Source of the DNA: a virus
Lineage: Duplodnaviria; Caudoviricetes
IMG/VR virus record: IMGVR_UViG_3300030330_003556
Location: 1 to 48,192 of that record
DNA length: 48,192 bases
Reading direction: 5' to 3' (one strand)
Of this stretch, positions 1 through 48,192 are shown piece by piece; positions within the stretch are counted from its first letter, which is position 1; each line of letters begins with the position of its first letter. The notes under the pieces were generated by a model. That model ran no database searches, was not told the origin of the DNA, and saw only the letters and a program-made list of their open reading frames with translations. A program made the translations under genes and the position numbers.

Positions 1-44
1 TTATTGAAAATGTAGAACACTCGCAAGTGATTGACTTTCTGTAA
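1..44 (+). CDS. 3' end of an upstream gene (partial, hypothetical)
   Basis: Frame from nt 3 reads IENVEHSQVIDFL then TAA at 42-44, followed by an AT-rich intergenic gap. Confidence 0.35.
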   Translation, partial: IENVEHSQVIDFL

Positions 45-104
45 GTTAGTGATTAAAAATTAAACAAAACGTGTAATTATAATAATATACCAAAAAACCA
101 AATT

Positions 105-665
105 ATGAAAGAATTAAACCAAAAATTAGCTCAAATACAAACAGAGTTAAAAACTAAAAAATCGAGTTATAACTCGTTCGGTAAGTACTACTTCAGAAAA
201 GCCGAAGACATTTTAGAGGCTACTAAGCCTTTCCTTTTAAAACATGGCGTTTCAGTTACTCTTAACGAAGAGATGATAGCTACAGACCCTGTTCCAACAA
301 TCAAATCAACAGCAACTATATCAGATGGCAAAGATGCAATACACGCAACAGCTATAGTCGGTGTAGACCTTAATCAAAAAGGTATGCAAACCGCTCAACA
401 GTTTGGTGCTGCTTCTTCATACGGTAAGAAATATGCTTTAGGTAATTTATTTCTAATCGATGATACAGCCGATGCTGACTCTACTAATCAACACGGTAAA
501 AATGGTGCTGTAAACAAAATTAAACAAGCAGCAACATTTATCACACCAGGTCAAATGCAAAAAGCTAAAGAATATATAGCTGCAGGTGGTAATATTGAGG
601 CTATTGAAACTAAATATAAATTAACAGATGAACAAAGAAAAAATCTTACAGAAGTTAAAAAATGA
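105..665 (+). CDS. erf: ERF-family single-strand annealing protein
   Basis: N-terminal K..YNSFGKYYFR.AEDILEA.KP and Q.FGAASSYGKKYALGNLFLIDD..DAD motif typical of the ERF superfamily. Confidence 0.9.
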   Translation: MKELNQKLAQIQTELKTKKSSYNSFGKYYFRKAEDILEATKPFLLKHGVSVTLNEEMIATDPVPTIKSTATISDGKDAIHATAIVGVDLNQKGMQTAQQFGAASSYGKKYALGNLFLIDDTADADSTNQHGKNGAVNKIKQAATFITPGQMQKAKEYIAAGGNIEAIETKYKLTDEQRKNLTEVKK

Positions 666-1377
666 TGAAGACTATTATGGTGAATTTGGTAATCAGTTTT
701 TATCCAACTCTCACGTTGGTAAATTATTAAAAGACCCATTAAATGCGTTCAACCCTAGCAAACCATCACCAGCATTTTTAATAGGTGGATATTTCCATAC
801 TTGTATACTAGAGCCCGACAAGCTAGATAAATACAAGGTAGTTAAATCAACTACAAGAAATACAAAAGCCTATAAAGACTTTGCTGGTGGTGAACTATGT
901 CTACTACAACACGAGGTAGATGCAATTGAATTAATGAGAGAAAAAGTTATGGCTAACGATATATGTAGAGACTTAATACACGGTAATCTACTTATTTCTA
1001 AAAGAAATGTAGAGTATGAAGTTCCAATGATTACAGAGTTGTTTGGTAATAAATGGAAAGGTAAAGCAGATATTGTTAATCATGAAGAAAAGTTAATCAT
1101 TGATTTAAAAACAACTGGTGATATTGACAGGTTTAAATGGTCAGCCAGTAAATTTAACTATGACTCACAAGCTTATATATATAGTAAGTTGTTTGGATAT
1201 GAGATGTTGTTTATAGTTATAGATAAATCAACACACCAAATAGGTATGTTTGACTGTTCACCAGAGTTTTATAAACGAGGTGAAGACAAGGTGAGTAAAG
1301 CAAGTGAAGCTTATGACTTGTTTTATAAGACCAAGGACTTTGATCCTAAACAGTATTTCATAAGCAAAACCTTATAA
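628..1377 (+). CDS. PD-(D/E)XK exonuclease (RecE/exonuclease VIII, DUF3799-like)
   Basis: LSNS..., G.YFHT.ILEP, KGKADI...IIDLKTT and Y..QAYIY motifs; directly downstream of ERF. Confidence 0.85.
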   Translation: MNKEKILQKLKNDEDYYGEFGNQFLSNSHVGKLLKDPLNAFNPSKPSPAFLIGGYFHTCILEPDKLDKYKVVKSTTRNTKAYKDFAGGELCLLQHEVDAIELMREKVMANDICRDLIHGNLLISKRNVEYEVPMITELFGNKWKGKADIVNHEEKLIIDLKTTGDIDRFKWSASKFNYDSQAYIYSKLFGYEMLFIVIDKSTHQIGMFDCSPEFYKRGEDKVSKASEAYDLFYKTKDFDPKQYFISKTL

Positions 1378-1387
1378 ACCAAAAATT

Positions 1388-1555
1388 ATGGCAAGAACAA
1401 AAATGAAGACTTGTACTGTTAGCGGAATTAAAACTTCTGAAAAAAACTTTTACAAAGGTCATAACCACGTAAAAGCAATTGATAATTTAAGAAGAGTTGG
1501 CGGTGCTACTAAAGAACAATTAACAAGAATGTTTAACCAAATAAATAATTACTAA
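1388..1555 (+). CDS. small basic hypothetical protein (55 aa; absent from ORF track)
   Basis: ATG at 1388 after an A-rich leader; MARTKMKTCTVSGIKTSEKNFYKGHNHVKAIDNLRRVGGATKEQLTRMFNQINNY; TAA at 1553-1555 lies 1 nt before the next ATG and the ORF fills the gap. Confidence 0.75.
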   Translation: MARTKMKTCTVSGIKTSEKNFYKGHNHVKAIDNLRRVGGATKEQLTRMFNQINNY

Positions 1556-1556
1556 T

Positions 1557-1865
1557 ATGGCAAGTATTATTAAAACGAGTATTAACCTTAACAATATACC
1601 AAAAGATAAAATCTATAATGGTAAAAAAGGTAAATACTTACCAATTACAATTACACTAAATGATGAGCCAGACCAGTTTGGTAATCAAGGGCCTGTAGTT
1701 GTAGAACAAACAAAAGATGAGAGAGATGCTAAAGCAGCTAAGACTTATCTTGGTAATGTAAAAGTAGTTTGGACTAATGGTCAAAACGTTGACACAGCTC
1801 CAAGAGATGATAACCAATCAGCTCCAGCCCCTGCTCAGGCTCCAGCTGAAGATTTACCGTTTTAA
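1557..1865 (+). CDS. single-stranded DNA-binding protein, Bacteroidota-phage type
   Basis: Beta-rich core, Pro/Ala linker and acidic C-terminal tail AEDLPF; lies between the recombination genes and primase-helicase. Confidence 0.7.
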   Translation: MASIIKTSINLNNIPKDKIYNGKKGKYLPITITLNDEPDQFGNQGPVVVEQTKDERDAKAAKTYLGNVKVVWTNGQNVDTAPRDDNQSAPAPAQAPAEDLPF

Positions 1866-1868
1866 TAA

Positions 1869-3572
1869 ATGATACAAGAGATCAATGGATTTTTGATTGA
1901 CAAGTATAATCAATACGGCCTAAAAGATGGTGCAGCGCAAGGGACTTGTCCCTTGTGTTCCCATACTAGGAAACCTAAGAACCAGAAGCTACAATGTGCT
2001 TCGTATGATTGGGAACGTGGTCTCGGTACGTGTCATAACTGTGATACAACTTTTCAACTACATACGTATCAACGTAAGGGTGCTAGCGAAAAAGTTTACG
2101 TTAGGCCTGAAGTTAAATACAAAAAAACTGGTACAAAAGTTGAAGAGTGGTTTAAATCACGTGGTATTAACAAACAAACACTTACTGACTTACGTGTAGG
2201 TGAAGGTCAAGAGTTTATGCCACAAACTGGTAAGCAAGAAAATACCATACAGTTTAATTACTACATGGGTGATCAGCTTATTAATGTTAAGTATCGTGAC
2301 GGTAGAAAAAACTTTAAGCTTTATAAAGGCGCTGAAAAAGTATTTTATAATATCAATAGTATCGTAGGTTATGACACTTGCGTTATTGTTGAAGGTGAAA
2401 TGGATGTGTTAGCTTTACATGAAGCTGGTATACCAAATGCTATTTCAGTACCTAATGGAGCTACGTTAAATCGTAATAATTTAGATTACTTAGATAATTG
2501 TATTGATTACTTTGATGATAAAACCAAAATAATAATAGCTGTTGATGCAGATGAACCTGGTCAAATGTTACAACGTGAACTTGTTAGACGTCTTGGAGCA
2601 GAAGTATGTTACATAGTTGATTTTAACGGTAACAAAGATGCTAACGATTTTTTACTTGAACACGGCACAGAAGCGCTACGTAGTGCTATACACACCGCGC
2701 GTCCTGTTCCACTAGAAAATGTATCAACATTAAAAGATATAGAAGATGAACTTAAAGACTTTGTTAAAAATGGATTTAAGCCCGGATATCAAATCGGACT
2801 TAAAAACTTTGATGATATTTTCTCTACTTACACCGGTCAGTTTATTACTGTTACTGGTGTACCCAGTAGCGGCAAGTCTGACTTTGTTGACCAAATGGTC
2901 GTGGGATATAATCAACTTTACGGTTGGAAAACTGCGTATGCTAGTCCAGAAAACCAACCAGTCTATTTACACGCGCACAAATTAATGCGTAAACACTGGC
3001 AAGATATGCCACGTGTTGATGATATAGATGGTGATAAGTGGGAACAAGTATCTAATCATGTTAATGATAACTATTACTTTATTGACATGGATAAATACAA
3101 CCTAGAAGCTGTGCTACGCAAAGGTGCTGAGCTTGTAAAACGTAAAGGTATTAAGTGTTTAGTACTAGACCCGTTTAATAAGATTAGAGATACAAATGCG
3201 CACTCAGATGATGTAAACCGTTACACAATGGATTATTTGGCTAAAATTGAGGCTTTTTGTAAAAAGTATGATGTATTAACTTTTATAGTTGCTCACCCAA
3301 CTAAAATGTACAAAGGTTCTGATGGTAAAATGGAAGAGCCAACTATGTACAATATTAAAGGTGGTGGTGAATGGTATGATGCTAGTTATCATGGCCTGTT
3401 AGTACATAGAGACTATGAGGCTAAAACAACTAAAGTTAAAGTACTTAAAGTTAAGTTTCAAAACTTAGGTGAAAACGGTGCTGAGTCTCATTTTACATGG
3501 GAACCTAAATCAGGTAGTTTTGTGCCATTTGTTGATGATGTGGTAGAAACAGAGCCAATGCCCTGGGAATAA
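1869..3572 (+). CDS. bifunctional primase-helicase (T7 gp4/Twinkle-like)
   Basis: Zn finger CPLC..CHNC; TOPRIM IVEGEMD and DAD; Walker A GVPSSGKS; Walker B LVLDP; VAHP motif. Confidence 0.95.
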   Translation: MIQEINGFLIDKYNQYGLKDGAAQGTCPLCSHTRKPKNQKLQCASYDWERGLGTCHNCDTTFQLHTYQRKGASEKVYVRPEVKYKKTGTKVEEWFKSRGINKQTLTDLRVGEGQEFMPQTGKQENTIQFNYYMGDQLINVKYRDGRKNFKLYKGAEKVFYNINSIVGYDTCVIVEGEMDVLALHEAGIPNAISVPNGATLNRNNLDYLDNCIDYFDDKTKIIIAVDADEPGQMLQRELVRRLGAEVCYIVDFNGNKDANDFLLEHGTEALRSAIHTARPVPLENVSTLKDIEDELKDFVKNGFKPGYQIGLKNFDDIFSTYTGQFITVTGVPSSGKSDFVDQMVVGYNQLYGWKTAYASPENQPVYLHAHKLMRKHWQDMPRVDDIDGDKWEQVSNHVNDNYYFIDMDKYNLEAVLRKGAELVKRKGIKCLVLDPFNKIRDTNAHSDDVNRYTMDYLAKIEAFCKKYDVLTFIVAHPTKMYKGSDGKMEEPTMYNIKGGGEWYDASYHGLLVHRDYEAKTTKVKVLKVKFQNLGENGAESHFTWEPKSGSFVPFVDDVVETEPMPWE

Positions 3573-3844
3573 TGGCTTGGAACAAGTTTAAAAAGTCACC
3601 AAGTAAAAAACCGCCAGATAGATCTTGGCTGCCAGAAGAAATGAAGATGATAGGTTTTGTTATGAGTAAAAACATAAAAATAGCTATATCACCTGATTGG
3701 AAACACGATTTTACGTATTGGCAAATAGATATAAAAGTTGGTAGAGGTAAATGGCATACTGATCCTAAAAGGTACAGTGACGAAGAAGTGTATGATAATT
3801 TAATTAAATATTATAAATACTATTATGATAAATACAATAAATAA
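3572..3844 (+). CDS. hypothetical protein
   Basis: 90-aa ORF coupled to primase-helicase by a TAATG overlap. Confidence 0.7.
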   Translation: MAWNKFKKSPSKKPPDRSWLPEEMKMIGFVMSKNIKIAISPDWKHDFTYWQIDIKVGRGKWHTDPKRYSDEEVYDNLIKYYKYYYDKYNK

Positions 3845-4481
3845 TAAAGTCTTTAGAAACGCAAACACTGCATACGAGTATTTGTTTGATAGAATAATAC
3901 AAGATGGTGTAGATTTTGCAGATACTAAAGCCTTGTTTAATGTTGGGTTTTATATAACAGACTCACAAGATAACAAGATAATAAATAGAGAACGTAACTG
4001 GAAACAAGATTATGCTGAAGCTGAATGGCAATGGTATTTATCTGGTGATCGTAATATAGCTAAGCTTGGCGAGTTGTATGGTAAAGTTCCAGCTATATGG
4101 AAGCGTATGGCTGATGCTAACGGCAATGTAAACTCTAACTATGGTTGGCAATGGGAAAGAACTAGTCAACTAGATATTATTGTGCAAATGCTAAAAGATA
4201 ATCCTAAAACTAGACAAGCTGCAATATCTATTTACGACGCTAAAGAGATAAGCGATTATACTAACGACACACCATGTACTTATGCCGTGCAATTTACAAT
4301 TGTACATGGTAGACTTGACATGTGTGTAACAATGCGTAGCAATGACTTATGGTTTGGTTTTTGTAATGACCAATATTGTTTTTCTAAGCTGCAAAAGATG
4401 GTCTCTGATGAATTAAATATTGAACCGGGTGTATATTATCATTTTGCACATAATATGCATCTATATAACAACAAAATATGA
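3825..4481 (+). CDS. thymidylate-synthase-family enzyme, likely dCMP hydroxymethylase/methylase (T4 gp42-like)
   Basis: E..WY, IW..MA..NG.VNSNYGW, catalytic PC, MRSNDLWFGFCND and H.Y; Asp at the pyrimidine-specificity position. Confidence 0.8.
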   Translation: MINTINNKVFRNANTAYEYLFDRIIQDGVDFADTKALFNVGFYITDSQDNKIINRERNWKQDYAEAEWQWYLSGDRNIAKLGELYGKVPAIWKRMADANGNVNSNYGWQWERTSQLDIIVQMLKDNPKTRQAAISIYDAKEISDYTNDTPCTYAVQFTIVHGRLDMCVTMRSNDLWFGFCNDQYCFSKLQKMVSDELNIEPGVYYHFAHNMHLYNNKI

Positions 4482-5302
4482 CTTACTGTATATACCATAT
4501 ACCGGGTGTAAAAATAGGTGTAACGAACAACGTATATAATCGTGTTGAAAAACAACAAGGCTATAGAGATAATGAATATGAAATAATAGAAATGTCTGAT
4601 GATATAGATTACATATCTCAAAAAGAGCGAGAGTTGCAAATAAAATATGGTTACCCTGTTGATGAAAAACTTTATAATAAATTAAAATGTAATAAAATGA
4701 AAATTAATGTAACAGAAATGACTACGACTTTTCCTTGTCCAGTCAGAAAATTAAAAGGCAGACTTATGGATAATATAGGTATGTCATGGGATACACCGTT
4801 TGGTGAATGTACAATAACTAAAAAATCAATTGAGTGGATAATGCAAAACATTAACACTTCTCAATATACTAATGAAAGATGTTATATATATAATAGAGCT
4901 TTTGCTAGATGGTTTGATAATAATGATGCTTATCCTAGAACAGGTGGTATTATGTCTGATACAAGAAAACAAGAGCAAAATGGTAAGCTTTGTGATGATA
5001 GCTGTTCAGAAGTTAGTATGTTTGAATTAATTAGACAATGGGCTGATGAAAGAGGTTTGTATGATAAAGGTGATCCTAAAACACAGGCTTTAAAACTTGT
5101 TGAAGAAGTTGGTGAAACTTGTAGAGCTATATTAAAAGGCAATGATATGGAAGCTATTGATGGTATTGGTGACTGTGTTGTTGTGCTGACTAATTTAGCT
5201 GAGTTGCTAGGTGAATCAATTGAAGGTTGTATTGAACAAGCTTACTTTGAAATTAAAGATAGAACTGGTAAAATGGAAAACGGAACATTTAAAAAAGATT
5301 AA
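4478..5302 (+). CDS. multidomain protein: GIY-YIG-like N-terminus, unknown middle domain, C-terminal MazG-like NTP pyrophosphohydrolase
   Basis: YCIYH...KIGVT...R at the N-terminus; WADERGL..Q.LKL.EEVGE...D.IGD..VVL...CIE.AY.EIKDRTG at the C-terminus. Confidence 0.8.
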   Translation: MTYCIYHIPGVKIGVTNNVYNRVEKQQGYRDNEYEIIEMSDDIDYISQKERELQIKYGYPVDEKLYNKLKCNKMKINVTEMTTTFPCPVRKLKGRLMDNIGMSWDTPFGECTITKKSIEWIMQNINTSQYTNERCYIYNRAFARWFDNNDAYPRTGGIMSDTRKQEQNGKLCDDSCSEVSMFELIRQWADERGLYDKGDPKTQALKLVEEVGETCRAILKGNDMEAIDGIGDCVVVLTNLAELLGESIEGCIEQAYFEIKDRTGKMENGTFKKD

Positions 5303-5303
5303 T

Positions 5304-5615
5304 ATGAGTGATAGAGAAATATATGACGCTAAAAATGGTATATCTATAAGAGAGTCTTATGGATTTAGAGATCCTGTAGTTAAAAACGTAGTTGACAAAT
5401 TTGTAAAAAGATCTGATGTTGGTTATAAAAAGTATAACAATACACTAGATGATGAACGTAGATTTAAAATGAAAAACCTACAAGGTTATTTAAATGATAT
5501 ACAAGAAGAACTTATGGATGCTATATTGTATATTCAAACAGCTAGAGAAGAGCTTAGGGATTTGTCTGAAGAAGCTTTGATTGATAAGATTAAATACGAT
5601 GAAGAAGAAATTTAA
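5304..5615 (+). CDS. small all-alpha MazG/dUTPase-like nucleotide pyrophosphohydrolase
   Basis: ATG at 5304 just after the upstream stop; RS.VG.KKY..TLD and IQEELMDAILY acidic helix. Confidence 0.55.
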   Translation: MSDREIYDAKNGISIRESYGFRDPVVKNVVDKFVKRSDVGYKKYNNTLDDERRFKMKNLQGYLNDIQEELMDAILYIQTAREELRDLSEEALIDKIKYDEEEI

Positions 5616-6048
5616 ACGTAAACGTGGTCCTGTCAGAGCTAAAAAGGTTAGCTTTGACGGGATTACATTTGCAAGTGGTTTAGAACGTTATATGTATCAA
5701 GTTTTAAAGAAAAACAAAATACACGCAGTGTATGAAGGTGCTACATTTGTTTTACAAGAAGGTTTTATGTTTAATAATGAAAGCTTTGAAAGACAGAGTA
5801 ATGGTAAGGGTGATATGGTTAATAGAGGTTGTAAAAAAATATTAAATATAAAATACACACCTGATTTTGTATCTGACTCATTTATAATTGAATGTAAAGG
5901 TAGAGCAAATGAAAGCTTCCCAATGCGATGGAAAATGTTTAAAAAATATGTAAAAGAAAACTTACCGCATGTAACCTTATATAAACCTCAGAACCAAAAA
6001 GAATGTGATAAAGTAATAGAATTAATAAATGAAAGAAATAAACAATAA
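5599..6048 (+). CDS. endonuclease/Holliday junction resolvase (T7 endonuclease I or DUF1064-like)
   Basis: DGITFASGLE and YTPDF...IIECKG PD-(D/E)XK motif; start placed at ATG 5599. Confidence 0.8.
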   Translation: MKKKFKRKRGPVRAKKVSFDGITFASGLERYMYQVLKKNKIHAVYEGATFVLQEGFMFNNESFERQSNGKGDMVNRGCKKILNIKYTPDFVSDSFIIECKGRANESFPMRWKMFKKYVKENLPHVTLYKPQNQKECDKVIELINERNKQ

Positions 6049-7900
6049 AATACTCTCGGATATAACAGTACACATGAAGTATGCAAAATATATACCAGAG
6101 TTACAACGTAGAGAAACATGGGAAGAATTAGTTGATCGTAATAAGCAAATGCATATTCGTAAATACCCAAGTTTAAAAAATGATATAGAAACTTATTATA
6201 AATATGTATATGAAAAGAAAGTCCTCCCATCAATGCGATCGCTGCAATTCGGTGGCAAACCTATTGAAATTAGTCCTAATAGACTTTATAATTGTGCCTA
6301 TTTGCCTGTTGACCATATTGATGCTTTTAGTGAAATTATGTTTTTACTGTTATCAGGTTGTGGCGTAGGTTATTCAGTACAACTACATAACATTAAAAAA
6401 CTACCAGAAATAATAAAACCTCACGCTGTAAGAAAACGTAGGTTTGTTATTGGTGATAGTATTGAAGGTTGGTCTGACGCTATTAAAGTTTTAATTAAGT
6501 CTTATATGGGTGAAAAACGTTCATCTAAAATAAAATTTGATTATTCAGATATAAGACCTAAAGGTGCTAGGTTAGTTACATCAGGTGGTAAAGCACCAGG
6601 TCCACAACCATTAAGAGAGTGTTTAGTAAAAATTAAAGGAATATTAGATGAAAAACAAGACGGAGAAAAACTCAAAAGCATCGAAGTACACGATATTGTC
6701 TGCCATATTGCGGATGCTGTTCTTGCTGGAGGTATCAGGAGAGCGGCGCTTATATCGTTATTTTCGGCTTATGATGAAGAAATGATTTCGTGTAAATCAG
6801 GTAATTGGTGGGAAACAAATCCACAAAGAGGTAGAGCTAATAACTCTGCGGTGCTTATGAGACATAAAATAACTAAAGAGTTTTTTATGGACTTATGGAA
6901 ACGTATAGAGTTGTCTGGTTCTGGTGAACCTGGTATATATTTTAATAATGATAAAGACTGGGGTACCAATCCATGTTGTGAAATTGCATTAAGACCTTTT
7001 CAATTCTGTAACTTGTGTGAAGTAAACGTATCTGACGTAGACACGCAAGAAGAATTAAACGATAGAGTTACCGCTGCTGCTTTTATAGGTACGTTACAAG
7101 CTGGTTACACTGAGTTTCATTATCTTAGAGAAGTTTGGCAAGAAACTACAGAAAGAGATGCATTAATTGGTGTATCAATGACTGGTATTGGTAGTGGTAA
7201 AGTTTTAGACTTAAACTTAAATCAAGCAGCTGATCAAGTAAAAATGATGAATAGAATAACAGCTAAGACTATTGGTATTAACACTGCAGCTCGTACAACG
7301 TGCGTTAAACCTGCAGGGACAACATCTCTGGTACTTGGAACATCATCAGGTATTCATGCTTGGCACAATAAATATTATATCCGTAGGATGCGCGTAGGTA
7401 AAAACGAAGCTATTTATAGTTATCTTGCTATACACCACCCAGAGCTTGTGCAAGACGAATACTTTAGACCTCATGATACCGCTGTTATAGAAATACCACA
7501 AGCAGCACCTAAAGGTTCTATTGTAAGAACTGAATCTGCTTTTGATTTATTAGAACGTGTTAAAAAAGTAGCTACAGAGTGGGTTGCAACAGGACATAAA
7601 TCTGGTAGCAACACACATAATGTTTCGGCTACAATTAGTTTGAAAGATAAAGAGTGGGAAAAAGCTGGTGAATGGATGTGGGAAAACAGAAATAACTACA
7701 ATGGTTTATCTGTATTACCTTATGATGGCGGTACATATACTCAAGCACCATTTGAGGATATAACTAAATCCAAATATGATGAAATGACAAAACTACTTCA
7801 AGATATAGACTTAACTAAAGTAGTAGAGTTAAATGATAATACAGATCTATCAGGCGAATTGGCTTGTGCCGGTGGATCTTGTGAAATAACAAGCCTATAA
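6029..7900 (+). CDS. nrdJ: class II (adenosylcobalamin-dependent) ribonucleotide reductase
   Basis: RRETWEE, PSMRSLQ, YNCA, GCGVG, TNPCCEI, CNLCE, VKPAGTTS and C-terminal ACAGGSCE; no beta-subunit gene nearby. Confidence 0.93.
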   Translation: MKEINNKILSDITVHMKYAKYIPELQRRETWEELVDRNKQMHIRKYPSLKNDIETYYKYVYEKKVLPSMRSLQFGGKPIEISPNRLYNCAYLPVDHIDAFSEIMFLLLSGCGVGYSVQLHNIKKLPEIIKPHAVRKRRFVIGDSIEGWSDAIKVLIKSYMGEKRSSKIKFDYSDIRPKGARLVTSGGKAPGPQPLRECLVKIKGILDEKQDGEKLKSIEVHDIVCHIADAVLAGGIRRAALISLFSAYDEEMISCKSGNWWETNPQRGRANNSAVLMRHKITKEFFMDLWKRIELSGSGEPGIYFNNDKDWGTNPCCEIALRPFQFCNLCEVNVSDVDTQEELNDRVTAAAFIGTLQAGYTEFHYLREVWQETTERDALIGVSMTGIGSGKVLDLNLNQAADQVKMMNRITAKTIGINTAARTTCVKPAGTTSLVLGTSSGIHAWHNKYYIRRMRVGKNEAIYSYLAIHHPELVQDEYFRPHDTAVIEIPQAAPKGSIVRTESAFDLLERVKKVATEWVATGHKSGSNTHNVSATISLKDKEWEKAGEWMWENRNNYNGLSVLPYDGGTYTQAPFEDITKSKYDEMTKLLQDIDLTKVVELNDNTDLSGELACAGGSCEITSL

Positions 7901-7915
7901 TTTAAATTTAATTAA

Positions 7916-8116
7916 ATGTATTCAGAAAACAAAGTAATAAAGACAATGATAGCAATGGAAAATGTTTTTAAAAATTGTGCAGAAGACGCTGAAAAGTTTG
8001 TAGAAGGTAACAACTCAGCAGGTACTAGAGTTAGAAAAGCCATGCAACAAATAAAAAATATGGCTCAAGACGTAAGAGTCGAAGTGCAACGGCAAAAAAA
8101 TTCTGTTACTGTATAA
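7916..8116 (+). CDS. histone H1-like (Hc1-family) small protein, Bacteroidota type
   Basis: DAEKF.EGNNSAGTRVRKAMQ.IK..AQDVR..VQ signature. Confidence 0.75.
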   Translation: MYSENKVIKTMIAMENVFKNCAEDAEKFVEGNNSAGTRVRKAMQQIKNMAQDVRVEVQRQKNSVTV

Positions 8117-8153
8117 AAAATAAAGGGAGCTATTTGCTCCCTTTTTTTATTTT
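8115..8153. terminator. bidirectional intrinsic terminator between the two convergent arms
   Basis: AAAGGGAGC-TATTT-GCTCCCTTT hairpin flanked by an A-tract on the left and a T-tract on the right. Confidence 0.9.
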
Positions 8154-8207
8154 AATACCTACTAAAGCAAGTATTGATATTATAATACATATAGGACAAG
8201 GACACAT
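8130..8207 (-). CDS. putative 25-aa Cys-rich membrane micropeptide (absent from ORF track)
   Basis: MCPCPICIIISILALVGIKIKKGSK; ATG 2 nt after the upstream stop; hydrophobic core followed by a Lys-rich tail. Confidence 0.45.
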   Translation of the reverse strand: MCPCPICIIISILALVGIKIKKGSK

Positions 8208-8209
8208 AA

Positions 8210-8545
8210 TTAAGTGTTTATTAAAACGTCAACAGTATCTGAAGATCCTATTTTTATAAACAAAGCATATTCACCATTGTCTATATTAAACAAACCAAAC
8301 TCGTTTGTTAAATTTAAATAGTTTTTAGCAGACAAAGAGTAATTATATAATATATAATACTCTTCCTCAGCAGTTGTATCAGTTGACGGTTTATATATAT
8401 ATAAATCTATAGTAGCAGCACTAGACGTGTGTACATTGTTTAAGTATACACTTTTTATAGTTTGGGTTATTATATCACCAACACCTATAATTTCTGTCTC
8501 CTGCTGTGTACTACCTACTAAGTTATAGTACTTTGTAAGCGCCAT
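8210..8545 (-). CDS. small beta-rich putative virion protein (divergent paralog 4)
   Basis: Shares the ..YL.N..S motif and beta-strand pattern with the three upstream ORFs. Confidence 0.55.
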   Translation of the reverse strand: MALTKYYNLVGSTQQETEIIGVGDIITQTIKSVYLNNVHTSSAATIDLYIYKPSTDTTAEEEYYILYNYSLSAKNYLNLTNEFGLFNIDNGEYALFIKIGSSDTVDVLINT

Positions 8546-8546
8546 T

Positions 8547-8963
8547 TTATTCCTCGAATACTATATATTCTAATGTCATAACCTCAGCAGAACTTGGTGC
8601 TACAGTTATATTAACATCAGCTAACCAAGGTATTAACATCCACTCTCCGCCATATAGTTTACCTATAGTTACAGCAGCAGTATCACTAGCGGCTGCAGAA
8701 GCATTTTTAGCTACATAAAAAAACTTAGTAGAATCACTACCAGTATTTCTTATATAAACCTTAGAAGCTTTACCGCTTGTAAAATCAGAGGCAGCTATAA
8801 TAGATACAGCAGATACTGATTCAAACTTTTTAGTACGCAAACCAGTTGTTTCTTCTAAACCAGCTGTACTTTGAAGTTTTTTCATCTCCATAGTTTTATT
8901 AATAGTAATTGGATAATCCATTATATCACTATTTATAGTAAGTGTTGCATTTGTTGTTGCCAT
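8547..8963 (-). CDS. small beta-rich putative virion protein (paralog 3)
   Basis: MATT.ATLTI.S start; VYIRNT; IGKLYGGEWMLIPW; LEY near the end. Confidence 0.6.
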   Translation of the reverse strand: MATTNATLTINSDIMDYPITINKTMEMKKLQSTAGLEETTGLRTKKFESVSAVSIIAASDFTSGKASKVYIRNTGSDSTKFFYVAKNASAAASDTAAVTIGKLYGGEWMLIPWLADVNITVAPSSAEVMTLEYIVFEE

Positions 8964-8987
8964 ATTATTTTTTTTATAAGTTAATTA

Positions 8988-9413
8988 TTATGTTTTAGCA
9001 GGTAATGTATAAGTTGATTTGAATATAGCGTACTCATAAGTAATGGTACCGCTAGTTTCAGCTTCAATATTTATTTCATTATCAGCTGTACCCATATTCC
9101 AAGGCATCCACATCCACTCACCAGCACCTAAGTTGCCGATAACAGTATCGTGTATACCTACTACAATGTATTGTTCTTCATTAGTTGAAGTGTTGCATAA
9201 GTATACCCAGTTAGACGTATCTGCTGTTCCTAGAGCCTCGTGTAAAGCGTCTGCACCAGAAGCTTGTGTTAACTTACCAGCGCCTAAATCTACTAATTCC
9301 ATACCTGTAGTTGTTCCAGTTTGGTTTATGTTTGTAGTTGCGCTAATAGATAAACTTTGCCCAGGCTGCAAATCATCACTAGTAATACTTACTGCCGCTG
9401 TTGTTGTTGCCAT
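8988..9413 (-). CDS. small beta-rich putative virion protein (paralog 2)
   Basis: MATTTAAVSITS start; VYLCNT; IGNLGAGEWMWMPW; YEYA. Confidence 0.6.
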   Translation of the reverse strand: MATTTAAVSITSDDLQPGQSLSISATTNINQTGTTTGMELVDLGAGKLTQASGADALHEALGTADTSNWVYLCNTSTNEEQYIVVGIHDTVIGNLGAGEWMWMPWNMGTADNEINIEAETSGTITYEYAIFKSTYTLPAKT

Positions 9414-9438
9414 AATCTATTTATTTATTTAGTTATTA

Positions 9439-9831
9439 TTATCCTTTTGTCCAATAAGCATATTCTGCTATTATAGTACCAGAAGTAGCTTCTAATTGTA
9501 CAGCTACAGATCCACTGTTTTGACCTATAGGTACAAATAAAAACTCTCCAGCTGCTAATTCAGCGAAAGACTTATTGTTTTCTATTTCAACTTGTAACGT
9601 TTGTGAAGTAGCTGAGTCACTAGCATCAAAACCAGTGTGTTTTAAATATAAATATCTGTTGCTACTATGTGAAGGTAATATAATAGTATCACCACCTGTT
9701 GTTGTAGCAGCTACTTTACTTAATCCTATTTGAGGATCTGTTACTGTTAAAGAATCAGTTACAGAAAAATTTACTTCATTTGAAGTAGCGTCTGAACTTG
9801 AAAGTGTTAATGTTGGTGTTAATGTTGCCAT
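9439..9831 (-). CDS. small beta-rich putative virion protein (paralog 1)
   Basis: MATLTPTLTLSS start; LYLKHT; FAELAAGEFLFVP; AEYA. Confidence 0.6.
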   Translation of the reverse strand: MATLTPTLTLSSSDATSNEVNFSVTDSLTVTDPQIGLSKVAATTTGGDTIILPSHSSNRYLYLKHTGFDASDSATSQTLQVEIENNKSFAELAAGEFLFVPIGQNSGSVAVQLEATSGTIIAEYAYWTKG

Positions 9832-9833
9832 AT

Positions 9834-10328
9834 TTATTTATTTTTTAAGTATTTTTCAATATCTTTTATATATTTAGTTTTGCCATTTTGTTTAACAGCA
9901 ATAACCTCTTGTTTTCTGTTAGGCCTATGTGATACCCAGCTAATATGAACCCAGTTAGGATTACCATCAGGATATTCACCACCAAACTCCCAAACCATTT
10001 GATCAAAATCTAAATTATCTTTTATATAGTGATACATCTCTGCATTTGTTTTATGTCCAAAAGTATCATCTATATCTATAGCTTGACCTTTCATATGTTG
10101 TGATCTAGTACTACCACCTATCGCAGTGTTTACAGGTTCACCTCTAAAAAAACTATTTATTTTTATTGGTCCACCTACCCACTCTCTTAATGGTTCAAAC
10201 AAATTTTCAGCAACTTCTTTCATGCATTTTAATTGTTCTTTGTTAGGAATGTTATCCAACCCTAATCTGTCACCAGTTCTACTATAAGTTCCTTCTTTCC
10301 AACTTACGTGTTTACTTATCTTTTCCAT
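9834..10328 (-). CDS. peptidase M15 endolysin (Zn D-Ala-D-Ala peptidase fold)
   Basis: I.INSFFR...N.AIGGS..SQHMKGQAID and WVHIS Zn-binding motifs. Confidence 0.9.
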   Translation of the reverse strand: MEKISKHVSWKEGTYSRTGDRLGLDNIPNKEQLKCMKEVAENLFEPLREWVGGPIKINSFFRGEPVNTAIGGSTRSQHMKGQAIDIDDTFGHKTNAEMYHYIKDNLDFDQMVWEFGGEYPDGNPNWVHISWVSHRPNRKQEVIAVKQNGKTKYIKDIEKYLKNK

Positions 10329-10599
10329 ATTTTCTTTTTAATTGTAATTTTGCTTGCTTAGCAAGTCTTGCCTGCATCATTTTACCCATAACTTTAGCTC
10401 TTTGTTCAAGAACTGTTAGTATTTGTATTTTTCTAGCATAAGGCTTGTTTATTTTCATTACTTTAGCTATAGTTTTTCTAGCGTCAGCAACAGTAGCAAA
10501 CTTTATACTAACCGTATCAGTAGGATCTTCGTCTGTATATAATCTTCTATCACTACCTTTTGGTTTTTTACCAGTTCCTACTTTAGGATCTTTTGCCAT
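10312..10599 (-). CDS. small basic hypothetical protein
   Basis: K/R-rich 95-aa ORF overlapping its neighbours; RRLYTDEDP..TV and EQRAK segments. Confidence 0.7.
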   Translation of the reverse strand: MAKDPKVGTGKKPKGSDRRLYTDEDPTDTVSIKFATVADARKTIAKVMKINKPYARKIQILTVLEQRAKVMGKMMQARLAKQAKLQLKRKYGKDK

Positions 10600-10882
10600 C
10601 TTTCTTTTTACCTAAACGTTTTCTAACTATATTCATTACTGTTTTCATTTTACGAGCATAGCTAGGATTTTTACCTCTATTAAATACATACTGTTGGTTT
10701 AAACTACTAATAATTTTAGACAAATTACCTTTACGAGTTTTAATAAGCCAACTAGCCAAAGCTTGTGGCGACAACTCTTTAAACTTACCTTTCGCGTCAG
10801 GTGCGTCTGAGTCGTTCCACTCAATAGACTTTGAAGTCTTTTTCTTTTTTAATGGTGATGTAAAGCTGTTATATATACCCAT
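10583..10882 (-). CDS. small basic hypothetical protein
   Basis: Start revised to ATG 10882 (TAATG overlap); K-rich; contains SPLK. Confidence 0.7.
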   Translation of the reverse strand: MGIYNSFTSPLKKKKTSKSIEWNDSDAPDAKGKFKELSPQALASWLIKTRKGNLSKIISSLNQQYVFNRGKNPSYARKMKTVMNIVRKRLGKKKDGKRS

Positions 10883-11160
10883 TATTCTTCTCCACACTTT
10901 TTTTCTGGATTAGCCACTTGCCTCCAGTCTTGTTTAACCCAGTCTCTCAAACCTTTGCTTTTAGTACTACCATCTCTAATAAAACTTTTTGAACTTCTAA
11001 CTTGTTCACCTTTATCTGCAGCAGCTTTTTTAGCATTTATTACTTTTTGCTTTTCAGCTTCACTCATACGTGCTATTTTAGCTTTAGGCAAACAAACTTT
11101 ACGTGTAGCTTTCATGGGTGAGTTAACAAAACCACTCCAACCTGGCATAACAAAACTCAT
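10882..11160 (-). CDS. small basic hypothetical protein (DUF5872-like motifs)
   Basis: Start revised to 11160 (TAATG overlap); CLPKAK...MS..EK and GLRDWVKQDW. Confidence 0.6.
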   Translation of the reverse strand: MSFVMPGWSGFVNSPMKATRKVCLPKAKIARMSEAEKQKVINAKKAAADKGEQVRSSKSFIRDGSTKSKGLRDWVKQDWRQVANPEKKCGEE

Positions 11161-11405
11161 TAGCACTTGTGATTTGAAGCCCACATATTAGCGTAAGCAG
11201 ATGGATAAACTTTAAATTTTCTTTTTGCAGCTGCTTTTTGACAAGGTTTTAATTTACCTTTCATTGGTGAAGCAAAAGCTTTTAAAGGTGCATTTCTCAT
11301 TGGCATACCTCTTGCTATTTGTTCTAATGCTTCAGCTTGACCAGCATGTGCTTCACTAGCTTTTTCTAGTTTTCCAACTATATTTAATATTTTCTTTTTA
11401 CTCAT
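11160..11405 (-). CDS. small basic hypothetical protein
   Basis: AAKRKFKVYPSAYAN.W motif; ATGA overlap with the upstream gene. Confidence 0.65.
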   Translation of the reverse strand: MSKKKILNIVGKLEKASEAHAGQAEALEQIARGMPMRNAPLKAFASPMKGKLKPCQKAAAKRKFKVYPSAYANMWASNHKC

Positions 11406-11923
11406 ATCTTGTCTTTTATATGGTTATACATATCCTTACCTATTTGTTCTCCAAACAATGAGTCTGATTTATAATGTGCATGTGCAACTCTTCTACTATA
11501 AGATATATCACGCGCAGCTTTCATTAATTTATCTTTTTTGTTTGGATATTTATCACTTAAAGTTAAACCCATTAAATACGCTTGTACAGAATGTCCAGAC
11601 GGGTATGAAGGTGTTTTCATACTTTTTAACTCTATATCCTGCATTTTTATACCCATTTTTTTAGCTAACACCTTTGGTCTTGGTCTATTATGATGTTCTT
11701 TAATTTTCATTATAATAGGTTTTGATTCGTTTATTAGTTTACTAATTAAAGAATCTTTACCTACTATGTTTTCCATAACTTTTTTACCGTCGTCCATTTC
11801 TTTAATAAACTTTTCTCTAATAGGTATTTTTGTTAATTCTAATATTTCTTGTTTTGTAGTATTAGAATTATCACTTGGTGGTTTTTTATTTAAATATTTC
11901 TGTATATCAAAATCTTTTAGCAT
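11402..11923 (-). CDS. soluble PAP2/vanadium-haloperoxidase-superfamily phosphatase
   Basis: All three motifs present: K(x6)RP (KEHHNRPRP), PSGH and SR(x5)H(x3)D (SRRVAHAHYKSD); start revised to ATG 11923. Confidence 0.85.
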   Translation of the reverse strand: MLKDFDIQKYLNKKPPSDNSNTTKQEILELTKIPIREKFIKEMDDGKKVMENIVGKDSLISKLINESKPIIMKIKEHHNRPRPKVLAKKMGIKMQDIELKSMKTPSYPSGHSVQAYLMGLTLSDKYPNKKDKLMKAARDISYSRRVAHAHYKSDSLFGEQIGKDMYNHIKDKI

Positions 11924-11924
11924 G

Positions 11925-12350
11925 TCAGTATTTTCCTTGAACACCTTTTGGGTTTGATTTAGTAGAACCACCTTTACCAGCCCACAAAGTTCTACATGCC
12001 CAATACTGTGCTTTTAATTTACTTTTCTTTTCACCACACTTATGTCTAGCTCTAAAACTTTTTCTAGCAGCATCAGAATAATTGTGACCATATCCTTTTT
12101 CACCAAAATGAACTATACGTTCTTTACCACCTTCACAACCTTTAACCATCATCTTTTTATTAGCTTTAGTAGATCTTCTAGGTTTATTACAAGGCATATT
12201 ATCTTTGTCAGCTCTTTTATCAAACGGACTTTGTTCTGTACGATCTTTACCAGGTGAGTTAATATACTTGGCAACATTATCATTCATAAACTGCCTACGT
12301 CTACCACAGCTAGTTACAACAAAAGGATTATTTTTTTGTACGTAAGCCAT
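11925..12350 (-). CDS. basic hypothetical protein (DUF5754/DUF6321-like)
   Basis: KK..V...G...VHFG..GY...RKSFRARHKC...YWAC..LW signature common in marine phages and giant viruses. Confidence 0.7.
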   Translation of the reverse strand: MAYVQKNNPFVVTSCGRRRQFMNDNVAKYINSPGKDRTEQSPFDKRADKDNMPCNKPRRSTKANKKMMVKGCEGGKERIVHFGEKGYGHNYSDAARKSFRARHKCGEKKSKLKAQYWACRTLWAGKGGSTKSNPKGVQGKY

Positions 12351-12352
12351 GA

Positions 12353-12448
12353 TTAGCAATCACAATCGTTGCAACATACTTTACACCAACCTAAACATAC
12401 TAAACCAAACGTTATAGCTTCAAGCCATTTACAAAATTTATTTTTCAT
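12353..12448 (-). CDS. 31-aa Cys-rich micropeptide (absent from ORF track)
   Basis: MKNKFCKWLEAITFGLVCLGWCKVCCNDCDC; fills the gap with 2-nt spacers to both flanking genes. Confidence 0.7.
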   Translation of the reverse strand: MKNKFCKWLEAITFGLVCLGWCKVCCNDCDC

Positions 12449-12450
12449 AA

Positions 12451-13488
12451 TTATCTTATTATATAGTTAATACCCATTTTAAAATCGTACCACTCTCTGT
12501 TCCAGTACTTGTTGTATTTACCTTCTGCAAAAATACCTAGTTTTTTATTTATTTTTTGACCAAATATTAAACCACCAGAATAATCGTACCATTGTCCATC
12601 AACATAGTTGTGATAACTAAATTCACCACCATCATTGTAATGATAAGGCATTAAATTACCCCAACTATGTACCCAAAAATTTTTATTATAATAATAGTAA
12701 TCAAAACCTAAAATTAAAGAGTTTAATAATCTATTATCTAATTCATTTCTTTTTTTATCAACATAACTTGCTAAAACATTTGGTATTATTATTTGCTCCC
12801 AAACGTCTGAAGATGTAGCTACTAAATCTCCATCAGGATTATAGTATTCTCCTTCATATACGTTAACATTGTAACCTTCTTGTAAGGCTAAATATGTATA
12901 ATGTATGTTACCGTTGTCTAGTTTCCAACTAGCAAGCGGATCATAACCATAAGGCTCTGATAAACGTTGAGCAGCACCAACGTTAAAACTAAAATTACCC
13001 ACAACATATCTATATCTTTGTGAAGTTTCAAAATATTCTATATCTGCAAAACCATCTACTAAATACTCTGCTTTAGCTATCCAGTCGTTAGCTACATATC
13101 TTATAAAGTGATGTTGATCTAAGTACTCTACGCCTTCTTGCCTTTTATAATCTACTTGAAACAAAAACTCTGTACCGTTTCTTTTACCTATTGTAGCAGC
13201 ATCACTATAATTAGACTCGGTACCATCATAAAACGTGTTAGCTCTGTTTTCATAACCAAACCTAGCTATTTTACGTATACCTAATGTTAAGTTATAATCA
13301 TAAGGCGTTTGTATTGTTTCAACACCTAAACCATCTGTAACGCTATAAGTTTCTACGTCTGATATAGAGGTACCACCATTAACAGCAGAATAAAACGTTG
13401 AAAATTTAAACAAATCTTTTATAGTTTGTTGACTGTGTGTCACAGAAGAATATGCAAGTAATAAAAGTGTTAATAATATTTTTTTCAT
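12451..13488 (-). CDS. putative outer-membrane beta-barrel protein with Sec signal peptide
   Basis: MKKILLTLLLLAYSSVTHS signal; many amphipathic aromatic strands; terminal strand DFKMGINYII. Confidence 0.7.
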   Translation of the reverse strand: MKKILLTLLLLAYSSVTHSQQTIKDLFKFSTFYSAVNGGTSISDVETYSVTDGLGVETIQTPYDYNLTLGIRKIARFGYENRANTFYDGTESNYSDAATIGKRNGTEFLFQVDYKRQEGVEYLDQHHFIRYVANDWIAKAEYLVDGFADIEYFETSQRYRYVVGNFSFNVGAAQRLSEPYGYDPLASWKLDNGNIHYTYLALQEGYNVNVYEGEYYNPDGDLVATSSDVWEQIIIPNVLASYVDKKRNELDNRLLNSLILGFDYYYYNKNFWVHSWGNLMPYHYNDGGEFSYHNYVDGQWYDYSGGLIFGQKINKKLGIFAEGKYNKYWNREWYDFKMGINYIIR

Positions 13489-15698
13489 TTTATAAACTTC
13501 TTTTCAACACTACCATCATCATATATAAATAACAATATTGTGTTTTTAGTTATTTTAGCAGGTCTACCTAATAAATCTGTTATAGCAATTAAGTTAGCCA
13601 TACGTTTTGGAACAGGTCCTACCCAAGTTCCTTCGCAGTAATCATATGTTAACTGACATATATTATCCCACTCATTGTCACAGCAATATTCATCTACATC
13701 TATAACCCAAGCATAACAAGGATCGTTTAACCAGTACGGTTCGCCTGGTCCAGTTATACATTCAGCACTATACAAACAACTTTCATTATCAGCTGTGTTT
13801 GCTAGCGGTTCATAGTTGAACGCATCTTGGTCCATACACCCCACAACCACAGGTACACAACTATTATTATCGGTGTTAGCACTTGAATCATAATTGATAG
13901 CAGTACTATCAGTACACCCATAAATAAATGGAATACAACTGAAGTCTTCTGTATTAGCGTTAACTTGGTAGTTGAACATACTCGGATCAGTACAACCATA
14001 AATATAAGGAACGCAAGGATTGATATTGTCTTCAGCATTTGCAAGTGGGTTAAAATTAAACATTGTAGAGTCCATGCATCCATAAACAAACGGTACACAA
14101 CTACCATCATCAGTATTTGCTAAACTATCATAATTGAACATAGTTGGATCAGTGCACCCGTAAACATATGCTATACACGTGTCGGGTGTGTTTGCAAGCG
14201 GATTAAAGTTAAGCGCTAGACTTTCCATACAACCAGTAATAACAGGAACGCAGCCCCCGTTGTCTACGTTAGCCGTAGAATCATAATTAAAAGAAGTTAT
14301 ATCAGTACATCCAAATACAGCTAACGTATTACAACTGTCTTGTATATTAAAATCTGTATAAACTCCGTTAGATGTGTCCATATGGTACTCTAGATACGCA
14401 GGAGACATGCAACCTGGTACGTAATAACAAAGTAAAGGTGTATTTGCTGTGCTATCATAATTAAACGCCATACTATCCATACAACCTTCAACTATTTCAA
14501 CACACTCATTACCACAATAAGTCATACCAACATAAACAAAAAACGGTTGTATAAACGGTGGTTTAACACTTATAATAGTATCACCCATAGGGTTTATTAA
14601 AGTAAACCCACACTCTGGTGCCGTTTGAGAAGCTTGTTGGTTAATAAAAAACTTAGCCTTTACTATTTCAGGCGCTTTTAATTGTAATGTATAAGTCTGA
14701 TTAAAACCAGAAGTCATTACAAATTGTGATGTGTCGTCTTGATAAATTTCTAATCTACTACCAACCCAACCATTACCTGCAAGATCATGCAGTATAAGAG
14801 TGTAATCGCAACTATCTATGTAATCCATAGTATTCGCGGTTGAGTCGTAGTTAAACATTGTACTATCAGTACAACCATATATTTTTAAAGTAGCACAGCT
14901 ACTATCACTTACTGTGGCTGCTGGATTAAATTCAATATAATTGTTGTCCATACAGCCCGGCACTGGTGGTGGTGGTGTACAAGTATCAGAAGTAAATACA
15001 TGTGTGGAATCTGTCCCAAAATTAGGTGTGGTACCAAACACCAAGGTATCTCCACATTGCATTACAAAATACGAGCCATCGTTTCCACCCCACTGGCTTC
15101 CAGCTAAACCGTCTCCGTACGTATCAAATATCGTGAACCTTAAAACACCTGTAGGTAGGCAAACTGGAATATGTTGTGGTTGATAATCAGGAGCGTTTGG
15201 GTATGGGCCTCCTGCTGCTATCAAATTACCCATTGTATCTTTTATTTCCCAACTAGTTTCACTAGTAAATTGATCTAAGTTTATGTTTACCATAGCTGGC
15301 ACACATTGACCAGGCGGTGGAGGTTGCGGCATACATTGCGGTACAACTCTATTATGTATTAATCCTGTAGTAAAAGTACTAACAGGGTAGTTAACTACTG
15401 TATCACCACATATAGTTACATAGTATTCTCCATTTATAATACCGTCACCATAACTATCATATATAACGAAAGATATATTAGTAACACTATCAGACATATA
15501 CAAAGTATCTGTGTGCATAAAATTAGACTGTGTATAATAACCATAATCAACGTAGTCTATAGTATCACCTTGGTAAACAGAGTCGTATAATATCCATCTA
15601 GTTTCACTAGGATACCCATCTGTTTTTATATGTACAACAACTTCTTTCTGCGCAAAAGTTAATATAGGTAGTAAAAGTAATATTAATATTTTTTTCAT
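13485..15698 (-). CDS. secreted Cys-repeat surface protein with putative T9SS-type C-terminal sorting domain
   Basis: Signal MKKILILLLLPILTFAQ (ATG 15698); duplicated TD..SET.W...D.YGDG domains; 11 GC[TM][DES]...C repeats; C-terminus ITDLLGR...LFIYDDGSVEKKFIK. Confidence 0.8.
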   Translation of the reverse strand: MKKILILLLLPILTFAQKEVVVHIKTDGYPSETRWILYDSVYQGDTIDYVDYGYYTQSNFMHTDTLYMSDSVTNISFVIYDSYGDGIINGEYYVTICGDTVVNYPVSTFTTGLIHNRVVPQCMPQPPPPGQCVPAMVNINLDQFTSETSWEIKDTMGNLIAAGGPYPNAPDYQPQHIPVCLPTGVLRFTIFDTYGDGLAGSQWGGNDGSYFVMQCGDTLVFGTTPNFGTDSTHVFTSDTCTPPPPVPGCMDNNYIEFNPAATVSDSSCATLKIYGCTDSTMFNYDSTANTMDYIDSCDYTLILHDLAGNGWVGSRLEIYQDDTSQFVMTSGFNQTYTLQLKAPEIVKAKFFINQQASQTAPECGFTLINPMGDTIISVKPPFIQPFFVYVGMTYCGNECVEIVEGCMDSMAFNYDSTANTPLLCYYVPGCMSPAYLEYHMDTSNGVYTDFNIQDSCNTLAVFGCTDITSFNYDSTANVDNGGCVPVITGCMESLALNFNPLANTPDTCIAYVYGCTDPTMFNYDSLANTDDGSCVPFVYGCMDSTMFNFNPLANAEDNINPCVPYIYGCTDPSMFNYQVNANTEDFSCIPFIYGCTDSTAINYDSSANTDNNSCVPVVVGCMDQDAFNYEPLANTADNESCLYSAECITGPGEPYWLNDPCYAWVIDVDEYCCDNEWDNICQLTYDYCEGTWVGPVPKRMANLIAITDLLGRPAKITKNTILLFIYDDGSVEKKFIK
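13775..14960 (-). repeat. intragenic protein repeats, 11 copies of GC[TM]D....N[YF]...AN.D..SC (2 plus 9)
   Basis: Counted directly in the translation; one copy (GCMSPAYLEY...) is divergent; boundaries approximate. Confidence 0.85.
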
Positions 15699-15699
15699 T

Positions 15700-16071
15700 T
15701 TAAAAATCACTCATTATTATTTCGTCAACTTCTTCTTGCACCTCTTTTCTTGTAGCAGACATAGTAAAACTAAGATCTGCTTGATAACGTTTTACTTCTT
15801 CTCCGTTAAATATTATAATTGTAGGCACTACAACTATGTTATATTTTTTAGCCCAATCACCTTTGTCTATACTAATTCTTTTAACACCACAATCACTAAG
15901 TTTTTCTAACCAATTTACGCTGTTAGCTTTGTTCCAACCAGCATTAAACTCAACTACACACACGTCTGTTTTACAAATATTTTGTGCTTTAACAGTGTTA
16001 GCAAGCATTATAAATAATATTATTAAAAAATAAACTACATATACGCCTTGTGGTGTTTTAGTTTCTTCCAT
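15700..16071 (-). CDS. exported thioredoxin-fold protein lacking CxxC
   Basis: Hydrophobic N-terminal segment ending VKA-Q; VVEFNAGWNKAN in place of F.A.WCxxC; KYNIVVVPTIIIFNGEEV.R. Confidence 0.75.
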   Translation of the reverse strand: MEETKTPQGVYVVYFLIILFIMLANTVKAQNICKTDVCVVEFNAGWNKANSVNWLEKLSDCGVKRISIDKGDWAKKYNIVVVPTIIIFNGEEVKRYQADLSFTMSATRKEVQEEVDEIIMSDF

Positions 16072-16362
16072 TTATCTTAGTTTATCAATTTTTTCTTCGA
16101 TACGCTTAATATCGTCTTTTATTTCAGTAACATCTTCTTGCGTAGTCATAATAGTGTTACGTATCATTTGATCTTTCATATCAAACTCCATACGAGTAAC
16201 TTCTGGTGGTGGTATTTCTATAATTGGTAGCTCTTTAGCTTCAGCAATATCCGCTTGTAAAGTGTACCACATTCCAACAAGAGCTGCTATTAAAGCAGCT
16301 ATACCACCCAATGTTTTAACACTTACTTTAAAACTAGTGTCTTCGTTTAATTCTTTAGCCAT
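16072..16362 (-). CDS. single-pass membrane protein with coiled coil (holin-like candidate)
   Basis: TM segment TLGGIAALIAALVGMWYTL; C-terminal EIKDDIKRIEEKID heptads. Confidence 0.55.
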   Translation of the reverse strand: MAKELNEDTSFKVSVKTLGGIAALIAALVGMWYTLQADIAEAKELPIIEIPPPEVTRMEFDMKDQMIRNTIMTTQEDVTEIKDDIKRIEEKIDKLR

Positions 16363-16409
16363 CTTTTGTTTGTTTATATTAATATAGAATCACTTGTTTT
16401 TTAAGTTAT

Positions 16410-19400
16410 TTAATCGTGATAATAGCAATAACCACTTTTAGAAGTAGTCATCATTTTACATCTTTGACCGTTAGTTCTTCTACCTTTGCATTGTTTTTGT
16501 TCACCAGATTTACTTTGTTCTACTTCATCGTGTATTGTACAAAAGTTTTTACCTGGTAAAGCTTTGTTTTTACATCTATTACCGCTTCTACTAACAGCAG
16601 CACAAATACCATCTTCTTTACGTAATTTAATGTTTTCTTTAATTTGATCTTTGTTTTTAAACTTAGGTGATTTTACTATTTGTTTAGTTTTTTCGACTTT
16701 TTTGTTTTCAATACCAACGTCCCATCTACTCCAACCTAAGGTTGTGGCTATTCGCTGCCACCAAGCGTTTTCACTATCAAGTCCAGCTCTTAAATTTTGT
16801 ACTTTTCTATAAAGTCTATTAATAGGTACATTTGTAAGACCTTCTACAGTTGTAGTAGTCATGTCCCAAAAAGGATTATCAATATCCCATTTGCTCATGT
16901 ACTCCATAACATCTTTATTCCACTTTTCTATATTTTCACTAGCTGTTAGTTTTCTTACTTTTATGCCAATTGGTGGAGCTATTTGCAAAAGCTCTGGCCA
17001 AGCTGGTGATTTAAACCAAGAGTCACTCTTTGAGTTTTGAACACGCTTTCTAACATAGTTAATCAAAGTAGATGCAACAGCGCCATATAAACCAGAACCT
17101 CTTAATATACTGTCAATAGTACCATATATTACTCTGTCTTTTTTAGTTTTAAAAAACTTTTCATTTTTTTCATTTTCTTCTTCATCGTCTTCAAACAAGG
17201 CGGCAAACAAAGCTTGTTGTAAACCATAAAATATAACACTTTGAACAGCTCCATAATATATAATTCTAGAAATATTAGCGGTATCACTAGCCTCTAAATC
17301 TTTATAACCTTTAGACACTCTTCTATTTATTAAATCAAGATATGATTTTTTAACTATTCTAGCGTACTGTGAAGTTACGTTTTGAAATGCAAAAACCCAT
17401 CTACCAAGTACAGAACGTTGTAATTGAGAAATCATATCAGGTCTAGCAGACTGTTGTGTTTCTTCAGCCACTGTTTGAAAGTCTATAAAAGCTTCTTGTT
17501 CAGCTTTTTTTAACGACATGCCTTCTTCTAAATAAGAGTTTAATCTGTTTCTATAAAAACTAGCACCACCAATAGAAATAGCAAAACTATCACCCAGTTG
17601 TGTAGGTAAAAACCCTAGATCTAATAAGTGTTTTATAGCAGCTCTAACTTTACCAGTTGTTGTTTTAGGTTTAGAAACCTCACTAGCTATTTCACTAGCG
17701 TTGACATCAAACGCAGCACCAGATCTTCTTTGTTTTAAATAATCAGAGTTAAATAACATAGAAAAATCACTCCAAAACTGTTCTTGATCAGCAAATCGAG
17801 CTGCAGCTTTAAATATATTGTTATCACCAAAGTTTAAGAAGTTAACAAAAGACAACTGCTGAAGTATAGCTGATCTAGCGTTGAAGAACATCGTAGCCGC
17901 TACAGATCCATTGACCCAGTCTAACCACCTGTTAACAGCCTTATTATTACTTATAGGTCTGTTATTACCCGTGATAGTAGCCTCTAACACGTCTTCTAAA
18001 GCTAATCTAAAGTCTTTACCGTATATTGCTTCTATTTTATTTAAATTATCATTAGAAAATATAATATCTGCGTTTTCTATAAATTCTGTAAAAAAGAAAG
18101 CTCTACCAACTCTACCAGTAGCATCTGCCAAGTCAGATCTAATATTACCTACTTGCCAGTTTTCACTTGGTGGTACGTAGCCATCTTCCATCATAGAAAC
18201 CTCACCAAGCATATCAGCATAACTTTTTAAACTAGAATATTCGTTTACTATATTTATTAGCGCTCTTTCTTGTTTTGCAGTTAAGTTTGGTATTTCATAA
18301 CCAGCTTTATCAAATAAATAAACTCTAATAGCATCTTCATACGTAAATGTACCATCAGGAGTTACTTCGTTTAATATAGGTCTAACATCTGGTATACTTT
18401 TATTTAATTGTTTATATCCATTTGCTATAGATTGTCTAGCGGCATTTAGTTTTCTATAACCTTCGTTTAAAGGTTTTATTAATGCTTTTTCAAAAAACTT
18501 TCTATGTTGAGTACCTTGCTCACCTTTACCCATAAAATTATAAAGTAAACCTACAAAGTCTTCGTGGTTAGGTGGTACAAAAAATCTATAGTGACCTTTA
18601 TTCATACCATCTTTTGCAGCTTCAGCTGCGCTAAATATATATTTACGATTAATATCAGAAACATCTTCTAGCACACGGTTGAAATAATTATTCATTTTGG
18701 TTTTACTAAAATCAACTCTAGCTTGTTGCACTTTAGATTTAACATCTATTTGTTCTAATATATTTTTTACAGCTTGTACATTTTGCAATGCATCATCAGC
18801 AAAATAAAAATCATTATAACCATCCGCAGCTTTATCTAATACCCACAAAGCTTTAGCATCAGCAGTTGAATTACCAAGACCTGTTATATTTTCTAACGGT
18901 ATATTTAATCCATTAGCTTTTAAAAACTCTTGTATTGCAGGTGCGGACTGAGGTGGTCTAGCTGTTAGTATAAACATGTCTTTAGTACCAAATTTACTAG
19001 CAAGTTTTTTAGCTTTATTTAGTAATGGCGCAGGTTTACCATCTACAACTTTATTAAATTCAGAAAAATCAAACTTATAACCTAGCCCTAATAAATTTTC
19101 GTACGTACTAGCGTATTGCTCTGGTGTTAGAGTTCCTTCAGTTCCATCTAGTCTAGTATATCTAACTAAAGAACTACTTGTAGCAAGTGTATCATCAAAG
19201 TCTAATATAGTAATACCTTTGGTTTTTTTGTTTACTGATTTTGATAGTTGACTTACAGTTTCAAGATTTTTATTATTGTATATTTCAAATATATTTTTAG
19301 GTATAGACTCTATTATTCCCTGTTCTTGATTTTTAACAAAAAAATCAACAAGATCAGCATTGTAAGTGTACCTTGTAAGTCCACCTTTAAACTTCAAGCC

Positions 19401-22400
19401 AGCTTTATTTAGTATAACATCTATTTCTTTAGGTAACACATGTACAGTTGCTAAATCAAAATATTGCTGTAATTCTTTTTTATTTTGCTTACTAGGGTTT
19501 TTAATAGTGTCTTGTATCTTATCAACCATGTCAGACACGGTTATCTCGTGTTCTAACACTAAGTCTTTAGATGTTAAGTTAGATTTTTTATTCATTTTTA
19601 CACCTAACTTATATATTTTTCTTATAGTACCTCTTTGATCAAGAGACATTAAATCTACCATAGCTAATTTCTCAGGCTTACTTAAGTCAGAGTCTAATAT
19701 ACTTTGTAAATATGTTTTAGCGTCATTAGCTTGTCTGTCTACTAAATTGACTAACTCTTGATTATTTCTAGCATTGTTTTTAATATTCTCTATGTTTTCA
19801 TACATAGGCACTGGTATAAATTTACCGTCTTGATTATAAACAATTATCTCACCATCTTTAACCTCTTGTAATTTATAGTTTGGATTAACAAACTTATCAC
19901 CAAACAAAGGTTTTAGTACTCTTTCTATAAATATTCTATTAGTAGTAAGACCATCAATCATACCACTTCTAGTTGATCTACCTATGTTTTTTAAGTATTC
20001 ATTTATTATTCTAACTTTTTCAGTATCATTTACGCCTTCGGTTAACCGTTGTAAATGTTTTTTAGAAACTTCAAATCCGATCCTTCTAACTTGAGGCATC
20101 GTTGTGTTTTTAATAAATTTGACAAAGTTTTCTAAACTACTAAAGTCTGGCGATAGTGATTCTACTGTGGGTGGTAGCTTTTGTACTATAATATCATATA
20201 CTACTCTTGATGGTAATTCGTTTTCAAAAGCAACTTGCATCTCTTGTAGTATATTATTGTTATACATATACAAATCTGATTCTTCAACATTTTCATTGTT
20301 TTGTATACGTTTTTCTATATCTTGTATTTTACCTTGTAAAGCAGCTAAAGGTTTTTTACGATATTGTAATTCTGTTAGTTGTAGTTGAGAGTTATAGCTT
20401 GAAGAAAATTGAACATCACCATCTTGCAACTCACCATTTATAGTTACTTTACCATCAGGTACAAAACTTCCAGGAGTGCTATTTTTTACAACACTTACTT
20501 TTTTACCTTGTAAAGGAAAATATCTTTCGTTAGACCTTACTAAATAATCGAAATTTTTTCTTATAAATGGATCTGTAATAGCATCAGGGTTTTTAGCCTG
20601 TTCAAACATATCTTGATTAACCGTACCTTCTAGTTCTACATAAGATTTACCTGGGCTTTCTTTAACAAGTACTCTTTTCCATTTAGTAATATTTTCTAAA
20701 CGAAGTTGATCATTACCTACTCCTATAGTCTCAGTCTTTGCTTTTCCTTTATATTTTTTGTATGGCGACCTTACTTCTTCTTTACGTATTGCGCCTCCAT
20801 CTTTATATATAGTAGTAGTTTCAGAGGTGTAATGTACACTCTCTTTTCTTTCAAACTGCTTACCATCTTTAAAACCGTTTTTTGTAGTTGTTATCTCTAC
20901 TATGTCGCCGTCAAGGTTTTTCTTAGTATAAGTACCTGTTTTTGAATCACCAACTTGTTTTTCTGTATGTACTACAGTACTTTTGTTTTCATCTACTTGT
21001 ATGACTTCTCTAAAACCGTCACCAACTTTTTTACCTTTTACAATAATAGCTTTTGTAGGTTTATCCATTCTGTCCCACCACTGCATATTGTTACCATCTC
21101 TAAAAGAAACTAAGTTACCGTTATGAAAAGCTATTTTAAATCCATTATTGTTTTGGTTGTAGCTTTTCCAGTTACCAAAAGCTTGTTTTAACTCGTCGAA
21201 ATTTTTATCTTTTGGTGGCTTTGCCACTACAGCAAACTGTTGGATTACTGATCCATCTGCTTGTTTGTAATCAAAAGTTTCTATTTCAACAGTTTCATAT
21301 CTACCAGTTTGTTCAAATGTATTTTTCTCAGTTTTAGCTTCTTGACGAGTGTCAACCATTTTAATGTCTGGAACAACAGTTTCTTGTTCTCTAGCGCATA
21401 AACACCAAGGATTTGCTTTTTCACCAAAATGTGTGTCAACTACTTTTCTAACATCTAACTGTCCTTGTTTAGAGTTTTCTACGTCGTAAACTACAACACC
21501 ATCGCTATACTCTGTTTTATTAGTAAAAGTTTCAAGATCATCTGGATTAGTTCTTTTAACTTTCTTTTTAACTACGTTTTCTTCTATTAAAACATTAGGA
21601 TTTTTGTAAGAGAACGGATCTATCTTTTTTATACCCGCTACTCTTTCAGCTTCTATAACTTTGTAACCGTCTTCAGGTAGTATTAAATAACCATTAGCCA
21701 TGTAATGCATAGCTAGTTTTTCGTACTTAGCTTTTTTGTTATTTGGTATGTCCTTACCATCTACAAAGTCAAATACAGACTGTACGGCGTTTTTTCTTTG
21801 ATCTTCTGTAAGATCAGGTCTTTTCTTTTCTAATCTTTTTTCGTATTGATCTCTATGGCTTTTAGAAAACTTTATTTCTAAATAAACATTAGTATTTTCA
21901 CCGTTTTCTATAGCGTTGTTTATGTCTTCACTAGCTTTGTTTTTAGAAAACTGAACATCAACTTCTCTACTAATTTTAGATGATAAATCTACAATATCAA
22001 GCTGCGCGTCAAACTCATTGGTTAATAGTTTGTCAACATCAGGTTCTTGTCTTACTTCCATTAAAGCATCAAATATAAAAGCTTTTGACATGTGCTTTGA
22101 TAAACCATCTTTTCTAGTACCTTTTAAACCAGATCTTAATCCAGTAACAGGATTTATAAGTGGAACATCAAAAAACCCTACAAACTGATCTTCAGTTGGC
22201 ATTACTTTTTTGTACAAGTTTACAGCCTGCCCTTTGTCTATTGATTTTAAAGCATCTTTAGGTAATAAACCTTTATCAACAGCATCTTGCACCTCTTGTT
22301 TTGAAGTTAATCTTTTTACAAATTTAGTAAATACTTTTTCACCATCTGGTACATTTCTTTCTATTTGAACAAAATCTGATGTAAATATAGCTTCAACTAT

Positions 22401-25346
22401 AGACTCTCTATGTTTTTTTAAATAATTAACATATTCTTTTGTACCTAAACTATTTTTTACTATTTTAAATAACTCTGTATATCTTCCTGATGTTAAACCT
22501 TTTTCTCCAGCGTACTCACCAGCAATCATTTTAACTATAGCGGCAGCTCTATCGTTTTTATTTTTTATATCTTTGGTTTTCTGATATGCTAATATTAAAC
22601 TTTGTCTAGCGGAATCTTTAACTTTATTGTAAATATTACTACCATCTTGTATACCAACGTCTTGTCTAAGTTTACTTTTTCTTACTTTTTTCTTTTTATT
22701 TTTCTGAGCCTCTCTTTTAGCAACAGCTTGAGGTGACATGTCCATTGTTTCTAGATCTACCATAGTTTGATCTATATCTGCTTCAACTTGTACTTTTATA
22801 TCACCTTCTTTTGTTGTTTGTCCAACTTCAACTGTAGGTACTGTTATCTGACCTTCTGTTAAAGAATTAAAAGCTTGTTTAGCTTTATTACCTATTTGTG
22901 GATTTATCCAACCAAAAAGCCCGTTTGGATTTTTTCTTTCTGGTTTATAATTTTTTATATGTGGTAGTAGCTCTGCATAAGTTGTATCTAAAAAAGTTTT
23001 ATCATCAATACCTTCATGTGGCTTTGCTAGTATAAGACCGTCTAATAAACCTTGTTTTTGTATTAACTCAGCAACGTCTTGACCATACACTTCCCAATAA
23101 GCATTACCACCCAAATCTTCAAAACTTATAGTATCACCACCTGTTTTTTCATTGTCAGTAAATTCTCTACCATATTCATTTACTAGATCTTGTTTTTGAG
23201 CATCAGTTAAATCTCTAGTTCTAGATAATTGTACTTCACCTGGACTAGCTAAACCAACGTCTATCATATCAACAAACTGGTTTCTAAGTTTACCTTTTTT
23301 TCTATCAGAAACGTATTCTTTTAAAAAGTTTCTAACACCATCTGCTGTTTCAAAACTAATATCTTTATAACCACTTTTACCTCCGTTTATTATTTTTTCA
23401 AAAAAGTTTTTTAATTTAGTTATAACGCTATCTTGTAGATTACCTTTTAATTGAGCGTCACCAAACGCTGTTATATATTCTTCAGCATACTCAACAAAAG
23501 CTTTCTCACTACCATCTTTGTTATACCTATAATTATCATCTATTCTTTGCTGCACAACAGAACGTTCTTTACTAGTTAAGCTATCAACAAAATCTCTTAA
23601 TACTTGTTCGCCTTCTTTTGTCAAAGTAGTTTCAACAGTATCGCCTGTGACTTTATCTGTAACAGTTCTTGTTTCATTGCCTCTTAATGAAGACTTTACG
23701 ACAGCGTGTAAAACCTCGTGAGAACCAGTGGTAACCGCGTTATTTTCTGCTGCTACAACTTCATTTATTAAAATGTTTTTACCAATAATTAAACCATCAA
23801 CATATTGTAAATCCTGCGCACTGTAGTTGTTACCAGTTAAAGAGTTAATTTGTTTTCTAAAATCAGCTTGGTTTTTAATTACATTTATACTTAAACCTTT
23901 TGTTCTACTTAATGGCTCTTCAAAAGTTCTAATATCATCATTAAGCATTTTTTTGTTAGCATCAACTCTAATATCATTAAGTATTTTATTTTGAGCCGCT
24001 ATATCTTCATTAAGTTTTATAGTAGAAATATCAAATTGTTCTTGAGTTATTATATTATTTTTTAATTGATTTTCTAAACCTTTTAACTGATTTCTTAACT
24101 CATTTTTTGTTTCGTAAGTTTGAATTATATCGTTACCTTGTTGTTCTGTTATGTAAGTTGATTTCTTTCTAACAGATTTAATATAATTTTTTAGTTCTTT
24201 TTCTTGTTTTTTAATTTCTTTATCAATAAAACCTTTAGTATCCGGAGTAAAAGCTTTTAATTTTTCTCTTTGTAAACCACCTATATTTTGAATATATTCG
24301 TTTATTATAATATTATCATTATCATCTCTAAAAGATTTATTAATTTGATTACCAGCACCTCCAACAGCCGTACCACCAACAAACCCCATAGCAAACGATT
24401 CAAACGCATCTTGAGTACCTAAAGATTTTACGCCTTTTAATAAAGCAGTATCGTAATCATCTCCAACCGCTAAAGACTTGTTTATTTTATCTATACCGTG
24501 TTGAAAATATTCTGTAACACCTTCTTTAGATCCAGTAGCTACATAACCAGCTACTTTTTTCATACCAGAAGTACGGGCATTTCTTAAAAAAGCATTAGTA
24601 ATACCTTTAAAACCAGCATACTCAAGCGCTGTAGCTGCAACACCTAAAGTTGTAGGAGTAATTAAATCATCTTCACCGTTTTCGTACATTTTACGCATTG
24701 CGGTTTCAAAATCATCGTCTGGATAAAGCGTTTTTGCTCTTTCAGCGTTAAACTCTGTGTACATTGGAGACATTACTTGAAAAGGTAAGCTATATCCACC
24801 AGTAAAATAAGCGGGAACTACAGTTAGCATTGTATTAACAATAGCATCCGTCACACCTGTGGCAACATCAACAACATCACCTTCTTTAATACCACCAACA
24901 ATACCTTCTCCGCTATATAAATACTGTGTTTTTTCTTTTAATTTTTCTAGTTTTAGCTGCTGTTCTATTTGGTATTCGTTAAAAACATCTCCAGCAACAT
25001 TATCATCAGCAAACTCATTAACATCACCACCACTAGCTATAAAGTCTACAATTTTACCACCTGTTGGGTCTATTTTATTTATTATATTACCTACGTATAC
25101 AGGGGCACTTCTAACAAAAGTTTCACCTGTAACTTCAGCTTTTTCAAAAACATTGTCTACTTGCACTAAAAACCTATCAAACGCACCTAGCTTGTTAACC
25201 TCTTCTTCGTATCTTTCTTGAGAAACTACTTTGGCTTTGTGTCTAAGTTTTTGATATTCTTTTTCACCTATTTTTTGAAGTTCTTCTTTACTGTAATTAC
25301 CAGACTCTACATAAGGTCGCATTATTTCGATTAATTCTTCCTCCAT
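16410..25346 (-). CDS. giant polyvalent internal virion/ejection protein (zincin, sigma-like, HNH-like, HAD, C-terminal Zn fingers)
   Basis: 2978 aa, last of the ejection-protein block; HEVLH; DFDDT/ILTAR/FADD HAD motifs; two C-x9-C-x10-C-x2-H repeats. Confidence 0.75.
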   Translation of the reverse strand: MEEELIEIMRPYVESGNYSKEELQKIGEKEYQKLRHKAKVVSQERYEEEVNKLGAFDRFLVQVDNVFEKAEVTGETFVRSAPVYVGNIINKIDPTGGKIVDFIASGGDVNEFADDNVAGDVFNEYQIEQQLKLEKLKEKTQYLYSGEGIVGGIKEGDVVDVATGVTDAIVNTMLTVVPAYFTGGYSLPFQVMSPMYTEFNAERAKTLYPDDDFETAMRKMYENGEDDLITPTTLGVAATALEYAGFKGITNAFLRNARTSGMKKVAGYVATGSKEGVTEYFQHGIDKINKSLAVGDDYDTALLKGVKSLGTQDAFESFAMGFVGGTAVGGAGNQINKSFRDDNDNIIINEYIQNIGGLQREKLKAFTPDTKGFIDKEIKKQEKELKNYIKSVRKKSTYITEQQGNDIIQTYETKNELRNQLKGLENQLKNNIITQEQFDISTIKLNEDIAAQNKILNDIRVDANKKMLNDDIRTFEEPLSRTKGLSINVIKNQADFRKQINSLTGNNYSAQDLQYVDGLIIGKNILINEVVAAENNAVTTGSHEVLHAVVKSSLRGNETRTVTDKVTGDTVETTLTKEGEQVLRDFVDSLTSKERSVVQQRIDDNYRYNKDGSEKAFVEYAEEYITAFGDAQLKGNLQDSVITKLKNFFEKIINGGKSGYKDISFETADGVRNFLKEYVSDRKKGKLRNQFVDMIDVGLASPGEVQLSRTRDLTDAQKQDLVNEYGREFTDNEKTGGDTISFEDLGGNAYWEVYGQDVAELIQKQGLLDGLILAKPHEGIDDKTFLDTTYAELLPHIKNYKPERKNPNGLFGWINPQIGNKAKQAFNSLTEGQITVPTVEVGQTTKEGDIKVQVEADIDQTMVDLETMDMSPQAVAKREAQKNKKKKVRKSKLRQDVGIQDGSNIYNKVKDSARQSLILAYQKTKDIKNKNDRAAAIVKMIAGEYAGEKGLTSGRYTELFKIVKNSLGTKEYVNYLKKHRESIVEAIFTSDFVQIERNVPDGEKVFTKFVKRLTSKQEVQDAVDKGLLPKDALKSIDKGQAVNLYKKVMPTEDQFVGFFDVPLINPVTGLRSGLKGTRKDGLSKHMSKAFIFDALMEVRQEPDVDKLLTNEFDAQLDIVDLSSKISREVDVQFSKNKASEDINNAIENGENTNVYLEIKFSKSHRDQYEKRLEKKRPDLTEDQRKNAVQSVFDFVDGKDIPNNKKAKYEKLAMHYMANGYLILPEDGYKVIEAERVAGIKKIDPFSYKNPNVLIEENVVKKKVKRTNPDDLETFTNKTEYSDGVVVYDVENSKQGQLDVRKVVDTHFGEKANPWCLCAREQETVVPDIKMVDTRQEAKTEKNTFEQTGRYETVEIETFDYKQADGSVIQQFAVVAKPPKDKNFDELKQAFGNWKSYNQNNNGFKIAFHNGNLVSFRDGNNMQWWDRMDKPTKAIIVKGKKVGDGFREVIQVDENKSTVVHTEKQVGDSKTGTYTKKNLDGDIVEITTTKNGFKDGKQFERKESVHYTSETTTIYKDGGAIRKEEVRSPYKKYKGKAKTETIGVGNDQLRLENITKWKRVLVKESPGKSYVELEGTVNQDMFEQAKNPDAITDPFIRKNFDYLVRSNERYFPLQGKKVSVVKNSTPGSFVPDGKVTINGELQDGDVQFSSSYNSQLQLTELQYRKKPLAALQGKIQDIEKRIQNNENVEESDLYMYNNNILQEMQVAFENELPSRVVYDIIVQKLPPTVESLSPDFSSLENFVKFIKNTTMPQVRRIGFEVSKKHLQRLTEGVNDTEKVRIINEYLKNIGRSTRSGMIDGLTTNRIFIERVLKPLFGDKFVNPNYKLQEVKDGEIIVYNQDGKFIPVPMYENIENIKNNARNNQELVNLVDRQANDAKTYLQSILDSDLSKPEKLAMVDLMSLDQRGTIRKIYKLGVKMNKKSNLTSKDLVLEHEITVSDMVDKIQDTIKNPSKQNKKELQQYFDLATVHVLPKEIDVILNKAGLKFKGGLTRYTYNADLVDFFVKNQEQGIIESIPKNIFEIYNNKNLETVSQLSKSVNKKTKGITILDFDDTLATSSSLVRYTRLDGTEGTLTPEQYASTYENLLGLGYKFDFSEFNKVVDGKPAPLLNKAKKLASKFGTKDMFILTARPPQSAPAIQEFLKANGLNIPLENITGLGNSTADAKALWVLDKAADGYNDFYFADDALQNVQAVKNILEQIDVKSKVQQARVDFSKTKMNNYFNRVLEDVSDINRKYIFSAAEAAKDGMNKGHYRFFVPPNHEDFVGLLYNFMGKGEQGTQHRKFFEKALIKPLNEGYRKLNAARQSIANGYKQLNKSIPDVRPILNEVTPDGTFTYEDAIRVYLFDKAGYEIPNLTAKQERALINIVNEYSSLKSYADMLGEVSMMEDGYVPPSENWQVGNIRSDLADATGRVGRAFFFTEFIENADIIFSNDNLNKIEAIYGKDFRLALEDVLEATITGNNRPISNNKAVNRWLDWVNGSVAATMFFNARSAILQQLSFVNFLNFGDNNIFKAAARFADQEQFWSDFSMLFNSDYLKQRRSGAAFDVNASEIASEVSKPKTTTGKVRAAIKHLLDLGFLPTQLGDSFAISIGGASFYRNRLNSYLEEGMSLKKAEQEAFIDFQTVAEETQQSARPDMISQLQRSVLGRWVFAFQNVTSQYARIVKKSYLDLINRRVSKGYKDLEASDTANISRIIYYGAVQSVIFYGLQQALFAALFEDDEEENEKNEKFFKTKKDRVIYGTIDSILRGSGLYGAVASTLINYVRKRVQNSKSDSWFKSPAWPELLQIAPPIGIKVRKLTASENIEKWNKDVMEYMSKWDIDNPFWDMTTTTVEGLTNVPINRLYRKVQNLRAGLDSENAWWQRIATTLGWSRWDVGIENKKVEKTKQIVKSPKFKNKDQIKENIKLRKEDGICAAVSRSGNRCKNKALPGKNFCTIHDEVEQSKSGEQKQCKGRRTNGQRCKMMTTSKSGYCYYHD

Positions 25347-25352
25347 GTCGTA

Positions 25353-26348
25353 TTATGTATTTTTATTTAATTTAGATTTTATTAGGTCGTTAACTAATTG
25401 TTTTGCGTTTAACAAAGGGTTTTTTGCTAATTTATTTTCATCTTCTAAAATATCATCCACTTTGTTTTCTTCTTTTTCTTTAGTTTGGTTGTAGCTATTA
25501 TTAAAAGTTAATTCTTCTTTAAATGTTGGTTTTCTAGGCTCTTTGCCTTGTAGCTCCATAAGCTCTTCCATAGATTTATAATTTGGATCAAAAGATTTTT
25601 TTATTCTATTAGCAAAATACTTATGAAGCCTAACGTCTGTGTTTGGATTAAACGAGTTTGGATCTAATTTTTCGGGAGGTATTTCACCTGACATTATTTT
25701 TTCTTCGTTTTCAATAAGATAATCTTGTAAGAAATATCTACCTCCAATTTTATCTGAAACAAATATTTTCCAACCATCTTCATTGTGCAATAAATTATCT
25801 ACAGCAAAATCAACATCAAAATCTAAAGGCCTACCTACGTTGTTTCTTTGTTTAACAGCGTCTTGTTGCATTTTCATATACTCTGCTTCTTGAGTTCCTT
25901 TTACAACCCAGTTTTCTGTAATGTCTTGTATTGATTTTTGTATTTCTTTTTTAGGATCTGTAGGATCAGGAACAGATAAAATCATATTTAAACTTTCGTC
26001 AAAACTTATTAAACCACCTTCTAACCAAAAAGGTATATCAAACTCCTTTAAGTTAGTGTAGTTAGAAAATAAATTTTTACCACCCGTACCACCACCATAA
26101 TAAGTAGCAAATTCTTTTTTTAATTCTCTTAGCTGGTCTAAATCAAAAGCTATTTTTTTTATAGATTTATCAAATGCTAATGCTTTTTCTTTTTCACCTA
26201 ACATCATGGCTTGGTCATATTTACTAACTAAGCCCGATACCATGTCGTTAATAATTTTTTGATTTGCAGGGCCGTGTATCTCGGATGACTTTGCGTCATT
26301 ACCATACGGCATGTTTTCAAAATATTTTCTTGCTCTTTTATCTGACAT
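25353..26348 (-). CDS. putative internal virion protein
   Basis: Helical 331-aa ORF between the small ejection protein and the giant protein; positional inference. Confidence 0.5.
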   Translation of the reverse strand: MSDKRARKYFENMPYGNDAKSSEIHGPANQKIINDMVSGLVSKYDQAMMLGEKEKALAFDKSIKKIAFDLDQLRELKKEFATYYGGGTGGKNLFSNYTNLKEFDIPFWLEGGLISFDESLNMILSVPDPTDPKKEIQKSIQDITENWVVKGTQEAEYMKMQQDAVKQRNNVGRPLDFDVDFAVDNLLHNEDGWKIFVSDKIGGRYFLQDYLIENEEKIMSGEIPPEKLDPNSFNPNTDVRLHKYFANRIKKSFDPNYKSMEELMELQGKEPRKPTFKEELTFNNSYNQTKEKEENKVDDILEDENKLAKNPLLNAKQLVNDLIKSKLNKNT

Positions 26349-26361
26349 AACTTATATTTAA

Positions 26362-27036
26362 TTATTTTGTAACTGCACCACCTAGCGATGTTAAACCTCC
26401 ACTAGCAATACCAAGTCCAGCTTGTAGTGCTCCTGTAAACATAGCGTCTATAGCTTGATTTTGTTGATCAACAGCTTGATTCGCGGCATCAGCTCTTGCC
26501 ATTGCTAAATTTCTCAACTCATCTTGCTTAGCAAACTCCGCTTGTTCTACCATAGCTCTACCTTCTCTTTCTAGTAAATCTCTTTTTTGTTCACCTAAAG
26601 CTTTTGCATCTGCTAACCTAGATTGTTCAGCCAAAGCTCTTGTTTGATTAGCCTGCTCTTGAGCCGCGATACTAACAGAAGCTTGTTGAGCTTGTTTAAC
26701 ACCTTGGTTAGCTAACACTTGCGCTAACCCAGCAATACCACTACTACCAGCTGCGCCTTGCATACTTTGCATTATATTAGCCATAGCTTGTTGAGACTGT
26801 TCCTTTTCAAATTGAGCTTGTTTTAAATTAACAGTTTGATCTTCATAAACATTTTCCATATTTTCATACGGGTTTTTAACACCCGCATAAGGATTAGTCA
26901 TTTTTCTATCTTCAAACTGTTCTATTTGAGCTTGTAAATCTCTATTAGCTTCGTCTCTTTCTCTTCTAAGTTGCGCACCACCAAATAAAGCTGTAATGAA
27001 TTTAGCTGGTGAATCGCTATTGTTGTTATATGCCAT
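26362..27036 (-). CDS. internal virion/DNA ejection protein
   Basis: Ala/Gln-rich helical sequence with Gly-rich hydrophobic patches, typical of podovirus pilot proteins. Confidence 0.65.
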   Translation of the reverse strand: MAYNNNSDSPAKFITALFGGAQLRRERDEANRDLQAQIEQFEDRKMTNPYAGVKNPYENMENVYEDQTVNLKQAQFEKEQSQQAMANIMQSMQGAAGSSGIAGLAQVLANQGVKQAQQASVSIAAQEQANQTRALAEQSRLADAKALGEQKRDLLEREGRAMVEQAEFAKQDELRNLAMARADAANQAVDQQNQAIDAMFTGALQAGLGIASGGLTSLGGAVTK

Positions 27037-27074
27037 AATTATATTGTTTTATTTATTATTACAGTTTTTAGTAA

Positions 27075-27452
27075 TTATTTACTACTAGCTGTTATTTCTG
27101 AACCAATTGAATAAAGCTCTGCTTTTTCACTAGAATTATTAGCGAAAGTAGCCTGAGCATAGTAACCAACTAAACCTGACAAGTTTGTATAAGTGTTTTT
27201 AGCAAACATTATAAAGTCGTTAGGGCCCGGTATTAAGGGACTTCCAACCGAAGTGTTGTCTACAAGTATTCTGTTGTTTTCTATTGCTACGATAACGCCT
27301 AAAAACAATGGCGTTTGCTCTTCACCTGTCGTGGTGTTTATTGATTGATTAAAACCACCTAACTCAAAAGGTGTTACACTGTAAGCATAATCACCTACTT
27401 GTAATGAATCATTATCTATGTCTGCTGTAAAGTTTATAAAATATTCTGCCAT
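27075..27452 (-). CDS. small tail-associated structural protein
   Basis: N.SLQVGD.AY, F.MF.K and L.GYYA...F.N.S....EL motifs; lies in the tail block. Confidence 0.55.
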   Translation of the reverse strand: MAEYFINFTADIDNDSLQVGDYAYSVTPFELGGFNQSINTTTGEEQTPLFLGVIVAIENNRILVDNTSVGSPLIPGPNDFIMFAKNTYTNLSGLVGYYAQATFANNSSEKAELYSIGSEITASSK

Positions 27453-27453
27453 G

Positions 27454-28761
27454 TTATGCTCCGCTTAATCCTTGTGTTAATACTCTATCTAAATCTAAAA
27501 TTACGGTTTGATTATTTCTTGGAAACTTACGTAAATATATATTTGCTGTCAAAAAAACTTCATTGCTAGAACCGTCTATGTATATTTTAGTTCTTACAGG
27601 TATAGGTCTAGCAACAGTAGCATTAGTCTCTGCATTTGCAATTGTTAAAACGCCCTCTGTTAAACCGTTAGTATTGTTAACAAGAGACACTGTAGTAGCG
27701 CTAGAACTTGTAGATTTATTTAATCCTCTCATTCTAATTTCAGAACCTTTTCCAATGCCAATCATACCGTTTACATCTATAGTGCTTTGCCCTGCTGTTA
27801 TAGCGGTTCTTACACTAGTTGTTACCTGACCAAGTCTTACTTTTACTAAATCTAATTCTAAAACAATACCTATAGCTCTTTCTATTAATCTAAAACCGTA
27901 CGCTCTAAACGTCATGGTTTGTCCGTGCTCAAAGGGTGAATTACTTGAAAACTCTATTGTTTTAGTAGTAGTGTTTATACTAGTTATCGTGGTTGTGCTA
28001 GCAGGCGCAGTTGTAGTTTTGTGATATGTTAATTCCATACCTACAACTAAATTACTTGTATCGGCAACCGTAACACTATTTCCGCTAGCGCCATCACCAG
28101 CTGGGTTTGTTACTATATTTTCTGTTGTTTGCCAGTAAAATACATCGTTATCAAAATCTCCTAAGTTTGGATTATTTGGTAATGTGTTTTTTATAAAATA
28201 ACCAAAATCTGTTATTGCTGGCGAAACATCTAACTGTAAGTCTATAGCCCTAATAACTGGTGCGTTTCTTTGTTGAAATGACGTTGTAGACGTTTGGGTG
28301 TTGCTACCAATCGTAGTACCAGCAAAACCATTTCCTGCGGCTGTAATAGTTATCTGAGAGTCACCTATTTGTTCTATAGTTTGACTATAATATAAACTGT
28401 TTTTACCAAAAGCTAACTCAGTATTTTTGCTTGCATCAGGTATAATAATAAAAGTATACGTGTCACCGCTTGCAGCAGCCGGTATAGATATATTATATGT
28501 TCCTGGTGAACTATTTTTTAATCTACTCTGAGATGTTACAGTTGCTTCAAAAGTATTAGTTACAAAATTATATTTTCTATTATCAGAAGATCTTTCAATA
28601 GTCATACTAAACATAGCCGCACTAGAACCTTCTATTGTAATTATAGCATTGCTAGCCCTCGCACTAAAAATATTTTTATTAAAAAAAATACTTTTTATAT
28701 AATTTTTGTCTTTATTAGCTAAAATTCTAGCTGAAGATGTTTGTGTTACGTTATAAGCCAT
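27454..28761 (-). CDS. tail/fibre-like structural protein
   Basis: Thr/Ser/Asn-rich beta protein containing an L.VGM...T.ITSI fibre-type module. Confidence 0.55.
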   Translation of the reverse strand: MAYNVTQTSSARILANKDKNYIKSIFFNKNIFSARASNAIITIEGSSAAMFSMTIERSSDNRKYNFVTNTFEATVTSQSRLKNSSPGTYNISIPAAASGDTYTFIIIPDASKNTELAFGKNSLYYSQTIEQIGDSQITITAAGNGFAGTTIGSNTQTSTTSFQQRNAPVIRAIDLQLDVSPAITDFGYFIKNTLPNNPNLGDFDNDVFYWQTTENIVTNPAGDGASGNSVTVADTSNLVVGMELTYHKTTTAPASTTTITSINTTTKTIEFSSNSPFEHGQTMTFRAYGFRLIERAIGIVLELDLVKVRLGQVTTSVRTAITAGQSTIDVNGMIGIGKGSEIRMRGLNKSTSSSATTVSLVNNTNGLTEGVLTIANAETNATVARPIPVRTKIYIDGSSNEVFLTANIYLRKFPRNNQTVILDLDRVLTQGLSGA

Positions 28762-28762
28762 A

Positions 28763-31700
28763 TTAGAATTGTTCTATATTATCAACTATACCTAAACCTT
28801 GAAAATTAAAAGCAGCTGTATCTACTTGATCTTGATTACCTTTTATATAGTTAAACCACTTACCTTCTTTCTCAATAAACTCATTTATAGCGCCTTGTTG
28901 TTTATTTGTAAATATATCTTGCACATACCAACCATTTTTGTTTGTAAGATTATAATATTCACCATCAGTAAAAACCATTTCAAAAGTTTGCTCTTGTAAA
29001 ATTATATCTTCAATATTAAAACCAAATTGTGATCCAGGAACAAAATTATTCATGTTAGAAACATCAGCAAAAGGAACTATTGTAATAAAATTACTTATAG
29101 CACCCGCATAAGAAGCCATGTCTGCGCCTACAGGAACAAAAATCAAAAACAAATTAGCGGTACCAGGTGGAATATTTAAGTTTTCAGTATGTATTACAAG
29201 TTGATTATTATCTGATTCATCTAGGATAGCAGCAGCTATATAAGTAGTAACATTAGTAGTTGATATTGCGGCAGTTATTAAGTACATACCAGCAGGATAA
29301 GAGTTTGCGTCTAACCGTTTGTAGTTTACTTGTAATTGATACGCTCCAACAGTGTTAGAGGGTAATGGTATTGTAAAAAACGAGCTAGCAAGACCACCGT
29401 TAACTCCATTAGCGCCCATGTTTGAGTTTATAATAACACCGGGTTGGCCAGGGCCAGGAAGTGTACTACTCTGAGATCCGTTGTTAAAATTAGAGACAAC
29501 AACATCTGGAGCTATATCACTACCTAAAGTCATAGTAGATCCTACTTGAAAATCATCGGCAGGAAGAATATTTGTAGCAAAAGCATCTACTTTAGCTTGT
29601 GTTCCTTCGTAATTTAATGTATTAAAATTTTTAACTACTTCTGGGCTCGCGTTTAAAACAGGTGTTATTGTTGAAATATAACCTTCTTCTCCATAAAAAC
29701 TGTTTCTGGTTTCGTTAGTATGGTGTTTCCATATTTGGCCGTTTTTAAAACTATAATATTGATTTACAGCGCTAATAGATATTTCAGGTACAAATGATTT
29801 AAAACTAACCCAACCCTTTGACTTTTCACTATAAGTAACTGTTATTTCATCACCAGGATTTATAAATTTTTCGCCACTACCACCATTACTACCACCATAA
29901 CTACCACCGTTACTACCACCTCCTTCACCAACAAAATTAGTAATTATATCTATATCGTGATCTCCTCTTAGAGTTAAATTATAATCGCCATTGTAAGAGT
30001 CGTAACTACCATATAACACGGGATAATTAACTAAATTATCTCTAAACCAATCACTCATACCTGCTTCAGATATTGGTGTTAAACCATCTAAAGAAAGTCT
30101 TAAAACAGCACCTCTTTGTCTGTCTGTAAAATAAGCTCTAAATGATTCAGCAGCAAAAGATTCTGGGTTTTTTGATATTCCAAATTTACCTCTAAAAGGT
30201 TGTACAGTCCCTAAAAATCTATTGCTAGCCAATAGGTTTGTATTACCGTCCGCATTAAATAATAAATCTCTATCAACAAATATTTGCAATACCTTATCTT
30301 CACAAAGAGTAACTAAGTCTCTAGTTCTTGAATATAGTTTTTGAATACTACCAAACGTTGGGTTTACATCTTTAGTAATTTTTTCAGCTTGTATAAACTG
30401 ATTTAAATTATTAATACCACTAGTAGAGTTATAAAGACCTGAGTATATAAGACCATATTTTCTTCTATCTTCTTTGTATTGTTTTTCTAAAACAGTAGAT
30501 GCTTTTACACCGTTTAGTATAAAAGTTTCGTTAAAATCATCTCTAATTCTATTTGATTCAACACCATTACCAAAACTAAAACAATTGTACCAAGGTAAAC
30601 CAACTTTTCTTTCAAATATTTGTTTCCTTAACCTTACTTTAGTTACATATTTACCTGGTGCTGGTTGCTGACCTGGAGGCGCAGGTGTATCTGCTATGTC
30701 TATAACTTCATCAATAATAGCAGATGTATAACTAAGATCTTCTCTATAAAATTTTATTAATTTACCTTGAAAAGAAGCATTTTGATCTGCGATAGTAGGT
30801 GGCGCGCCCCAGTCTCTAAGACCAGGATTATTTATTGTTAGTTCATCACCATCCCACGCTGCGACTTTAGGGTAAAAATCAAGACCAGGATATGTTAGAT
30901 TTTGCGTACCTAATACAGCGTAAGAGTTTGCTTCACAAAAAACCTTACTACCTACAGGGGCTAATAAATGACCTTCCATAGAGTCTGTTCCAGCATCTCT
31001 TAACTGTACCGGTATTGCGTTGCTAGCCTCGTAATATATATTTAAATCTACATCTTCTTTGGCTTCTGTTTCAAAAATAGCTGGTGAAGTAGGTATATTG
31101 TTTTCTAAATCAAGCTTATTGTCTACAAATCTTAAATCAGTAGAAGTTGTAGCTGTAAAATCTTCTGGATTAACAATACCATCTCTAGGATCTTTGTCTA
31201 GTTGTAATATAAAAGTAACTCTTCTATTATTTGCTTTACCAAAATTAACAATAGTGTTTTTAAGATGTGTATAAGTAAAATGATTAGTAGTCATACTAGT
31301 CCAACCTTGCTGCTTTAAGTATCTTACAAATGTATCAAAAGCACCTGCTACACTTTTAGGAAATCTAATATTTTGTCCAATCGCGTTAGCTATACCAAAT
31401 AAAGAACTATTGTTTGGTGTAGATAAATTTGGCCCTGTTCCAGTACTATTAATTGCTCCACCATCACCATAGTCATGCTCTAAGTTTGGATTCCAAGAAG
31501 TGTGATTATAAACGTTTACTCTATGAACATCTAAAATTTCATATATATTTTGATCGTCACCAGCAAACTGGAACTTAGTTTTATTAATTATATTGTTTTC
31601 TACAGCTTGATTAGCAGAATCTAAAAAACCTATATCAAAAGCTGCTAAAGCCTCTGTTTGCGCTGTAGAAGATAAACTTGCAGGGGTTGCAAAAATTCGT

Positions 31701-34700
31701 TCCCACTCTTCCGGCGAACCGTTATTTACAGCGTTACCAACAGTAAAAGCCTGTGTACCCGTGTCATGCTCTAAATACATAGCACTAGCAGATATTCTAT
31801 CTAAAGCATAGTCAAACAAAGCTTGAACAAGAGTTTGTTTACTTAAGTTACTGTTTGCGGCTGCAGCGTTGTTATCTAACCAGTTTTCAAAAGCTGTAAA
31901 ATCACCATCGTGTAAGTCTACGCCTGGGCAAGAAAAAGAATAATGCATCCAACACTTACCACCATCCTTCTTTTTATAGACATAGTTGTTATTTAAATAT
32001 TGTCCATCAGTTTTTATATCCATCATAAAAAGATCTTCTCCTTTTATACTTTGAACACTATGTGGTTTTTCTAAATTTACCAAAAGTCCATCTGTATAAT
32101 GTCTAACTGTTAAAGGAGTAATCATGTGTCTACATCCTGTAGGTCCAGTATAAGTAGTTACTTGATCAGGCTGACCGTTTTGGTCGTACGTCACCGGACC
32201 ACTTGTGTCTTCTATTATACCTCTTCCGTACGGGCTAAATACACCGTTGGTAAAAGTGCTAACAAAAGCCTCCCAACCATTTATAGGATACTGTTCACTT
32301 GAGCCTCCTTGTTTTGCCCACGGAGTACCAAGCGTTAATACTCCAGAGTCATATGCATCTGGAACTGTTTGTTGACCTGGCGCTAAAGTTATCCAGTGTG
32401 AAGAATCTACAAACCAACCTTTTTTAGAGCCAGCGCCGCTAGAAAAAGTTGTTGCAGCATCCCACTCTGCCTCTGTGTTTGTTAAATTATTTCCAGTTGT
32501 GTTCGTAACACCACCCATTTGATAAGGTAAATAAATTCCCTCACTTGCTGCACCTTGTTGTAAAGAGTGTATTCCAACTTGATCAAACAACGCGAATGTT
32601 GGTGCTATTGCTAAAACCTCGTACGCGTATAAATCTTGCACAGAAGTTATTAAATATTTACGCGTTAACTCATTTGCAACAACTTTAACAAAAAATCTAC
32701 CTTCAAACTCTTGAGGTTGCTTTTGCTCTACTTTAAATATTTCTACACCTAAATTATCACTTATATTTATAGCTTGGTTTGACGGATCTATAATCCAACC
32801 ATCTTTTTGTTTTATAGGTGTTTTTAACGTAAATCTGTATACAGGTGTCGTTGAGTTAACTGTTGTTTCATCATAAGATACAACTAAATATTTTTGTGAA
32901 TATATTTTTACACCAGATTCTGTAATAAAAAACCTAACAGCTAATCTATCAGAAGGTGTTAAAGACTCTATTAAGTCTGGGTGATTATCACCCGTCCATT
33001 GTATTTTTCTTAGTAAAAACTTTTTACTTCCAGGCTTTGGTCCTATATCAGCACTATTTGGAAATAAACCGTTACCAATAACAGCACCAGTATTAGTATT
33101 AAGAGCAATTTGACCAGAATCAACAGCACCAATTAAACTAAAGTTTAATTTTATAGTTTCTGGCGCTTCATTTTTTATATCTATAATTTTAATCTTATTT
33201 TCTTCCCGTACCATTTCCTCTATATCTACTTGTTTTTTCATTGTAAAGTAGTCTCCTTTTTCTATTTTGTTACGGTCTGAAGAAGGAAAAGAAATCCAAA
33301 ATGTTTCGTCTATATCCGAACTGTAAACTCTATCTAAAACTAAATTATAATACTCTCCAGTAGTTTGTTTTATATAGTATTTAAAATAAGAAGCCCAATC
33401 TGGTGGGTTTGTATTGTCTGGTAAAAAGTTCATTTTAGCTGCTAACCTTAAAGATTTATCAGCGTTATTATCAAATCCAGCATCTTCATTATTGTCGTAA
33501 GGTATGTTTATAGAAGCATTTTTACTAGTAAAAACAGGTGTTTCTCTACCATACTCATCACCAAACACAACACCTAGATAATATTTTCTAACGGACTTTA
33601 TAGATGGAAGACCTCTAGAATTTATAAAGTCAGGAGTAGTATTTTCAAAACTACGGTTTTCTTTGCTTACAACAATATCAGGTTTTACTACATCACCTTC
33701 CTTGCTTAAAAAATCGTAATTTTGTAAATAATTAGCATAAACAAGTCTATTACCAGTTATTTCTTGAGCTAAGGCTCTTCTTGGTACATTATCGTAAGGT
33801 CTTAGTATTTGATTATCGGGTAGCGCTGCGTATACATTTTCCGTTGTTATTTCATAAGCACCTTTTTTGTCGTATGTAAAAGACACGTGGTTGTCCGTGC
33901 TATCTGATAAACTACCGTCAGAATTATAACCGTAGTTAGTATTTAGTATTGTTGAAGAAACGTAACTATTGTCGTTCCAATAATTTTGAGAACCAGGACT
34001 ACTAGGATCATTTGGTTTTATGCTGTCTATAGAATATATAGTTGTTGATCTTTCTTTTTTAAATAGTATGTCTATTTGAACAACGTCTTTTGGTATTCCT
34101 GATGCTACTAAGTCTTGTAATCTTACATTTGTAATTTTGTTTTCCATACCAAGATTAAAAGGATCTCTAGTTGGGTGAAAGCCAAATGGACCAGCTAAAA
34201 ACACTGGCTGTGTAAAAGGTGAAAACGCAGAATACTCACCATCTTGGTATTTGTATCTAATAGCAAATCTTATAAAATCTGTTTCAAATATAGCTTTATA
34301 ATCTGTGTCTTTAATTAAATTATAATCTCTAATTACACCATCTCCAAAAAGCAAAGTAGACCCAGCGGCAATATCTTTTATTTCTATTCTATATTTGAAA
34401 CCGTTAGTAATAGTAAGGACATTGAGCACCTCGCCTTCAACTTGAGCATTAGAAGGCAAAAAACCACCAGTACCCTCCGCTGATAAAAACACTTTATCTC
34501 CAACCTGAAGTGGTGATGTCGCTCCTGCTCCCAATATTAACTCAGGCAGCGTATTACTATCAGTTCTAATAATATCACCTACTATTTTTTGATACATGTC
34601 TATATCTTGTAAAACAAATACTGGTTGTATGGCTGTTTCAACAAATTTTACTGTAGGTGCTACTTCTGGTTTTTTACGAATTACCGTTACATGCTCTTCT

Positions 34701-35275
34701 TTTATGTCTCCCTCGTCAACACCGTTTACGTATAACCTTGTGTGTGTGCCTATATTTGTAGTACCTTCTTTACAAGTGTCTATATTTATTTTTTTAGGTT
34801 CAGAAAAATTATCTGTCCAAAATATTAAATTATCTATTATGTTTATACCGGTAATTATATTATTAGGATCAAACTTTAAAACATTTTGCCTATCAACAAA
34901 AACTAAAGTTTCTTCACCATCATGACCATATTCAATTATGTAATTTATAATTTTTGTTATAGTCTCACCTGGTATACCTGTTTCCTCTTCTTTTTGTGCC
35001 CATAAAAAATAATACAAAGTATCATTTTTTTCGTCAGCAACAGTACCAACACATTTTAAATCATCACCATAAACACCATATAAAGTTGTACTATCATGCT
35101 TGTCTTCACCAACTAAAGTGTTACCTAATATATTTTGAACAGTTCCAACGTCTGAATCATCAGAAGTAGTAATCTGTATATTTAATGCATCTCTATATTG
35201 TCCGTTAGGTATTAATCTTTCATCGTCATCTTTGTTCATTATACCTTGACGAAAACTATTTTTAATCTCTGGCAT
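28763..35275 (-). CDS. large tail nozzle/stabilisation protein (tail tubular B-like) with large insertions
   Basis: N-terminal F..G.MNKD.DERL.PNGQYRDALN; GNRLVYANY; FGNGVESNRIRDDFN; GIS.NPESFA; C-terminal F.EKEGKWFNYI. Confidence 0.75.
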   Translation of the reverse strand: MPEIKNSFRQGIMNKDDDERLIPNGQYRDALNIQITTSDDSDVGTVQNILGNTLVGEDKHDSTTLYGVYGDDLKCVGTVADEKNDTLYYFLWAQKEEETGIPGETITKIINYIIEYGHDGEETLVFVDRQNVLKFDPNNIITGINIIDNLIFWTDNFSEPKKINIDTCKEGTTNIGTHTRLYVNGVDEGDIKEEHVTVIRKKPEVAPTVKFVETAIQPVFVLQDIDMYQKIVGDIIRTDSNTLPELILGAGATSPLQVGDKVFLSAEGTGGFLPSNAQVEGEVLNVLTITNGFKYRIEIKDIAAGSTLLFGDGVIRDYNLIKDTDYKAIFETDFIRFAIRYKYQDGEYSAFSPFTQPVFLAGPFGFHPTRDPFNLGMENKITNVRLQDLVASGIPKDVVQIDILFKKERSTTIYSIDSIKPNDPSSPGSQNYWNDNSYVSSTILNTNYGYNSDGSLSDSTDNHVSFTYDKKGAYEITTENVYAALPDNQILRPYDNVPRRALAQEITGNRLVYANYLQNYDFLSKEGDVVKPDIVVSKENRSFENTTPDFINSRGLPSIKSVRKYYLGVVFGDEYGRETPVFTSKNASINIPYDNNEDAGFDNNADKSLRLAAKMNFLPDNTNPPDWASYFKYYIKQTTGEYYNLVLDRVYSSDIDETFWISFPSSDRNKIEKGDYFTMKKQVDIEEMVREENKIKIIDIKNEAPETIKLNFSLIGAVDSGQIALNTNTGAVIGNGLFPNSADIGPKPGSKKFLLRKIQWTGDNHPDLIESLTPSDRLAVRFFITESGVKIYSQKYLVVSYDETTVNSTTPVYRFTLKTPIKQKDGWIIDPSNQAINISDNLGVEIFKVEQKQPQEFEGRFFVKVVANELTRKYLITSVQDLYAYEVLAIAPTFALFDQVGIHSLQQGAASEGIYLPYQMGGVTNTTGNNLTNTEAEWDAATTFSSGAGSKKGWFVDSSHWITLAPGQQTVPDAYDSGVLTLGTPWAKQGGSSEQYPINGWEAFVSTFTNGVFSPYGRGIIEDTSGPVTYDQNGQPDQVTTYTGPTGCRHMITPLTVRHYTDGLLVNLEKPHSVQSIKGEDLFMMDIKTDGQYLNNNYVYKKKDGGKCWMHYSFSCPGVDLHDGDFTAFENWLDNNAAAANSNLSKQTLVQALFDYALDRISASAMYLEHDTGTQAFTVGNAVNNGSPEEWERIFATPASLSSTAQTEALAAFDIGFLDSANQAVENNIINKTKFQFAGDDQNIYEILDVHRVNVYNHTSWNPNLEHDYGDGGAINSTGTGPNLSTPNNSSLFGIANAIGQNIRFPKSVAGAFDTFVRYLKQQGWTSMTTNHFTYTHLKNTIVNFGKANNRRVTFILQLDKDPRDGIVNPEDFTATTSTDLRFVDNKLDLENNIPTSPAIFETEAKEDVDLNIYYEASNAIPVQLRDAGTDSMEGHLLAPVGSKVFCEANSYAVLGTQNLTYPGLDFYPKVAAWDGDELTINNPGLRDWGAPPTIADQNASFQGKLIKFYREDLSYTSAIIDEVIDIADTPAPPGQQPAPGKYVTKVRLRKQIFERKVGLPWYNCFSFGNGVESNRIRDDFNETFILNGVKASTVLEKQYKEDRRKYGLIYSGLYNSTSGINNLNQFIQAEKITKDVNPTFGSIQKLYSRTRDLVTLCEDKVLQIFVDRDLLFNADGNTNLLASNRFLGTVQPFRGKFGISKNPESFAAESFRAYFTDRQRGAVLRLSLDGLTPISEAGMSDWFRDNLVNYPVLYGSYDSYNGDYNLTLRGDHDIDIITNFVGEGGGSNGGSYGGSNGGSGEKFINPGDEITVTYSEKSKGWVSFKSFVPEISISAVNQYYSFKNGQIWKHHTNETRNSFYGEEGYISTITPVLNASPEVVKNFNTLNYEGTQAKVDAFATNILPADDFQVGSTMTLGSDIAPDVVVSNFNNGSQSSTLPGPGQPGVIINSNMGANGVNGGLASSFFTIPLPSNTVGAYQLQVNYKRLDANSYPAGMYLITAAISTTNVTTYIAAAILDESDNNQLVIHTENLNIPPGTANLFLIFVPVGADMASYAGAISNFITIVPFADVSNMNNFVPGSQFGFNIEDIILQEQTFEMVFTDGEYYNLTNKNGWYVQDIFTNKQQGAINEFIEKEGKWFNYIKGNQDQVDTAAFNFQGLGIVDNIEQF
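29876..29920. repeat. 12-bp tandem repeat (ACTACCACC-NNN, about 4 copies) encoding GGSN/GGSY linker
   Basis: actaccacc-att-actaccacc-ata-actaccacc-gtt-actaccacc. Confidence 0.8.
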
Positions 35276-35281
35276 ATTATT

Positions 35282-36667
35282 TTATTTTATCCATTTAGAC
35301 TTACCTCTCAATACTTGAATTAGTTCGTGTGTTTTAATATTTGATAATCTTATTTTAGCAGTTCTTATAGCTGCAAATTTTTCTCTTTTAAATCTAGGTA
35401 CTAAAGCTTGTCCGTCTATTCTAGTAGATAACATTGCATAAGCTATAGATTTGTACATGGCTTCTTCCGCAAACTTATGTACTATCATTTCAGCGTTAGT
35501 ACCAAGACCATCACTTATATATTTTAATATTACAGTTTTTCCAGAAACATTAGAGCTAAAATGTATTTTTCCTTTTAACTCGTCTATATAATAACTACCA
35601 TTACCTTGAGCTGTTTCTGGGTGAACACCATATCTTTGTCCAACGTTTAAATCATATATATCAGTATCGTGGTTATAACCATTAGCGTCACCCGTGCTAT
35701 TACTAGTGTCGCTAGTATAAGTGTCCCAAGTTTCAGAATCTGCAGGTGTTGATATAAAAGTTACTTGGTTACCAACAGTAGACGCTAAAAGAGGGTTGTT
35801 TGAAACAGTTATAACATTGTCGTTTACATCAGTTACTACGGTTCCAACTGGAAAATCAATATGCGAAACTAACATACCAACTTTTACACTTGATACATTT
35901 ACGTTGGGACTTTGAGTCAAGGTTGGTAAAAGTGGAATATAAGTTAAGTCGTCTACAACAACGGGTGTTTTTTGTAAAAGTAAAAGTTCGTTTTCTTTGT
36001 AAAAATTAAAAGTAAATTTTGTTCCACTAGGGGCGCCAGAATTAAAAGGTGAAAGTTGATCTACCGTTTGAAATGGGTCAGCTTGACCTAATGTTATAGT
36101 TGTAACGCCATTACTGTGGGATACAGTTTGTACTATAGCTGTGCCAGTCGCTTGTGAAAGAAATTGTCCTGAACCAAAATTAGGGTTATCGGCTATCATA
36201 CCAACTTGTATTTCTTTATATTCACCATCTAAAGTAAACTCATTAAGTGGTGCAATAGAAGGCGATGTAGCAACAGCCGTTAGTTTATATTCACCGTCTT
36301 CGTTTTGTAATATTGGAGTTGGATTTGAAGTGTGTTTAGTTGGATATAAAGGACGCTCAATACCATTGTCGTCTACCCAACATATTTTTGTGTAATTTAC
36401 ATAATCTTGAGGAAGCACCATAGTGTTTGATGGTGGTAATGTAATTTCTTGTGACTTGATACTTTTGAATGTATCAAATGATAATTCTTGTATTGCTCTT
36501 TGAGCGTGAAAAGCTATATCAGTTCTTTTTGCTTTTGGTATTATTTTATGCTCACCAACGTAAGCTATTGTAAAATTAGTTATAATATCGTTTAGTGATA
36601 TAAATTGATAACCACCAAAATCGTTACCATCGTAATAATCTTGTTGCGTTTGAGTTAATAATGCCAT
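35282..36667 (-). CDS. tail ring/adaptor structural protein with inserted beta modules
   Basis: FHAQRAIQELSFD..LPQDYVNY N-terminal part and YISDGL..VHKFAEEA.Y C-terminal part; located after the capsid genes. Confidence 0.65.
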   Translation of the reverse strand: MALLTQTQQDYYDGNDFGGYQFISLNDIITNFTIAYVGEHKIIPKAKRTDIAFHAQRAIQELSFDTFKSIKSQEITLPPSNTMVLPQDYVNYTKICWVDDNGIERPLYPTKHTSNPTPILQNEDGEYKLTAVATSPSIAPLNEFTLDGEYKEIQVGMIADNPNFGSGQFLSQATGTAIVQTVSHSNGVTTITLGQADPFQTVDQLSPFNSGAPSGTKFTFNFYKENELLLLQKTPVVVDDLTYIPLLPTLTQSPNVNVSSVKVGMLVSHIDFPVGTVVTDVNDNVITVSNNPLLASTVGNQVTFISTPADSETWDTYTSDTSNSTGDANGYNHDTDIYDLNVGQRYGVHPETAQGNGSYYIDELKGKIHFSSNVSGKTVILKYISDGLGTNAEMIVHKFAEEAMYKSIAYAMLSTRIDGQALVPRFKREKFAAIRTAKIRLSNIKTHELIQVLRGKSKWIK

Positions 36668-36672
36668 TTATT

Positions 36673-37374
36673 TTATTGTTTTTCTTGTTGAATATTCTTT
36701 GTGTCTTCACTTGCTGCTATTTGATATAAGTTAGGATCTTTTAATGTAAATCCAGCTAAACTTAATATCTTCATGACTAGCTCTGTTTCTTCTGAAGGAT
36801 GTAATTCAAAATCTTGTCTATCTTCAGCTGTAGCATTAAACAAGGCTTTACCACCAACAACAACATAAGGCCAGCTAACTACAGCCGGTGTTCTTATATA
36901 TTCTACGTCAACTACAGGATCTTGTCTACCTGCAAAGCTAACTATATTATCAAATCTGTCTATCATATATATAGGCCTTCTTAGCGTAGGCTCTGTTAAA
37001 GGACTGAGTTGAAATAATCTAAATTGTTTCTTAGTTACATGTTCGTATATTATATTTTGAAAAGCAATAGTGGTTAATCTATAAAAATTTGGAAGTGCAG
37101 CCAACGAAATTGTATTATCTGCTACGGTAACGTTAGCGGGTACTGTTTGTTCAAAAATACTTATTTTTTCTTCTAGTATATCTACCATATCAGCGTGAAC
37201 AGTATCATTACCACTAAATCTTTTAAATTGATTTAAATCGTAGAAATACTGCTCAAATATATCCATCTGAGCGTGGTTAGCAAGCAAGTTAAATTCTTGA
37301 GGCGTTATATAACCTCTTTGTTCTTTATTTGCAAGAGTTAATACTCTCTGATATATTCTATCTACGTTTATCAT
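36673..37374 (-). CDS. head-tail adaptor (tail tubular A-like)
   Basis: NKEQRGYITPQEFNLLA..AQ..IF, Y.R.P and FELHPSEE motifs; position after the capsid genes. Confidence 0.65.
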   Translation of the reverse strand: MINVDRIYQRVLTLANKEQRGYITPQEFNLLANHAQMDIFEQYFYDLNQFKRFSGNDTVHADMVDILEEKISIFEQTVPANVTVADNTISLAALPNFYRLTTIAFQNIIYEHVTKKQFRLFQLSPLTEPTLRRPIYMIDRFDNIVSFAGRQDPVVDVEYIRTPAVVSWPYVVVGGKALFNATAEDRQDFELHPSEETELVMKILSLAGFTLKDPNLYQIAASEDTKNIQQEKQ

Positions 37375-37387
37375 AATATTTTTTTAT

Positions 37388-37424
37388 TGTAGTTACGATC
37401 GCCCCGTAGGGCGACCGCTCTACA
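37388..37424 (-). promoter_or_regulatory. GC-rich intergenic RNA hairpin with cUACGg tetraloop and no U-tract
   Basis: Minus strand UGUAG-AG-CGGUCGCCC-UACG-GGGCGAUCG-UAA-CUACA. Confidence 0.7.
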
Positions 37425-37430
37425 GTTTGA

Positions 37431-38261
37431 TTAATCGTTTAATCTTTTTTCTATATTTTTATACACTTCCATACCCTCATCAGTTTTAAACCAATGCGCT
37501 AAAGCAGTGTAAGGGTGCTCGTCAAAAGGTACAGTCATTAATTTTCTACCATTACTACCCCACAAAAAGTCTCTTTGATCAGATGACAATCTTATTATAC
37601 CGCTTTCAGCGGCTCTAATACCAAAGTTTCTTAGCATTACATTTTCATCATCTGCTAATTCTAAGAACAATTTAGGGTTGTTACGAGCAAATAGTAATAA
37701 ATCTCTTCTAAGTTCCTTAGAACTCAAGTTTGATACCTTAGAACCAACTTCTACACGCATAATAGCTTCTGCCATATCAATATCAATGTTTCTAGCAGCG
37801 CTTAAAGCATCTACTTGCATTTCTAACACATCTATCTCTTCAGCAGCTATAGCAGCAGGCTTGTATTCTTCAAAAATTATATCTTTGTGTGGGTGATATA
37901 AACTTAATAGCTTTTGCAAAACGGTCTCTTCTTTAGCCACAAATAAAGTTCCGTTTCTAAATATAATATGAGACAGTCTTTGATCACCTTTCATTTCATC
38001 TACAAAACAAGTTTGTTGATTTTGACAATATTTTAATTCTCTTTGATAACCTTTTTCTTCATCAAAGTAGTAAATGTTTGCGGCTTTAATTGATCTTGAT
38101 ATTGGTTTATTTTTTCCTTTTAAAAAATAAACTCTATCTTTTATTTCCCACTCGTTTTTAGGTTTAATTCTTTCTCTTACTTTTGGTTGTTCTACAACCG
38201 GTGCAGTTTCTACAACTGCTTCTACTTGAGGTTTTTTTACCTCTGTTTTTTTCTTTGCCAT
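37431..38261 (-). CDS. hypothetical protein downstream of major capsid gene
   Basis: 276-aa ORF with a low-complexity N-terminus, within the head module. Confidence 0.7.
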   Translation of the reverse strand: MAKKKTEVKKPQVEAVVETAPVVEQPKVRERIKPKNEWEIKDRVYFLKGKNKPISRSIKAANIYYFDEEKGYQRELKYCQNQQTCFVDEMKGDQRLSHIIFRNGTLFVAKEETVLQKLLSLYHPHKDIIFEEYKPAAIAAEEIDVLEMQVDALSAARNIDIDMAEAIMRVEVGSKVSNLSSKELRRDLLLFARNNPKLFLELADDENVMLRNFGIRAAESGIIRLSSDQRDFLWGSNGRKLMTVPFDEHPYTALAHWFKTDEGMEVYKNIEKRLND

Positions 38262-38285
38262 AATATAATATATAATAAAATTAAT

Positions 38286-38320
38286 AAAATAAAAGGCCGA
38301 GGCCGAAGCCCCGGTCTTTT
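38286..38320 (-). terminator. intrinsic terminator after major capsid gene
   Basis: AAAAGACCGGGGC-UUCG-GCCUCGGCCUUUUAUUUU, with a cUUCGg tetraloop and U-tract. Confidence 0.88.
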
Positions 38321-38332
38321 AATATAAATAGT

Positions 38333-39826
38333 TTACTTCATTAACATAAAGTTGTTAGCACCTTGAGTAACTAAACATCTTTCTGATAACATGTGGATTT
38401 GCATAACATCTAAAGCAGAAGTAGCAGCACCAACTGAACCAGTAACCCAAGTCTTCATTCTTCTATCGTCAGTTTGAGAAGCTCTGTATCTAACGTGTAA
38501 GAAAGGTCTCTTAAGGTTTGTACCTAGCATTTGATCGTAAACTGTAGAAGTACCAGCAGGAACAATAATCCCTCTAATAGCTCCAGCAGAATAAGCGTCG
38601 TTAATACCACCTCTAGTAGCTTTGTCGTTTAAGTATCTAAAGTCAGACTTGTAGAAATCGTAAGAACCTCTTCTGAAACCAGAGAAACCTAAGTTAAGCG
38701 CCATATCTTCTGAGTTAGAAAATACTCCGTAAGAAGTACCACCAGCTCCGTAAGAGTTCATAGAAGCTAACATATCGTCCATAGCTAGAGACGTAGCTCT
38801 ATTTACAAATAACATGTTTTCTTCAATAGCACCTTGCTTGTCAAACTCAGCAAGTATTGCATCAAACTCAGCTAAGTCAGTAGCAGCATTAACACCAGTA
38901 ATACCAGAAGTAACATTACCTCTTTCTTCAATAGCGTTAAATAAACCTTGAGTACCAGTAACTTCACCACCACCAGCGTATAAGTGAGAGTCTGTTAAAT
39001 CAGCAACACCACCAGTGTAACCACCAGCAGCACCTCCTTTAACAGCTTCTAACATAGTCATTTCTAAGTAGTCAGTAAATCTAGCTCTTGTATCAGCTTC
39101 AGCTTTTAAGTACCATAAGTAACCTGCAGCACCCATTTCAGAAGTAACTTCAACCCAGCCAATTCTAGCAGCATCAGAACCTGATACTTCGTAGTAATCT
39201 TTCATAATAACTGGTTTGTTAGAAAAAGATTTGAACTCTGGCTCGTTAGCACCTCTAGTTTCGCCACCATCGTAGTTATCACCTTTCTTAAATTCAGAAC
39301 CATAAACTAATATGTTAACCGAATTAGCACCTTGGTTGTCAGCAAACACATCGTTTAAGTCTACAACTCCATAAGGAGCTACTTCAATAACGTTACCGTT
39401 TACTAACGTAACTAATGCTTTAACTGTACCTTCAGAACTAGCGATAATAACAGTATCATTTTTTCTAATACCGTGATCAGAACCAGCTGCTTGACCATCG
39501 ATGTCATTACCAATAGTAATTTGTCCACCTGCAATTGTACCAGCATCACCATCAGTGATTTGTCCAGTATAATGTAGGTGTAAACGACCTTGCTCAGACC
39601 AAATAACTTGGTCAGCGCTCATCGCTTCTTCAGCTCCAACTTGTGATAAGAAACCTGAAATAGTTCTTGGTCCGAACACTTCAGCTTCTTTCTCCATTAG
39701 ATCTGGTAAATATTGTTGCGCCCAGCCTTGTCCAGCTGTAGACGTAAAATCAAAGTAGTTTGTAGATAATGTTTGCTTTTGTGGAGCAGCAACACTATTT
39801 AAACTACCTCCAGGAGTAATTGCCAT
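38333..39826 (-). CDS. major capsid protein
   Basis: 497 aa; follows portal and scaffold; followed by a strong terminator; WSEQGRLH and LNLGFSGFRRGSYDFYK segments resemble Flavobacteriia phage capsids. Confidence 0.85.
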   Translation of the reverse strand: MAITPGGSLNSVAAPQKQTLSTNYFDFTSTAGQGWAQQYLPDLMEKEAEVFGPRTISGFLSQVGAEEAMSADQVIWSEQGRLHLHYTGQITDGDAGTIAGGQITIGNDIDGQAAGSDHGIRKNDTVIIASSEGTVKALVTLVNGNVIEVAPYGVVDLNDVFADNQGANSVNILVYGSEFKKGDNYDGGETRGANEPEFKSFSNKPVIMKDYYEVSGSDAARIGWVEVTSEMGAAGYLWYLKAEADTRARFTDYLEMTMLEAVKGGAAGGYTGGVADLTDSHLYAGGGEVTGTQGLFNAIEERGNVTSGITGVNAATDLAEFDAILAEFDKQGAIEENMLFVNRATSLAMDDMLASMNSYGAGGTSYGVFSNSEDMALNLGFSGFRRGSYDFYKSDFRYLNDKATRGGINDAYSAGAIRGIIVPAGTSTVYDQMLGTNLKRPFLHVRYRASQTDDRRMKTWVTGSVGAATSALDVMQIHMLSERCLVTQGANNFMLMK

Positions 39827-39845
39827 AATTTTTAATTTTTAATTG

Positions 39846-41075
39846 TTAATTTCTATTTTTAATTCTAAACTTGTAAACAGAATCATCATTATCAAGGGCT
39901 CTTACTTTAAAACCACTAGTGTTCAAGTTTTCAACATGAGACTGTCTTGGATCCATACTAACATTTTTTGACTTGGCAATGCTTTCTTTTATAGCATCGG
40001 CTCTCCCTTGTTCATAAAAATGATTAGCAACTCGATCCGGGTTCATAGCTGTAAAAAGTCCTTTGTGGTAACCAGCAGCATCTTTCATGCTATTATCTTT
40101 ATTAAGAAACTTTCCTATAAAGTTATTAATATCACTTTGAGTGTTTTTTACCTTTTCAACGTCTTTAATGTTAAATCTAAATTTTTTCTCACCGACATTA
40201 TATTCAAAACCTTTGAACTTGTCGTTAAAAACTTTATCAGATTTTAATTTAAAAGCTTGTTGCATTTTTTCATTTGACTCTGATTGCTCGTTGTATCTGT
40301 TGAAAAAATCAATAGCCTTCTGTTGTTCTGGAGTCAGTTTACTTCCAGCTTTAATTTCTTCATAATATTTGGATTTTACACTTTCCAAGTGTTGCTTTGC
40401 AGAAGCAACTTGCTCCTTCATAGCTAATTTTTTTCTTTTTATTTCTTTTTCTGTGTTTTCTTCTTCGTCATAAGCGAACGTATCTTCCATTAAAAAATCT
40501 ATTTCTTCACTAGAAAGATGTGGTTTTGTTTGCTTGTAATACTCGTGTAACAAAGTTTGATTATCCATTTCTGAATAATCTTTATTTATAGAAACATAAT
40601 CTTCTAAACTACCACCAGTTTCATTTATAAAGTCTACAAGTTTTTGTATATTTTCTGGTAGTGGCTCTCCAGTTTCTTCAGCTTTAGTAATAGCGTCAAG
40701 CGCTTCTGTTTCTAATTCTTCAACCTCTTCATTAACTACTTCTTCTACAACTGGATCTTCTTGTGTTTTTTCTTCCTGTTGTACTTCTTCTTGTTCTTGT
40801 GTGGCTGAGGCGTCTTCAACGAGTTCAACCACTCCTGATTCGTCAGTGTTATCTTCTGTAGTTTCTGCTGCAACTTCTTCTTTAGTTTCATTTTCTGGTT
40901 TTTCACGTAGATCAACTTTAGTTACAGTTTCTGTTTCTTCTACTTTAGATTCTTTGCTTAAATCTACTTTAGCAACTGTGTCTTCTGTTTTTGCTAATGA
41001 TTTTTTTGGTTTTGTTTTTACTTTTATTTTACCAGTTTCGTTATCTACCACTGGTTTTTCTTTTTGTTTTGCCAT
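39846..41075 (-). CDS. capsid scaffolding protein
   Basis: Very acidic Glu-rich N-half and helical C-half; between portal and capsid. Confidence 0.75.
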   Translation of the reverse strand: MAKQKEKPVVDNETGKIKVKTKPKKSLAKTEDTVAKVDLSKESKVEETETVTKVDLREKPENETKEEVAAETTEDNTDESGVVELVEDASATQEQEEVQQEEKTQEDPVVEEVVNEEVEELETEALDAITKAEETGEPLPENIQKLVDFINETGGSLEDYVSINKDYSEMDNQTLLHEYYKQTKPHLSSEEIDFLMEDTFAYDEEENTEKEIKRKKLAMKEQVASAKQHLESVKSKYYEEIKAGSKLTPEQQKAIDFFNRYNEQSESNEKMQQAFKLKSDKVFNDKFKGFEYNVGEKKFRFNIKDVEKVKNTQSDINNFIGKFLNKDNSMKDAAGYHKGLFTAMNPDRVANHFYEQGRADAIKESIAKSKNVSMDPRQSHVENLNTSGFKVRALDNDDSVYKFRIKNRN

Positions 41076-41102
41076 AATATAATATAATAATAGTTAATAA
41101 TT

Positions 41103-43508
41103 TTATCTTGGACCAAATTGAGACATGTCACCTATGCTCTCTCCACCTAATATATCATTACCTGCTGATTCAAAGTTTTTAGGTGGTTTGTTATTTTTTC
41201 TTTGGTCTATAAGCTCACTTTGTTGTGTGGCTTGTATTTTTGTTCTTTTATCTTTTCTGTCTTCTTTTTCTTTAGCGCTGGCAGATTTTTTATCTTGTTC
41301 AACACCTTGTAATTTCATATTGTAAATAAACTCTTGCTCCATTAACATCTTTTTTATCTCAGCTTCTTGATATAGTTTGTTTATTTCTAAATTGTTTTTA
41401 GCTTGTTCTAATTGAACTTGAGTTTGTACTAATGCTTGTTGTTTTTGTACTTCTGCTTGAGCTGCTACTTGTTGTGATTGCGCGTTAGCTTGAGCTTGCG
41501 CTTGCATGTTTTCTTGTTGTAGCTTTTGGTCTCTTTGTATTTTCTTTCTTCTTCTTATCTTTAATAATTGATTTGCAAGTTTTATATTTTTTATATCTCT
41601 TAAATCAATAGCGTCTTCTAACTCTATACTTCCTTGCCCTAAAGCTGCTTGTATATTGTTTTCAAGTATTGCTTTTTCTTCATCATCCGGGCTTAGCTCT
41701 ATAAATATACCAAAATCATAAAGGTGCAGTTGAGTCATTTCAAAAAGAGTAGCAACACTATGGCTACCTATTTTTTGTATAAAAGCTTCTTTGGTAGGTG
41801 AGTACTCTATAATATCAGATATTCTTAGTGATAATTGTTCTGCTGTTTCTTGTGTTAAAAATAAACCACCTTTTAATATATGTCTAGTTGCAGTATTTGA
41901 ATTAGCAGCAGCCATTTTTTGAACACCAACTAAAGCTTTTGGATCTGGACTTGCAGCGTCTCTAGCTTCATTTAAACCAGTAGTGTCTCTTATCATTTGT
42001 AAATAATAATTATAATTACCTACTAAAGCTTGTATTTTGTTACCACCACTACCACTAGTTATTTCTTGTATCGGTACTTTACCAGGATTCATATCACCTT
42101 CACTAGTAAAACTTCTACCTATAACACTACCTGTTTGGAAAAACATGTTTAAAGCTTCTTGTGGGTTGTAACTAGTTCCGTTACCTAAATCTATTTCAGC
42201 CAAACCATCAGCATCTAAATAAACACCATCTGGCACCATACGAGACATAACTTGTTGTAGCTTTAAATGTGTCAACTGTATCATATCTGCAAAACCAGTA
42301 ATTCTACTTACAAGTGATTCGATACGTCCTTCATACATACGAGGCGCACATATAGCGTAGTTCATTTTAACTTTACTATAATCACTTTTTGGCCTCATCA
42401 TGTTTTTAGCCATACCCCAATTTAAAAGTTTTTTAGTACCTAAAACTAAAGCACCTTCATACAAAACTTCTACTTTTCTAGATTCCATAGTAAAGTTTTG
42501 ATTTGTACCAGGATTAAAACTATCATCTTTAAGTATAGCTTTATCAGCGCCACTAGCTGTTTGTTTTATTTTATAAACCTCGCCCATATAAGACTTATAA
42601 TTAAAGTATAATATTTTTACTTGATTATTATCGTCTTTTTGTTCTCTATATTGTTTTTCGTTATATTTACCGTAGTTTTTATTATTGTATTCTGTTATTT
42701 CTTTTAAATCTTTTTCTTCTAAATGAGGAAACTGTTTCACAAGTTCGTTAACAGGTATTGTTTTAACTTCTCCTACATAATATATGTCTTCAAAATAAGG
42801 TGATTCTGTATGTGAGTAAACTAAATTTTCTGGATCTACATATTCAATAGTGACGCCCTCAGAAGTATTAAATGTAGTTTTGACAGCACCGATACCTAAA
42901 ACAGTTAAATCATAATAAAATCTTTTAGAAACTAAATCATATCTATTACCTTCCATCAATGTAGTTATAGCTTGTTCTTCTGCTATTTCTACAGACTGCT
43001 TGTAATTTAATTGCATGTGAAGATCTAATTCTTCTTGTGAGTCAGGCAATAAAGATGGGCTTTGATTAAATAAATCCATACCAAATTTATCTTTTACAAA
43101 ACTTTTTAAATCTCTAGTTCTCATATCTTCCATGATTTTATTCATGTACTGAGTTCTTTTGCTAACACCAAAAGGATCTTGAGAATAAACTTTTATATCA
43201 TAAACTCTTTCAGATATTCCATTTACAACTAAATCTACAAATTTAGGTATTATAGGAACTGGTTTCCAGTCTAGATTTAAATAACTTAAGTCTCCGTTTA
43301 TAGATAATTCGTTTTTATATTTCTCTATAGGCTGTTCTCCTCTAGCATATAATCTTAAGTTTCTAAAATTATTTCTATTATATATATATCTGTTTGAGTA
43401 GTTGTCTTTGTCAAACCACTCACCCTCTATAGCTTTTGCTACTTTGAGCCCATATTCATAGCTCAATTTTTCTGCATCACTAACTACTTGACTTGGAAAT
43501 TGCCTCAT
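41103..43508 (-). CDS. portal protein
   Basis: 801 aa directly after terminase; LRLYARGEQ and PVPIIPKFVD..VNG; Gln-rich C-terminal barrel helix. Confidence 0.88.
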   Translation of the reverse strand: MRQFPSQVVSDAEKLSYEYGLKVAKAIEGEWFDKDNYSNRYIYNRNNFRNLRLYARGEQPIEKYKNELSINGDLSYLNLDWKPVPIIPKFVDLVVNGISERVYDIKVYSQDPFGVSKRTQYMNKIMEDMRTRDLKSFVKDKFGMDLFNQSPSLLPDSQEELDLHMQLNYKQSVEIAEEQAITTLMEGNRYDLVSKRFYYDLTVLGIGAVKTTFNTSEGVTIEYVDPENLVYSHTESPYFEDIYYVGEVKTIPVNELVKQFPHLEEKDLKEITEYNNKNYGKYNEKQYREQKDDNNQVKILYFNYKSYMGEVYKIKQTASGADKAILKDDSFNPGTNQNFTMESRKVEVLYEGALVLGTKKLLNWGMAKNMMRPKSDYSKVKMNYAICAPRMYEGRIESLVSRITGFADMIQLTHLKLQQVMSRMVPDGVYLDADGLAEIDLGNGTSYNPQEALNMFFQTGSVIGRSFTSEGDMNPGKVPIQEITSGSGGNKIQALVGNYNYYLQMIRDTTGLNEARDAASPDPKALVGVQKMAAANSNTATRHILKGGLFLTQETAEQLSLRISDIIEYSPTKEAFIQKIGSHSVATLFEMTQLHLYDFGIFIELSPDDEEKAILENNIQAALGQGSIELEDAIDLRDIKNIKLANQLLKIRRRKKIQRDQKLQQENMQAQAQANAQSQQVAAQAEVQKQQALVQTQVQLEQAKNNLEINKLYQEAEIKKMLMEQEFIYNMKLQGVEQDKKSASAKEKEDRKDKRTKIQATQQSELIDQRKNNKPPKNFESAGNDILGGESIGDMSQFGPR

Positions 43509-43509
43509 A

Positions 43510-45726
43510 TTAATTTTTTATTATTCTTGAAACACCACCAGTATTGTTATACTTGGAGATGGTTATGTTTAATTTAGGTTTTTCTATTTTAGCATTTGGT
43601 CTATATAAGTTTCTGTTACACGCCATAATTGCTAAACCGCTACTTATGGTAGCGTCAAACTTAGTTCTTTTTGTTATATCAAACTTAGCCCAATCATTTA
43701 AAGTTTTGTTGAAATATATATTACCATAATTACCATCTTGTAAATGACCAACGTGTTGTTGTATATACATTTCCACAGCTGCTGCATGAGCTTGTTTTAT
43801 GTCTTCACTAGAATTAGGTATACCACCTATTTCTTTTTCTGTTACTGATAATTTGTTCCAAATTTTATCTGGCCTATTCATCGAGTAACCTCTATAACCT
43901 CTACGTCTTAAATGATATAAAAGTCTAGGTTTATTATTTTCTGCTAGTAATGGCATACCATAAAATACTAAAGCCATCAACACATCTTCAAAAAATATTT
44001 CTGCAGTTTGTGGTCTAGCTATGTATTCTAAAAACATATGGTTAGGTGGCGCATCTTCCATACTAAACTTAGTCAAACCGTGTAAGGCTCCATTAGAACC
44101 TCTACCATCTACAGTACCACTAATATCATAACTATCACAACCAAAAGCGCCCATGTGTTCGTTACCAGGGTATCTTATACCGTTTTTTATAATCATTTTG
44201 TTTTGTAAATGATTTGGTGGAAACCAACTAATATTAAACCTACCTTTTGGATCTGGGTAAAATATTACTTGTGTATCTTTAACACCTTTAACCCATTGAA
44301 AATTACCAACGTTTATATTTCCTTGAGCACCAATACCTTCGTTGTAATCTATCTGTTCATATATTTTAACTAAGTTAAATATACTGTTTTTAGCTTCGTC
44401 TCTAAACGCATGTTCTTCAGTACGTGGAAACTGTCTATAAAACTCGTTTAATGCGTCTTGATCATTTTTTAAACCTTCAGCTTCATTATTCCAATGATCA
44501 ATTATACCATAATCTATTAATTCACCGTCGGGTCCGATAACATCATCACTTGGGTTATTAAATACAGGGTTTCCGTATTGGTCAATAAAGCCTTCGTAGT
44601 TCCATTCCATTGGGATAAAAAGAGAATATAAACCAGACTTTGTTTGTCCATTACGATTTCTTTTTGTAACGTCTGAATCATAATAAAGTTTTTTAAAATT
44701 TGCACCTCCTTTATCCAGTGAATTACTAGTACTACCCATCATACATTTACCAACTATTCTAGCACCTAATCTTAAACAAGTTTTTGTTACTCTCCAGTTG
44801 TTTAATATATTATCAGGTCTTTCCCATTTGCCACTTTCATCGTGTACTAGTAAATTTAACTTTTCACCATCATAGCTATTATCACCTGTATTTTTCCAGT
44901 CTATAGTTGTATCTAATCCTTTAATATCTTCTTGCTTTTCGTTCGCAGTAATTTTTTTACGTGTAAACTTACTAGCAGGAACTCTGTAGGCCAGTTCGGA
45001 CTTTGGGCGATCCATACCATCTTGGATAGGTTTAAAAAAGAAAGGATAATTAATCGATATAGGAACAACCTTATCTGTAAACATTTTTTTAGCATCAGCA
45101 CCACTTTTAGATAATATACCATATCTACTATCACTTGATATTGTAGCTAAATTAACTGTTTCCGCGCTTGACATGAAACTAAAACCACTACGTCTATTTT
45201 TAAGGTAAGCCATACCATAACACCTTTTGTCCGCTTTACAAGCTTCCCAAAATATAAAAAATAATCTGTTTGCTTCTCTAAAGTCTGGGGCGCCTACGTC
45301 TATTTTACTCCATTGTAAATACATGTAATGACTACCTGTTATGTATGTCGGTTGGTTATTATTTATAAACCAAAAGCCTTCGTCTCTACGTTTAAACTCT
45401 TCGTCTATATAGTCAAACCATTTTTGTTTTTGATCTTCTGGATACGCTCTCCAGTCAAATATATTTTTAAGTTTACTTAACTCTTTAGGATAATTTATTT
45501 TTTTCCATTTGTTTTCTTGCAATCTATGTACTTGCACGGGCACAGATGGTAAAGCAATTTGCAAGTTTTGTATTTCAAGTATTTGACCAATTTTACCAGT
45601 TTTTGATATAACGATAATATCATGTTCTTTATTGTATCCATATTTCCATTTTTTACCACGGTTCATCCGTGTGATTGTTGTCTTCTTTACAGGTTCTACG
45701 ACCTTAACTAAATTTTGCTTGTACAT
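43510..45726 (-). CDS. terL: terminase large subunit
   Basis: Walker A-like KNRRSGFS, Walker B LLVHDESGKW, coupling motif GST, nuclease GCDSYD and C-terminal FDA. Confidence 0.9.
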   Translation of the reverse strand: MYKQNLVKVVEPVKKTTITRMNRGKKWKYGYNKEHDIIVISKTGKIGQILEIQNLQIALPSVPVQVHRLQENKWKKINYPKELSKLKNIFDWRAYPEDQKQKWFDYIDEEFKRRDEGFWFINNNQPTYITGSHYMYLQWSKIDVGAPDFREANRLFFIFWEACKADKRCYGMAYLKNRRSGFSFMSSAETVNLATISSDSRYGILSKSGADAKKMFTDKVVPISINYPFFFKPIQDGMDRPKSELAYRVPASKFTRKKITANEKQEDIKGLDTTIDWKNTGDNSYDGEKLNLLVHDESGKWERPDNILNNWRVTKTCLRLGARIVGKCMMGSTSNSLDKGGANFKKLYYDSDVTKRNRNGQTKSGLYSLFIPMEWNYEGFIDQYGNPVFNNPSDDVIGPDGELIDYGIIDHWNNEAEGLKNDQDALNEFYRQFPRTEEHAFRDEAKNSIFNLVKIYEQIDYNEGIGAQGNINVGNFQWVKGVKDTQVIFYPDPKGRFNISWFPPNHLQNKMIIKNGIRYPGNEHMGAFGCDSYDISGTVDGRGSNGALHGLTKFSMEDAPPNHMFLEYIARPQTAEIFFEDVLMALVFYGMPLLAENNKPRLLYHLRRRGYRGYSMNRPDKIWNKLSVTEKEIGGIPNSSEDIKQAHAAAVEMYIQQHVGHLQDGNYGNIYFNKTLNDWAKFDITKRTKFDATISSGLAIMACNRNLYRPNAKIEKPKLNITISKYNNTGGVSRIIKN

Positions 45727-46004
45727 TACTTAGATCTACCTTCTGCGAATCCTTTAAAGACTTTTTTCTCTGCCTCTTTAGGTGTTTTGCCCTCAAGCAA
45801 GTTTTCTTCTTCTTGGATTCTGTTAAGTATTTCAAACGCGTCAAATATAGCTAGTTTTTTAGTAGCTGCGGCATTTTTTAATCTATCAGCACTAACGTCA
45901 TCATCTGTGTTTGTAATAATCTTTTCTTTAGCAACGTTAATTAATTCTTCAACTGCTCTGTGCCCAGCTTGGATTATAAGCCTCTTCGTTTCCTTGATAT
46001 TCAT
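45726..46004 (-). CDS. small helical protein, terminase small subunit candidate
   Basis: TAATG-coupled to terL; positional inference. Confidence 0.5.
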   Translation of the reverse strand: MNIKETKRLIIQAGHRAVEELINVAKEKIITNTDDDVSADRLKNAAATKKLAIFDAFEILNRIQEEENLLEGKTPKEAEKKVFKGFAEGRSK

Positions 46005-46539
46005 ATTTAATTGTAATAAATTTATTTAAAACTCTATATAATCTTTTACCATCGATCACAAACTCGTAAGTTGAAAAAGGCGTAAATCCTACAAGGTCGT
46101 TAACTTTGTTAACACCGTCAGTATATTTAACTATACCTATACACTCTTCCTCTTCGCCTGGTTTTAGTTTGTCTCTCTGCTTAATTGGTTGAATGAAACA
46201 GTAACCGTCTACAGCGTTCCATTTATTGTTTCTTTTGTATAAAAATATTTGATCTGGTTTTACAAAATAAGTATTTTCATTAAAATAACTTCTACTGTTT
46301 TTTTCGTTACCTCTAACATCGTGCCAACGTCTAAACACATTGTGATGCACGATAACTGTATCACCAGGCTTTATTTTAGTTTTATAAGCCGTAGGTACAG
46401 ACTTAACAATAGCTTCTCTGTTTATAAACTGGTGATTAAATATCTCTGTGTTTAATATAAGATCTTTATCGCCAACTTTTTTAGTATTGTTGTATCTGTT
46501 ACCTTTTGGCTCTATAACAAAGTCAAAAGGCGCTTTCAT
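45949..46539 (-). CDS. GroES-like co-chaperonin with two tandem GroES-like halves
   Basis: F.IEP...LIL...A.V..VP...IKPGDTVIV and a second F.QP...G.VKY...V..NDLVGF...FVIDGKRLYRV. Confidence 0.6.
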   Translation of the reverse strand: MKAPFDFVIEPKGNRYNNTKKVGDKDLILNTEIFNHQFINREAIVKSVPTAYKTKIKPGDTVIVHHNVFRRWHDVRGNEKNSRSYFNENTYFVKPDQIFLYKRNNKWNAVDGYCFIQPIKQRDKLKPGEEEECIGIVKYTDGVNKVNDLVGFTPFSTYEFVIDGKRLYRVLNKFITIKYEYQGNEEAYNPSWAQSS

Positions 46540-46760
46540 TAGTACTCTAAATTATACTCTACAGATACTGCCATATTTTTATTAAAGTCTTTCCAAGGTA
46601 ACACGTCTTTGTTTTTTCTAATGTAAATAGAATATTTATCTTTTTCTTCTATTATGTCACATATAGTATGCCCACCATAAACATCTTGGCCCACGGCGTA
46701 GTGCATAGCGTTTTCCTTGTAGTCTTTACCTACAGTAATTTTTCTAATTAGCTTGCTCAT
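46539..46760 (-). CDS. hypothetical protein
   Basis: IRKITVG.DYK..AMHYAVGQ.VYGGH; TAATG-coupled to the next gene. Confidence 0.75.
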   Translation of the reverse strand: MSKLIRKITVGKDYKENAMHYAVGQDVYGGHTICDIIEEKDKYSIYIRKNKDVLPWKDFNKNMAVSVEYNLEY

Positions 46761-47010
46761 CGTGTTTAATTTCTCCAGTGTGAATATTAATATTATCAGT
46801 ACCGTATTCTTTTTTTAGTTCTTCTTGCATTTTAGCAAGCTCACCTTGTAAAGTAACAATATGATCTAACACAGCGTGCTTTCTAGTTTCTAAATGACCA
46901 ATTTCCATTTGGCCTCTGTTTAAGTTATTTATAACGTTTTGCACTTGGTTTAAATGCTCATTACTAATTCTTGTAGGCTTTTCTGCCTTTTTTGTTTTTC
47001 TTTTTGCCAT
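46744..47010 (-). CDS. small coiled-coil hypothetical protein
   Basis: Heptad pattern with L.KEYG..NINI.TGEI end. Confidence 0.7.
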   Translation of the reverse strand: MAKRKTKKAEKPTRISNEHLNQVQNVINNLNRGQMEIGHLETRKHAVLDHIVTLQGELAKMQEELKKEYGTDNINIHTGEIKHDEQAN

Positions 47011-47035
47011 TTTATTTAATTTAATTTTTATTATT

Positions 47036-47785
47036 TTATATGTATTGTCTTAACCAACCAGTTAACTTTTCTAAATCAGTGGCGTTTAAAACTCTGTCAC
47101 AATATACTAACTCATATATTATACCATCAAAAGGACCTGTTGTACCTACTTTCGTACCTACTACATTAAAATCTAAAGTTTCACCAGTGTTTGTAGAATT
47201 ACTACCACCTAATTCTTCTTTAGCAACTCCATTTTTATAAAACTTTAAAACACCATCTGCGTCTTTTGTAACTGTCAGTATAAATTTAGTGTCAATTAAC
47301 CACAAGTCACTTTCGCTAAAAGTAATTGTACTGTTTGTAGCGTTTGTACCGGCTGTTCTAACCCCTATCTTATCATCTGAGTTTTTAAATGTCACAAACT
47401 CTGTAGAGCCACCTCCAAGAACAGTTGTTTGTGTTGATGCACTTTCTCTTTTTACTACTACAGAAAGCGTGAACGGATTTGGATGACCAGCGTCAATTGA
47501 TGTTGTTAAATCTAAATGATCAGCTTCATCTAGTTCAAAATCCATACCACCTTCTGAAACAGTTGGTTTGTCGGCTGTTGTGTCTTGAAAAGCGTGATTG
47601 TTATTTCCAGAAGCGTCTTTCCAAGATAATCTATTAGCTGAAGTTCCGTCAGTTCCAGAATTACTAACTATTATACCACCTGTAGTTGTGTTTTGCAACC
47701 ATAACTTAAGAGTACTACCAAGATCTTTTGGTGTAAATGTTTCTGTAAATGAACTATGTATTAAACTGCTACCAAGCCCTAACAT
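47036..47785 (-). CDS. LamG/concanavalin-A-like beta-sandwich protein (likely virion decoration or fibre)
   Basis: MLGLGSSL start; LKLWL; W.DASGNNNHA.Q; FYKNG; FDG.IYE...DRVL. Confidence 0.75.
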   Translation of the reverse strand: MLGLGSSLIHSSFTETFTPKDLGSTLKLWLQNTTTGGIIVSNSGTDGTSANRLSWKDASGNNNHAFQDTTADKPTVSEGGMDFELDEADHLDLTTSIDAGHPNPFTLSVVVKRESASTQTTVLGGGSTEFVTFKNSDDKIGVRTAGTNATNSTITFSESDLWLIDTKFILTVTKDADGVLKFYKNGVAKEELGGSNSTNTGETLDFNVVGTKVGTTGPFDGIIYELVYCDRVLNATDLEKLTGWLRQYI

Positions 47786-48177
47786 TATTCTCCTACGTAA
47801 GCTACGATATGACCTGAGTCAACGTCAATTTCAGTCCATCTACCATATATAGTTACTCCTTTTGGAAATGTAACTGCGTCAACTACTTTACCACCAGTAC
47901 CTTCATCTGTAGTTGCTGCCGCTAAATCATTAGCTGGTTGATCTGTACCTATATATATATCACCTGTTTTTGCAGAGTCAGCTGTTGAGGTTGCGCCAGG
48001 CACCAATATTCTTTCTGCAACTAAACCTCCAGCAGCATCAAAAACTGTATCTGCTAACATTGTTATAGCTACAAACACTTTGCCTGTTGGAGGTTTTATT
48101 GCGTCAGAACTTGCTGTAGTGTATGCCGAGCCTAACTGCCCAAAGCCGTAACTTACTTCTGTTGAATTTATTCCCAT
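47785..48177 (-). CDS. small beta-rich structural protein (spike-base-like)
   Basis: FVAITML.DTVF and TFPKGVTIYGRWTEI.V.SG..VAY; TAATG-coupled to the LamG gene. Confidence 0.55.
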   Translation of the reverse strand: MGINSTEVSYGFGQLGSAYTTASSDAIKPPTGKVFVAITMLADTVFDAAGGLVAERILVPGATSTADSAKTGDIYIGTDQPANDLAAATTDEGTGGKVVDAVTFPKGVTIYGRWTEIDVDSGHIVAYVGE

Positions 48178-48192
48178 TTTATTTTTTTACTT

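Follow-up and report, generated by a model that had tools for sequence, protein, structure and literature searches.

A repeated junction motif in the giant zincin-bearing protein of an uncultured marine phage, a predicted self-cleaving polyvalent ejection protein

The window analysed here is a whole stretch of 48,192 nucleotides; it comes from an uncultured marine phage whose virus record is linear and about 80% complete. According to Pfam and PHROG it encodes a terminase, a portal, structural proteins and a crAss-muzzle-like tail protein, and genes for an ERF annealing protein and for a protein resembling exonuclease VIII are also present. Its capsid protein is about 40-42% and its portal 27-41% identical to those of Elemovirus, Callevirus, Pachyviridae and Maribacter phage Panino; Calle and Gundel are described as podoviral (PMC8776804). 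On the minus strand, at 16410-25346, lies a giant ORF of 2,978 aa, the end gene of a small, medium and giant trio downstream of the tail genes, a position that matches that of the giant genes of these cultured phages. Elemovirus gp18, Callevirus Calle3_1, Pachyviridae phi13:2 gp127 and Panino CDS0069 are alike in this syntenic position and in being homologous, in their N-terminal part, to members of the family of the window protein (E 4e-55 for elemo gp18 vs the member P0050). Since the giant gene is syntenic with those of distant N-terminal homologs, two of which (elemo gp18 and Calle3_1) carry the annotation "structural protein", we infer a virion location, and the giant protein is likely to be a cargo, or ejection protein, delivered into a Flavobacteriia host. 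One relative (L052:2357-13000) has an N-terminal glucosaminidase domain (Pfam E 2.3e-11), which is in keeping with an ejection protein that crosses the peptidoglycan. By tblastn, the giants of cultured Flavobacteriia podoviruses gave no match to the window protein itself, and GenBank phages gave none to the giant protein, to its C-terminal part or to the ART-like module of a relative. In a Kyte-Doolittle scan no 19-residue window of the giant protein exceeded 1.5. Directly downstream of the giant gene, 13485-15710 on the minus strand encodes a protein of 741 aa with a signal-peptide-like N-terminus, many GC[MT]D...[FY]NY[DN] repeats and a C-terminus that we take to resemble a Bacteroidota type IX secretion sorting domain. 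Pfam and PHROG gave no match for this protein, which may be a host-like surface protein, and similar signal-peptide-like starts are found in the ORFs after the giant gene of two relatives (L014 and L019).

The giant protein contains a zincin-like metallopeptidase domain at about aa 471-700 (23247-23936, minus strand), supported by an AF2 model (pTM 0.73), fold matches and conserved ligands. Its HEVLH motif (aa 543-547, 23706-23720) provides two predicted zinc ligands and the predicted general base, and the downstream EE pair is E622-E623, the second of which (23478-23480) is the predicted third zinc ligand. Conservation of HExxH among homologs was one of the checks proposed in an earlier note on this DNA, and both HExxH and the third ligand are kept: E623 is invariant in 43/43 sequences and is found in 153/153 relatives of a pooled alignment that was anchored on the HExxH motif. 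C-terminal patterns retrieved 111 full-length relatives, of which 109 have HExxH and two HDxxH, and the catalytic Glu is retained in 151/153 zincins overall. The best fold match of the model is the lethal-factor catalytic domain (Z 6.2, rmsd 4.2, 145 aligned residues), with Pro-Pro endopeptidases as further matches (Z 5.1 and 5.0). The six top VIA matches all have the zincin fold, of lethal-factor or PPEP-like type, and are of middling quality (Z 6.2-5.0, below 8; rmsd 3.9-4.8; 135-151 residues). Foldseek returned no match to the model at E <= 0.001, and the match to bacillolysin is weak (E 0.18). The two exceptions to HExxH, L014:4490-12646 and L019:4931-12940, have HHDxxH zincins, with Asp for the catalytic Glu, and retain repeated junction motifs (FSE in the first, VESK/MESK in the second). 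A Glu-to-Asp change usually cripples zincins, and these two proteins are natural controls for a cleavage model.

Downstream of HEVLH, the earlier note had listed six copies of a motif, x[QKD][FL]S[KRS], and all of them are in frame within the same ORF and on its minus strand: VQLSR (aa 705, 23220-23234), VQFSK (aa 1131, 21942-21956), IKFSK (aa 1158, 21861-21875), VQFSS (aa 1645, 20400-20414), SQLSK (aa 2032, 19239-19253) and VDFSK (aa 2211, 18702-18716). The listed copies are real and the count was short, as the pattern matches the protein nine times, also at VDLSS (aa 1119), PDFSS (aa 1733) and SDLSK (aa 1886). Conservation separates the two sets. At the listed sites [FY]S[KR] is found in 23/44 covering homologs for aa 1131, 14/19 for aa 1158, 9/12 for aa 1645, 42/124 for aa 2032 and 103/149 for aa 2211, the best-conserved site; at the additional sites it is found in 0/44, 0/12 and 0/16, respectively. 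Five of the six listed sites are then conserved and aa 705 is a degenerate sixth, with the strict pattern in 4/81 homologs and a looser one in 30/81. Enrichment was confirmed both against shuffled sequence (nine matches vs a shuffled mean of 0.84, with 0/5,000 shuffles reaching nine) and against other genes, as 21 other ORFs of the window hold one match in 10,223 aa; the pattern had been fitted to its own matches, and the independent support comes from the family data. That sole match elsewhere, VDLSK, is at aa 38 of the product of 39846-41075 (minus strand), a gene between portal and capsid and a probable scaffold, and may be due to chance. Regarding structural context, in a model of aa ~1641-2044 both border motifs fall in low-confidence ends and the unconserved SDLSK lies between two confident helices; in the AF2 zincin model VQLSR forms a short strand with pLDDT of about 65-70.

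The motif copies delimit a series of modules in which biochemically unrelated domains (zincin, sigma-2-like and HAD-like, plus a P-loop kinase in relatives) are joined in one ORF. After the zincin and the aa 705 site, aa 707-1132 (21951-23228, minus strand, as are all the modules) opens with a sigma-70 region-2-like domain (~22857-23174), a label already given in the earlier note and borne out here by a profile match to the sigma factor 8b3z (E 1.5e-4) and by three related subfamilies. The aa 1131 site is followed by a 27-aa linker, and the aa 1158 site starts a mobile module, the variable cassette aa 1160-1646 (20409-21869, NPWCLC), which is without family match and is found at other positions in relatives. 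The next variable cassette, aa 1647-2033 (19248-20408), has a conserved LEHE and contains two of the unconserved pattern matches (aa 1733 and 1886). It had been described as EH-nuclease-like, which family and fold searches left unconfirmed: Foldseek with its model gave nothing at E <= 0.001 and VIA gave helical-hairpin matches only, and profile comparisons relate it to other cassette families with an EH motif. The aa 2032 and aa 2211 sites enclose a HAD-like module of 179 aa (18711-19247), near-fixed in the family (144/151 relatives). Its assignment holds through the motifs DFDDT (19188-19202), LTAR and FADD, with a Pfam HAD match below cut-off. A P-loop kinase (AAA_33/Zeta) adjoins or sits inside this module in six relatives (P0031, P0044, L053, L061, L116 and L157), a pairing that recalls polynucleotide kinase-phosphatases. 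The protein ends in a conserved, motif-depleted C-terminal scaffold (aa 2213-2880) with a Cys/His-rich tail (16413-18710 together), defined by family profiles and motif counts. The tail itself (16413-16619, minus strand) has a weak DUF5763 match and is present in 51/218 family sequences searched. PDB sequence searches with the NPWC and HAD modules gave nothing credible, ESM Atlas searches returned unnamed clusters or no usable match, and an NCBIfam search was uninformative. The sigma-2-like module may act on host RNA polymerase, and the HAD module, with or without the kinase, may have a role in nucleotide or nucleic-acid-end processing.

The family was assembled from 53 proteins found through the zincin region and 165 loci found mostly through C-terminal patterns; the latter gave 144 non-redundant ORFs, 111 of them full-length, and the pooled set contains 153 non-redundant proteins. 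We estimate that about 1,600 IMG/VR stretches carry a member. Its layout is a variable N-terminus, the zincin, the sigma-region-2-like module, at least one variable cassette, the HAD module and the C-terminal scaffold. Splitting the proteins at the motifs gave 478 segments in 115 clusters, a number that is an upper bound because degenerate sites merge or split segments, and among 70 representative segments only the kinase modules gave Pfam matches above cut-off. In about 150 relatives the motif has the consensus [VIL]-[KQ]-[FY]-S-[KR]-[ST], and no 4-mer recurs inside single proteins as often as KFSK (18/57). Chance frequency, which the earlier note had named as a test, does not account for it: between zincin and scaffold, 151 proteins contain 266 copies of [KQR][FY]S[KR] vs 18.7 expected, a 14-fold excess. 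Upstream of the zincin the same pattern is at chance level (9 vs 10.5 expected), and the C-terminal scaffold is depleted of it (8 vs 18.2 expected; 1 vs 8.8 in another count). In 11/151 relatives the cassette region is without any [FY]S[KR]. The motif is about 100-fold denser in the giant proteins (104 copies in 349,735 aa) than in 764 neighbouring ORFs (one copy in 340,265 aa).

Conserved copies stand at module borders, and it is at the motif that modules are gained, lost and moved, as had been anticipated. With the motifs masked, a motif is no more than 10 aa away from 96/305 breakpoint clusters of 56 proteins (null mean 11.6, maximum 24 in 2,000 draws), figures in which homologous sites are not independent events and for which the pattern was widened after the data had been inspected. 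Two relatives that are 66-81% identical to the window protein (L002 and L003) are without aa ~1136-1645, the block that runs from the aa 1131 site to the aa 1645 site, and their joint falls exactly on the motif, with the left half of the first site fused to the sequence that follows the second. The same deletion joint, 20396 to 21941, is found on one contig each of runs X3 and X5 (two of four compared). The two window copies involved (D-V-Q-F-S) share 14/15 nt, a microhomology that is enough to channel recombination, and the deletion form joins there. The NPWC module begins with FS[KR] in 17/17 homologs, be it after the linker, after another cassette (P0030, P0031) or after the HAD module (L053, L065, L157); a further search yielded 34 shorter matches, and all 15 whose start was located by the anchor pattern have FS[KR] as well. 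Tandem copies of the motif, 10-27 aa apart, also occur in the family. The earlier note had spoken of interchangeable host-takeover effectors. In this sense, the middle cassettes do swap and they alone do so; the HAD module is almost always present, and few cassettes have an assigned function.

The motif is constrained at the peptide level and not at the DNA level. Codon identity between motif copies is 241/389 (0.62) within genes vs 0.64 between genes, and in 29/41 multi-site genes both TCN and AGY codons are used for the motif Ser. An excess of AAG codons at the motif was considered as a DNA signal and rejected, given that a context control explains the bias. The motif also changes in concert within a lineage. 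The five FSET copies of L040 use three different codons for Ser, and the FSE variant is found in L014 too; KFKR occurs four times in L049, TLKS three times in L064 and L077, and ESM/SESM in L051. The residue at -1 agrees between sites of one protein in 116/232 pairs vs a null of 68. The concerted change at several borders, together with this agreement, suggests that a reader with sequence specificity co-evolves with the sites.

Whether the zincin may be that reader could be approached by covariation, since there is next to no correlation between the distances of zincin and scaffold (r 0.03). The last junction is about 1,600 aa away from the zincin, and its -1 residue, scored in the 121 of 144 proteins with a recognisable core (23 were left out), requires 29 changes on the zincin tree, 34 on the scaffold tree, 36 on the HAD tree, 35 on the pre-zincin tree and 36 on the post-zincin tree (null ~40). 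For 30 ordinary columns of the HAD module and 30 of the scaffold, the zincin tree gives the poorest fit, and the flanking positions +5 to +7 fit the scaffold tree best. Partial Mantel correlations were 0.24 for zincin, 0.18 for scaffold and 0.11 for HAD; Mantel tests are liberal, and the trees were built with FastTree from divergent short domains. In addition, L014 has FSE in common with its nearest zincin (L139) and not with its nearest HAD or scaffold neighbours, which have KFSKS. Other positions are less telling: +2 has no tree preference (21/21/22 changes), for +3 the zincin and the pre-zincin region come out equal (48 vs 48), and the split of KFSK vs other fits the scaffold tree (36) better than the zincin tree (40). 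Taken as a whole, the covariation gives modest support to the zincin as the probable reader.

Starting from the modular layout, the motif at the borders, its peptide-level constraint and concerted lineage change, and the conserved zincin ligands, we propose, with a probability of roughly 0.6, that the giant is a phage-type polyvalent ejection protein that is packaged and cut at the motifs by its own zincin. The protein would travel in the virion and enter a Flavobacteriia host by ejection, and its zincin would recognise the junction motif. Zincins with a preference for a hydrophobic P1' residue are known, and by analogy the cut would fall before the aromatic or Leu residue (K/Q|F-S-K). Were all six sites cut, inside the head or once the protein has been ejected, the products would measure about 79, 48, 3, 56, 45, 20 and 88 kDa. 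The motif also provides a short DNA microhomology, and a crossover inside it leaves it intact, which would explain why cassettes swap there. The wider proposal, about evenly poised in our judgement, is that the family displays a cleavage code of polyvalent-protein metallopeptidases (MPTases). Each zincin would read its own motif (FSK, FSE, FKR or LKS), which would double as crossover point; an inserted cassette would be released automatically from a plug-and-play effector array, and protease and distant sites would co-evolve in a heavily recombining gene. Among cultured kin, the Panino and phi13:2 giants are without HExxH and also without a repeated motif of the junction kind. As a counter-case, a clear repeated motif is missing from elemo gp18 and the MW202828 giant, although both carry HExxH. 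The syntenic giants L169:14852-25936 (elemo gp18) and L168:242-11821 combine one or two HExxH with the lack of such a clear repeat, and these two may use another code or none. The HDxxH proteins L014 and L019, which still keep repeated motifs, are a further counter-case, in this instance to self-cleavage.

These HDxxH relatives fit a second explanation, which we regard as unlikely: the motif would be the cleavage site of another protease, either a phage maturation protease encoded outside the window or one of the host, and the zincin would act on something in the host, for instance the envelope or a defence protein. About 80% of the genome is covered by the record, and the missing part may encode another protease. 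In addition, the N4 virion RNA polymerase (vRNAP) has a HExxH zincin-like domain, yet is described as packaged unprocessed (PMC5512222), and a preprint on phi24B suggests, as a proposal, peptidoglycan as the target of such a domain. On the other hand, the motif is nearly absent from other genes (the single copy in 340,265 aa and the single match in the window), unlike the codes of head proteases, and PHROG and Pfam found no head protease among 27 window ORFs and turned up an M15 endolysin instead. A host enzyme would have to change in step with each of the FSE, FKR and LKS variants, and, of the zincin and the upstream gene, it is the zincin that the -1 residue follows more closely (15 vs 6 discordant cases).

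A non-proteolytic signal, which we hold to be quite improbable, would also fit the constraint on the peptide, the variants that change in concert and the HDxxH cases. In this reading the cleft of the zincin, a chaperone or the portal would bind the motif to control the packaging, unfolding or threading of an uncut beads-on-a-string protein, or the motif would be a site of Ser modification; the N4 vRNAP has been described as ejected as linked subdomains (PMC13434306). Against such a signal, the catalytic Glu is kept in all but two of the zincins, the scaffold is depleted of the motif as expected were internal sites harmful, and the closely spaced tandem copies suit redundant cut sites. Finally, that the motif is a mere recombination scar or DNA crossover site of shufflon or integron kind with no role in the protein is very improbable, and strongly disfavoured as sole explanation by the codon data: the near-identity of the two window copies at the deletion joint and the annealing and exonuclease proteins of the phage speak for it, and microhomology may still channel swaps, but synonymous codons are no more alike within than between genes, both Ser codon families are used, the apparent codon bias is accounted for by context, none of the 20 largest repeat families listed links the six sites, and beyond the core the similarity hardly rises above background. 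A shufflon- or integron-type cassette system was likewise rejected, there being no conserved DNA crossover site independent of coding.

The preferred reading, a polyvalent protein cut by its own zincin, can be compared with known systems. In RNA virus polyproteins and in the head-protease codes of T4 and phiKZ, the positions at which a precursor is cleaved are likewise flagged by the recurrence of a short peptide. Here, by contrast, a zincin within the protein is the candidate protease, other genes hardly ever carry the motif, and genomes exchange modules with one another. The phage-type polyvalent proteins with a zincin-like MPTase, for which autoproteolytic domain release was proposed by Iyer et al. 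2017 (PMC5512222), are closer: the window protein is likewise a giant phage protein of disparate domains, with a lethal-factor-like zincin that has HExxH and a downstream Glu, and one of its cassettes is shared with an LPD3 and ART-PolyVal protein (P0085). In Pfam it has no LPD, ART-PolyVal or PBECR match; one relative (L142) has a weak ART-PolyVal match, below cut-off. The text available from PMC5512222 names no cleavage or junction motif, and "cleavage site" appears in it only within a reference. The border motif, the swaps at the motif and the covariation of motif and zincin seen in the window family go beyond that text, and our literature search, of incomplete coverage and partly based on excerpts, retrieved no junction motif in print for MPTase polyvalent proteins; it also found no proteomics of elemo phages.

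Regarding ejection proteins, N4 gp50 and the gp65-gp67 proteins of the crAss-like phage phi14:2 resemble the window protein in being encoded by a giant cargo gene in a podovirus ejection cluster and in a zincin-like domain. The N4 vRNAP has been studied as full-length recombinant protein and gp50 is reported as a single chain (PMC13434306), and a preprint suggests that fused crAss-like polyproteins are cleaved (bioRxiv 10.1101/2020.03.07.982082). The window protein shows no RNA polymerase signature: unlike the crAss-like virion RNA polymerase, it is without DFDxD, its DFDDT being the HAD motif, and DFDxD is present somewhere in only 6/153 relatives. It also differs from the four cultured giants named at the outset, in which the profiles of the HAD module and of the C-terminal scaffold find no match and FS[KR] is not repeated (for Calle3_1, in the part covered).

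Self-processing by the MPTase was proposed in 2017, as far as the available text goes without predicted sites, and the N4 case points the opposite way (PMC5512222). In this sense, the family described here makes the question directly testable, as it offers exact candidate sites, predicted fragment sizes, natural specificity variants and Glu-to-Asp controls. Furthermore, the motif divides giant hypothetical proteins into well-bounded modules, mostly without family match, that may serve the phage as early effectors against marine Bacteroidota.
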